Assembly (NCBI GenBank): GCA_020049015.1
Contig: JAIFLP010000036.1
Location: forward strand, 1 to 55,104
Direction: 5' to 3'
Length of the DNA stretch: 55,104 bases
Source of the DNA: Bacteroidota bacterium
Lineage (GTDB): Bacteria > Bacteroidota > Bacteroidia > Bacteroidales > DTGW01
The position numbers were made by a program, and so were the translations under genes. Below, piece after piece: positions 1 through 55,104 of the stretch (positions are counted from its first letter, which is position 1; each line of letters begins with the position of its first letter). A model generated the notes under the pieces. That model ran no database searches and had not been told where the DNA came from. It saw only the letters and a program-made list of their open reading frames with translations.

Positions 1-2324
1 CACAATAATGCCCCATCTCCATCGCTATCATATTCCACTTCCATGGCTTTTCCCATGTTTACCTGCCAACTTATGCCCGCCTGACGGAATATTTCGTTCA
101 AATAATTCTGCAATTCGGGAACATTAAGGCTTTGGGGGATGAGGGGAATGAGGGTCAACGATTGCGTTTTGTCGGAAAGCGCACTGAGATATATTTTTCC
201 TACTATTGATTCTTCGTCTTTTTGTTTCAACACTGCTTCAATATAACTATCGCCGCCAGCAGGTTTTGCTCCTATTGATATTTCGTAATAACTGTCTTTT
301 AGCCACTGCGAAACCAATACATTACCCCTGTTATCGCGGAAAACAATACTTTCTTTATAATCCCTTGCATCTTCTCGGTTAATAAACCTTGCTGTGAGTT
401 TGTCTCCCGGCTTGTTTCCAACACCTTTCCAGTTAAACACATATTGTTTGCCTTTGTCGATGTAATTTTCATAACTTTGTAATGTTTCTATATGCTTGTA
501 TGCATCAAAGCCATATTGCGAGAACACTTTTTCACTATGCGGTTCAAACACCACCAATTCCCTATCAATCCTATTCACTTTTTTCAAGCCCACATCTTCT
601 TTCAGGTTTTGGGTGCCTTCCGATACCATCAAATTGCCGCGCTCTATCATACTTGCGGCAATTTCCAAATCGGTTTCATCTGGCGGTTCTTTCTTCATGG
701 CTTCCTTTTGCAAGGCTTCACCTTGGGCTATCAGCTTTTTACCTTCGTCTATTTTCTTCAGCGCGGCTTGTTGCTCCAGACTTAAATTGTTTACGTTTTC
801 TAATAAAAAGCCGGCTACGGTGGGGTCGGTCTTGGTCAGGTATTCAGCCATGTCGCTAACCAATTTAGCACTTTGTTGCACCGTTTCTACTACTTTATCT
901 CCGTCCATTAAATACCTGGGGTCGTACACCGATTTCATACTGCCCGCTATCAATTGCTTGGAGTCATTAAATTGTACATTCTCAAAAGTACATCGCACCT
1001 TAACACCAAAATTGCTGCTGTTCACCACACTTTTGCCGCTAAAACTGCCATCGGCATTTTTTACTACTTCAGTTATTTCTGCTTCAAAGCCTGCTACCAT
1101 TACCTTATCGCCTACTGCTAGGTTTTCTAAACGACTGGTTCTATCGGTTACAACATAACTGCTTTTTTGTCCGCAAGTATTGCTGATGGGTTGCAATGCG
1201 GGGGTTTTAAATACCAATTCCTCGGTATAGGCTCCCGATTGGTTCCCGCACAGCCCTTTTAGTCGCACAGTATACTGTGTTTCTGCCAAAAGTTTTTTGA
1301 TGGTATCGCGGGAGTACGAACTGCTCATGCCATAAAACTCAGTCCTGTTCTCGGGTTTAAATTCCAACGTATACGAAGTATGGTTCTGGGCACCATCCCA
1401 CTGAGCCAGGGCATGGTAGGGAACCGTTGGTGTACAACGAAAATTAAGGGGAATAGGGCATTCTTGTCCGTAGGTGAATGCCAATACCGTACTTTTGCCT
1501 TCGTTCTTGAACATATCCCTACCACCCGTATCATAAGCCCGCAAGCGACAGGCATAGCGTTTACCGGCTATTAAAGCAGGTTCGGCGGGTCCGAATACCA
1601 ACGACGACATATCGGTGGTGGTTTGATATAGCGGTCGGTTGAGCATGATGGCTTCATCGGGATTTTGATGATCGCCCAGCAGCTCCACCAAGGTAAATTC
1701 ATACTCGGTGCTAAAAGCCGCATTGGGAGAGCCTTTATGCATGGGTATCCAACTAAAAAAGAGGTATTGCGGGTCTTGAATTTTAAGAACACTATTGTGC
1801 ACCGGTATGGTCCAGCGAGGCGGTTCGTTTAAAACCAACCAAGCGGTAGCAGTAGCCTTGTTAGACAAGCGAACCCCGCGGCGGTATTCAAACACGGTAA
1901 TTTCAAAACGGTACACGCCCTCGGGCAAGCGACCTGTGCGGCGAAAAAGGGCTTCGTCGATGCCCTGAAAAATGAGGTTATTGGGATTGAAATACGGTGC
2001 CAGATCAGTACTTCCCAGCATATAAGGAACGGCACCGCTGAGTAAAATAGGAGCTGGTCGGTAAGAGGGATTAGAGATTATGCTAATGCCCTGCCCCATA
2101 ATAGCCACTTGCAAGTACACCTCCAGTGAAGCCTGCATGGGATCGTTGAGCAGCACCGTTCCCGATAGGATATCCCGTTCGGGAGACACAAAATCGGATA
2201 AAAAAACGGAATAGGGCGGACTAATGAACAATTGCGACTGCACCGGATACACCTGAGCCATAGCTGGAATGAGACCCTGCAAGCAAAGTAAAACCAATAC
2301 AAAATATTTTTTGGCTATGTTCAT
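1..2324 (-). CDS. Large secreted protein of unknown function. Only the N-terminal ~774 codons are present; the C-terminus lies beyond the left window edge.
   Basis: Absent from the ORF track because it has no stop inside the window. Reading the reverse complement from the ATG (complement of 2322-2324) gives MNIAKKYFVLVLLCLQGLIPAMAQVYPVQSQLFISPPYSVF..., with a signal peptide (AMA/Q). I met no stop in that frame down to position 1. An internal stretch (TYGQECPIPLNFRCTPTVPYHALAQWDGAQNHTSYTLEFKPENRTEF...YTVRLKGLCGNQSGAYTEELVFKT) looks like a fibronectin-III-like module. The track ORFs at 482-2302 are in other frames or on the other strand. Confidence 0.7.
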   Translation of the reverse strand, partial: MNIAKKYFVLVLLCLQGLIPAMAQVYPVQSQLFISPPYSVFLSDFVSPERDILSGTVLLNDPMQASLEVYLQVAIMGQGISIISNPSYRPAPILLSGAVPYMLGSTDLAPYFNPNNLIFQGIDEALFRRTGRLPEGVYRFEITVFEYRRGVRLSNKATATAWLVLNEPPRWTIPVHNSVLKIQDPQYLFFSWIPMHKGSPNAAFSTEYEFTLVELLGDHQNPDEAIMLNRPLYQTTTDMSSLVFGPAEPALIAGKRYACRLRAYDTGGRDMFKNEGKSTVLAFTYGQECPIPLNFRCTPTVPYHALAQWDGAQNHTSYTLEFKPENRTEFYGMSSSYSRDTIKKLLAETQYTVRLKGLCGNQSGAYTEELVFKTPALQPISNTCGQKSSYVVTDRTSRLENLAVGDKVMVAGFEAEITEVVKNADGSFSGKSVVNSSNFGVKVRCTFENVQFNDSKQLIAGSMKSVYDPRYLMDGDKVVETVQQSAKLVSDMAEYLTKTDPTVAGFLLENVNNLSLEQQAALKKIDEGKKLIAQGEALQKEAMKKEPPDETDLEIAASMIERGNLMVSEGTQNLKEDVGLKKVNRIDRELVVFEPHSEKVFSQYGFDAYKHIETLQSYENYIDKGKQYVFNWKGVGNKPGDKLTARFINREDARDYKESIVFRDNRGNVLVSQWLKDSYYEISIGAKPAGGDSYIEAVLKQKDEESIVGKIYLSALSDKTQSLTLIPLIPQSLNVPELQNYLNEIFRQAGISWQVNMGKAMEVEYDSDGDGALL

Positions 2325-2444
2325 GGGGCTAAAGTTAAAAATTATATGCATAACCAAGGGTAAAAGTGAGTTCGAAAAACAATTGGGATGCAAATGACTT
2401 CATTATGAACAATTTGAATGCTTGGAAAATTTGATTTTTTTTAC

Positions 2445-2452
2445 TATATTTG
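2445..2452 (+). promoter_or_regulatory. Candidate Bacteroidota -7 promoter box (TATATTTG) for the small-protein/ParE-like operon
   Basis: Matches the TAnnTTTG consensus about 90 nt upstream of the 2539 start. A bulged hairpin (atcaggcgaa-aac-ttcgctgat) follows it. Confidence 0.35.
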
Positions 2453-2538
2453 TAACATTCTGTAGTGATTTAATATATAAAATAATCAGGCGAAAACTTC
2501 GCTGATTTTCAACCGATTTTAGTTAAATAATACCAGAT

Positions 2539-2751
2539 ATGATGCATACTTTAACAATAGACATAATAAACGATAAAGCGGTTAAACTCCTAGAGGATTT
2601 AGAACTATTGCAGCATATCCGTGTACATAAAGAAAATACAGTGGCTGCAACAGCAACTAGTTGGGCTGCTAAATATAAGGGAGCTATGCACAAACAACCT
2701 CTTAATGAAATTGACAACCAATTAAATGATCTCCGAAACTCATGGAACTAA
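2539..2751 (+). CDS. Small antitoxin-like protein (70 aa), paralogous at its N-terminus to the next gene
   Basis: MMHTLTIDIINDKAVKLLEDLELLQHIRV... shares its N-terminal pattern with MQTILIELKNNKAFEELHLLEEKNFIRIV of the next ORF. Size and position upstream of a RelE/ParE-type gene fit an antitoxin. Confidence 0.45.
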   Translation: MMHTLTIDIINDKAVKLLEDLELLQHIRVHKENTVAATATSWAAKYKGAMHKQPLNEIDNQLNDLRNSWN

Positions 2752-2819
2752 AATATATTTGGGATTCCAACACGGGACTTAAAAAACAAAAATGCTTACG
2801 CACATTAAACCTTGAAGCT

Positions 2820-3068
2820 ATGCAAACAATACTAATAGAACTTAAAAATAATAAAGCTTTCGAAGAACTGCATCTTCTCGAAGAAAAAAACTTTATCCGT
2901 ATCGTGAACGAGGATTTTTCTTCGTATTCATTGCCTGGAAAGCCAATAAACGAAGATGAGTTCCGCGCATGGGCAGAGTATGCAGAGAACACGCCAACGG
3001 TAAGCCTTAACGAAGCCAAACAACGATGGGAAGCACAGAAGAAAAAACTACAAGGCCTTATACGGTAA
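2820..3068 (+). CDS. Putative antitoxin partner of the ParE-like gene (83 aa from the internal Met)
   Basis: The track ORF 2742-3068 is trimmed to the ATG at 2820 because the conserved N-terminal motif starts there. It lies immediately upstream of, and overlaps, the RelE/ParE-like reading frame. Confidence 0.5.
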   Translation: MQTILIELKNNKAFEELHLLEEKNFIRIVNEDFSSYSLPGKPINEDEFRAWAEYAENTPTVSLNEAKQRWEAQKKKLQGLIR

Positions 3069-3376
3069 GAGTAACCGATAATGCCCTGCAAAATGTTGAT
3101 GATATAACGGGCTACATCGCCTAAATTAACCACCAGCCATCAAACGCAATTCGCGTGGGTGATGCCATTTACGATACCATTGACCGTATTGGAAAAAATC
3201 CTTTTGCTTTCCGTGAATGCGATGAAATGCCAACCAAAAACAAAATCTATCGGAAAGCTGTTTGCCAAAACTGGCTTATTATATACCGTATTAAACCAAC
3301 CGAGGTGGTAATAATCGGCATATTGTATGCTTCCCGCAGGGCTTCGAAGGTTAGGGGATTAAGGAAAATAAAGTGA
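3026..3376 (+). pseudogene. RelE/ParE-family toxin gene interrupted by an in-frame TAA
   Basis: One frame reads MGSTEEKTTRPYTVRVTDNALQNVDDITGYIA-TAA(3122-3124)-INHQPSNAIRVGDAIYDTIDRIGKNPFAFRECDEMPTKNKIYRKAVCQNWLIIYRIKPTEVVIIGILYASR... Both halves resemble a ParE/RelE toxin of about 100 aa. The track shows only the C-terminal part, from a GTG at 3155. Confidence 0.6.
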
Positions 3377-3392
3377 TGCATGGAATAATCAA

Positions 3393-3743
3393 TCAAGCTA
3401 ATAAAACCTCTGCAGGTATTTTGAGTCCTTTGTAAAGAGATTTTATCATCCCTAATGTTAACTCTCGTTTTCTATTTAGAATTTCACTTACTCTACTTTG
3501 ACTGCCGAGGTATTTCACCATCTCTGATTTGCTCATTCCCATTTGCTCCATACGAAATTTTATAGCATCAATTGGGTCTGGAGGAAAAATTGGGAAATGT
3601 TTCAGCTCGTATGACTCAACTAATGTTACCAATATATCAAGTTCATCACCTTCTATAGTATCCTTTTTTGATCCCCATAATTCATCAATTCTATGTAATG
3701 CGGTATGGTAATCATTTTCCGTTTTTATTGGTCTTATTTCCAT
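3393..3743 (-). CDS. higA: HigA-type antitoxin (XRE-family HTH at the C-terminus)
   Basis: 116 aa. MEIRPIKTENDYHTALHRIDELW... followed by an HTH (MSKSEMVKYLGSQSRVSEILNRKRELTLGMIKSL). Lies 3 nt downstream of a HigB-like gene, in the toxin-first order typical of higBA. Confidence 0.85.
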   Translation of the reverse strand: MEIRPIKTENDYHTALHRIDELWGSKKDTIEGDELDILVTLVESYELKHFPIFPPDPIDAIKFRMEQMGMSKSEMVKYLGSQSRVSEILNRKRELTLGMIKSLYKGLKIPAEVLLA

Positions 3744-3745
3744 AA

Positions 3746-4045
3746 TTAAATCGTTTTTGAATTAATTTTATCATATTGTTTATGAGTTCCTATAAATCTT
3801 ATAAAGATTACTTGGAATTCATAATCAATCGCAACTACTAATCGATAATCATTACCTTTTATATTGAAAACTACTCTACCGTCTCCGACAATACTCGCGT
3901 TTTTAAATTGTCTTTTTAATTCATTAGAGTTTTTCCATGTTGCTAATTTTGCTTCATGATACCATGCTCTCAATGAAACCTCAGAATCCGAATATTCAGA
4001 TTTCTCAAAAAAATCCCGAAGAGTCTTAAAGGCAATAATTCTCAT
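3746..4045 (-). CDS. higB: HigB-type toxin (RelE superfamily mRNA interferase)
   Basis: MRIIAFKTLRDFFEKSEYSDSEVSLRAWYHEAKLATWKNSNELKRQFKNASIVGDGRVVFNIKGNDYRLVVAIDYEFQVIFIRFIGTHKQYDKI is typical of HigB. The start is moved from the track's TTG (4060) to the ATG at 4045. A TATATTTG box sits just upstream on the minus strand. Confidence 0.85.
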   Translation of the reverse strand: MRIIAFKTLRDFFEKSEYSDSEVSLRAWYHEAKLATWKNSNELKRQFKNASIVGDGRVVFNIKGNDYRLVVAIDYEFQVIFIRFIGTHKQYDKINSKTI

Positions 4046-4227
4046 GGTGCAAATATACAATAAAACAAGACAGATTTCCCGTTTTGGGATATAAATATTT
4101 ATACTATGTCAATGTTTTCTATATCAATGTACTCCAGCATAGATTTATGTCTAATGGATTTTCTCCTTTGCAATATTTCAATATTTTTTATCGGACAAAA
4201 TTGATTCTTTATTTTAAATTTTATTTA

Positions 4228-4400
4228 TAGTAGGCAAAAGCCTACTATGATAGGTTCGACTCAGGCATGTAGCCTAATCAGAACGTGGGTTTTATCCCGC
4301 AACGCTTTTATTTTCATGACTACGGCTGCATTTTATTTATGCAGCAAGATGCCGCAAATGATTCGACGTAGTGAGACGCTTCTCCGAACGGAGACTTTTT
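4228..4400 (+). ncRNA. Candidate structured small RNA or REP-like element; family not recognised
   Basis: A locally GC-richer core inside a 670-nt AT-rich gap. Contains an 8-bp hairpin tagtaggc-aaaa-gcctacta (4228-4247), a 6-bp hairpin ctgcat-tttattt-atgcag (4326-4344), and a terminal hairpin tctcc-gaac-ggaga followed by c+TTTTT (4381-4400). Confidence 0.25.
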
Positions 4401-4716
4401 AAGCAACATATAATCGTTTTGTGTTGTTGTTTATCATTTATTAGATTATATTTGTTGACTATTTGTTGCCCAAAATCTTTTAGCTTTAAGCTGAAAGCTT
4501 ATAAATGCTATGCAACATAGGAATAATTTTGGGTTATTTAGCATTAGCGCATTCTCAAATTTAGTATTGTGGAATATTGATAGACTATATTCCCTTAAAG
4601 CACATACACAGAATCTATACCAACAAGGCGAAGAAATTACATCGACACTGAAAATGTCAAACAAAAAGGTGTATGTATGAAAACAATTTAAAATATATTA
4701 ATCAAATTATTCACAT

Positions 4717-6951
4717 ATGAAACTTGCATATATCGGAACATATCCTCCAAGGGAATGCGGCATTGGTACCTTTACTAATCACCTATACAAATCAATGTTA
4801 ATTAATAATGGAAGTAAAAAATACAAACACGAGAGTTTTATAGTTGCATTAAATGACAACGATCTTACATACGAATACCCTAAAGAAGTAAAACTTACCA
4901 TCAGACAAGGACAACAAGAAGATTACTTAAAAGCAGTTAAATTCATTAATCTAAGCGGTGCCGATCTTTGTATACTTGAGCATGAATTTGGCATTTTTGG
5001 TGGTCAAAGTGGCATATATATCCTTCCTTTGCTTCATCGATTAACAATTCCTTTTGTTGTAACACTTCATACTATACTTAAAAATCCCTCCTATAACGAA
5101 AAGGCTGTATTACGGGAAATATGTAAAATGGCAAATAAAATTGTAGTAATGAGCCATAAAGCAATTGAATTTCTAATTAGTATTTACCAAGTTCCTGAAG
5201 AAAAAATTGTTTTTATAGAACATGGAGTACCTGCAATTCACTTCGATACTGAAAAATCAAAAAAGGAGTTTAAGCTCGACAATAAAAAAGTGATTCTTAC
5301 CTTTGGTTTTATTGGACGCAACAAGGGAATTGAAACAGTAATAAAGGCATTGCCTAAAGTTGTTGCCAAACACCCCGATGTTATATATATTGTAATAGGC
5401 AAAACGCACCCCAATGTTTTGCGACATTCAGGAGAAGAATATCGTGTTTTCTTACTGCGCATGGTAAAAAATCTTCATCTTGAAAATAATGTTATATTTC
5501 TGAATGAGTTTATAAATGAACAAGATTTATTTAAATATTTATGTGCCTGTGATATATACGTAACGCCCTATTTGAATGAAGCTCAAATTACCAGCGGAAC
5601 ACTATCGTATGCTGTAGGTGTAGGTGCCGCTGTTGTTTCAACGCCGTACTGGCATGCAGCAGAACTTTTGGCTGAAGGCCGAGGAGTACTTTTTGAGTTT
5701 AATAATTCCGACAACCTTACATCTGTCATCATCGACTTATTGGACAATCCAGAAGAATTAAAAAAAATTAAAAGAAAAGCACTTGATTATGGGCGTAAAA
5801 TTACATGGACTAAAACAGGAGAAAAATACATTGAACTTGTTGAAAATATCTTAGAAAACACCCATGAGGTAATTGTGGTAAAAGATACTGAAATAGATAT
5901 TCTTATTCTGCCACCTTTTTCTCTGGCTCATCTCAACCGACTAACAGATGATACAGGAATCATTCAACATGCTAAATTTGGTATTCCAAACTTAAAAGAA
6001 GGATATTGTTTAGATGATAATTCCAGGGCTTTGCTGATGGCATTAATGGCATACAAACAGAAAAAAGATATGCGTGCACTTGAATTATCACCTATCTACT
6101 TAAGCTATATTCATTATATGCAAAATGCTGACGGCACCTTTAGGAATTTTCTGAGCTTTAGCAGAAATTTCTTAGATGAAGTTGGTTCTGAAGATTCTTT
6201 TGGACGAACCATATGGGCCTTAGGATATTTGTTGGATAATGCGCCAAGCGATGCTTATTATCAAACAGGCAAATCAATTTTCTTTAATGCATCTCCAAAT
6301 TTTGAAAAATTAATCTCCATCAGAAGCATTGCAAATACAATGATTGGAGTCAGCTATTATCTTAAAAGCAACCCATCTGACGATTCAATGATAGAAAGGT
6401 TGCGAAATATGGCAAGTAAACTAATCAAAAATTATAGAGATAACGAAACCCCTGATTGGAAATGGTACGAATCATTACTGGCATACGATAATGGCATATT
6501 GCCATTGGCACTTCTGCATTCGGCAAAAATTCTAAACGACAGTAAAATAACTGAAATTGCAATTGAATCAATGGACTTTCTTACCAACCATACACTTAAA
6601 AATAATTACTTATCAATAATAGGAAATGAAAATTGGTATAAAAAAGATGGGAAACGTTCTGTTTTTGCCCAACAGCCTATTGATGCCATGGCAATGGTTT
6701 TAATGTATCATCAGGCATTTCGTTTAACAAAAAATAAAGATTACCTAAATAAACTTTACACTTCATTTTTATGGTTCTTGGGTGAAAATGATTTAAGAAT
6801 GAGCCTATATGATTTTGAAACCAAAGGTTGCTGCGATGGCTTTGAACATTATGGGGTAAATAGGAATCAGGGAGCAGAAAGTTTGTTGGCATATTTAATT
6901 TCTCATTTAACCGTATTAGAAGCTTATGAAGAATTTCACGAATCAATATAA
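4717..6951 (+). CDS. Family-4-type glycosyltransferase fused to a ~360-aa C-terminal alpha-helical (toroid-like) domain
   Basis: 744 aa with no signal peptide. The N-terminal half has a GT-B/GT4 layout (MKLAYIGTYPPRECGIGTF..., GFIGRNKGIETVIKALPKV, YVTPYLNEAQITSGTLSYAVGVGAAVVSTPY). The C-terminal half is rich in W/Y/D repeats (FGRTIWALGYLL, LLAYDNGILPLALL, QPIDAMAMVLMY). Confidence 0.8.
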   Translation: MKLAYIGTYPPRECGIGTFTNHLYKSMLINNGSKKYKHESFIVALNDNDLTYEYPKEVKLTIRQGQQEDYLKAVKFINLSGADLCILEHEFGIFGGQSGIYILPLLHRLTIPFVVTLHTILKNPSYNEKAVLREICKMANKIVVMSHKAIEFLISIYQVPEEKIVFIEHGVPAIHFDTEKSKKEFKLDNKKVILTFGFIGRNKGIETVIKALPKVVAKHPDVIYIVIGKTHPNVLRHSGEEYRVFLLRMVKNLHLENNVIFLNEFINEQDLFKYLCACDIYVTPYLNEAQITSGTLSYAVGVGAAVVSTPYWHAAELLAEGRGVLFEFNNSDNLTSVIIDLLDNPEELKKIKRKALDYGRKITWTKTGEKYIELVENILENTHEVIVVKDTEIDILILPPFSLAHLNRLTDDTGIIQHAKFGIPNLKEGYCLDDNSRALLMALMAYKQKKDMRALELSPIYLSYIHYMQNADGTFRNFLSFSRNFLDEVGSEDSFGRTIWALGYLLDNAPSDAYYQTGKSIFFNASPNFEKLISIRSIANTMIGVSYYLKSNPSDDSMIERLRNMASKLIKNYRDNETPDWKWYESLLAYDNGILPLALLHSAKILNDSKITEIAIESMDFLTNHTLKNNYLSIIGNENWYKKDGKRSVFAQQPIDAMAMVLMYHQAFRLTKNKDYLNKLYTSFLWFLGENDLRMSLYDFETKGCCDGFEHYGVNRNQGAESLLAYLISHLTVLEAYEEFHESI

Positions 6952-6961
6952 CAAATTATAA

Positions 6962-7972
6962 TTGAAAATAGCAATTCTATCTCCAATAGCTTGGCAAACG
7001 CCACCTGTAAAATATGGTCCGTGGGAACAAGTAGCTTCAAACATTGCTGAGGGTTTAATTGAACAAGGAATTGATGTAACCTTATTTGCAACAGGTAATT
7101 CAATTACAAAAGGTAAGCTACAATATGTTTCGGAAACTGCTTATGCCGAGAATTTGGAAATAGACCCCAAAGTATGGGAATGTTTGCATATTAGTAATTT
7201 GATGGAAAAAGCAAAAGATTTTGACTTAATACATAACAATTTTGATTTTTTACCACTGAGCTATTCTCGGCTAATAAAAACTCCGATAGTAACCACTATT
7301 CATGGCTTTTCGTCACCTAAAATACTTGCGGTATACAAACATTTTAATGCAAATAATTATTATGTTTCAATTAGTAATTCAGATCGATCTTCAGAGCTTA
7401 ATTACGTAGCAACTGTTTATAATGGTATCAATACAAAAGATTTTACATTTACTTTAATTCCAAAAGACTATTTGTTGTTTTTTGGACGCATTCATCCTGA
7501 AAAAGGGACTTTAGAGGCTATCCTAATTGCAAAAAAATCAAAAAGAAAGCTGATTATTTCTGGCTTAATACAAGATGAAAAATATTTTGAAATCCAAATA
7601 AAACCATTCATTAATAATGATGATGTTTTATATGTTGGAAATTCAGGAACGACAGAAAGAGATTTGCTTTTAGGCAATGCGTATGCATTATTGCATCCAA
7701 TAAATTTTAACGAGCCATTCGGATTAAGTGTAGCAGAAGCAATGTATTGCGGAACACCAGTTATAGCATTTAATAAAGGTTCGATGCCTGAATTAATTGA
7801 AAATACAAAAACAGGTTTTCTTGTTGATTCGATTAGCGAAGCTGTAGATGCTGTAAATAAAGTAAAATTAATAGATAGAAATTATTGCAGGGAATGGGCA
7901 AATTCGAAATTTAGTCAGAAAAAAATGATAGAAGGATATTTGGATGTTTACAGAAGGATTTTGTTGAAATAA
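6962..7972 (+). CDS. Family-4-type glycosyltransferase
   Basis: 336 aa, TTG start, 10 nt after the previous stop. Has the canonical EX7E region (NEPFGLSVAEAMYCGTPVIAFNKGSMPELIENTKTGFLV). Confidence 0.85.
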   Translation: MKIAILSPIAWQTPPVKYGPWEQVASNIAEGLIEQGIDVTLFATGNSITKGKLQYVSETAYAENLEIDPKVWECLHISNLMEKAKDFDLIHNNFDFLPLSYSRLIKTPIVTTIHGFSSPKILAVYKHFNANNYYVSISNSDRSSELNYVATVYNGINTKDFTFTLIPKDYLLFFGRIHPEKGTLEAILIAKKSKRKLIISGLIQDEKYFEIQIKPFINNDDVLYVGNSGTTERDLLLGNAYALLHPINFNEPFGLSVAEAMYCGTPVIAFNKGSMPELIENTKTGFLVDSISEAVDAVNKVKLIDRNYCREWANSKFSQKKMIEGYLDVYRRILLK

Positions 7973-7990
7973 GCTTTATATAAAAATATT

Positions 7991-9490
7991 ATGAGTAATA
8001 CACAATTTATCAAATCGTTGGTTAAACGAAAAAAAACAAGGATAGAACGGGATTCTTCACGTGTTATAATTCGTGTCAATGTACCTAGTATCTTACGTAT
8101 TGAAAAAACAATTAAAAGAGTATTATCACTCTCAGAAAAGGAAGCTAAATATATACTGCAAGGGGTAAGTTTAAATTTCTTTAACCGCCATAAGAAGTTT
8201 GAATTCAAGTTAGAAGAAAATTTCAATAAAGTTTCAGAGTATTTACCAACAAACACAAAAGTAAGTAAAACAAAGAAACTGCTCATTGGAGCTTATTTCT
8301 CTATGGAGTATTCCATCGAATCGGCAGCACTTTTCAATCCTTCCATTGTTGTGCATCCAAATCAAGCAGGCTTAGCAAAAAACAGTATTCGTTTTATCAT
8401 GAGCTTAAGAGCGACAGGCGAAGGACATATTTCATCGATTGTATTTCGCAGCGGATATATTAAAAATAATGGCTCATTTTGCTTCGATACAGTTTCAGAG
8501 TTTGTTGAAACTCCTGTTTTATCAAATGATTCATTTTATGACAAGCATTCGTTTCTTCTTAAATTGATAGAAATGAACTCAACTAACGAAACAAGTGATC
8601 GTATTCTCAACCAATTACCAGATGCTTTTACCTACCAAGAACTAAAAGTGAGTATTAACGTTGTTCTTTTAGATTTGGATTTTCAGCGGAATGAGCAAAC
8701 AATTAGCAATATAATTTGGCTAGCTAATTCAAATTACAGGATAAAATTTGAAGAAAGCAGTAAAATTTCTGAACGTGTAATTTTCCCTGTCTCTGAAAAT
8801 GAAAGTCGGGGCATTGAAGATGCTCGTTTTGTGAAGTTTAATAACGATAATGGCGAAGTTAACTATTATGCAACCTATACTGCTTACAATGGTTACAGTA
8901 TACTCCCGCATCTTATTGAGACTGCGGATTTTCTTTCATTTAACATTTCAACGTTGAATGGTAAAGCAGTACAAAATAAAGGAATGGCACTTTTCCCTCG
9001 TAAAATTAAAGGTAAATATGTTATGCTTTCGCGTCAAGATGGAGAAAATAACCATATTATGTTTTCAGATAATTTACATTTTTGGCAGGAATCGAAAATT
9101 ATTCAGGAACCAAGTAAATCATGGGAATTTAGTCAGTTAGGCAACTGTGGTTCACCAATTGAAACAAGTTATGGCTGGTTAGTGCTAACCCATGGTGTAG
9201 GTCCAATGCGACAATATTCAATAGGTGCAATATTGCTTGACCTCGAAAATCCTGAAATAATGATTGCCCACCTCCAAGAGCCGCTTCTTGCACCTAACGA
9301 AGAAGAGCGCGAAGGCTATGTGCCAAATGTAGTTTATTCGTGCGGTTCAATGCTACACAATAACCTGTTGATTATTCCCTATGCTATGTCCGATATAACT
9401 TCAGGTATAGCGACAGTAAATGTAAAAGAGTTAATTGATAGTATGGCACATTCAATTAAAGACTCTGGTTATTCAGAAATTGCTAAATAA
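7991..9490 (+). CDS. GH130-like (DUF377/PF04041-type) glycosidase or phosphorylase with a ~190-aa N-terminal extension
   Basis: 499 aa with no signal peptide. The C-terminal 300 aa carry GH130-like blocks: RGIEDARFV, YYATYTAYNG, NKGMALFPRKIKGKYVMLSRQ, GWLVLTHGVGP, YSIGAILLDLENP, EGYVPNVVYSCG. Confidence 0.75.
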   Translation: MSNTQFIKSLVKRKKTRIERDSSRVIIRVNVPSILRIEKTIKRVLSLSEKEAKYILQGVSLNFFNRHKKFEFKLEENFNKVSEYLPTNTKVSKTKKLLIGAYFSMEYSIESAALFNPSIVVHPNQAGLAKNSIRFIMSLRATGEGHISSIVFRSGYIKNNGSFCFDTVSEFVETPVLSNDSFYDKHSFLLKLIEMNSTNETSDRILNQLPDAFTYQELKVSINVVLLDLDFQRNEQTISNIIWLANSNYRIKFEESSKISERVIFPVSENESRGIEDARFVKFNNDNGEVNYYATYTAYNGYSILPHLIETADFLSFNISTLNGKAVQNKGMALFPRKIKGKYVMLSRQDGENNHIMFSDNLHFWQESKIIQEPSKSWEFSQLGNCGSPIETSYGWLVLTHGVGPMRQYSIGAILLDLENPEIMIAHLQEPLLAPNEEEREGYVPNVVYSCGSMLHNNLLIIPYAMSDITSGIATVNVKELIDSMAHSIKDSGYSEIAK

Positions 9491-9567
9491 ACAAGATATA
9501 TTTTCAATATTTATACTATCTGGTATTAAAAAATATTACCTTGCATAAGTTTTAATATAAAAACACA

Positions 9568-11436
9568 ATGAAAAAGTACATAATTTTAATACTATTCGCA
9601 AATATTGTTTTCTGTATAAAAGTTAGTTCACAAGCAGCTTTGGTTGAATTCATGAAAGTGCAACCCCATTGCGGTAAATCTAATGGAACGATAAATGCGA
9701 AAATACTTAGTGCCGAAAACCCTGATTATTATTACTGGAAACACGGTGAATTATCTACAACGGCCAAATACCTTAGTGCTGGGGTGTATACCTTTGTTAT
9801 TTCAATTTTGGGAAAAGAGTATTATGAAACAGTAACATTATCAGATATAGAAAAACCGACATTTTCTGCAATTATAAAGGATGAGCAATGTTTAAATTCA
9901 AAAGATGGATCCATTGAAATACTAGGTTCTGGCTTACACAGTATCTTATTTTTAGAAACAGGTACCAGCGGAAATATGATTAAGAATCTGATTCCTGGAA
10001 AGTATACCATTGCCATTACCGGAAATAATACATGTAAAGCCTTTGAAGTGTATGAAATAAAAAAAGCTAGTCCGCTTTCTATAAATGAATCTTTAGTGCC
10101 TGCAAGTTGTTCTCTGAATGATGGTATAATTCAACTAGAAGTGAAAGGTGGCGTAAAACCCTTTCATATTTCGCTTCACCGATTAGATACCCTATTGCAG
10201 GGTAGCACCTTAAAAACAGATTCAAATGCTAATTTTGAATCTGTTTCAGCAGGTGTGTATAAAGCAGAAGTAAAAGACAGTAATAATTGTTCCTTAAAAA
10301 AAACATTTGTATTACAAAGCAAAGGATCTTCGGAAATTCAATACACAGCGAATAATATAATAGAACAAAATAAAGAAATTTCTGATATTCAAGGCAGCCA
10401 TCCACCCTTTACCGTATATTGGAAAGACACAACAAGTAAAAACACTATATCCCATTCATGGATATTTGATATGTATTTAGATCCAGTTATTCTAATTATT
10501 AAAGATAATGCGGGATGTGAAAATGTGACTTATATAGAAAGACCTAAGAACCATTTTGATCCTCCAGCCAAACCCACCAATATTTGTGTAATTATGGTAG
10601 ACAGCACTACTGGAAATACATTGATAATATGGGAAAAGCATGACGAATCGGATGGAGTGATAGAGTATGAAATAATGCGCGAAGGTTTAATTACAGGAAT
10701 ATACACAACTATTGGAAAAGTAAAATATTCTGAATTGCCAATCTTTGTGGATACCATTGCCAATCCTACTTTTCGTTCATGGAAATATAAAATAAGAGCA
10801 ACTAGCTATGGTAATTATGACAATATTACGGAGCATAAATGCATTCATTTAAGTTTGAAGCAAGAAAAAGATGGAAGTCCGGTAAACTTGATTTGGGATA
10901 ATTACATTGGATTTGCATTTGACAAATACTTCATATACCGCGGAGATTCAAGTAAAAATGAAACATGTATTGACTCAATTTCAACGCATGCATTTCCTTT
11001 TTACAGCTACTCAGATAATTCGGCTCCCGAAGGATATTTGTATTATTACATTATGGTAAAAACGCCATCGGTATGCAATCCTGCCAATTTAAAGATTAAA
11101 GAAGGTCCCTATGATTCGTCCATTTCAAATTTAGAAGACAACAGATTAAAGCAAGATACAAGTTCAATAAACACAAACATAAAGCTAATAATAGATCGTG
11201 TAATTGAGGTATATCCAAATCCTGCCAGTGAAAGAATATTTATTAAGAGCCATTTAGAAGGAACAAATTATATAGATATTATTGATGATAAAGGCTTCAA
11301 CATGATATCGCAACAAGTATACATTCCAAAGACTGAAACTATTGTAATTGAAACAACAGGCTGGAGTAAAGGATTTTATATAATAAAAATAAGAAATCAA
11401 AAAGTAAGCAATTGTGGAAAGTTTTTTATTCAATAA
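9568..11436 (+). CDS. Secreted protein with SprB-like Cys/NG repeats and a T9SS C-terminal sorting domain
   Basis: Signal peptide MKKYIILILFANIVFCIKVSSQA. Repeats CGKSNGTINAKIL, CLNSKDGSIEILGSG and CSLNDGIIQLEVKGGVKPF. C-terminus IEVYPNPASERIFIK...GFYIIKIRNQKVSNCGKFFIQ. Confidence 0.7.
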   Translation: MKKYIILILFANIVFCIKVSSQAALVEFMKVQPHCGKSNGTINAKILSAENPDYYYWKHGELSTTAKYLSAGVYTFVISILGKEYYETVTLSDIEKPTFSAIIKDEQCLNSKDGSIEILGSGLHSILFLETGTSGNMIKNLIPGKYTIAITGNNTCKAFEVYEIKKASPLSINESLVPASCSLNDGIIQLEVKGGVKPFHISLHRLDTLLQGSTLKTDSNANFESVSAGVYKAEVKDSNNCSLKKTFVLQSKGSSEIQYTANNIIEQNKEISDIQGSHPPFTVYWKDTTSKNTISHSWIFDMYLDPVILIIKDNAGCENVTYIERPKNHFDPPAKPTNICVIMVDSTTGNTLIIWEKHDESDGVIEYEIMREGLITGIYTTIGKVKYSELPIFVDTIANPTFRSWKYKIRATSYGNYDNITEHKCIHLSLKQEKDGSPVNLIWDNYIGFAFDKYFIYRGDSSKNETCIDSISTHAFPFYSYSDNSAPEGYLYYYIMVKTPSVCNPANLKIKEGPYDSSISNLEDNRLKQDTSSINTNIKLIIDRVIEVYPNPASERIFIKSHLEGTNYIDIIDDKGFNMISQQVYIPKTETIVIETTGWSKGFYIIKIRNQKVSNCGKFFIQ

Positions 11437-12132
11437 TTAAATTTCAAAAGCGATACCCTTATCGGCAAGAATTTTATATTTTGATTTATTAAATTTATAT
11501 AAGAAAGCACCTCTTTTAGAACCTGTTTTATCTTTAACATTAAGCTTTTCCATGAGCCCCAGATGGGCAATTTTTTTTCTAAAATTTCTTTTATCATATT
11601 TTTTTTGATAAATGGCCTCGTAAAGTTTTTGAAGTTGCGGGATGGTGAAGCATTCCGGTAATAATTCGAAACCAATGGGTTGGTGCTTTGCCTTAAGTCT
11701 TAGTTGATCAAGAGCTTTTTCGGCAATAGCACCATGATCGAACATCAATTTGGGAAGTACTGAAACCTTTTTCCAATAAGCATTATGTAAGGAAACCAAT
11801 TCATTATTTGACTCTTCTACTTTTATGAGAGCGTAATAGGCAATAGAAATGATGCGGGCACCCGGATCGCGATCAACATCGGTAAAAGTGTAGTATTGTT
11901 CAAGATAAACGTCAGAAATTCCCGTATGCTCTTTTAAAATCCGTTTAGATGCTTGAGCTGCGCTTTCATTAGGCTCTATAAAACCGCCAGGTAAAGCCCA
12001 TTCACCCTTACCCGGATTAAAAGATCGTTTGATAAGCATTAAATCGAGATCGTCACCATTAAAACCAAAGATTACACAATCAACAGCGACATAATAACGG
12101 GTATATTGGGAATAAAAAAGGCTCTGTGACAT
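11437..12132 (-). CDS. NrtR-family regulator (degenerate Nudix domain plus C-terminal winged-helix domain)
   Basis: 231 aa. The Nudix box is GGFIEPNESAAQASKRILKEHTGI, with RE->RI and EE->EH substitutions. The C-terminal half FTIPQLQKLYEAIYQKKYDKRNFRKKIAHLGLMEKL is typical of NrtR-like DNA-binding domains. Confidence 0.75.
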   Translation of the reverse strand: MSQSLFYSQYTRYYVAVDCVIFGFNGDDLDLMLIKRSFNPGKGEWALPGGFIEPNESAAQASKRILKEHTGISDVYLEQYYTFTDVDRDPGARIISIAYYALIKVEESNNELVSLHNAYWKKVSVLPKLMFDHGAIAEKALDQLRLKAKHQPIGFELLPECFTIPQLQKLYEAIYQKKYDKRNFRKKIAHLGLMEKLNVKDKTGSKRGAFLYKFNKSKYKILADKGIAFEI

Positions 12133-12149
12133 ATTAAAAATTTCTCCAA

Positions 12150-12171
12150 AAATATTAAAGAAATATTAAAG
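12150..12171. repeat. Perfect tandem duplication of an 11-mer (AAATATTAAAG x2) in the divergent promoter region
   Basis: Read directly: aaatattaaag aaatattaaag, 18-39 nt upstream of the NrtR-like start. Each unit contains the palindrome AATATT. Confidence 0.6.
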
Positions 12172-12199
12172 CAGGTGTATGAAATGGTAATAAATTGAT

Positions 12200-12207
12200 T
12201 AGCTTTG
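12200..12207 (+). promoter_or_regulatory. Candidate -7 promoter box (TAGCTTTG) for the Cys-leader/cysE transcript
   Basis: Matches TAnnTTTG, 22 nt upstream of the leader ATG at 12230. Confidence 0.4.
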
Positions 12208-12229
12208 TATTTGATAAAATGAAAAAAAT

Positions 12230-12301
12230 ATGATTCAAAAGAATTTTAACGGAGGTTTTATTTCAGTACAAGGTAATTGTTGCTGTTGTTTAATTCGTTG
12301 A
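12230..12301 (+). CDS. Candidate leader peptide MIQKNFNGGFISVQGNCCCCLIR (23 aa) with four consecutive Cys codons
   Basis: atg att caa aag aat ttt aac gga ggt ttt att tca gta caa ggt aat TGT TGC TGT TGT tta att cgt tga. It lies between a promoter-like box and an intrinsic terminator, upstream of a serine acetyltransferase gene. It is below the ORF-track size cutoff. Confidence 0.5.
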   Translation: MIQKNFNGGFISVQGNCCCCLIR

Positions 12302-12338
12302 AGGGTTTAAAAAGAAGAACAATATATTTATATCGCAG

Positions 12339-12366
12339 ACCCTTCCTTAAAGAAGGGTTTTTTATT
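12339..12366 (+). terminator. Intrinsic terminator (attenuator) 14 nt upstream of the cysE-like start
   Basis: ACCCTTC (12339-12345), loop CTTAAA, GAAGGGT (12352-12358), then TTTTTTATTT. An identical GAAGGGT at 12300-12306 can pair with the 5' arm instead. Confidence 0.6.
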
Positions 12367-12379
12367 TAACACATAAGAT

Positions 12380-13306
12380 ATGAAAGAAGACGGAAAAGCA
12401 GCTTATTCATTGGGAAAAGCGATAAAAGCCTTATCGGAACCAGAATCGTACGAAAGGGTATTTCACAATACCGTGATGACAGAGGATATGTTATCATTAC
12501 AATCGATAGCCGACATCATGGAATTATTGAATGCCATCCTATTTCCGGGCTATTTTGGTAATACTGGAGTTAAACCAGAAACTATGAAATTTTATATGGG
12601 AGTTAACATTGATAAGTTGTTTAAACTTTTACAAACCCAAATAAAACGCGGATATTGTTTTCATTGTGCAAATATAGATGGAACTGAGTGCAAGGATTGC
12701 AATAAAGATTCAACCGAAGTTGCATTGCAATTTATTGAACGATTGTCGATTATACGCGAACTATTAGCCACTGATGTTGACGCTATTTTCAAATATGATC
12801 CGGCGGCATTGAGTAAAGGGGAGATAATATTTGCTTATCCTGCTATTAAAGCCATGACTCATTACAGGGTTGCACACGAATTATATCAATTAGAAGTACC
12901 CATAATACCAAGGATAATTACAGAAATGGCACATTCAAAAACAGGAATAGATATCCATCCTGGAGCAAAGATAGGATCATTTTTCACCATTGATCATGGC
13001 ACGGGGGTAGTAATTGGAGAAACCTCAGTTATAGGCAGGAACGTTAGGATTTATCAGGGAGTAACACTGGGCGCCAAAAGTTTTCCGGTTGATGCGAATG
13101 GTAATCCTTTAAAAATAGCGCGACATCCAAAAGTTGAAGACGATGTAATAATTTATTCAGGAGCTACCATATTGGGCAATGTAACTATCGGCAAAGGATC
13201 TATTATAGGTGGTAATGTTTGGTTAACAGCAAGTACGCCTCCTAATTCTCGGATTTTACAAAATAAACCTCGAGAAACTGAATTTTTTGATGGAGGAGGC
13301 ATATAA
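12380..13306 (+). CDS. cysE: Serine O-acetyltransferase (long, EpsC/CysE-type)
   Basis: 308 aa. DPAALSKGEIIFAYPAIKAMTHYRVAHELY, TGIDIHPGAKIGSFFTIDHGTGVVIGETSVIGRNVRIYQGVTLG, and left-handed beta-helix hexapeptide repeats. Confidence 0.85.
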   Translation: MKEDGKAAYSLGKAIKALSEPESYERVFHNTVMTEDMLSLQSIADIMELLNAILFPGYFGNTGVKPETMKFYMGVNIDKLFKLLQTQIKRGYCFHCANIDGTECKDCNKDSTEVALQFIERLSIIRELLATDVDAIFKYDPAALSKGEIIFAYPAIKAMTHYRVAHELYQLEVPIIPRIITEMAHSKTGIDIHPGAKIGSFFTIDHGTGVVIGETSVIGRNVRIYQGVTLGAKSFPVDANGNPLKIARHPKVEDDVIIYSGATILGNVTIGKGSIIGGNVWLTASTPPNSRILQNKPRETEFFDGGGI

Positions 13307-13383
13307 AAATTAGGTACAGGATAGTATTATTTATTTAATTTGCTATATTTATCGCGTATTAGTAAAATTAATAAAAACATACT

Positions 13384-14862
13384 ATGTCGCAATCGTTGAA
13401 CCTGTTCGCAGTTGATTTAGGAGCCAGTAGTGGCAGAACCATACTTGGAAAACTACAAAAAGATAGAATAGAAATAACCGAACTCACCCGTTTTTATAAT
13501 GAAGTATTAGACATTAGAGGACGCTTACATTGGGATGTATACCGTTTATTTGAAGAAATGAAAAACGGATTGAAGCAATGTGCCCATAAAGAAAAAATAG
13601 AAGTTCATGGTTTGGGTATTGATACATGGGGAGTTGATTTCGGCCTGTTTTCCAAAGACGGAACCTTATTAGGAGCGCCTTATGCTTATCGCGATAGCAT
13701 GACTAATGGTATATTTGATAAAACCTTTAATACCATTCAGAAAGAGCGCTTATATGCCCTTACTGGGATACAATTTATGCAATTCAATTCGGTATTCCAA
13801 TTACATGCATTAAAATTGGCTCAGTCGCCATTATTAGAAATTGCGCATAGTCTGCTTTTTATACCCGATATTTTTAATTATTGGTTTACAGGTGTTATGC
13901 GAAATGAGTTTACATTTTCCACCACCTCTCAAATGCTTAATCCGCATAAAAATAACTGGGAAGATGAGATTTTCATAACATTGGGATTGCCAAGATCAAT
14001 TATGCAAGCCATTGCATTTCCTGGAAGTACCATTGGGCAACTAGATCCAAATATTTGTAAAGAAACAGGCATCAACTCATTCCCAGTAATGGCTGTTGCA
14101 TCGCACGATACAGGATCGGCAATAGCAGCAATACCAGCTGAAGGAAACAATTGGGCTTATATAAGTTCAGGTACCTGGTCATTAATGGGAATAGAAAGCA
14201 AAACACCTATTATAAATGAAAAAAGTGCACACTATAATTTCACTAATGAAGGGGGTGTTGAAGGCACCTACCGGGTATTGAAAAATATTAGTGGTCTGTA
14301 TTTGTTAGAGCAATGCAAGCGTTCATGGGCATTAAAGGGAAAAGATTACAGCTATGAGGAATTGGTTGAGATGGCAAAATCATCGGAAGCATTTGCTTTT
14401 TTCTTAGATCCTGATGCCTCAGATTTTAATGCGCCAAAAGATATGCCCGCGGCTATAGAAGCCTATTTTGAAAAAACCGGACAAGGAAAAGCATCTACAC
14501 AGCAAATAGTTCGCGCAATATTTGATAGTTTGAGTATGCGTTACAAACAAGTATTTTTAATGCTAAAAGAGTTATCAGAACATTCTTTAGATAAGATTCA
14601 TATTATTGGAGGAGGTTCTAGAAATGAATTTTTATGTCAACTTACTTCTGATGCATGCGGGGTTGAAGTAGAAGCAGGTCCTGCAGAAGGTACAGCCATA
14701 GGAAATCTTATTGTTCAAGGAATTGGACTAGGAGCTATTTCCAATTTAGCTGCAGCGAGACGAATTGTTAAGAATTCGATTACTACAAAAACATACACAC
14801 CAAAGGATGCGGGAAAATGGGATCAATCATATCAAAAATATCTTAGTAAAATAACCAAATAA
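13384..14862 (+). CDS. rhaB: Rhamnulokinase (FGGY family)
   Basis: 492 aa. LFAVDLGASSGRTILGKL, GIDTWGVDFGLF, HIIGGGSRNEFLCQLTSDACG. Immediately precedes L-rhamnose isomerase. Confidence 0.8.
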   Translation: MSQSLNLFAVDLGASSGRTILGKLQKDRIEITELTRFYNEVLDIRGRLHWDVYRLFEEMKNGLKQCAHKEKIEVHGLGIDTWGVDFGLFSKDGTLLGAPYAYRDSMTNGIFDKTFNTIQKERLYALTGIQFMQFNSVFQLHALKLAQSPLLEIAHSLLFIPDIFNYWFTGVMRNEFTFSTTSQMLNPHKNNWEDEIFITLGLPRSIMQAIAFPGSTIGQLDPNICKETGINSFPVMAVASHDTGSAIAAIPAEGNNWAYISSGTWSLMGIESKTPIINEKSAHYNFTNEGGVEGTYRVLKNISGLYLLEQCKRSWALKGKDYSYEELVEMAKSSEAFAFFLDPDASDFNAPKDMPAAIEAYFEKTGQGKASTQQIVRAIFDSLSMRYKQVFLMLKELSEHSLDKIHIIGGGSRNEFLCQLTSDACGVEVEAGPAEGTAIGNLIVQGIGLGAISNLAAARRIVKNSITTKTYTPKDAGKWDQSYQKYLSKITK

Positions 14863-14869
14863 ATATAAT

Positions 14870-16135
14870 ATGAAGAAAAAATCGTTAGAAACTGCGTATG
14901 CATATGCGCGCGAAAGGTATGCTGAATTAGGAATAGATACCGATAAGGCATTAAAAGATTTAGACAAAGTATCCATATCGCTTCATTGCTGGCAAGCAGA
15001 TGATGTTGGAGGCTTCGAAAGAACTGACTCTACATTGTCGGGCGGCGGCATACAAGTTACCGGAAATTATCCTGGCAAAGCGCGCAATATTGAAGAATTG
15101 AGAAATGACTTAGAAAAAGCATATTCATTAATACCAGGCAAGCATAGGTTTAACATGCATGCTATTTACGGTGATTTTGGAAAGAAATTTGTTGACAGAG
15201 ATGCTGTTGAACCAAAACATTTTAAATCGTGGATAGATTGGGCCAATGAGCAAAAAATTAAAATTGATTTCAATAGTTCATTATTTTCGCATGTAATGGC
15301 CGATAGTGGTTATACGCTGTCGAGTCGTGAAAAGAAAGTTCGTGAGTTTTGGATTGAACATGTACAGAGATGTAGAGAAATTGCGGCCTATATTGGAAAA
15401 GAGCAAAAAGGACGTTCTGTTCATAATATTTGGATACCAGATGGATCAAAAGATGTAACTGTAAACCGTTTAGAGCATCGTAAAATATTAAAAGAATCTT
15501 TAGATACCATCTTTGAAAAGGAATATAATCCTAAAGAAATGGCAGATGCTATTGAGTCGAAATTATTTGGTATTGGAAGTGAGTCATATGTTGTTGGTTC
15601 GCATGAATTCTACATGGGATATGGTTTTACCAATAACAGAATGATCTGTTTGGATATGGGCCATTTCCATCCTACTGAATCAATTGCTGATAAAATTTCT
15701 TCAACCTTATTATTTAGTGAAGAAGTATTATTACATGTTAGTCGCGGTATTCGTTGGGATAGCGACCATGTTGTTATATTTAATGATGACTTGATACAAC
15801 TTGCATTAGAAATTGTTAGAGGTAATTTCTTAAATAAAGTAAATATTGGATTGGATTTCTTTGATGCCAGCATTAACCGCATAGGAGCTTATGTTGTTGG
15901 AACACGTGCTGCCCAAAGAGCCTTTTTGTTTGCTTTATTAGAGCCAACAAAAAAAATAAGGGAATATGAAAATAAGTCTCAAAATTTTGAAAAATTGGCG
16001 TTGATGGAAGTATCTAAAGACATGCCTTTTGGAATTGTTTGGGATTATTATTGTGCATCAAAAGGTGTGTTGATAGGAGAAGAAGTAATTGATGATATTC
16101 AAAAATATGAAAAAACAGTTTTAGCAAAAAGGTAA
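14870..16135 (+). CDS. rhaA: L-rhamnose isomerase
   Basis: 421 aa. ISLHCWQADDVGGFE, DMGHFHPTE and the overall length are typical of RhaA. Confidence 0.88.
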   Translation: MKKKSLETAYAYARERYAELGIDTDKALKDLDKVSISLHCWQADDVGGFERTDSTLSGGGIQVTGNYPGKARNIEELRNDLEKAYSLIPGKHRFNMHAIYGDFGKKFVDRDAVEPKHFKSWIDWANEQKIKIDFNSSLFSHVMADSGYTLSSREKKVREFWIEHVQRCREIAAYIGKEQKGRSVHNIWIPDGSKDVTVNRLEHRKILKESLDTIFEKEYNPKEMADAIESKLFGIGSESYVVGSHEFYMGYGFTNNRMICLDMGHFHPTESIADKISSTLLFSEEVLLHVSRGIRWDSDHVVIFNDDLIQLALEIVRGNFLNKVNIGLDFFDASINRIGAYVVGTRAAQRAFLFALLEPTKKIREYENKSQNFEKLALMEVSKDMPFGIVWDYYCASKGVLIGEEVIDDIQKYEKTVLAKR

Positions 16136-16340
16136 TATAAAATCTTGAGTGATTTCCGACGATGCAAAATCAGAATACTGAAAGAAAAATGAGTATTACT
16201 TTTATTAAAATAGAGTGCTCATACTTATTGTATTCAGTTCTTCGTTTTTTTATATTTGCATAATCAGATAGTTCTTTATTTTACCTTCCAAAACAGTTGT
16301 TTTTTTCATAAGCATAGGTTTTAGGGTTTATTGTTTTCAC

Positions 16341-16370
16341 GTCCGGTCTCCCAGACCGGACTTTTTTTTT
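16341..16370 (+). terminator. Intrinsic terminator
   Basis: gtccggtct-ccc-agaccggac (9-bp perfect stem) followed by T9. Confidence 0.75.
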
Positions 16371-16394
16371 ATATTTGCTTCAGATTTAAATTTT

Positions 16395-17096
16395 ATGGCC
16401 ATAAGAATCATTCAAAAACTAATTTACACCATTGTTTTGAGCTCGGGAGTTATATTTCTGCTGATGCTTTCGCTAAGCATAACTCCATTGCCATTTTATA
16501 CAGAACGCTGGTTAGGGCTTTCACATGAACACGCTGATACAGCACCTCACTACCTTGTTATGCTTGGAGGTGGTGGCATGCCTGGCGAAGCAAATTTGAT
16601 GCGTTTATATGCAACGGCCTTAGTATATGAAAAATGCACAGTAAAACCCAAAATTATTATTTCGCATCCTACAGATAGCATAGAAATGGGACTAATGATT
16701 AAGGAATTGATTTTAAAAGGAGTTAGGCAAAACGATATTCTTACAGAAGATGTAGGTAGCAATACACGTTCACAGGCATTAGGTGTAATGCAAATAATTG
16801 ACAGTATTGGCAAAAGCAAAGTTGTATTGATAAGTTCACCCACACACATGTACAGAGCAGTAAAAACTTTCAGAAAAGCCGGTTTTAAACAAGTAACGGG
16901 TCAATCGGCTTTTGAAGACATCACTAAAATCAGACTCCATTTTAGTGATGAAAAATTGGGCGGCAATAAGCATATACCCTCTATAGGAAATAATCTTTCT
17001 ATTAGATATAATATATGGAACTACCTGCAACTTGAAATACAATGCATGCGGGAATTTGTAGCCATTTTTTATTACTGGACAAAAAACTGGATATAA
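16395..17096 (+). CDS. YdcF/DUF218-family membrane-anchored protein
   Basis: 233 aa with an N-terminal TM helix. YLVMLGGGGMPGEANLMRLY and LISSPTHMYRA are DUF218-like blocks. Confidence 0.65.
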   Translation: MAIRIIQKLIYTIVLSSGVIFLLMLSLSITPLPFYTERWLGLSHEHADTAPHYLVMLGGGGMPGEANLMRLYATALVYEKCTVKPKIIISHPTDSIEMGLMIKELILKGVRQNDILTEDVGSNTRSQALGVMQIIDSIGKSKVVLISSPTHMYRAVKTFRKAGFKQVTGQSAFEDITKIRLHFSDEKLGGNKHIPSIGNNLSIRYNIWNYLQLEIQCMREFVAIFYYWTKNWI

Positions 17097-17099
17097 CCA

Positions 17100-18365
17100 C
17101 TATCTAAAGATAGTTTCATCTCTATTAGGCCCAACCGATACAATCGTTACAGGAACACCCGTTTCTTTTTCAATAAATGCTATATAGTTTTTGAGCGCCG
17201 TTGGCAAAGAATTGAAATCTTTAATCTTTGTAATATCATCATTCCAGCCGGGCATTTCAGTATAAATAGGTTCTATACTGCATGAAGTTTCAAAAGGCAT
17301 CCGATCGCTTAATTGTCCATTAATTTTATAAGCGGTACAAACTTTAATTGTTTCAAAACCAGAAAGTACATCCGACTTGGTTAAGAAAATATCTGTTACG
17401 CCATTAATCATAATAGAGTATTTCAGCGCTGGTAAATCGAGCCAACCGCATCGTCTGGGGCGGCCTGTGGTAGAACCAAACTCATTTCCTTTTTTTCTAA
17501 GATCTTCCCCTGTAGCATCAAATAATTCTGTTGGAAAAGGGCCACTTCCTACACGAGTACAATAAGCTTTAACTATACCAAATACCTTACCAATTTTAGA
17601 AGGAGCTATACCAAGACCGGTGCAAGCACCAGCGCAAATGGTGTTAGATGAAGTAACAAAAGGGTATGAACCAAAATCAACATCTAGTAATGTACCTTGA
17701 GCACCTTCTGCCAAAACACTTTTTTTCTGACTTAAATAATGATTAATTTCATATTCGCTATCGATAAGGGTAAACTGCTTTAATACTTCAATGCCTTCGA
17801 ACCAACCGGCTTCAAATTCTTTTAAATCGAATTGAAAACCTGTAATGTGAGAAATGCTTTCTATGTGTAATTTAGTTAAGCTTCTATACTTATCAGCAAA
17901 ATTAGGCGACAGTATATCCCCTACCCTAATGCCATTTCGAGCCGTTTTATCAGTATAAACAGGGCCTATTCCTCTTTGGGTTGAACCTATTTTAGCATCC
18001 CCTTTAGCAAATTCCTGCGCTTTGTCTAGAATTCGATGGGTAGGTAAAATGAGATGGGCCTTTTTGGAAACTAGAATTGATTTTTCGGGATTGACCATCA
18101 GTTTTTTTAAGCCTACAATTTCTTTAGCAAATGTAATAGGATCAATCACAACACCGTTGCCAATTATATTCACTTTATCGGGATGAAATACGCCAGACGG
18201 AATGATATGTAAAACATGTTTGATATTGCCAAATTCGAGTGAATGACCTGCATTTGGACCACCCTGAAAACGAGCAATAACGTCGTATTTGGGAGTTAAA
18301 ACATCTACCACTTTGCCTTTTCCTTCGTCTCCCCACTGTAAACCTAATAGAACATCTGCCTTCAT
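17100..18365 (-). CDS. purA: Adenylosuccinate synthase
   Basis: MKADVLLGLQWGDEGKGKVVD..., GPNAGH, TTGRPRRCGWLD. Confidence 0.95.
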   Translation of the reverse strand: MKADVLLGLQWGDEGKGKVVDVLTPKYDVIARFQGGPNAGHSLEFGNIKHVLHIIPSGVFHPDKVNIIGNGVVIDPITFAKEIVGLKKLMVNPEKSILVSKKAHLILPTHRILDKAQEFAKGDAKIGSTQRGIGPVYTDKTARNGIRVGDILSPNFADKYRSLTKLHIESISHITGFQFDLKEFEAGWFEGIEVLKQFTLIDSEYEINHYLSQKKSVLAEGAQGTLLDVDFGSYPFVTSSNTICAGACTGLGIAPSKIGKVFGIVKAYCTRVGSGPFPTELFDATGEDLRKKGNEFGSTTGRPRRCGWLDLPALKYSIMINGVTDIFLTKSDVLSGFETIKVCTAYKINGQLSDRMPFETSCSIEPIYTEMPGWNDDITKIKDFNSLPTALKNYIAFIEKETGVPVTIVSVGPNRDETIFR

Positions 18366-18464
18366 TGCTATTAATTTATAATTTACTTTTTATACAAAAA
18401 ACATCGCAAGGTAAAGTATTTTTATAAAAACAGAACAAATTAAGAGATGAAAACATTAACAAAA

Positions 18465-18953
18465 TCAAATTTTTACCTGTTCTATTACTATCGATTCTTT
18501 TTTCTGCGCTGGTTCATCTTCATTCTGTTTATAGCCATATATATAAAGGGAGTGGTGAGAAGGCGTAAAATTATGCATTTCGCAAGCGGTACGAATAATA
18601 TCCATGATTCTGGGATCGCAAAACTCTATTACCTGGCCACTTTTAATATCCACTAAATGATCATGTTGTATACAATGGAAAGCTCTTTCGTATTGAGCTA
18701 AGTTTTTGCCAAACTGATGTTTAAGAATTAGATTACTTTCCAAAAGAATCTCTATGGTATTGTATATAGTAGCCCTGCTGACCCTGTATTTTTTGTTTTT
18801 CATATGAATGTAGAGTGTTTCTACATCAAAATGTCCTACCCTTGAATAAATTTCATCTAAAATAGCAAATCTTTCAGGAGTGCGACGTTGCCCCTTTTTT
18901 TCAAGAAATTCAAGGAAAATTTTTCTAACTGTACTTTTTACTTCATCGTTCAT
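18465..18953 (-). CDS. Fur-family transcriptional repressor
   Basis: 162 aa. [52 protein letters not shown]. Lies upstream of purA on the same strand. Confidence 0.8.
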
Positions 18954-19031
18954 ATTTCCAATCGTGTAATAAAAATCGATGTAAAGTTACTATTTTTTTT
19001 TAGAATAATTAAAAATAAGATAAATAAATAC

Positions 19032-21260
19032 CTATTCCTCAGAAGATTCAACACGATTAACGAATTCAACTCCTTTAATTCTCAGTAAATTAGCGATCAT
19101 TTTATTTAGATCGTTGGAATTATGCACATACACTTCAACAAGTCCCTCAAAAATGCCATCATGAGTTGATAGATTTAAAGTTCGCATATTGATTTTGAAT
19201 TCCTTAGTGATAACAGTTGTTATTTCATTAAAAATTCCAAAGTGGTCAATACCTCTAAGACTTAATTTAACGAGAAATGACAACACTTTATGGGTAGACC
19301 ATTTGGTAGGAATTACCCTTTCGCTTTGTCCTGCCACCAATCGAACTGCATTAGGACATTTTGATTTATGAATAATTATTGATTCGTTAATAGCTTTGTA
19401 TCCAATAACATCATCACCTGGAATTGGGTTACAGCATTTCGCTATTACATATGAAGTTGACTCATCGGCATCGGAAGATTCGCGCAATAGGAAGGGCGAA
19501 TTTTTGTCATAATTTTTAGTTGGATCATTTTTATCTTCCTCTGTTTCTGAAGTAATTCCAAAAGTTAATTCCCAATAACGAATGAGCTTGCTGCGGGTAT
19601 TTTTCTTCAGTATTTTTTTTAAGTCGTCGAGATTAATGAGTCCGCTGCCCACTTTGCTGTATAATTCGTCTTTGGTAGCAACTTCGTATGAAGGTATTAG
19701 TTTTCGAAATATACGGCTATTTGGGTGAAGACCTAATTCTTTTAGCTTTTCTTCGAGCAGAACCTTGCCTTTTTCTGTTCTGTTTTTTGTTTCGGCTTTT
19801 AGTGCATTTTTGATGATATTCTTGGCTTTTGCCGTAATTACAAAATCGAGCCATTCGCGGGTAATGCGCGATTTGTCGGAGGTGATAATTTCAACTTGAT
19901 CGCCGCTGGATAATTTATAATTGAGCGGAACCAATTTATAATTCACTTTAGCACCAATAGATTTATTCCCTATATGGGTATGAATTTCATAAGCAAAATC
20001 AAGCACGGTAGACTCTCGGGGAAGAATTTTAACATCCCCTTTGGGGGTAAACACAACTATTTCAGACGAAAATAGATTTAATTTAAAATCATCTAAAAAT
20101 TCAATGGCATTAGACGTTGGATCGCTCAGCATTTCACGTATGCGGCGTAGCCACTTATCGAGTTCTGTTTCCTGAGGATTGTTACCTTTATATTTCCAAT
20201 GAGCAGCCAAGCCTCTTTCAGCAATTTCATCCATTCTTCGCGATCGTATTTGCACCTCTACCCATTTCCCTTCGGGTCCCATAACAGTAAGGTGCAATGC
20301 TTCATACCCATTTGCTTTTGGGGTGCTGACCCAATCGCGAAGCCTATCGGGCCGTGGCATATAAATATCAGTAACAATTGAATAAATATTCCAGCAAGTT
20401 GTTTTTTCTGGAATAGTAGGGTCATTATCAAATACGATTCTTATTGCAAATAAATCATATATTTCATCAAAAGAAATATTTTTTGTTTGCATTTTATTCC
20501 ATATGGAATAATAAGACTTTGGTCTGCCGGTAATTTCATAATTGATATTTTGATCTGATACTTTATCAATTATGGGAAGAGAAAACTTATTGATGAATAA
20601 AACCCTTTTTCGTTCATCGGCATTTACACGCTTAACAATTTCCTCAAATTCATTAGGGTAAAGATGTTTAAAACTTAAATCCTCGAGTTCCGTTTTTATT
20701 GAATACAAGCCCATTCTATGAGCCAGAGGAGCATATAGGTAAATGGTTTCACTTGAAATTTTCTTTCTTTTTTCGGGACTGAGCGAACCCAAAGTACGCA
20801 TGTTATGAAGTCGGTCCGCTAATTTAATTAAGATAACACGAATGTCGTCGGACAATGTAAGGAGCATTTTCCTGAAATTCTCAGCTTGTAAAGTTGAATT
20901 ATTATCAAAAACCTCTCCTATTTTGGTTAAGCCATCAACAATTGTGGCCGTTTTAGTTCCAAAATGTTGTTCAACCTGCTCAAGGGTAAAATCAGTATCT
21001 TCAACCACATCATGCAGTAATGCACAGATGATAGACTTTGCGCCAAGACCAATTTCGTGGTTTACAATTGTTGCAACAGCTAAAGGATGAATAATATAAG
21101 GTTCACCTGAACGACGGCGCATTTCCTTATGCGCATCGTGGGCAATTTGAAAAGCTTTTATTATAAATGCCTTATCTTCAGGCTGGTTACATCGAACACA
21201 ATTATTTAATAAATCATCAAACTGTTGCCTGATCTGTACATCTTCTTCCTGTGTCAACAT
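19032..21260 (-). CDS. Bifunctional (p)ppGpp synthetase/hydrolase (RelA/SpoT homologue)
   Basis: 742 aa. HD domain (HPLAVA...LLHDVVEDT), synthetase block (RPKSYYSIWNKM, DLFAIRIV, YEALHLTV), then TGS and ACT-like C-terminal regions. Confidence 0.95.
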   Translation of the reverse strand: MLTQEEDVQIRQQFDDLLNNCVRCNQPEDKAFIIKAFQIAHDAHKEMRRRSGEPYIIHPLAVATIVNHEIGLGAKSIICALLHDVVEDTDFTLEQVEQHFGTKTATIVDGLTKIGEVFDNNSTLQAENFRKMLLTLSDDIRVILIKLADRLHNMRTLGSLSPEKRKKISSETIYLYAPLAHRMGLYSIKTELEDLSFKHLYPNEFEEIVKRVNADERKRVLFINKFSLPIIDKVSDQNINYEITGRPKSYYSIWNKMQTKNISFDEIYDLFAIRIVFDNDPTIPEKTTCWNIYSIVTDIYMPRPDRLRDWVSTPKANGYEALHLTVMGPEGKWVEVQIRSRRMDEIAERGLAAHWKYKGNNPQETELDKWLRRIREMLSDPTSNAIEFLDDFKLNLFSSEIVVFTPKGDVKILPRESTVLDFAYEIHTHIGNKSIGAKVNYKLVPLNYKLSSGDQVEIITSDKSRITREWLDFVITAKAKNIIKNALKAETKNRTEKGKVLLEEKLKELGLHPNSRIFRKLIPSYEVATKDELYSKVGSGLINLDDLKKILKKNTRSKLIRYWELTFGITSETEEDKNDPTKNYDKNSPFLLRESSDADESTSYVIAKCCNPIPGDDVIGYKAINESIIIHKSKCPNAVRLVAGQSERVIPTKWSTHKVLSFLVKLSLRGIDHFGIFNEITTVITKEFKINMRTLNLSTHDGIFEGLVEVYVHNSNDLNKMIANLLRIKGVEFVNRVESSEE

Positions 21261-21366
21261 ATAAACCCTCTCAATAAAAGAAATATGAAATGTAAAGATA
21301 TAAAAAAAATAAATGAAGAGCAGTTGATATTAGATAAATTTAGTTATTAGTATTATTTTTGCGGGC

Positions 21367-22584
21367 ATGATAGAAGAACACGCAGATATAAAAGAATATC
21401 AGTATGAATTACCTGAATGCAGGATAGCACAATTTCCCCTCAATAAAAGAGAAGATTCCAAGCTTTTATATTACAAAAACAGCAGTATTACAGATACTTA
21501 TTTTAAGGAACTGCCTAGCTATTTAGAAGAAACTGGTATGCTAATATTAAATAATAGCAAAGTAATATATGCGCGATTGATATTTAAAAAAACTACTGGA
21601 GCTGAAATTGAAATTTTTTGTTTAGAGCCCTATCAGCCCTTAGAGTACTTGAATAATTTACAATCGAACCAGAAATGTTTATGGAAATGTTTAATTGGAA
21701 ATGGAAAAAAATGGAAAGAAGCGAGCATAACTTCAATAATAAAAATTGAAAATACTGAATATAAGCTTACTGCAACAAAGGAGAAGAGTGTGGGCAAAGA
21801 ATGGATTATTTCTTTTAATTGGGATGCTCCTGTTTGCTTTGCGGAAATTTTAGTTGCAAGCGGAAAGATACCCATACCTCCCTATTTGAACAGAGATAGT
21901 GAAAGTATTGATAAAGAAAGGTATCAAACAATATATGCTCAAAGGGAAGGATCGGTTGCAGCACCAACTGCAGGTTTGCATTTTACTCCTTCAATGATTG
22001 ATCAAATTAATCAATTAGGGATACAAACTGAATATCTTACTTTACACGTAGGTGCGGGAACCTTCTTACCAGTTAAAACTGACAATATATACCAACATAC
22101 TATGCATCAGGAATTTATTTCAGTTGAGCGAAAAGTGGTAGAAAATATTTTGAAAAATAGAAAAAAAACCTGCGCCGTTGGCACTACCAGTTTGCGTACC
22201 ATAGAAAGTTTATACTGGCTTGGTGTTAAAATTCATACCCATTCAATAGATAATAATAATAAATACCTTGAGATAAAGCAATTTGAATATCGAGAATTAG
22301 AGCAAAATATTAGTAAAGAGTTGGCATTATCAGCCATATTAAAATATTTAGATATTCATCAGAAGGAAGCTATTGAAGCGCATACTCAAATGATGATTAT
22401 AAAAGGGTATCAATTTAGGATATGCGACCAATTAATAACAAATTTCCATCAACCTGGCAGTACATTACTGCTTATTATTGCAGCTATATGTGGGAATGAT
22501 TGGCGCAAAATTTATAATTATGCATTAGATAATGAGTATCGCTTTTTAAGCTATGGCGATAGTTCATTATTAGAAATCCGCTAG
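21367..22584 (+). CDS. queA: S-adenosylmethionine:tRNA ribosyltransferase-isomerase
   Basis: 405 aa. YELPECRIAQFPL, GSVAAPTAGLHFT, VGTTSLRTIES, TNFHQPGSTLLLI. Confidence 0.9.
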   Translation: MIEEHADIKEYQYELPECRIAQFPLNKREDSKLLYYKNSSITDTYFKELPSYLEETGMLILNNSKVIYARLIFKKTTGAEIEIFCLEPYQPLEYLNNLQSNQKCLWKCLIGNGKKWKEASITSIIKIENTEYKLTATKEKSVGKEWIISFNWDAPVCFAEILVASGKIPIPPYLNRDSESIDKERYQTIYAQREGSVAAPTAGLHFTPSMIDQINQLGIQTEYLTLHVGAGTFLPVKTDNIYQHTMHQEFISVERKVVENILKNRKKTCAVGTTSLRTIESLYWLGVKIHTHSIDNNNKYLEIKQFEYRELEQNISKELALSAILKYLDIHQKEAIEAHTQMMIIKGYQFRICDQLITNFHQPGSTLLLIIAAICGNDWRKIYNYALDNEYRFLSYGDSSLLEIR

Positions 22585-23657
22585 TAATAATCAAGTACTT
22601 TTGCTTCACCTGAAAGAATGCGAAGCATATTCTCGGCCAGAGCTTCCATTTCAGCTTCACCCGGGTAAACTTTAATGCTGGCTATAAATGCTATTCTCTT
22701 GGAAATTTCATCAACAATAAAATTTGAATGCGACAAACCTCCAGTTAGAATAACAGCATTAACCTTGCCATTCAAAACAGCAGCCATGGCTCCAATTTGC
22801 TTAGCAACCTGATAACACATTGCTTGTATAATGGGAAAAACATTGCTTTTTTCATAAGTATCATCTTCTAATAATTTCTTTACATCGGTAATACCAAAGT
22901 ACGCGTTCAGACCTGCATTACCAAACAATAAAGACTTCGCCTCCTTGGAGGAATTAAATTTAGAAAAGCTTAAATCAATATAATCACCAGCAGGAATAGT
23001 ACCAGCCCTTTCAGGAGAGAAAGGACCATCGCCATCGAGAGCATTATTCACATCAATTACTTTACCAAGTTTATGTGCACCAACCGAAATGCCGCCACCT
23101 AAATGAGCAACGATCAGATTCAAATCCTCATAAATCAGATTGTGCTCTCGGGCATACTTACGAGCAATAGCTTTTTGGTTAAGAGCATGAAAAATTGAGC
23201 GGCGCTTAATCTGCGGAATCCCGGTAATTTTAGCAATCATATCCATTTCATCAACTATTTCAGGATCGGCTATATATGGTTTTATGTGCTCATATTCTTT
23301 TGAAAAATCATAAGCGATTAAGGCGCCTAAATTACTGGCATGCTGACCGCAAATACCATTTTTAAGGTCGTACACCATTCTCTCATTAACTAAATAAACA
23401 CCCGCGGGAATAGGACGTAATAAGCCTCCCCTACCCATAACAGCATTGATTTGGTTAACATCAAAGCCTGAATCAATGACGACTTTTTTAATTAATTGCT
23501 TTCGAAAAACCAATTGATCCGAAACTGATTCAAAACGCAGTAACTCATCTTTTGAATGATGAACAGAGACATTTAATAATACGCTTTTCCCCTTATACAG
23601 AGCCAGTTTTGTAGAAGTAGAACCTGGATTTACCACCAAAAATATGAATTCAGACAT
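22581..23657 (-). CDS. buk: Butyrate kinase
   Basis: Start trimmed to MSEFIFLVVNPGSTSTKLALY. Blocks GRGGLLRPIPAGVY, VAHLGGGISVGAH and the ASKHA fold pattern. No ptb gene is adjacent. Confidence 0.88.
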   Translation of the reverse strand: MSEFIFLVVNPGSTSTKLALYKGKSVLLNVSVHHSKDELLRFESVSDQLVFRKQLIKKVVIDSGFDVNQINAVMGRGGLLRPIPAGVYLVNERMVYDLKNGICGQHASNLGALIAYDFSKEYEHIKPYIADPEIVDEMDMIAKITGIPQIKRRSIFHALNQKAIARKYAREHNLIYEDLNLIVAHLGGGISVGAHKLGKVIDVNNALDGDGPFSPERAGTIPAGDYIDLSFSKFNSSKEAKSLLFGNAGLNAYFGITDVKKLLEDDTYEKSNVFPIIQAMCYQVAKQIGAMAAVLNGKVNAVILTGGLSHSNFIVDEISKRIAFIASIKVYPGEAEMEALAENMLRILSGEAKVLDYY

Positions 23658-23742
23658 ACAATACAATTTCAAATAAAGAAACAAGAATCATAGGTTCCAA
23701 ATTTAATATTTTTTTTACATTTGCAAGTACACAAAGTATAGC

Positions 23743-24633
23743 ATGGAGAATAAATCTGAATTTGTACTGGGCAAAAGAACAATATATCCTGAAAAATATA
23801 GTCCTGAATTGTTGTTCAGAATAGCCAGAATTGTTAACAGAAAAATTTATGGGATAGATGCGGGCTTATTTTTAGGTTACGATATTTGGAATGCCTATGA
23901 ATTTAGCTTTTTAACCCTTCGCGGATTGCCAGTAGTTGGCATATTAAAGATTAAATATTCCTGCACTTCGGAGTATATAGTTGAAAGCAAATCGTTAAAG
24001 CTTTATCTTAATTCGTTTAATATGTCAACGTATGGAAAAACACCGAAAGAGGGTATTATTGAAGTAGAGACGAAAATTCAGACAGATTTACAAGAATTAT
24101 TAGAAACAGTAGTAGAAATAAATTATTTTTCGGAAGAAGAAGTCATAGCAAGCAAAGAACAGTTTGTTACCCATGAGTGGAATGCATATAAAAAAATAGA
24201 AAACATAATTGACCCAGAAAAAATAGTAATAGACCAATACACAGAAAAAGTTGAATTACTAATTCCTTCCTCAAATAATGCCTCACAATTGCAAATGTAT
24301 ACAGATTTATTAAGAAGCAAGTGTAAGGTAACCATGCAACCCGATTGGGGTAGTGTATTTATATATATGAAAGGTGAAATCCTGCCTGATGAAGAATCAT
24401 TTTTGAAATACATTGTATCATTGCGTGATGAACAGCATTTTCATGAAGAAATTTGCGAATTGATTTATCACAGATTACAAAGTATATTTAATCCCGAAAA
24501 ATTAATGGTAACATGTTTATACACCCGCAGGGGCGGTATTGACATTTGTCCGGTTAGAACTAACGACCCTTCCATTGAACTTCCACAATTTGGAAACATG
24601 AATAAAGTAAATACAAAACGATACCGTCAATAA
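23743..24633 (+). CDS. queF: NADPH-dependent 7-cyano-7-deazaguanine reductase, bimodular type
   Basis: 296 aa. VESKSLKLYLNSF (QueF motif), VTMQPDWGSVFI, FHEEICE. Confidence 0.85.
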   Translation: MENKSEFVLGKRTIYPEKYSPELLFRIARIVNRKIYGIDAGLFLGYDIWNAYEFSFLTLRGLPVVGILKIKYSCTSEYIVESKSLKLYLNSFNMSTYGKTPKEGIIEVETKIQTDLQELLETVVEINYFSEEEVIASKEQFVTHEWNAYKKIENIIDPEKIVIDQYTEKVELLIPSSNNASQLQMYTDLLRSKCKVTMQPDWGSVFIYMKGEILPDEESFLKYIVSLRDEQHFHEEICELIYHRLQSIFNPEKLMVTCLYTRRGGIDICPVRTNDPSIELPQFGNMNKVNTKRYRQ

Positions 24634-26961
24634 TTATAAATAGAAGAAACGCAGCGAAAAATAGAACGTGCGGGGACGAGAAGAACCGTAAATATAGTTA
24701 CTGTCACGATATTTACCTAAGTCGAAATCATTTTGATATTGGTTGAATAAATTATAAGCGCCCAATGCTGGCTCAAACTCCAACGAATGATTTATAAACT
24801 TAAATCGATAAGAAATTTTGCAACCCAAGTCGAAGAAGTTTTTTGAAATAACCAATTTATCATCCGGCACTCCTATAGCACCGCCATAATGTGGAACGAG
24901 CATACTTCCTGTTAATACGCCGGAAAGTGCAATTTGGAGAGGAATTTTTGGAGTATATGTGTAGGTAGCATAGGCATATTGATTAGGAGAACGAAGAAAT
25001 TTGTTGGTGCCGGGAATTTGATTTGACCAGCTTACATGCGCATCATAATAACCTTCTTGAATGGTAACACCTGTTTCAATTTGCATTAATTTATTATAAT
25101 TGGCACGCAATTCAAGTGTAATGCCTTTAACTATCAAAAAACCACCATTTGTTTTAAGCAATACAGAATGGCCAAACGAATCAGGCTCCGATTCATTATA
25201 AACAAAAACCTCATTCAGTCGCGTATAAAAACCTTCAAGAGTAAAGCCATAAATGTAAGAATGTGTAGCCTTATCGTAATTAATGGAAGAACTCAAACTT
25301 TTGGAACGTTCTGTTTTCAGAAACGGATCGATAGATATTTTCTGAATACCCCCGCCAGACATTGCTATATGTATATCGCTATCAAAAGCTTGTGGTGCTC
25401 TATAGCCAGTAGCAAAAGACGATCTAATTTGCAACCCTCTAATAGGTCGGTATAAAACACTAAACCTGGGATTAAAAACAAGACCCTTTATAAAATTATG
25501 ATAATCACCCCGCACTCCAGATAGCAAAGTCAATTTTGGACTCAATTTCCAATCTGATTGAAGGAAAATTCCTAATGCAGCAGAAGATTGTTGAATAGAA
25601 TAATTATAAGCCTCAATTTTGTCATTGATTTCGTCAATAGTATATTCAGATCCAATTGTAAAAACATTTCTATCATTATTAAAAAATGAAGCTGCATAAT
25701 TCAACTGCCCTCCCCCATTAATGGTATTTGATAAAGAAAAACCGTAAGGTGGATTTAATTTGTAATTGATCATTGCTAAAGAATCATCGGGTAATATCCC
25801 AGTAAAATGCTTTCTTTTAGTATTTTGATAAGAGACAAATAGGTTATAATCAACATTTTCATTAACATGGAATGTATACTCTGTAATGGCAGAAAAAATA
25901 TCGTGATCTCTTTCTTCCGATTGTTGGTTCAGAAATGCAGGTTTATCAGCTATTTCGCCACCCTTACGGTATTCATGAATACTATTGATATTTACGTCTA
26001 ATCTCGACTTCTCATTAATTTCCGCAAAAGTGGAAATACCAAAAGAATTAAGAGAAAGAGAAGGCATTTCAGAATAATTGTCATTGTTAAAATCAAGAGC
26101 GTTTCTATTTCTTTTTCCCGCATAAATTATCATTCCAGCATTTCGCCTTTGATTAAGCACAGCAAGTGAAGTATTTAAGTAGTTTTCAGAAATATCTTTT
26201 CCAACAGTGGATACTTGATTTGATAATTCGAAGGAATTTGATTTTGGAGTTTTAGTTAGCACATTTACAGAACCGGCAATAGCACTTGAGCCATATAAAG
26301 TAGAACCACCACCCCTAACAACTTCGATGCGATCAACCATATTAGCCGGAATTTGCTCCAAACCATACAGCGCAAGCAAAGGATTGATAACAGGTCGTCC
26401 ATTGATTAAAATTTGAGAATATGAACCCGGTAGTCCGTTCATTCTTATTTGTGTGTAGTTACAGGTCTGACAATCTGTTTCAACTCTCAAACCCGGTTGA
26501 AAACACAAACCTTCTGAAAGTGTATTTGCCTGGACCAATTGCATGGTTCTTACATCTACTACATTAACAATAACAGACGATTCAGTTTTTCTTTTAAACG
26601 TTTTAGTACCAGAAACGACTACTTCATCAAATTGCATTACTTCTTCCTCCAATTGAAAATTTATTTCCATGGTTTTTCTGGCCTCTAATTGGATTGTTTT
26701 TTCCTGATTTTTATAGCCCATCATTTGCACCACCAATGTTATTTCGCCGGTAGGGAGATTGGTTATAAAATAATGCCCTGATTTATCAGTAACTGCTCCC
26801 ATAGAAGTTCCCTTGATACTTATAGTTGCAAAAGGAATATGAGCTCCATTTGACTGAACATCACCAAATATATTAGCATCGGATTTATCTTGGGAGAATA
26901 AATGCTGAGAAAATACAAAAACAATAGTCGAAATAGCAAGATATTTTAACATAAAATCCAT
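24634..26961 (-). CDS. TonB-dependent receptor with CarboxypepD_reg-like N-terminal domain
   Basis: 775 aa. Signal peptide, IFGDVQSNGAHIPFATISIKGTSMGAVTDKSGHYFITNLPTGE, a plug region (IEVVRGGGSTLYGSSAIAGSVNV), and a C-terminal aromatic end (FYFSLRFFYL). Confidence 0.85.
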   Translation of the reverse strand: MDFMLKYLAISTIVFVFSQHLFSQDKSDANIFGDVQSNGAHIPFATISIKGTSMGAVTDKSGHYFITNLPTGEITLVVQMMGYKNQEKTIQLEARKTMEINFQLEEEVMQFDEVVVSGTKTFKRKTESSVIVNVVDVRTMQLVQANTLSEGLCFQPGLRVETDCQTCNYTQIRMNGLPGSYSQILINGRPVINPLLALYGLEQIPANMVDRIEVVRGGGSTLYGSSAIAGSVNVLTKTPKSNSFELSNQVSTVGKDISENYLNTSLAVLNQRRNAGMIIYAGKRNRNALDFNNDNYSEMPSLSLNSFGISTFAEINEKSRLDVNINSIHEYRKGGEIADKPAFLNQQSEERDHDIFSAITEYTFHVNENVDYNLFVSYQNTKRKHFTGILPDDSLAMINYKLNPPYGFSLSNTINGGGQLNYAASFFNNDRNVFTIGSEYTIDEINDKIEAYNYSIQQSSAALGIFLQSDWKLSPKLTLLSGVRGDYHNFIKGLVFNPRFSVLYRPIRGLQIRSSFATGYRAPQAFDSDIHIAMSGGGIQKISIDPFLKTERSKSLSSSINYDKATHSYIYGFTLEGFYTRLNEVFVYNESEPDSFGHSVLLKTNGGFLIVKGITLELRANYNKLMQIETGVTIQEGYYDAHVSWSNQIPGTNKFLRSPNQYAYATYTYTPKIPLQIALSGVLTGSMLVPHYGGAIGVPDDKLVISKNFFDLGCKISYRFKFINHSLEFEPALGAYNLFNQYQNDFDLGKYRDSNYIYGSSRPRTFYFSLRFFYL

Positions 26962-27018
26962 ATTAAATTAATCATTAACAATGATAATAAAAAAATAAAA
27001 AGTGTAACTTTACAGCAT

Positions 27019-27831
27019 ATGAAAGCAATACGTTACGCACTGATTATTATATTATTATTGTTACTACTGATATTATTATTTGCCTTTATAAGAAGCAAAC
27101 AAGAGAATAAAACAACAAAAGGATCAGAATTGTTTTTAAATATAACTAGTATTTACTACGGATTACCTGAGCAAAAAGAATGCGATCAGTTAATTGATTA
27201 CCCGGGATTTGTGATATGTTATAATGAAAAAACGGAGCAAGCGAATTGGACGGCACATATATTAAGTAAAAAAATGCTTCAAGGACCACGTATTAAAAGG
27301 AAAGATTTATTTAAGAAGGATAATCGGGTATTAACCGGAACAGCTATTCCTGAGGACTATAAGCGAAGCGGTTATGACAAAGGCCATTTAGTGCCAGCAG
27401 CAGATATGGCATGGTCGGAAGCCTCATCAAGAGCCAGTTTTTACATGAGTAATATGAGTCCGCAATTACCAGGTTTTAACCGAGGGATATGGAAGAGAAC
27501 GGAAGAATGGGCAAGAGAAATGGCGCTAATACATGACAGTTTGTATATAATAAGCGGTCCTGTATTTAAGGATGAAAGTAGAAAAATAGGTATAAATGAA
27601 GTTTATGTTCCTAGCTACTACTACAAAATTGTAATGGACATAACACAACCTGAATACTCTGCCATAGCTTTTTTATTTCAAAATGAAGCAAAGGGAGGAG
27701 AAATTTATGAATACGCTATAACAATTGATTCCCTTGAGCGTTTTACAGGGGTAGATTTTTTTTATGAATTAAAAGGTGAAATGATTGAAAAACTTGAACA
27801 GGAGCTTCAAATAGAACATTGGATAAAATAA
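27019..27831 (+). CDS. Membrane-anchored DNA/RNA non-specific endonuclease (NucA/EndoG family)
   Basis: 270 aa. N-terminal hydrophobic anchor ALIIILLLLLLILLFAF. Active-site blocks YDKGHLVPAADM and SNMSPQLPGFNRGIW. Confidence 0.85.
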   Translation: MKAIRYALIIILLLLLLILLFAFIRSKQENKTTKGSELFLNITSIYYGLPEQKECDQLIDYPGFVICYNEKTEQANWTAHILSKKMLQGPRIKRKDLFKKDNRVLTGTAIPEDYKRSGYDKGHLVPAADMAWSEASSRASFYMSNMSPQLPGFNRGIWKRTEEWAREMALIHDSLYIISGPVFKDESRKIGINEVYVPSYYYKIVMDITQPEYSAIAFLFQNEAKGGEIYEYAITIDSLERFTGVDFFYELKGEMIEKLEQELQIEHWIK

Positions 27832-27930
27832 AGTAGGGATTTACCGACAAAAATCAGACTTTCACCGTTTTTTTATAACTAAGAATTAAAATTAAAATCA
27901 ATTTTGCATTATCAAATAAAATAAAACAAA

Positions 27931-30267
27931 ATGAAAAAGTTATTACAATTATTAGTTTTTATTCTGGCAATGGGGAACTCATTTGCAGAGATACCAAGTA
28001 TGCCCGATGCAAAATACACAATTAGTGGTTATATAAAAGATACTAAGAACGGGGAAGTATTAATTGGTGTTACGGTTTTTGTTAAAGAATTAAAAATTGG
28101 AACGGTAACCAATTCTTACGGTTATTACTCTCTGAATCTTCAAGAAGGTAAATATCAAATTGATTATTCCTATATTGGATACAATACCATTACGAGACCG
28201 TTTTTGGTAAACAGGAATATTCAAATGAACATTGAATTAGAAGAATCATCAGAAGAACTTTCGGAAGTTATTGTAAAAGCAGACAGGCCTCAAGATAATG
28301 TTACCAAAGCTGAGATGAGTGTAATTAAAATGGATATTAAGCAAATTCAGAAAGTACCTGCATTAATGGGTGAAATTGATGTAATCAAGGTAATTCAGTT
28401 ATTACCGGGAGTTCAATCGACTAGTGAAGGAGGCAGTGGATTCAGTGTACGAGGAGGTGGCGCTGATCAAAACCTTATCTTATTGGATGAAGCGGTTGTA
28501 TATAATGCATCACACTTAATGGGTTTCTTTTCAGTATTTAATAACGATGCTATAAAAGAAGTTAAGTTGTATAAAGGAGATATTCCCGCATCCTTTGGAG
28601 GCAGATTATCTTCGGTATTAGATGTTAGGATGAAAGAAGGTAACTCAAAAAAGTTTTCTGGTACTGGAGGTATTGGTACAATTTCGAGCAGACTTACACT
28701 TGAGGGTCCCATATTACAAGACCGCACATCATTTATAGCATCAGGTAGAAGAACTTATGCCGATGTATTTCTTCCACTTGCAAAAAATAAAGATTTGCGA
28801 GATAATACCTTATATTTTTATGATTTAAACATGAAGGTAAATCACGAAATAGACAATAATAATAAACTGTTTCTATCGGGCTATATGGGCAGAGACATCT
28901 TTAAAAATAATTTTGCTAATATGGCTTTTGGTAACAAAACCTTAACTGCCAGATGGAACCATTTATTCTCACAAAAATTATTTTCGAATGTAACTTTAGT
29001 AGCCAGTCAATACGATTATGAATTAGGAAGCCCCGAAGGACAAGCCAATTCATTCAACTGGCAATCGGCTCTAAATGATTACAGTGGAAAAATTGATTTT
29101 ACATACTTCATAAATCCACAGAACACACTTAAATTTGGTTATACATCAACCTATCATGAATTTACACCTGGTGTTATAGAAGGTATGGGAAGCAATTCAA
29201 TAATTAATAAATTTGTTATACCTAGCAAGCATGCATTGGAACATGCATTATATGTTAGTGACCAACAGCAGATAGGTGAAAAATTGACCTTAAAATACGG
29301 ATTGCGATATACGTTATTTCAAAATATAGGAAAAGGGATAGAATATGGTATAAAGAATTTTGAAATAGTAGATTCATCAGAATATGAATCAATGGCTATT
29401 TATAAAAATCAAGGTGCTTGGGAACCAAGAGCCGGTATTAATTATATGCTCAACTCAAAATCATCTATAAAAGCCAGCTATGCCCGCACCTATCAATTTG
29501 TGCATCTTGCGTCAAATTCTACCGGAGGCATGCCTTTAGATATTTGGTTTCCTTCCAGTCCGTATGTTAAGCCTCAAAAATCAGATCAATATGCAATAGG
29601 CTACTTCCGAAACTTTTTTGATGATAGTTATGAGGCATCTGTTGAGTTATATTATAAAAACATGTACGATTTAATTGATTTCAAAGACCACCCAATATTA
29701 TTAATGAACAAGCAATTAGAAAAAGAATTGCGATTTGGAGAAGGAGAAGCTTATGGTGCAGAGTTTTTGATCAGGAAAAATACGGGTAAATTAACAGGAT
29801 GGATTAGCTACACCTATTCTAGATCGTATAGAATGATTAAAGAGATCAATTTTGGAAGAAAGTATAATTCACCATTTGACAAACCGCATAATATATCAGT
29901 TGTAGGAAACTATGATTTCAACAAAAGAATTTCACTTTCTGCTACATGGGTTTATTCTACTGGCTCGCCAATTACCTTTCCGGTAGGAAGATATTATGGA
30001 CCAGGGGCAATTCTACCATTATATTCTAATAGAAATGAATACCGCATGCCTGATTATCACAGATTAGATGTGGCCTTTGTGTATAAAATGAAACAAAGGA
30101 AATACTATCAAAGTGAACTTAATATTTCGGTTTACAATGCATATGCCAGAAAAAATGCTTGGTCGATATACTTTGAAGCAGATGAAGAAAACCCGAATAA
30201 GCTAAATGGAAAGATGATTTACTTATTCTCTTTCATACCATCAATTACCTATAACATTAACTTTTAA
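27931..30267 (+). CDS. TonB-dependent receptor with CarboxypepD_reg-like N-terminal domain
   Basis: 778 aa. Signal peptide, ISGYIKDTKNGEVLIGVTVFVKELKIGTVTNSYGYYSL, a plug (GGSGFSVRGGGADQNLILLDEAVVYN), and a beta-barrel C-terminus ending in NINF. Confidence 0.85.
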   Translation: MKKLLQLLVFILAMGNSFAEIPSMPDAKYTISGYIKDTKNGEVLIGVTVFVKELKIGTVTNSYGYYSLNLQEGKYQIDYSYIGYNTITRPFLVNRNIQMNIELEESSEELSEVIVKADRPQDNVTKAEMSVIKMDIKQIQKVPALMGEIDVIKVIQLLPGVQSTSEGGSGFSVRGGGADQNLILLDEAVVYNASHLMGFFSVFNNDAIKEVKLYKGDIPASFGGRLSSVLDVRMKEGNSKKFSGTGGIGTISSRLTLEGPILQDRTSFIASGRRTYADVFLPLAKNKDLRDNTLYFYDLNMKVNHEIDNNNKLFLSGYMGRDIFKNNFANMAFGNKTLTARWNHLFSQKLFSNVTLVASQYDYELGSPEGQANSFNWQSALNDYSGKIDFTYFINPQNTLKFGYTSTYHEFTPGVIEGMGSNSIINKFVIPSKHALEHALYVSDQQQIGEKLTLKYGLRYTLFQNIGKGIEYGIKNFEIVDSSEYESMAIYKNQGAWEPRAGINYMLNSKSSIKASYARTYQFVHLASNSTGGMPLDIWFPSSPYVKPQKSDQYAIGYFRNFFDDSYEASVELYYKNMYDLIDFKDHPILLMNKQLEKELRFGEGEAYGAEFLIRKNTGKLTGWISYTYSRSYRMIKEINFGRKYNSPFDKPHNISVVGNYDFNKRISLSATWVYSTGSPITFPVGRYYGPGAILPLYSNRNEYRMPDYHRLDVAFVYKMKQRKYYQSELNISVYNAYARKNAWSIYFEADEENPNKLNGKMIYLFSFIPSITYNINF

Positions 30268-30279
30268 TAATTGCAAAAT

Positions 30280-31155
30280 ATGAAAACGTTTAAAATAAAA
30301 AGCGCATTTATCAGCATCATTTCATTTGTATTATTCATGGTATCGTGTACAACAGATTATGATATTGAATTAGATTCAACGTATACCAGATTGAGTGTAT
30401 GGGGGGAATTGACAAATGATACGATACAACATAAAATATACTTATATAAATCGGCACCCTATTTAAGTCAGGCTGCTTTTGAAGGAATTAGCGGCGCACA
30501 AGTAAGCATTACAGATGGAACAAACACATTTATATTATCTGAATCAGATACACTTAAAGGTTTTTATCTTACAGATGCAAATGTTTATGGTGAAGAAGGC
30601 AAGACTTATACCTTGAACATTGAAAATGTGGATATAGATGAAAACGGTACAAAAGAAAAATACTGGGCAAGCAGCATAATGCCAGTATCCAATCCGGTTG
30701 ATTCCATTCAAGTATTGCCTGTTCAGTATTCACAAAGCTTTAAAGCCTGGGAAATAAAATGCTTTGCATTAGATCCAAAAGAAACGAATTATTATATGTT
30801 TAAAGCATACAATAACGACACCTTAGTTACCGATTCAATACAAGAGTGGCAATATACTGATGATGCATTGTATAATGGAAACTACACCAATGGAATCACT
30901 TGCCAAGTATTTACAAGTTTTCAGGAAGATCAGATTATTAGAACAGGAGATAAAATAACCTTAGAGGTCTGTGGAATAACAAAAGAATTCTATGATTTTT
31001 TGTATAAGACGAGTATGGAACTAATGCCATCAATACCGCTATTTAGTGGACCCCATGCAAATATTTCTACCAATATTCAATGTAACGAACAGGATAAGGC
31101 GATAGGATTTTTTGCCGTTTATTCGGCCAAACGAGGTAGTTTGATTTATAAATAA
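30280..31155 (+). CDS. DUF4249-type lipoprotein, the usual partner of this receptor type
   Basis: Start taken at the ATG at 30280 (MKTFKIKSAFISIISFVLFMVSC). Has a lipobox Cys. Lies 4-13 nt after the receptor stop. Confidence 0.65.
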   Translation: MKTFKIKSAFISIISFVLFMVSCTTDYDIELDSTYTRLSVWGELTNDTIQHKIYLYKSAPYLSQAAFEGISGAQVSITDGTNTFILSESDTLKGFYLTDANVYGEEGKTYTLNIENVDIDENGTKEKYWASSIMPVSNPVDSIQVLPVQYSQSFKAWEIKCFALDPKETNYYMFKAYNNDTLVTDSIQEWQYTDDALYNGNYTNGITCQVFTSFQEDQIIRTGDKITLEVCGITKEFYDFLYKTSMELMPSIPLFSGPHANISTNIQCNEQDKAIGFFAVYSAKRGSLIYK

Positions 31156-31173
31156 ATAGTATTGTATTTATAA

Positions 31174-31203
31174 TGTAGAAACAGGGCATGCCCTGTTTCT
31201 ACA
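31174..31203. terminator. 30-nt perfect palindrome between convergent genes, likely a bidirectional terminator hairpin
   Basis: tgtagaaacagggca|tgccctgtttctaca. The right arm is partly duplicated just downstream (atgccctgtatctaca, 31205-31220). Confidence 0.55.
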
Positions 31204-31234
31204 TTATGCCCTGTATCTACAATATTTTGGTAAA

Positions 31235-31795
31235 TTAATGACATCCACCGCTGCAGCTACCGCCGCCATCGCCGCAATCACCACAACCGCCATCGCCGCA
31301 AGAATGATCTTGGTGAATATGACCGTGTGACAATTCTTCTTCAGTTGCTTCGCGTAAATCAACAACATTCCCTTTAAAATGAAGATCTTCGCCAGCAAGA
31401 GGATGATTAAAATCCATCTTTACAGATTCGGAAGCTATTTCTTTTATGATGCCATTAAAGCGATTGCCATCACGGTCCATCATGGGAACACTCTGACCTA
31501 TTTCTAGCATGCTTTTATCGAAACCTGCACCAGATTCAAAAACATTCATAGGAACATCTACGATAGCATCAGGAGAGAATACTCCGTAAGCATCTTCAGC
31601 AGAAAGTATAAAATCAAAAGAATCACCCACTTTTTTACCTGACAGATTGTCTTCAAATTTTGGTAATAAATTTCCCGCACCCATTATGAATACTAATGGT
31701 TTTTCAGTACCTACACTCTCAATTAGTTGTTGATTCTTATTTGAAATCAAATCATACGTAACTGATACAACTTTTTTATTTTCAGCTATTAACAT
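31235..31795 (-). CDS. slyD: FKBP-type peptidyl-prolyl isomerase, SlyD-like, with a Cys/Gly/His-rich tail
   Basis: 186 aa. VVSVTYDL..., IF-domain-like insert, DFNHPLAGEDLHFKGNVVDLREAT, and the tail HGHIHQDHSCGDGGCGDCGDGGGSCSGGCH. Confidence 0.82.
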   Translation of the reverse strand: MLIAENKKVVSVTYDLISNKNQQLIESVGTEKPLVFIMGAGNLLPKFEDNLSGKKVGDSFDFILSAEDAYGVFSPDAIVDVPMNVFESGAGFDKSMLEIGQSVPMMDRDGNRFNGIIKEIASESVKMDFNHPLAGEDLHFKGNVVDLREATEEELSHGHIHQDHSCGDGGCGDCGDGGGSCSGGCH

Positions 31796-31849
31796 AATAT
31801 AATAAATTAATGAATAATTAACTTTGCAATGTAAAAAAAATAAGTCAGT

Positions 31850-32947
31850 TTACCAAATATTATAAAACTGAAGGTACAATCCGAATGCATGATCTAATTG
31901 GGCTATATTAATATCATAATAAACATCCCATCCTGCTGCAAAGCGAACCGCATCGGTAACTTTTTTATGATACATAACACGTGCTTGCCACATTTGTTTC
32001 TTTTCTCTATAAAAATTTAAATGAGGCATATAACTCATATACATCCCATCGCCCATAGGGGCATAATAATTATTGGCATCCCAATATGATACTGAAGAAA
32101 ACCAAGAAGTATTTCGATAAAAAAGGGAAAATAGAGAACCATAGCCATCTGCAATAGAATCTTGGGAAGGCGAAATATCCATATAAGCTAAAAGAGCAAT
32201 GCGCGAACCAAGCTCTGATTGATGCTTGCCACCCAAACGATACTTAAATTCAACACCAGCAGCCGGATTACTAATGGTTGATAAACTGCCTGTATCCACT
32301 GTAATTTGCCCTCCTCTATGCCGACTCAAATATTGAAAGAATACACCTGCATTAAAAGATTTTAAAGTATCAGTTATATTATACTTTACACTAATTCCCC
32401 CTGATAAAAGTTCTTTTTTGGGATCATTAAAAAAAATAAAATATTCCCAATTGATCCAAGTGTCAACAAATAACTTGTCTGTACTTAAATACCATTGTAC
32501 ACCTTCTTCGTAATTATTTTGCAAAAAACGCTCCATCCCATACAATGGTTCAAGTAATTGATGGTGCATTGAAGCATTAATATTTCCCAAAATAAATGCC
32601 GATGAATTACTGGTTTGATAGTACAGACGGTAAAAAGGCTTTATTTCAGAATATTTGTTTAAACCAGAATACTTCAAAAAATAGCCGCCCCATTCCATGA
32701 AGAATTTTTTTTGATGATGATAGCGTATGCTGGGAATAATATAGTAACCGGGCAAGGTATAACCTTCATATACATCATTGAAATACTCATTGTTTTTAAA
32801 AAAAGCCAAGGTATTCAAAGAAAAATTAAAGCCTTTCCAATCCGATTGTTCTTGTTTTATTCCTGTTTCAAATGCAGGAGTATAATCTTGAGCTTTTAAT
32901 TTCAAAAAAGTGCTACAAACAAAGAATAAGAGAACAAAATACTTCAT
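31850..32947 (-). CDS. Putative outer-membrane beta-barrel protein, function unknown
   Basis: 365 aa. Signal peptide MKYFVLLFFVCSTFLKLKAQ, alternating aromatic/hydrophilic strands, C-terminal ...YLQFYNIW. Confidence 0.55.
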   Translation of the reverse strand: MKYFVLLFFVCSTFLKLKAQDYTPAFETGIKQEQSDWKGFNFSLNTLAFFKNNEYFNDVYEGYTLPGYYIIPSIRYHHQKKFFMEWGGYFLKYSGLNKYSEIKPFYRLYYQTSNSSAFILGNINASMHHQLLEPLYGMERFLQNNYEEGVQWYLSTDKLFVDTWINWEYFIFFNDPKKELLSGGISVKYNITDTLKSFNAGVFFQYLSRHRGGQITVDTGSLSTISNPAAGVEFKYRLGGKHQSELGSRIALLAYMDISPSQDSIADGYGSLFSLFYRNTSWFSSVSYWDANNYYAPMGDGMYMSYMPHLNFYREKKQMWQARVMYHKKVTDAVRFAAGWDVYYDINIAQLDHAFGLYLQFYNIW

Positions 32948-32958
32948 GGATTACATTT

Positions 32959-33621
32959 TTAAAACAATTGATATATATCTTGTACACTTAAATCTACAAA
33001 ATCTTCAATAATTAGATGACAATCACCTCTTTGTGCCAGTACTTCTTTTGTGTGGGTGGTAGCCACACCAACAATTTTGGTACCTGCACCCTTGGCTGCA
33101 TCAATACCCATAAACGAATCTTCAAATACCACAGCTCGGGAAGTACTCACATTTAATTGTTTGGCACATTTTAAGTATATCTCAGGATCAGGTTTTCCTT
33201 TGGTAACAAAAGAAGCATCTACAATTTTATCGAAATAACTTAAAGAATTGGTTTCATTAACAACAAAAAAAGCATTTTCGGCTGGAGCGGCAGTACCAAT
33301 GGCCACGGGGATATTATTACGCTTTAAATCCTGTAAAAATTGATGCAATCCAGGCAACAAAGACACTTTTCCTTTATAAACCTGTCTATATAACGCTTCT
33401 TTTTCATCGGCCAATTTTTTTAACTCTTGAGAACTGAATTCTTTGGAAAAAATTACGGGGAAAATTTCTTCATTGGTTTTTCCAAAAAAATCATGCTTCA
33501 GTCGCTCTTCGGTCATAACAATGCCATATTGTAGACAGAAAATTTTCCATGCCTCAACGTGAAAAGGAAAACTATCTACCAATACCCCATCCATATCAAA
33601 AAAAACAGCTATATCTTTCAT
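32959..33621 (-). CDS. HAD-superfamily hydrolase (beta-phosphoglucomutase-like subfamily)
   Basis: 220 aa. FFDMDGVLVDS (DxDG motif), GTAAP, KGKPDPEIYL, VFEDSFMGIDAAKGAG. Confidence 0.78.
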   Translation of the reverse strand: MKDIAVFFDMDGVLVDSFPFHVEAWKIFCLQYGIVMTEERLKHDFFGKTNEEIFPVIFSKEFSSQELKKLADEKEALYRQVYKGKVSLLPGLHQFLQDLKRNNIPVAIGTAAPAENAFFVVNETNSLSYFDKIVDASFVTKGKPDPEIYLKCAKQLNVSTSRAVVFEDSFMGIDAAKGAGTKIVGVATTHTKEVLAQRGDCHLIIEDFVDLSVQDIYQLF

Positions 33622-33769
33622 ACATCAATTATAATTTCCAAAGGTAAAGCAGTGAGTAAAATAAATTGATGTGTTAATAAAAAATAATTAGAAATATTTT
33701 GCCGCAGCCTCATTTTTTTTGTTTAGATATAACCCTATTCAACAATATTTCGTAAATTGCTGAAGGTAA

Positions 33770-34144
33770 TCATATCCGAAATATCAGAATCCTATTCAAG
33801 GTGTGAAAAATGATACCAATTACCCCATTTTTTTAACTGAATTTCTTGATGGTTTGCGGCCTTTTTGGGCATTGCGATTTATGGATTGGATTGGCACCAA
33901 TAATTCAACTCAAAAAGAATGGAGCAAGCGTCCTACACCAAGTTCAGTTGATAAAAGGCAATCATTAGAATATGCAGTACAACTTTGCAATACTTTAAAT
34001 TTCGATGGCTGGTTTTGTATCCCGCATATGGCTAATGATAATTATATAAGGGAATATGCTAAATTTGTCAGAGATAATTTAAACTCAAATCTTAAAGCTT
34101 ATATAGTCAGTCATTATGAAACATTGAAACTATTGGTTCAATAG
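33770..34144 (+). pseudogene. Internal fragment of a glycoside-hydrolase-like gene, truncated at both ends
   Basis: Open frame from the stop at 33767-33769: SYPKYQNPIQGVKNDTNYPIFLTEFLDGLRPFWALRFMDWIGTNNSTQKEWSKRPTP...LEYAVQLCNTLNFDGWFCIPHMANDNYIREYAKFVRDNL. There is no ATG and no signal peptide. The sequence pattern is that of the middle of a TIM-barrel glycosidase, and it ends abruptly 50 nt from the convergent peptidase gene. Confidence 0.4.
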
Positions 34145-34193
34145 GATCAAAACAAATTGTATGAATAAGGTTGTTTGGATTATCCAAGCAGCC

Positions 34194-36053
34194 TTATTTC
34201 ATTATTATAAAAGGATGAATAAATACTTTAGATCCTTCCGCTATTTTGGCAATATAATTACCTGCAGCCAGATTATTAAAAGAAATAGAGTTCATTTTAT
34301 TACTTATAGGGCTTTGAATAAGCAATTGGCCTTTAAGATCATAAATAAAAAGCAATCTTTCATTACTTTCATCTATGCACTCTATTTTAAGCGAATCAGT
34401 TGCCGGATTAGGATATATTAAATAAGCAGAAGATTTAGAATTGATTTTTTGAACGCCAGCTAATTTTAAGATTTTGTTTTGTGGATCTACCACAATATTT
34501 TTCACCATCACCCCTTTTAAATAATATGCTTGTCGCATCAACGATGCTGTTTGGTTAATTTCAACTAAGGTATCGGGATGGTTTGAGCATTCGATTACAA
34601 TTTCTATTTTGCTGTTAAACAATGGAGTATTTTGAGAAGAGCCATTTTGAAAGCATTGAATGATGAGACTATCGTTTTTAGATTCCCAAGCAATTGTATA
34701 GATAGGATAACCAAAACCGGTATACCATTGATCAAAAAAAGTATTAAAATCTGTTCCACTTTCCTTATTCAAATAATTTTTAAAATCATTCCCTGTTGCA
34801 GAGCGAAATGCATATTCATTTAAAAAACCTTTTAGGATAGAGAAGAATAAATCATCATTATTTAGTTGATTTCTAATCATGTGCAATAAAACCGCACCTT
34901 TTTTATAACTCAAATCATAGCTAAAAATTCTATCATCTACCTCCCTTTCATTTGAAGGAATATAAACAGAACCATTTGGATTTTCCATGGCATAAGAAAA
35001 TGCTGTGCTCAACCAATTAGATTTATCCTCAGGCTTAAATTTTTCAATAGCTAAATACTCAATATAAGATGCGAAGCCCTCATTGATCCATATATCTTGC
35101 CACGATGCGCAAGTCACATAATTCCCGAACCATTGGTGCGCAAGTTCGTGAGCCACAAGGCCAAAGGCTAAGCCACCCATGGTAGAAATGGTTTGATGTT
35201 CCATTCCCCCTGGAAAAGGAGCAAAAACGTGTGCATACTTTTCTTTATAGAAAGGATAGCGTCCCAAAATATCGGAATAATAGCTTATAATTTGCTTTGT
35301 AGCCAGCATATTTTCTTTCTCGGTTTCAAGAAAATTGGGATGAGGATAATAAAAATTCTGAATGAGCACTGAATCCTGATCGCTCACGGGCGCATAAAAA
35401 TGAAAACCCTCGTATTTACCCACCACAATAGCAAGCAAATAATATGCAGTTGGGTAATTGGATTTCCAGTGGTAGGTAATAAAGTTATCCATTTGTTGTT
35501 GGTGAATGAGTCTTCCATTTCCAGTAGCAAACAAGGAATCGGGAACCCTAATAAACAAATCGAGCGAATCAATTTTGTCATTCAAATCTTGTTTACAAGG
35601 GAACCAATCTTTTGCATAGAAAGGCTCTGCCATGGTATAGGTTATGTGAAACGGGAATCGCCAATCGCGCACACTTCTGGTACCACCCCAAGAGTGCGTG
35701 GTTTCGGTAGTTGCATCGCCTTTGTAATAAATAATTACAGTAGCAAAAGTATTGAATGAAAGCGATTTAGGCAGTTTAACCGACAATAAATTATTTTCGT
35801 TTGAAAAAACACAGGTTTTATCTTTATAAAGAATGGAATCTACAATAAATTTTCGGTGCAACTCTATATTAAAAACAGGTAAATGATCTGTTTGAACAAC
35901 AAAAGAAATGGCGCATGAGCCCTGGATATATGCAGAAGTATTTGTCATATTCAAATTCAAGCGGGTATGCACCAGATTATAATCTGAATAAAAGGGAAGG
36001 GCAACAAGGTGCATATGTATGCAAGCAAACAAAATAAGAAAAAATTGCTTCAT
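34194..36053 (-). CDS. M1-family zinc aminopeptidase with T9SS C-terminal sorting domain
   Basis: Start trimmed to MKQFFLILFACIHMHLVA (signal peptide). GGMEHQT, HELAHQWFGNYVTCASWQDIWINEGFASY (HEXXH-X18-E). C-terminus YLIYPNPATDSLKIE...AGNYIAKIAEGSKVFIHPFIIMK. Confidence 0.85.
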   Translation of the reverse strand: MKQFFLILFACIHMHLVALPFYSDYNLVHTRLNLNMTNTSAYIQGSCAISFVVQTDHLPVFNIELHRKFIVDSILYKDKTCVFSNENNLLSVKLPKSLSFNTFATVIIYYKGDATTETTHSWGGTRSVRDWRFPFHITYTMAEPFYAKDWFPCKQDLNDKIDSLDLFIRVPDSLFATGNGRLIHQQQMDNFITYHWKSNYPTAYYLLAIVVGKYEGFHFYAPVSDQDSVLIQNFYYPHPNFLETEKENMLATKQIISYYSDILGRYPFYKEKYAHVFAPFPGGMEHQTISTMGGLAFGLVAHELAHQWFGNYVTCASWQDIWINEGFASYIEYLAIEKFKPEDKSNWLSTAFSYAMENPNGSVYIPSNEREVDDRIFSYDLSYKKGAVLLHMIRNQLNNDDLFFSILKGFLNEYAFRSATGNDFKNYLNKESGTDFNTFFDQWYTGFGYPIYTIAWESKNDSLIIQCFQNGSSQNTPLFNSKIEIVIECSNHPDTLVEINQTASLMRQAYYLKGVMVKNIVVDPQNKILKLAGVQKINSKSSAYLIYPNPATDSLKIECIDESNERLLFIYDLKGQLLIQSPISNKMNSISFNNLAAGNYIAKIAEGSKVFIHPFIIMK

Positions 36054-36137
36054 GATAATTACATTAGATAATATGCAATATGCAAAAAATTGGGCTAAAT
36101 AATTGATAATTCGTTTAATTTTTATGACTAAGAAAGA

Positions 36138-36236
36138 GATTTCTAACGCCATTGCACTTTCCCCAAATTGATAAAATGATATCATCCGAGAAATTTCTCA
36201 CGCCGGAAAACGGCGTTCGAAATGACGATTACGCTG
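36138..36236. repeat. Copy 1 of a ~100-bp direct repeat (REP/MITE-like unit)
   Basis: gatttctaacgccattgcactttccccaaattgataaaatgatatcatccgagaaatttctcacgccggaaaacggcgttcgaaatgacgattacgctg. About 5-6 differences from copy 2. Contains TGATATCA and a cgccg-gaaaa-cggcg hairpin. Confidence 0.85.
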
Positions 36237-36297
36237 AATACACCTGTATCTAATTTGTATACGCCGGTGGCTGAGCGTAGCCGAAGCCAAAGGTACT

Positions 36298-36420
36298 GGC
36301 CCTTCGACTCCGCTCAGGGACCGGATTAAGAGAACCGGCCCTTCGGCTACTCCTTCGGCTCTGCTCAGGGACCGGATTAAGAGAACCGGCCCATCGGCTC
36401 CGCTCAGGGACCGGAATATC
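36298..36420. repeat. Three tandem GC-rich units (39, 51 and ~33 nt) of consensus GGCCCTTCGRCTCCGCTCAGGGACCGGATTAAGAGAACC
   Basis: Units at 36298-36336, 36337-36387 (with an internal 12-nt duplication) and 36388-36420. They abut directly with no spacers. Confidence 0.85.
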
Positions 36421-36646
36421 CAAATTAAAATCTGTTATTAATAAAATCTCACCTATAAAAATCAATAGATGGCAAGGCTAGCGCCCCTTTGAAGATATTG
36501 CGGGTTTATTTCTACGAAGATTACAAGGCTAGCGACCTTTATACGAACGAACCGAATTGATTCTTTTGTCGAACTAATAAGGACAAGAGAAGTAATAAAA
36601 ACTCCTTAGCTTGAAGACAATAGCGAGACGCTACGACGAACAGGGG

Positions 36647-36746
36647 GATTTCTAAAGCCATTGCACTTTGCCCCCAATTGATAAAATGATATCATCCGAG
36701 AGATTTCTCACGCCGGAAAACGGCGATCGAAATGACGATTACGCTG
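36647..36746. repeat. Copy 2 of the ~100-bp direct repeat
   Basis: gatttctaaagccattgcactttgcccccaattgataaaatgatatcatccgagagatttctcacgccggaaaacggcgatcgaaatgacgattacgctg, 509 nt downstream of copy 1. Confidence 0.85.
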
Positions 36747-36756
36747 TTTTTTTGGG

Positions 36757-36807
36757 GGAGGTTGGAGAGGTAAAGGCGGCTCCGCCGCCTTTACCTCTCC
36801 AACCTCC
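36757..36807. repeat. Perfect 24-bp inverted repeat with a 3-nt loop
   Basis: ggaggttggagaggtaaaggcggc-tcc-gccgcctttacctctccaacctcc. Preceded by T7. Lies between repeat copy 2 and its inverted partial copy. Confidence 0.9.
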
Positions 36808-36817
36808 TGTGATACTT

Positions 36818-36864
36818 GCGATTGCCGTCATTTCGAACGCAGCACAGCGGAGTGAGAAATCTCT
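36818..36864. repeat. Inverted partial copy of the 3' half of the 100-bp repeat
   Basis: The reverse complement agagatttctcac-tccgctgtgctgcg-ttcgaaatgacg-gcaatcgc matches 36699-36745 (agagatttctcac-gccggaaaacggcg-atcgaaatgacg-attacgc) at both ends, with a different internal mini-hairpin. Confidence 0.75.
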
Positions 36865-36961
36865 ATAGCTTCTGTAAATTCTATAATTAATAATCAGGTA
36901 GCAGCCTGAAAAGATATATCCGACGGAAGCAAAGCCTACCGCCGAACAGGGGGTATAAAAT

Positions 36962-36990
36962 AAAAAAAACCGCCCTTTCGAGGCGGTTTC
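36962..36990 (-). terminator. Intrinsic terminator of the lipoprotein gene
   Basis: The minus strand reads gaaaccgcc-tcgaaag-ggcggttt followed by T8, 20 nt after the stop at 37011. Confidence 0.8.
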
Positions 36991-37010
36991 TTTATTTTGT
37001 TAAGAATATA

Positions 37011-37868
37011 TTATTCTTGAACTTTTACATTGATTTTGATTGAACCAGTAGCACCAGTAGTGATTTCGGCAATATGAATCAATCCTTTTTTACCAGCAGC
37101 AGTAACAAAAGAAACTACTGAACCTGTAGCAAGTTGAGTTATTTTTGAATCCGATGCAGAAACAGTAGCAATAACAGAATCATCAGTCATTGCAGTAAAT
37201 TCAGAAGCAGTAACAGTTGAAGTACTAAATTTGGTAGCATTTTTAGTAGCATATTCTGCACAAATAGCTAAATTACCTGCAGTACCACCAACTGTAACAT
37301 CGTTAGGAGCAGCTAAAGTTGCAAGATTTGAAGCGCCATAGAAATACACAAAATCAACAGAAGCTGAATTTGTTTTAGCTAAAGCTAAAGTATAAACTGA
37401 ATTTGAAACTGAAGCGTAAGCACTACCTGTAGTAGCATCTTGAGCACCTAATAATACTGCTGAATAAGATTTGATAGCATCGCCAGTTGAACTACCACCA
37501 ACAGTTATAGTGAATGTTTTGCTAGTTATTTGACCATCTTTATCAGTAGCTGTTACTTTAATAATTGTTTCAGCAACTACATCAGAAATTACTTGTTTGA
37601 TTACATAATTTTTGTCATCATCAAAAGTAGAAATTGTAGCTAAAGTTGTTTCGTCACCGCCATTTACTTGTAAAAATACTACTTTATCAAGACCCACTTC
37701 AGAAGTAACAGAACCATTAATTTCATAAGAACCATTTACAGCAGCAGCTGTATTTTGTCCATTAGAAAAAGAAACCTCAGGAGCAGAAGCAGTTTCTTCA
37801 GAGCAAGAAGTAACAAAAGAAGCAAAAGCAACAGAAGCTAATGCAAGAATAAAATTGAATCTTTTCAT
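37011..37868 (-). CDS. Lipoprotein of unknown function (Ala/Thr/Ser/Val-rich, probably two beta-rich domains)
   Basis: Start trimmed to MKRFNFILALASVAFASFVTSC (lipobox). No recognisable catalytic motifs. Confidence 0.6.
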   Translation of the reverse strand: MKRFNFILALASVAFASFVTSCSEETASAPEVSFSNGQNTAAAVNGSYEINGSVTSEVGLDKVVFLQVNGGDETTLATISTFDDDKNYVIKQVISDVVAETIIKVTATDKDGQITSKTFTITVGGSSTGDAIKSYSAVLLGAQDATTGSAYASVSNSVYTLALAKTNSASVDFVYFYGASNLATLAAPNDVTVGGTAGNLAICAEYATKNATKFSTSTVTASEFTAMTDDSVIATVSASDSKITQLATGSVVSFVTAAGKKGLIHIAEITTGATGSIKINVKVQE

Positions 37869-37979
37869 AATTATAAGATTTTGGTTAAACAATAAATTTA
37901 ATATCATATTTTAAAACTCATGCGAAAGTAATAAATAAATATCGATTTACAAACACCTTGCCACAAATTTTGTTCAACC

Positions 37980-39251
37980 TTATTTTAAAAAGCTAAGTAA
38001 TATACCTGCTGCCACGGCAGAACCAATTACCCCAGCCACATTAGGTGCCATAGCATGCATTAATAAGTGATTTGTAGGATCAGCACTTAAACCTACTCTT
38101 TGAGAAACCCTTGCACTATCAGGAACAGCAGATACTCCAGCATTTCCAATTAATGGATTTATTTTATTTCCTTCTTTTAAAAATAAATTCATAATTTTGG
38201 CAAATAAAACCCCACCTGCTGTTGCAAAAATGAAAGAAGCAGCACCCAGACCGAAAATCAATATCGATTGAGGAGTTAAAAATTTATCTGCCTGAGTTGA
38301 AGCGCCCACTGTTATTCCCAGAATTAAAGTTACAATATCTATCATAGAATTTGCTGCTGTAACTGCCAATCGTTTTGTTACACCACTTTCTTTTATTAAA
38401 TTTCCAAAGAATAACATACCCAATAAAGGTAATGCACTAGGCGAAATGAAAGTAGTTAATAATAGACCAATGATTGGGAAAATTATTTTTTCAAATTGTG
38501 AAACAGCTCTAGGTGGCTTCATACGAATGAGTCTTTCCTTTTTACTTGTGAATAATAGCATCACAGGTGGTTGAATGATAGGAACAAGAGCCATATAAGA
38601 ATAAGCTGCTATCGCAATAGCGCCTAATAAATCAATAGCTAAATTAGAAGCCAAGAATATAGCAGTAGGACCATCGGCACCACCAATTATACCTATTGCA
38701 CCTGCTTCTTGCGGCGTAAAACCAAGAATAAGAGCACCAATAAAAGTAACAAAAATGCCTATTTGAGCTGCCGCTCCTAATAACATAAGCTTAGGGTTAC
38801 TAATTAATGAGCTAAAATCGGTCATTGCACCAATACCTAAGAATATTAAAGGAGGATAAATTCCATTTTTAACCCCAAAATAGAGATAATTTAACACGCT
38901 ACCTTCTTCATAAATTCCAATTGAATAGCCTTCTTCAAAAGGTATATTACCAATTAATATACCGAAACCAATAGGAATAAGTAGCATTGGAGAGAAATCA
39001 AATTTCATTGCTAAAAATAGGAAAAACAGACCAACGCAAAGCATTATAATGTTACCCATAGTAACATTATAAAAACCTGTTGATCTCCATACCTTTAAGA
39101 TACTTTCTCTTACAGAATGATCTTGAGCTAAATCATCTATTTTTACGTCATCTAATCCAGTAGAAGCAAGCGCCAATTTAACTAGAGAAATAAAAAACAG
39201 CACTCCCAAAACAGTCAAAAACCTTTTCATATTCTGATTCATAACAAACAT
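37980..39251 (-). CDS. mmdB: Na+-translocating decarboxylase beta subunit (OadB/MmdB family)
   Basis: Polytopic membrane protein. Blocks LLIPIGFGILIGNIP, IGIIGGADGPT, GNAGVSAVPDSARVSQ. The start is uncertain (Met at 39251, 39242 or 39230). Confidence 0.88.
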   Translation of the reverse strand: MFVMNQNMKRFLTVLGVLFFISLVKLALASTGLDDVKIDDLAQDHSVRESILKVWRSTGFYNVTMGNIIMLCVGLFFLFLAMKFDFSPMLLIPIGFGILIGNIPFEEGYSIGIYEEGSVLNYLYFGVKNGIYPPLIFLGIGAMTDFSSLISNPKLMLLGAAAQIGIFVTFIGALILGFTPQEAGAIGIIGGADGPTAIFLASNLAIDLLGAIAIAAYSYMALVPIIQPPVMLLFTSKKERLIRMKPPRAVSQFEKIIFPIIGLLLTTFISPSALPLLGMLFFGNLIKESGVTKRLAVTAANSMIDIVTLILGITVGASTQADKFLTPQSILIFGLGAASFIFATAGGVLFAKIMNLFLKEGNKINPLIGNAGVSAVPDSARVSQRVGLSADPTNHLLMHAMAPNVAGVIGSAVAAGILLSFLK

Positions 39252-39261
39252 TTTACTTAAA

Positions 39262-39690
39262 TTACTGTAATTCAACCAACACATCATTTTGCAATACTGA
39301 ATCACCTGCTTTTACTTTTATAGAAGCAATTGTACCTGCCATTTCAGCCAAAATATTATTTTCCATTTTCATGGCCTCCATAGTCATTAATTTTTGTCCC
39401 ATAGTAATGGTATCACCTTCTTTAACAAATACCTGAATGATAATACCAGGTAGCGGTGATTTAACAGCCGTATTGGTTGTTTTTGAAGGTGATTTGGCAA
39501 TTTTCTTTTCCTTATCGGTTGGAGCAACTTCCTGACGCACAATAATAGGCGTTTTAGTAGTTTTTACTTCCTGCTTCATTTCCACTTCGTAAGTAGAGCC
39601 ATTTACTTCAACCTCTACCATGTTGCCTTCCACTTTTACCACCTCAACGTTAAAATCGCTGCCTCCGATGGCGAATTTAAATTTCTTCAT
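39262..39690 (-). CDS. mmdC: Biotin carboxyl carrier subunit of the decarboxylase
   Basis: 142 aa. The C-terminal biotinyl domain has MEAMKMEN. Confidence 0.85.
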   Translation of the reverse strand: MKKFKFAIGGSDFNVEVVKVEGNMVEVEVNGSTYEVEMKQEVKTTKTPIIVRQEVAPTDKEKKIAKSPSKTTNTAVKSPLPGIIIQVFVKEGDTITMGQKLMTMEAMKMENNILAEMAGTIASIKVKAGDSVLQNDVLVELQ

Positions 39691-39715
39691 AGAAATATTT
39701 TATTTCAATTATTAA

Positions 39716-40111
39716 TCATTTTTTTAAATACATATTATTCAATCCATAGATTTTAGAACTCCATGGTGAATAAGATTTAGACGCTTTCTTAATTGTCATG
39801 ATGGTATAATCTTCATCGTGAAAATCGGAAAAATAAAAATGTAAAGCCGTACCTATAGCAACGGTTACATCAGCGGTTAGACTTTTTGTTTTTAAATTTT
39901 CAACATTGGTATTCTTATCATTTTTACTACTGTTTTTAACTTTAAGATTTACATTTGATACCATCAACATAAGCTTAGGTATATTTGAAAAAATAGCTAC
40001 TAATAGCGCAAGAGCAATAAAAACAACACCCATCCCAATAATTACCACCCACCAAGCAAAGCTATCTACGGCTTCAGGTAAAAATTTAACTTCTAACAAT
40101 ATACTTAACAT
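39716..40111 (-). CDS. OadG-like small membrane subunit (MmdD-like)
   Basis: 131 aa. Single TM helix WWVVIIGMGVVFIALALLVAIF. Sits between the alpha and biotin-carrier genes. Confidence 0.6.
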   Translation of the reverse strand: MLSILLEVKFLPEAVDSFAWWVVIIGMGVVFIALALLVAIFSNIPKLMLMVSNVNLKVKNSSKNDKNTNVENLKTKSLTADVTVAIGTALHFYFSDFHDEDYTIMTIKKASKSYSPWSSKIYGLNNMYLKK

Positions 40112-40122
40112 AGTTTTATAAT

Positions 40123-41685
40123 TTATAATGGAATATTAGAATGTTTTTTGGGTGGATTGGTATCCTTCTTGGTTGCCAATGTTTGCAAGCCTCTGATGAT
40201 TCTGAATCTTGTATTGCGAGGTTCAATTACATCATCGATAAAGCCGTATTTTGCTGCCTCATAAGGATTGGCAAATTTTTCTTTATATTCATTTTCTTTA
40301 TCCTGAATATATTTCACCTTCTCACGTGGATCTTCAATCTCGCTTATTTTTTTGCCTTCAAGAATCTCAATGGCTCCTTTTGGTCCCATTACAGCAATTT
40401 CAGCTGTAGGCCAAGCGTAATTTAAATCACCACGAAGTTGTTTACAACTCATTACATCGTGTGCACCACCATAAGATTTTCTTAAAGTGATGGTAATTTT
40501 TGGAACGGTTGCTTCACCGTAGGCAAAAAGTAATTTAGCACCATTGGTAATAATTCCGCCATATTCTTGTTGACTTCCTGGTAAGAAACCTGGAACATCT
40601 ACTAAGGTTATAATTGGAATATTAAAAGCATCGCAAAAACGTACAAATCGAGCTGCTTTGCGAGAAGCTTCAATATCTAATACACCCGCAAGGAAATTAG
40701 GCTGATTGGCCACAATACCAGCTGGCATGCCATTAAACTTAGCAAAACCCACAACTATATTCTTTGCATAATGGGTATGGACTTCTAAAAATTCACTGTT
40801 ATCAACAATAGTAGCAATTATATCCTTAACATCATAAGGTTGATTTGGATTTTCAGGAATAATATCATTCAATGAATCATCAACACGGTCAATTGAATCG
40901 TTGCATTCGGTTTGAATGGGATCTTCTAAATTATTTTGTGGCACATATTGTATCAATTTACGTATCAGAAGCAAGCCTTCTTGTTCATCAGATACTTTGA
41001 AATGCGATACACCTGATTTAGCTGAATGCACCGTAGCACCGCCTAGATCTTCAGTTGAAATATCTTCGCCCGTTACGGTTTTTGTAACTTTAGGGCCAGT
41101 AACAAACATATAACTGGACTGATCGGCCATAAGTACAAAATCGGTTAGTGCTGGAGAATAAACAGCACCACCGGCACAAGGACCGAAAATAGCAGAAATT
41201 TGAGGAATCACCCCTGAAGCCATAATATTTCTTTGGAAAATTTCGGCATAACCGGCAAGTGACATAACCCCTTCCTGAATACGAGCACCACCGCTATCGT
41301 TGATACCTATAACAGGAGCACCCACTTTCATGGCCTGATCCATTACCTTACAGATTTTATTAGCAAATGTTTCGGAAAGAGACCCACCCATTACGGTAAA
41401 ATCTTGAGAAAAAACGTACACAACACGACCATCAATGGTACCATGACCTGTAACAACACCATCACCCAAATACTTTTCATTTTCCAATCCAAAATTGGTA
41501 CAACGATGGGTAACAAACATGTCAAATTCTTCAAAACTGCCTTCATCAAGCAATACATCAATACGTTCACGCGCGGTTAATCTTCCTTTGCTGTGCTGGG
41601 CTTCTATTCTTTTTTCACCACCTCCCAATTTGGCTTTGTTGCGCAATTCAATCAATTGAACTACCTTTTCTCTGCTGCTGCTCAT
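40123..41685 (-). CDS. mmdA: Methylmalonyl-CoA decarboxylase alpha subunit (carboxyltransferase)
   Basis: 520 aa. Typical acyl-CoA carboxyltransferase blocks: [62 protein letters not shown]. Confidence 0.9.
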
Positions 41686-41703
41686 ATAATTTTATTTATC
41701 TAT

Positions 41704-42105
41704 TTATTTGCTGCAAAATTCTGTTAAAACCCCAAAAGTAGACTTTGGATGCAAAAAACCAATGTTCATATTTTCAGCACCTTTTCTTCCTGTTTTGTCA
41801 ATCAATGCAACGCCTTTAGCTTCTGCATCTTTGAGTGCTTCATTAACATCCTGAAATGCAAAAGCCAGATGGTGAATACCTGGACCTTTTTTTTCTAAAA
41901 ATTTTCCAATGGGACCTTCGGGATCGGTGGATTCGAGAAGTTCGATTTTTGTTTCTCCCACCATAAAAAAAGCTGTTTTTACTTTTTGATCAGCTACCTC
42001 TTCAACTTTATAACACTCAAGACCTAATACGTCTTCATAGTACTTAATAGTATCATTTAAATTGGTGACTGCGATTCCAATATGTTCAATATGAGATGGT
42101 TTCAT
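41704..42105 (-). CDS. mce: Methylmalonyl-CoA epimerase (VOC superfamily)
   Basis: 133 aa. IEHIGIAV, KIELLE, GPGIHHLAF, FLHPK. Confidence 0.85.
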   Translation of the reverse strand: MKPSHIEHIGIAVTNLNDTIKYYEDVLGLECYKVEEVADQKVKTAFFMVGETKIELLESTDPEGPIGKFLEKKGPGIHHLAFAFQDVNEALKDAEAKGVALIDKTGRKGAENMNIGFLHPKSTFGVLTEFCSK

Positions 42106-42228
42106 AAATGCTTGATTTGATTATTAGATTCTCAAATCTATAAACAAAAAAGCAGATTTATGTTATGATAGTTAATAAAATAACATTAAAAAATATATGT
42201 TTTATAACAGACAATAGTCTAAAAGTCG

Positions 42229-42282
42229 AAAGTCTTAAAGTCGAAAGTCAAAAGTCTTAGAGACCTTCGACCTTAAGACTTT
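42229..42282 (-). terminator. 21-bp hairpin immediately downstream of htpG, probably its terminator, built from AAGTC-type short repeats
   Basis: Arms at 42229-42249 and 42262-42282. There are 19 Watson-Crick pairs plus two positions that are A.C on the plus strand but G.U on the minus-strand transcript. The minus-strand sequence continues cgacUUUU. Confidence 0.5.
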
Positions 42283-42286
42283 TAGA

Positions 42287-44332
42287 TTATAACAGACTAA
42301 TACTTCTTTTAACAAATTTACTTAAATCCTCTCCTTTAAGCATGTTGTTTGCTAATAGAGCGAGATCGGTAAGTTGTTTGGTTAATGGGTGGTTTTTTCC
42401 AAAAGAATCGAGTTTTTGATCACGTTCAGTTTTTAGATCCGTGATTTTTTTATTCAATGTTTCTAAATTATCCTTATCTGTTTGCGGAATTTCATCGTAT
42501 TTTTTGTCTGCATTCACCTTATCTAAAGCATCATGTTCTTTTTGCAAATCGGCAATTTGATTATTTAGGTCGGTTAATTGCGGAGCTATTTGTTGCTCGG
42601 TATCAGATAATATTTTGTTAACAATAGGATGAACCGTATTTACTACAACATTATAAGAATCGGGCATTTCGCCATAAAAATTCATTCCGCCGCCCATAGC
42701 CGACATTTCTTTCATTCTGCGCATCCATTCCGATTGGGTAATGATAACAGGAGCATCATTTTCGGTCATATTTTCAAAAACTACATTGAATTGATCGCGG
42801 CTGTTAAAACAAGATTTAAAAACAGGAGAAAGAATCTCTTTTTGTTGCTCATTCAAATTCGATTTTTTATCCTCTGATTTTGGAATCAGATTGTCTATAA
42901 TATCAGAATCAACTCGCGCAAAACGGGCATCTTTTAGCTTTGATTCCATGTTGTTTATTAAATGAGCATCTAATTGGCCATCCATAACCAAAACATCATA
43001 CGCTTTATTTTTGGCAGCTTCAATAAAGGTAAATTGAGCGTCCTTATCGGTAGTATAAAGATAAACTACTTTTCCATTTTTATCTTTTTGTTCCGATTGA
43101 ATAAGCTTTTCATACTCTTCGATGGTGAAATATTTACCATCTACATTTTTAAATAGGAAGAATTTTTCGGCTCGTTCGTAGAATTTTTCATCGGTAATCA
43201 TACCATATTCAATAAATAACTTTAAACTATCCCATTTTGATTCAAATTCGCTTCTTTGATTTTTAAAGATCTCTTGTAATCTATCGGCCACTTTTTTTGA
43301 AATGTGACTTGATATTTTTTTCACATTTGAATCACTTTGAAGATAACTTCTGGACACATTCAATGGGATATCAGGGGAATCGAGTACCCCATGCAAAAGG
43401 GTTAAGAAATCGGGTACAATGCCTTCAACTGAATCGGTTACATAAACTTGACTGCAATAAAGCTGAATTTTATTTTTTTGAATCTCTATATTGCTTTTTA
43501 TTTTAGGAAAATAGAGAATACCTGTTAAGTTGAAAGGATAATCAACATTAAGATGGATATTAAAAAGTGGTTCTTCAGCAATTGGATATAATTCACGATA
43601 AAAGTTTTTGTAATCCTCATCCTTTAATTCAGAAGGCTTGATAGTCCAAGCGGGTTTAGTATTATTGATCACTTTTTCTTTATCGGTATCTTCATATTTA
43701 CCATCCTTCCATTCTTTTTCTTTACCGAAAACAATCGTAACTGGAAGAAATTTGCAATATTTTTTAAGAAGGTCATTAATTCTTGATTCCTCTGCAAATT
43801 CTTTAGATTCTTCTTCAATATAAAGGATAATATCGGTACCATTAGTTTCTTTTTGAGCAGGCTCTATAGTATAATCGGTAGAACCATCGCAAGACCACTT
43901 AATGGCAGCAGCTCCTTCTTTGTATGATTTAGTAATTAATTCAACTTTATTAGCCACCATAAAAGCCGAATAAAAACCCAAACCAAAATGACCAATGATG
44001 GCATTGGCTTGATTTTTATATTTTTCTAGAAACTCTTCAGCGCTTGAAAAAGCAATTTGATTGATATATTTATTCACTTCCTCTTCGGTCATTCCAATAC
44101 CCATATCAGAAATGGTAAGGGTTTTATTCTTTTCATCGAGATGAATACTAACCTTAAGGTTTTCAACCTCCCCTTTAAACTCACCGGTTGAAGCAAGTGT
44201 TTTAAGTTTTTGACTTGCATCAACGGCATTAGAGACAAGTTCTCTTAAGAATATTTCGTGATCGGAATATAAAAACTTTTTAATGATTGGAAAAATATTT
44301 TCCGTTGTAACGCCTATTTTGCCTGTTTGCAT
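42287..44332 (-). CDS. htpG: Molecular chaperone HtpG (Hsp90)
   Basis: 681 aa. FLRELVSNAVDA, IGHFGLGFYSAFMVA, LNVSRSYLQ. Confidence 0.95.
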   Translation of the reverse strand: MQTGKIGVTTENIFPIIKKFLYSDHEIFLRELVSNAVDASQKLKTLASTGEFKGEVENLKVSIHLDEKNKTLTISDMGIGMTEEEVNKYINQIAFSSAEEFLEKYKNQANAIIGHFGLGFYSAFMVANKVELITKSYKEGAAAIKWSCDGSTDYTIEPAQKETNGTDIILYIEEESKEFAEESRINDLLKKYCKFLPVTIVFGKEKEWKDGKYEDTDKEKVINNTKPAWTIKPSELKDEDYKNFYRELYPIAEEPLFNIHLNVDYPFNLTGILYFPKIKSNIEIQKNKIQLYCSQVYVTDSVEGIVPDFLTLLHGVLDSPDIPLNVSRSYLQSDSNVKKISSHISKKVADRLQEIFKNQRSEFESKWDSLKLFIEYGMITDEKFYERAEKFFLFKNVDGKYFTIEEYEKLIQSEQKDKNGKVVYLYTTDKDAQFTFIEAAKNKAYDVLVMDGQLDAHLINNMESKLKDARFARVDSDIIDNLIPKSEDKKSNLNEQQKEILSPVFKSCFNSRDQFNVVFENMTENDAPVIITQSEWMRRMKEMSAMGGGMNFYGEMPDSYNVVVNTVHPIVNKILSDTEQQIAPQLTDLNNQIADLQKEHDALDKVNADKKYDEIPQTDKDNLETLNKKITDLKTERDQKLDSFGKNHPLTKQLTDLALLANNMLKGEDLSKFVKRSISLL

Positions 44333-44422
44333 GGTATTAATATTTTAAGTTTTTTTTTTCGGAAGGAGTCAAATGTCATGCCAGCAGAAAAATAGCGACA
44401 AAATGTCATTTGCAAAATTAAT

Positions 44423-45232
44423 TTATTTAGCAGCCGGAGCTTTATTTTCTACGTTGTTTTTTTGCATCCAATAGCTCCCTGTGAAAGTAATAGCGTTGAA
44501 TGAGCCATCGGGACCATAGAACATAAAATTATTTTTTTGTAAAGGAGAAGCCGGAGCTAAATTGTCATAAACAATGATTTGGCGCAGCTTATCGTAAGTC
44601 AGGGTCATTTGCGCCATTTTTGCATACTGGAAGATGAGTCTGTCACATTGCATGCGATCAAATTTAATAAGAGGTGCACCAAAAGCAGGAAACCCTAGTT
44701 CATCGAACCAAAGAACATCAACTATTTTTTTATTGATGAGTAAATCGGAAGGAATGTAGCCTAATAATAAGAAGAGGGTATGGTTTTGAACATGAAAAGG
44801 GATAAAATCATAATACAAGGCACCATACCAATCAGGCATACTAATAATACCTTGTTTATTCAAATAAGTTAAATGGGTAGTTGATTGTTTAAAAACGGAG
44901 CCAGATTTTGAAAATTCAGACTGTATAAGGATATAATAATGAGTAAAACCTTGAGCATTCATATAAAAATTAAGCAATCTCACATCTGAAGATTTATTTT
45001 CAGCATAAAAATAATTGGCAGCAATGGAATTAGAATCATTTACAGCAAATCGTGATTTTAGAAAAGCGGCCATATCTTCAAAAAGCACATCGCTGGCTTG
45101 TTTTTTTTGATGTTCGGGAAGGTTTTTAGAGATTGAATCGAGGCGATTTGAAAACTCTATAAAGCTAGTCAACTGCGTAAAAGCATGAAGGTTTAAGAAA
45201 AGTAAAAGAAAAGTGAATACACGACACAGCAT
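44423..45232 (-). CDS. Secreted hypothetical protein
   Basis: 269 aa with a signal peptide. Lies 6 nt downstream of the LytTR regulator gene, so it is probably co-transcribed. Confidence 0.5.
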   Translation of the reverse strand: MLCRVFTFLLLFLNLHAFTQLTSFIEFSNRLDSISKNLPEHQKKQASDVLFEDMAAFLKSRFAVNDSNSIAANYFYAENKSSDVRLLNFYMNAQGFTHYYILIQSEFSKSGSVFKQSTTHLTYLNKQGIISMPDWYGALYYDFIPFHVQNHTLFLLLGYIPSDLLINKKIVDVLWFDELGFPAFGAPLIKFDRMQCDRLIFQYAKMAQMTLTYDKLRQIIVYDNLAPASPLQKNNFMFYGPDGSFNAITFTGSYWMQKNNVENKAPAAK

Positions 45233-45238
45233 GTAAAA

Positions 45239-45958
45239 TTAATTAGAGATAAGATTGAGTTCACTTAGCAGGTCATCGCGATAAGATTTACCAATTGGGA
45301 TGGCCTTTATGCCTTCGATGGTACGAAGGTAAATAGAATTTTCTTCGATATATTCAATACTGCTTATATTGACAACAAAAGAACGGTGAACGCGGAAGAA
45401 TTTTTTTGGATTTAATTTGTCGCAAACGGATTTGATAGTGAAATGCACTGTGAATTTATCGCGATATGTATTGAAGGTAACATAATTTTCTAAAGCTTCC
45501 ACCCAGAGGATATCTTCGTATTTGATGCGTACTAGGGAATTATTTCTTTTAATAAATAATTCTTCCTGACCATTTTCGATATTTCTGTTGTGATTACCAA
45601 GTGCTTTATCAACAGCTTTATAAAAGCGTGCATAAGCTATTGGTTTTAATAAATAATCAACCACATTAAATTCGAAAGCATGAAGAGCATAATTATCTTT
45701 ACCCGATACGATAATAATTTGAGGAGGATCCTGAAGGGTTTTTAGGAAATCGATACCTGACATTTCGGGCATTTCGATATCTAGAAAGATGAGATCGACC
45801 GTTAATTCATTTTTTTTAAGTGAATTGATTGCATCAATAGCATTTTCGAAAGTACCTACTAAATCTAGCGAATCAGTTTTTTTAACGAATTCACTTAGGA
45901 TTTTCAGAGACAATTTATCATCATCAACAATAATACAATTCATTGGCACAATAGTCAT
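45239..45958 (-). CDS. LytTR-family response regulator
   Basis: Receiver domain (IIVDDDKLSLKIL...DLIFLDIEMPEMSGIDF) plus a LytTR domain (FFRVHRSFVVN). The start is at Met 45958 or 45943. No histidine kinase is adjacent. Confidence 0.85.
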   Translation of the reverse strand: MTIVPMNCIIVDDDKLSLKILSEFVKKTDSLDLVGTFENAIDAINSLKKNELTVDLIFLDIEMPEMSGIDFLKTLQDPPQIIIVSGKDNYALHAFEFNVVDYLLKPIAYARFYKAVDKALGNHNRNIENGQEELFIKRNNSLVRIKYEDILWVEALENYVTFNTYRDKFTVHFTIKSVCDKLNPKKFFRVHRSFVVNISSIEYIEENSIYLRTIEGIKAIPIGKSYRDDLLSELNLISN

Positions 45959-46030
45959 GTTTTGTAGACTGTGTAAATTTAGTGGCAAATTTTGTAATTA
46001 AAAAATTATATATATTAAATTAGTATAAAA

Positions 46031-46708
46031 CTATTCATTATCCTTTTCTAAAAAATGGTTGACCAAAATATCTGATTTTCGAATTGATTTTTTCAGCCAA
46101 TTTAGATATAATTCATCATAATCCTTTTCATTCAAATGCCAATTTATATCGGAATTTCGGAGGCGTTCCATAATAGTATATAATATAATACCTGCTGAAA
46201 CGGAAAGGTTATAACTCTCGGTCATACCGTACATGGGGATTAGAATACTATCATCGGCATTATTGATAATAGTTTCAGACAAGCCTGTTCGTTCGGTTCC
46301 AAAAAAGATAGCGAGCTTATGATTTAGAGGGATGCTTTGAGGAGTGTTGTTTTTTTTATGAGGGCTGGTTGCAACAATTTTATATCCCTGTGATTTAATA
46401 TAATTAATGGCTGTTAAGGTATCGGTGTTTTTACTACCATATCGTATCATGTTGATCCAGTCGGATGCTCCTCTTACGATATCGAGATCGATTTGAAACT
46501 GATTTTTGGTTTCAATAACATGAACGTCTTTTATTCCAAGGCAATCGGCCGTGCGAAGAACCGCTGAAGCATTTTGAGATTGAAACACATTTTCAAAAGC
46601 AAGGGTGATATAGTTAGTTCGCTGAGACAAGGCCATTTGGAATGTATTCCTTCGTTCGTTGGTAAGAAAAGATTCCAAAAACGCGATTAATTTTTTTTCT
46701 GTTGTCAT
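46031..46708 (-). CDS. SpoU/TrmH-family RNA 2'-O-methyltransferase
   Basis: Start trimmed to MTTEKKL because the HU terminator occupies the longer N-terminal extension. Blocks NASAVLRTADCLGI, FGTERTGLS, IPMYGMTESYNLSVSAGIILY. Confidence 0.8.
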   Translation of the reverse strand: MTTEKKLIAFLESFLTNERRNTFQMALSQRTNYITLAFENVFQSQNASAVLRTADCLGIKDVHVIETKNQFQIDLDIVRGASDWINMIRYGSKNTDTLTAINYIKSQGYKIVATSPHKKNNTPQSIPLNHKLAIFFGTERTGLSETIINNADDSILIPMYGMTESYNLSVSAGIILYTIMERLRNSDINWHLNEKDYDELYLNWLKKSIRKSDILVNHFLEKDNE

Positions 46709-46714
46709 AGAGAT

Positions 46715-46746
46715 AAAAAAAAAGGAGTACATTTTATGCACTCCTT
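46715..46746 (-). terminator. Intrinsic terminator of the HU gene
   Basis: The minus strand reads aaggagt-gcataaaatgt-actcctt followed by T9. It ends 6 nt before the TrmH-like ATG. Confidence 0.7.
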
Positions 46747-46765
46747 TACAAATTCATTCAAATTC

Positions 46766-47041
46766 TTACTTTTGAACTGCACCTGCGAGATCAGCTCCTG
46801 CTTTGAATTTTACAACTTTCTTAGCAGAAATCTTGATTTCTTTACCAGTTTGAGGATTTCTTCCTGTTCTGGCGCTTCTGGTAACTACTGAATAAGAACC
46901 AAAACCAACTAAAGCAACTCTGTCACCTTTTTTAAGGGCAGTAGTAGTAGTTTTGATGAATGCGTCTAATGCTTTCTTGGCATCAGCCTTTGTGATCTTA
47001 GCTTGTGCAGCTATAGAATCAATTAATTGAGCTTTGTTCAT
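46766..47041 (-). CDS. hup: HU-family DNA-binding protein
   Basis: 91 aa. [29 protein letters not shown]...[24 protein letters not shown]. Confidence 0.92.
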
Positions 47042-47364
47042 GTTACTAAAAAATTTAGGGTTAGTAAAACTTATTTTTTTAACTCTATTACAAATATAAG
47101 TGTTTTATTGTGTTTAGCAAATTTTTTTGACGAAAAAAAGCGCCGTATCTATTGATATTTATGATAAAATGGAGGTACATATTAACATTTATCATTACAA
47201 CTAATTAAATTACAATAAATTATACAATTTCTATTTGTTAAAAAAACTATTAAAAAAAATATATAGAAAGTGATTTTATCCTACTATAGATGGGTTTATA
47301 AGTGGTTTAAATATGAAAATAAATAAAAAAACCTTGAATATTTTTTTTAATTCGATTAAAATTT

Positions 47365-47372
47365 TACTTTTG
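47365..47372 (+). promoter_or_regulatory. Candidate -7 promoter box (TACTTTTG) for tRNA-Ser
   Basis: Matches TAnnTTTG and ends 5 nt before the mature tRNA 5' end. Confidence 0.45.
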
Positions 47373-47376
47373 CAGC

Positions 47377-47461
47377 GGAGAAATGGCAGAGTGGTCGATC
47401 GCGGCGGTCTTGAAAACCGTTGATCTGCGAGGGTCCGGGGGTTCGAATCCCTCTTTCTCCG
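47377..47461 (+). tRNA. tRNA-Ser (anticodon UGA)
   Basis: GGAGAAA...TTTCTCC acceptor stem. Anticodon stem-loop GCGGT-CTTGAAA-ACCGT. 14-nt variable arm GATC-TGCGAG-GGTC. T-loop GTTCGAATC. CCA is not encoded. One apparent A.C mismatch in the D-stem. Confidence 0.9.
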
Positions 47462-47466
47462 CACAA

Positions 47467-47509
47467 AAAGAGGGTTTGTCGTAAATGACAGACCCTCTTT
47501 CTTTTTTTA
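47467..47509 (+). terminator. Intrinsic terminator after tRNA-Ser
   Basis: aaagagggtttgtc-gtaaat-gacagaccctcttt (14 bp with one G.U pair), then cTTTTTTT. Confidence 0.8.
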
Positions 47510-47657
47510 TAATTTTTACAGGACAAGTTAAATTCAATTCAGGGGTGCTAGCCCATAAGTGCTAACGCACCTTTGTAGTTTAATTCCGATACAAAATACA
47601 ACTTTGTACGGCTAATGTAGCGCTTTTAAAAACCTTCTAAATAACTATTAAATAGGT

Positions 47658-50132
47658 TTAAACTTGCAATTTAGAATGGAATAGGGAATAAAATGTAAAA
47701 TTATCAATGCTAGGTTCAATAGCATCATTAGAAATAAAACTCAGCGTTTTTGTTTCGCCTGGCAACACATCGAAGTAATTATCAGAAAACTTACCTTCAG
47801 CTGAACTACTGATATACAAATCCTTTACGATATTCTCTGAAAGCAATCTGATACAAATACCATTTTTAATATTAGGCAAAGGAGTCACATCAATGCTCAT
47901 TTGAGGCTCGTAAACAACAATATCTTTAGGTTCGATAAAAGTGTAGCTATTTCTAGAAATAAGATTGTCTGCAGCTTTTATATCGGCATATATGATAATA
48001 TTTGGAGCGCCATATTTTTTAACCAATGAAGAGAAATCCTTTTCATATAAAATATTATTACTACCATTGCCTGTTTTAAATGGCTTTTGATACTTAAATA
48101 AAATTTCTCCATTAAAGTGATATACTTTGATATCTAAGTAATATTCATTTTCAATAGCTGCATCGTCGGTTATTAGAAAGCTTACTTTATATTTTGAACG
48201 AAGGATGATGGGGTATACATTGGAATAATAGTGTTTGAGATGATAATGTAAAGCTTTCCAACGTCCATAATAATCGACACTAGCCCAACTTGCAGCCGGC
48301 CAACAATCATTTAATTGCCAATACAAAGTGCCCATACAAAATGGTTTTGCAGCTCTGTGCGACTCAATAGCAACTTTAATTGCACGAGATTGAAGTATAT
48401 GACTAAGATATAGAAAAGCATTCCAATCTTTTGGATTGCCATATTCTCTTTTCATATTGCGTTCAACTAAATCGGCTCCAGTAGGCCAACCCTGATGGGC
48501 TTCAAGTACCTTAGAACGGATATTCCAATCCTCCTCTATTGAAAAAGATTTTAGAGTTTTCCATTCAGGGTATGATTTAAAACCATATTCGCTCATGAAG
48601 CGGCCTACATTTTCTCTGTAAACACTAATAGGAAGATCTTCTTTAACGATATCCCAAAAATGATAATCGCCAGAATTTAAACTCAGTGCGCTTTTATAAT
48701 CAGCGCTGGGAGATGAAGGCCAATAAGGCCTTGATGCATCAAGTGCGTTAATAGTTTCTGGAATCAGATTATAAAAAATTGTTTCATAATCATCAAAAAC
48801 CTTGCGTGCAAAATCGCCTAAAGTTTCCTTCCAGCCCCAAGTATGAAAGCCTTCCAATAATTCATTATTACCGCACCATAATACAATAGACGGATGGTTT
48901 CTTAAACGTAAAATATTATAATTGAGTTCTTTTTTTAAAGTAATAAGAAATTGTGTATTAGCTGGGTACATACCACAAGCAAACATGAAATCTTGCCATA
49001 CCATGATTCCTTTTTCATCACATAGATCGTAAAAATAGTCGTCTTCGTATACGCCTCCACCCCATGCTCTAAGCATATTCATATTAACCGCCAAGGCGTT
49101 ATCTACCAACTCCTCATATTTATCTCTGCTAACACGAAAAGGAAATGAATCACCCGGAACGATATTAGCACCACGACAATAAACAGGACGTCCATTTATT
49201 TTAAAATAAAATGTTTTTCCTGCATCATCAGGCTCATTTATAAGCTCAATAGTGCGGATTCCATATTTTTTGATTTTTTTATCTACAATAACATCATCAA
49301 CAAACAATACAAAATCGAATTTATAAAGATGCGGATCACCTATATCGTGTGGCCACCAAAACTTGGGATTATCAATAATAACAACGGTTTCAATCTGATT
49401 GGTTCCCTTTTTAAGGAATACAGGAAGGGTTTCAATTTCGCTAACACCAATTCTGGAAATGAGGCGTGCCGAAAGTTCCGAAACGGAATCAATGGAAACA
49501 AAAATGTGTAAATACGCTTTATTGCTCTCAATTCTATTCAGTGAAAAATGAACATCGCTTATTTTGGCATCATTATAATAGTCTATGAAAAAAGGTTTCC
49601 ATATACCGCTGGTAAGCAAACGCGGCCCCCAATCCCATCCATATTGATAAGGAGCCTTACGTGTATGAGAACTTACTTTATACTGACCTTTATCGTTATT
49701 CGCAGGATATTCAAATTCGTAGGATCGAAAAGACTGCAATGCTTCAGTAATAGGGGATTTAAAAAGGATATGTAAATAATTATTCTTTTTTAGAATGTCT
49801 TTAACATCAAAACGCCATTCGCAAAACATATTATCAGTCATGCCTAATAAATGGTGATTTAAAGAGATTTCGGCATAAGTATCAAGACCTTTAAATACGA
49901 TTTCTAGCGCATCTGATTCTAAAATATTATCATCAATGGTAAATTCTCCTTGATAAGCCCAATCTTCATTTTCAATCCATTGCACTGATTTCTCATTATC
50001 TCGAAAAAAAGGATCATCTATTATGTTATGAGCAAGCAAATCGGTATGAATACATCCAGGAACAGTTGCCTCAAGCCACTCTCCTACTCCGGCACGTCTG
50101 AATTTCCAATCTGCATGTATCGATTTAAGCAT
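47658..50132 (-). CDS. GH2 beta-mannosidase, no signal peptide
   Basis: 824 aa. N-terminus WKFRRAGVGEWLEATVPGCIHTDLLAHNIIDDPF, GANIVP, WCGNNE, MSEYGF. Confidence 0.82.
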   Translation of the reverse strand: MLKSIHADWKFRRAGVGEWLEATVPGCIHTDLLAHNIIDDPFFRDNEKSVQWIENEDWAYQGEFTIDDNILESDALEIVFKGLDTYAEISLNHHLLGMTDNMFCEWRFDVKDILKKNNYLHILFKSPITEALQSFRSYEFEYPANNDKGQYKVSSHTRKAPYQYGWDWGPRLLTSGIWKPFFIDYYNDAKISDVHFSLNRIESNKAYLHIFVSIDSVSELSARLISRIGVSEIETLPVFLKKGTNQIETVVIIDNPKFWWPHDIGDPHLYKFDFVLFVDDVIVDKKIKKYGIRTIELINEPDDAGKTFYFKINGRPVYCRGANIVPGDSFPFRVSRDKYEELVDNALAVNMNMLRAWGGGVYEDDYFYDLCDEKGIMVWQDFMFACGMYPANTQFLITLKKELNYNILRLRNHPSIVLWCGNNELLEGFHTWGWKETLGDFARKVFDDYETIFYNLIPETINALDASRPYWPSSPSADYKSALSLNSGDYHFWDIVKEDLPISVYRENVGRFMSEYGFKSYPEWKTLKSFSIEEDWNIRSKVLEAHQGWPTGADLVERNMKREYGNPKDWNAFLYLSHILQSRAIKVAIESHRAAKPFCMGTLYWQLNDCWPAASWASVDYYGRWKALHYHLKHYYSNVYPIILRSKYKVSFLITDDAAIENEYYLDIKVYHFNGEILFKYQKPFKTGNGSNNILYEKDFSSLVKKYGAPNIIIYADIKAADNLISRNSYTFIEPKDIVVYEPQMSIDVTPLPNIKNGICIRLLSENIVKDLYISSSAEGKFSDNYFDVLPGETKTLSFISNDAIEPSIDNFTFYSLFHSKLQV

Positions 50133-50208
50133 ATGACAACAAAATAACTCTATTTATTTAGCGAACTAACGGACTGCAAATATAAAAAAATAGTATGATT
50201 CTATAAGA

Positions 50209-54443
<4,235 letters not shown>

Positions 54444-54559
54444 TTAATTTTTAAAAATAAGATTGCTAAAATAATCAAAAAAACTATATCTTTGGCTGAA
54501 TAAACAATTTTTAAGAAAAAACGTTTTATAAAGAGTTAATCCATTAAAATTATAAAAAT

Positions 54560-55104
54560 ATGTCAGTATTAGTAGGAAAAAAAGCACCTTCATTTAAAGC
54601 TAAAGCAGTTGTGAATGGTGGAGAAATTGTAGAGAATTACTCTCTAGAACAATTCATCGGTAAAAAGTCTGTGATATTGTATTTTTATCCAGCCGATTTT
54701 ACATTTGTTTGTCCCACCGAGATTATTGCCTTTCAGGACAAAATTGAAGAATTCAAAAAAAGAAATGTTGAAGTTATTGGGGTTTCAGTTGACTCAGAAT
54801 TTTCACATTGGAAATGGTTACAAACCGAATTAAAAGACGGTGGTATCAAAGGAGTTAAGTATCCTTTGGTGTCTGACTTTTCAAAAACCATCTCTGAAAA
54901 CTATGATGTATTAGCCGGAAGCTATTCATATGATGAAAACGGTGATGCAATATTTGAAGGCGCACCTGTAGCGTATCGAGGTTTGTTCTTTATCGACAAA
55001 GAAGGTATTGTAAGACATCAAGTAGTAAATGACCTTCCTTTAGGTAGAAGTATTGATGAAGCCATTAGAATCGTTGATGCATGGCAATACTATCAAGAAA
55101 ATGG
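54560..55104 (+). CDS. ahpC: Peroxiredoxin AhpC (5' part; runs off the right window edge)
   Basis: Not in the ORF track because no stop lies in the window. MSVLVGKKAPSFKAKAVVNGGEIVENYSLEQFIGKKSVILYFYPADFTFVCPTEIIAFQ...GLFFIDKEGIVRHQVVNDLPLGRSIDEAIR. A TATCTTTG box lies at 54487-54494. Confidence 0.9.
   Translation, partial: MSVLVGKKAPSFKAKAVVNGGEIVENYSLEQFIGKKSVILYFYPADFTFVCPTEIIAFQDKIEEFKKRNVEVIGVSVDSEFSHWKWLQTELKDGGIKGVKYPLVSDFSKTISENYDVLAGSYSYDENGDAIFEGAPVAYRGLFFIDKEGIVRHQVVNDLPLGRSIDEAIRIVDAWQYYQEN

Follow-up and report, generated by a model that had tools for sequence, protein, structure and literature searches.

A poly-cysteine leader ORF before a serine O-acetyltransferase gene of Bacteroidota: a candidate terminator-based cysteine attenuator

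Transcription attenuation by leader peptides is classically represented by the trp, his, leu, thr, pheA and ilv systems of Enterobacteria. To our knowledge, textbooks do not list cysteine among the amino acids that are sensed by leader-peptide transcription attenuation, and the validated Cys-codon sensors that we know of are translational and come from mycobacteria only. Candidate Cys leaders were predicted before the cys operons of Actinobacteria (Seliverstov et al. 2005, PMC1262725). Leaderless polycysteine sORFs of Mycobacterium smegmatis were established as cysteine-responsive attenuators by mutagenesis and proteomics (Canestrari et al. 2020, bioRxiv 10.1101/834739); their effect is translational, as a masked ribosome-binding site is set free. 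For Rhodobacterales, the predicted motif uORFC-8-2, in front of cysS, combines a terminator with two Cys codons in tandem (PMC8632094). In Bacteroidota, a Trp leader-peptide attenuator is known as Bacteroid-trp (RF01692, PMC2864571). Leader-peptide attenuators of ilvE, hisG and trp were proposed for Flavobacterium psychrophilum from a transcriptome map that is based on mapped start sites and structured 5' regions, and the supplement of that study lists no Cys leader (PMC9723704). Full-text literature searches, with most subscription journals outside their scope, found no paper on a Cys leader in Bacteroidota.

The window, as we call the whole stretch of 55,104 nt that was analysed, belongs to a Bacteroidota bacterium. 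The source organism is represented by metagenome contigs only, and neighbouring genes in the window encode T9SS sorting domains and SprB repeats. A short upstream ORF with four consecutive Cys codons, followed by a terminator and a competing antiterminator, had been proposed to control a cysE-like gene (the original prediction). The gap of 247 nt between this gene and a divergent regulator gene holds all of the noted features, which are, with the two flanking genes:

11437-12132, minus strand: gene for a Nudix/winged-helix (NrtR/AraR-like) regulator, divergent from cysE
12200-12207, plus strand: putative Bacteroidota -7 promoter box TAGCTTTG, placed by position
12230-12301, plus strand: leader ORF of 23 codons, ATG at 12230 and TGA at 12299-12301, peptide MIQKNFNGGFISVQGNCCCCLIR
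12246-12301, plus strand: leader hairpin within the uORF, enclosing the Cys codons, -13.4 kcal/mol
12278-12289, plus strand: putative regulatory run of four Cys codons, TGT TGC TGT TGT, the sole such run in the window
12300-12308, plus strand: 5' strand of the candidate antiterminator, GAAGGGTTT, identical to the 3' arm of the terminator and overlapping with the stop codon
12337-12345, plus strand: shared strand AGACCCTTC, partner of 12300-12308 (antiterminator) or of 12352-12360 (terminator)
12352-12360, plus strand: 3' arm of the terminator, GAAGGGTTT, from the terminator scan
12361-12367, plus strand: TTTATTT, the T-rich tail of the intrinsic terminator, with 12 nt left to the cysE ATG
12380-13306, plus strand: gene for a serine O-acetyltransferase of 308 aa, CysE/EpsC type, the presumed regulated gene, with NCBIfam, TIGR and PDB matches

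Serine O-acetyltransferase catalyses the committed step of cysteine synthesis. The product of 12380-13306 matched NCBIfam NF041874 with 150.4 bits (cut-off 150), TIGR01172 with an E-value of 2e-47 and the PDB entry 3f1x with an E-value of 5e-103; its nearest acetyltransferase relatives share only 64-66 % identity. In many relatives the orthologous gene overlaps an upstream cysK in an operon, and the cysK of these operons reached 453-468 bits with TIGR01139 (cut-off 351). The overlap supports a function of the EpsC-type acetyltransferase family in cysteine synthesis, a role that had originally been argued from the leader.

The window contains the motif TAnnTTTG less often than expected (74 versus 87), thus the motif is not enriched and was dropped as statistical evidence for a promoter. 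It serves as a positional hint: between 10857 and 13710 the plus strand has a single copy, at 12200-12207, and by position and orientation this copy is a putative promoter. The cysE gene has no second candidate TAnnTTTG box, and none lies between 12208 and the ATG. Because no other box follows 12207 and only 12 nt separate the T-run from the ATG, cysE would have to be transcribed through the terminator. The candidate box ends 22 nt before the ATG of the leader ORF; the transcript would start at about 12212-12216, with a leader of about 15 nt before the ORF. The leader ORF sits between the putative promoter and cysE, has an A-rich start context (AAAAAAAT ATG) and is presumably translated.

Runs of at least four TGY codons are rare by chance: counted over both strands of the 55-kb window, there is one, compared to 0.10 expected from Markov-1 randomisations. 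Eight other Cys runs, of three codons, lack an in-frame ATG or lie within genes; they were discarded as leaders for their location in genes, missing start codon or misplacement. A microsatellite of variable length had been named as an observation that would speak against a regulatory run. Tandem Repeats Finder did not call the run a tandem repeat, and the uORF, the Cys run and the helix arms are identical, with no change in run length, in four further metagenome contigs of the same species; the microsatellite idea was rejected. The only contig with changes, L162, departs from the window at 12228 (ATG position -2), at 12334 and by a 1-nt deletion at 12326, all outside codons and helices, with 12326 and 12334 in the antiterminator loop. 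Strain variants are thus limited to loops and the ATG position -2, with zero helix or codon changes.

The box TAGCTTTG, the uORF and the Cys run were present exactly as the original prediction had described them, while its terminator needed some revision. The terminator scan found an intrinsic terminator at 12337-12360 with nine pairs, four of them G-C, a loop of six nucleotides (CTTAAA) and a T-run. The proposed arms ACCCTTC (12339-12345) and GAAGGGT (12352-12358) around CTTAAA are part of it, but the stem is longer, 9 bp formed by 12337-12345 and 12352-12360. The tail after GAAGGGT reads TTTTTATTT; it is T-rich as described, but has one T fewer, ends at 12367 and leaves 12 nt, not 14, to the ATG. 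Similarly, the second copy of GAAGGGT at 12300-12306 does overlap the stop codon, but it belongs to a longer exact direct repeat: GAAGGGTTT with 9 nt occurs at 12300-12308 and at 12352-12360, and therefore the terminator and antiterminator helices both have 9 bp. The terminator hairpin (12337-12345 with 12352-12360) has a stability of -11.3 kcal/mol and its stem ends 20 nt before the ATG. The antiterminator (12300-12308 with 12337-12345), with 9 bp including one G-U and a 28-nt loop, is slightly weaker with -9.6 kcal/mol. Both helices require the same strand and are mutually exclusive. No T-run is present on the strand opposite the terminator, therefore the terminator acts on the plus strand only. 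In the absence of a ribosome, the leader hairpin at 12246-12301 has pair probabilities of 0.87-0.99; it is possibly a pause or '1:2' element. Pairing of 12276-12293 with 12306-12323 as a fourth segment was weak (-7.3 kcal/mol, reached by 13 of 200 shuffles), was missing from the MFE folds and was left out of the model.

The stability of the whole-leader fold is not unusual (z -1.2), and terminator-like sites in a 2-kb stretch occur at about the chance rate (one found, 1.4 expected). Such values would be obtained for a chance ORF in AT-rich intergenic DNA, or if the 9-nt repeats were transcription-factor sites next to an ordinary terminator-like palindrome, and a distance of 52 bp between the repeats, about five helical turns, is in line with DNA sites. 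The repeat copies are, however, exactly the strands required for mutually exclusive RNA helices, and a related locus (L168, described below) keeps the complementarity with a different sequence extent. Together with the statistics of the Cys run and its recurrence in relatives, given below, this makes chance or DNA sites a scarcely credible account of the leader.

Probably, the serine O-acetyltransferase gene is under ribosome-mediated transcription attenuation by this leader peptide, with charged tRNA-Cys as the signal. The title of the original prediction called the attenuator translational, whereas the mechanism described there is transcription attenuation. Transcription would begin just past 12207, and the leader ORF would be translated while it emerges. 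With cysteine in plentiful supply, the ribosome would clear the four Cys codons and arrive at the stop codon 12299-12301, where its footprint would lie over GAAGGGTTT at 12300-12308 and leave 12337-12345 unpaired. The free strand would then join the second GAAGGGTTT at 12352-12360, and hairpin and T-run would release the RNA polymerase 12 nt before cysE. With scarce Cys-tRNA, the ribosome would stall while its A site is on a Cys codon, and its leading edge would be at about 12290-12299. The stall would expose 12300-12308 for pairing with 12337-12345 as soon as this strand is made, the terminator would be pre-empted and transcription would read through into cysE.

Both states were represented by thermodynamic folding with an assumed ribosome footprint of 28 nt, by which a ribosome on the stop codon masks 12284-12311. 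In the RNA up to 12346, the antiterminator had a probability of 1.0 without ribosome and also with the A site on any of Cys1 to Cys4; it dropped to 0 with the ribosome on the stop codon. These nascent-RNA probabilities, and the energies of the two helices, support the proposed two-state switch. The full leader at equilibrium prefers the terminator in every state (0.78-1.0), with a stalled ribosome still at 0.78-0.97, and therefore the switch would have to be kinetic. Kinetic switching is usual in other attenuators. The distances are suitable for it: a ribosome close behind the polymerase would gain the stop codon at about the time when the polymerase is upstream of 12337, and a dwell at the stop codon for only about 35-65 nt of further transcription would suffice. 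Since 12300-12308 is unsequestered in an untranslated leader, read-through is the predicted default and translation as far as the stop codon is predicted to cause termination.

The equilibrium preference for the terminator hairpin in all states and the position of this hairpin, only 20 nt before the ATG, would also suit a poly-Cys uORF that senses cysteine with an output other than termination, be it the initiation of cysE translation, Rho-dependent polarity or mRNA stability; the hairpin would then mainly be an RNA structure near the cysE start. Bacteroidota rarely use Shine-Dalgarno pairing, therefore such an output would find no Shine-Dalgarno sequence to sequester, and no SD-like sequence or pairing over the cysE start was seen in the sequence and folds. 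The relatives of the locus bear on both outputs.

In total, 179 loci encoding relatives of the acetyltransferase were collected and the operon 5' end was located for each. A metagenome scan with the single protein yielded mostly distant acetyltransferases (46-50 % identity) and added only L083. A conserved mini-ORF with a Cys run was expected for orthologues if the leader is regulatory, and six further independent loci indeed start their operon with a poly-Cys uORF:

L001: leader peptide MLHLSFIAFSFCCCRCCK, operon cysE
L179: leader peptide MPLFTFIKYSLACCCIC, operon cysE
L019 (Prolixibacteraceae MAG): leader peptide ending in YHYSCCCCIC, operon cysK-cysE
L172: leader peptide MSFALSCIVRCCCHCC, operon cysK-cysE
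L083 (60 % G+C): leader peptide ending in GRCRCC, operon cysK-cysE
L168: leader peptide ending in MMCCCSVCFDVKDRLHLI, operon O-acetylhomoserine sulfhydrylase-cysK-cysE

Of 71 non-redundant loci, six had an ATG-sORF of at most 61 aa with four or more Cys within seven codons upstream in sense orientation, versus 0.06 in randomisations (maximum 2 in 200) and none on the antisense strand; L083, with only three Cys in seven codons, is outside this count. An origin of the leader ORF by chance is excluded by these numbers and is largely refuted. Not counted were sORFs with three Cys in L046, L007, L012, L039 and L067, which are at chance level, as randomised loci with at least three Cys had a mean of 1.55 per shuffle. 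Cys-run matches in L071, L073, L086 and L008 were discarded for their location in coding regions, the lack of a start codon or an unsuitable position.

The peptides of the seven loci have no common residues, length or spacing beyond the Cys run near the C-terminus. Conservation of the Cys run alone points to a codon sensor and not to a functional peptide. A Cys-rich micropeptide with a metal-binding, redox or modified function, expressed from its own terminated unit and adjacent to cysE incidentally or for co-expression, could account for the good A-rich start context, the terminator after the ORF and an ORF that is invariant in four strain contigs. Besides the divergent peptides, the constant location argues against it: the ORFs are always at the 5' end of a cysteine-synthesis operon and on the sense strand only. 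Past the terminator there is neither room nor a motif for a separate cysE promoter, and no modification or export genes are adjacent. We consider a functional micropeptide highly improbable and continue with the codon sensor.

The sensor is not a general property of the enzyme family. Most orthologous loci have no poly-Cys uORF, among them the closest relatives at 64-66 % identity, and none was present in Bacteroides and Prevotella loci. Its distribution on a neighbour-joining tree of the enzyme is patchy: the window, L168 and L172 cluster with the leaderless L165 and with the degenerate L176, which has two Cys codons, no ATG and a retained hairpin. No leader was present in a sister clade, whose enzymes have 311 aa and whose 5' UTR is short.

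Among the loci with a poly-Cys uORF, only L168 shares the antiterminator-copy geometry of the window. Its terminator, GCCCTTCA-CTAAC-TGAAGGGC followed by a T-run, has a stability of -12.0 kcal/mol. A GTGAAGG...GCC copy lies 3' of the Cys codons and pairs with the 5' arm of the terminator in the nascent RNA; with the stop codon covered by a ribosome this pairing is no longer formed, and the copy then pairs with an upstream segment, thus L168 has a full four-segment layout. The comparison of helices is limited to the two alignable leaders, window and L168, and L168 has both helices with shifted extent. A second, minimal architecture is found in L001 and L179, where the Cys codons (TGTTGT) themselves are the 5' arm of the terminator hairpin, paired with a downstream ACAACA; the stop codon is in the loop and a T-run follows. 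The classical model of alternative helices does not explain how a stalled and a passing ribosome would differ in this layout, therefore the minimal type may work by direct ribosome occlusion or another mechanism.

The three remaining loci, L019, L083 and L172, have no canonical terminator, thus the sensor is conserved and the output module varies. L019 has a long-range pairing of 9 bp between AATTCGTTT and AAACGAATT that ends 4 nt before the cysK ATG. Among the relatives the output may not always be transcription termination, and this agrees with the validated mycobacterial Cys uORFs, which act on translation (10.1101/834739). For the window, an output other than termination is nevertheless unlikely. 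Window and L168 have textbook terminators, with G+C-rich stems of 8-9 bp, stabilities of -11 to -12 kcal/mol and T-runs, and an upstream copy of the 3' arm in both loci is hard to explain unless it is an antiterminator. Transcription attenuation is thus kept as the reading for these two.

Taken together, the loci suggest, as a tentative generalization for which we would claim less than an even chance, that cysE, cysK-cysE and related operons are recurrently headed by poly-Cys leader ORFs of one family, in environmental Bacteroidota as well as in at least one unrelated lineage that is GC-rich. The family would have two architectures, one with an antiterminator copy of the terminator arm (window and L168) and one with Cys codons as the 5' arm of the terminator (L001 and L179), and would represent a cysteine 'ribulon' that relies on intrinsic termination, in a phylum without Shine-Dalgarno initiation.

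If the model is true, the terminator-based Cys attenuator of Bacteroidota is the same solution reached independently in a third phylum, the coupling of ribosome and polymerase is usable in bacteria without Shine-Dalgarno initiation, and cysteine biosynthesis is the true function of the long EpsC-type serine acetyltransferases in Bacteroidota. In practical terms, the leader would offer a compact cysteine-responsive control element and a search signature, a Cys run in a uORF before cys genes, for the annotation of regulation in uncultured Bacteroidota. The principle will not surprise specialists; the value would lie in a terminator-based cysteine attenuator, in its several architectures and in the minimal type with Cys codons as hairpin arm (L001, L179). 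The original prediction knew of no described Cys-codon leader, and its claim of novelty was therefore overstated, as such leaders were described earlier (bioRxiv 10.1101/834739, PMC1262725, PMC8632094).

No known leader or riboswitch was matched in Rfam; besides folding and the comparison of orthologues, this was a further computational check named by the original prediction, and its core reading withstood all of them. With permissive E-values the window leader had no match at gathering threshold; the best sub-threshold models, PyrG_leader (22.9 bits, threshold 65) and Phe_leader (22.8 bits, threshold 55), align to the terminator only. Scans at gathering thresholds, covering the complete window and seven related loci (the six with poly-Cys uORFs and L176), retrieved only tRNAs. 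The window leader has accordingly no sequence or covariance-model similarity to the leaders of Rfam, and its relation to the described systems is one of design. With the classical attenuators, and with Bacteroid-trp and the ilvE and hisG leaders, it has in common that a gene for amino-acid biosynthesis is preceded by a short uORF in its 5' leader. As in the classical cases, a run of cognate codons lies near the stop codon, an intrinsic terminator directly precedes the structural gene, an alternative helix shares a strand with the terminator, and the position of the ribosome would select the helix. In contrast to them, the window leader would sense cysteine, and its design has effectively three segments, with an antiterminator strand that overlaps the stop codon and no upstream sequestration. 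Unlike the trp leader, it is predicted to read through and not to terminate when it is untranslated.

The mycobacterial polycysteine sORFs are similar in having consecutive Cys codons (at least two to four) in a short first cistron of a cysteine-metabolism operon, in the relief of repression by stalling on the Cys tract, as modelled for the window, and in several independent origins. The mycobacterial ORFs are leaderless, whereas the uORF of the window would have a leader of about 15 nt. The dissected mycobacterial case has a sequestered ribosome-binding site and no terminators, in contrast to the strong intrinsic terminator of the window without a Shine-Dalgarno logic; the phyla are different and there is no homology. 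The uORFC-8-2 motif also combines tandem Cys codons in a uORF with a terminator stem and U-run, and is likewise a predicted ribosome-mediated transcription attenuator. It controls cysteinyl-tRNA synthetase, while the window leader would control biosynthesis. The motif comes from Alphaproteobacteria, and its structure is another one, with two Cys codons at the fixed positions 14-15 inside the first stem. The Cys codons of the window lie upstream of the switch helices; in this respect the 'type A' relatives L001 and L179, with Cys codons in the stem, are closer to uORFC-8-2 than the window. Judged by its sequence, and with no homology to the described Cys leaders, the candidate attenuator of the window is a well-supported addition to the known class of leader-peptide attenuators, in a new phylum and with a new target operon.

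The cysE gene, encoding the serine O-acetyltransferase, and its Cys-codon leader appear to be placed between a sugar-catabolism operon and the likely regulator of that operon, since rhamnose genes lie on one side, separated from cysE by a gap of 77 nt, and an AraR/NrtR-type regulator gene on the opposite side. The features of this neighbourhood in the window are:

11437-12132, minus strand: gene of an NrtR/AraR-like Nudix regulator, divergent from cysE
12147-12154, minus strand: candidate -7 box of the divergent regulator gene
12150-12171: perfect tandem 11-mer, AAATATTAAAG x2, adjoining the regulator gene start and the candidate -7 box
12219-12233: four-codon mini-ORF ATG AAA AAA ATA TGA (MKKI and stop)
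12656-12700: CxxC...CxxC motif, RGYCFHCANIDGTECKDC, residues 93-107 of the acetyltransferase (C93, C96, C104, C107)
13384-16135: rhamnulokinase and L-rhamnose isomerase genes, after cysE

The tandem 11-mer may be an operator. Within the regulator gene, 547 nt (11489-12035) are replaced by about 93 nt in three of the four metagenome contigs of the same organism (L161, L163 and L164), thus, judged from these contigs, the regulator is disrupted or absent in some strains. Leader and cysE are the same as in the window in these three contigs despite the replacement. In the fourth, L162, three of the four differences to the window over the 3.9 kb compared fall inside the 196-nt leader (12228, 12326 and 12334), none of them in the codons of the leader ORF or in the antiterminator and terminator helices. 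The unpaired spacer of the leader seems to be unusually variable, or else prone to assembly errors. The mini-ORF starts a few nucleotides 3' of the likely, predicted transcription start, its stop overlaps the ATG of the leader ORF (ATGA), and it could affect initiation there.

In the acetyltransferase, the CxxC...CxxC motif is situated in the N-terminal domain of the family. The motif is invariant or nearly so in an alignment of 32 sequences, so the enzyme encoded behind the Cys leader may contain a site for metal binding or redox chemistry.

The leaders of relatives carried the following elements:

L001, 1405-1440: Cys-codon hairpin before a T-run
L179, 1122-1165: the same
L176, 118-154: the same
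L019, 438-446 and 531-539: long-range inverted repeat, 9 bp without mismatch, AATTCGTTT / AAACGAATT

In the three hairpins the Cys codons TGTTGT are paired with ACAACA further 3', and the loop contains the stop codon. Since L176 has kept the hairpin but has just two Cys codons and no ATG, its leader seems to be in decay. No terminator was present in the leader of L019, a cysK-cysE locus. Its inverted repeat joins the leader ORF to a position 4 nt before the cysK ATG, and this arrangement hints at an output at the level of translation in this lineage.
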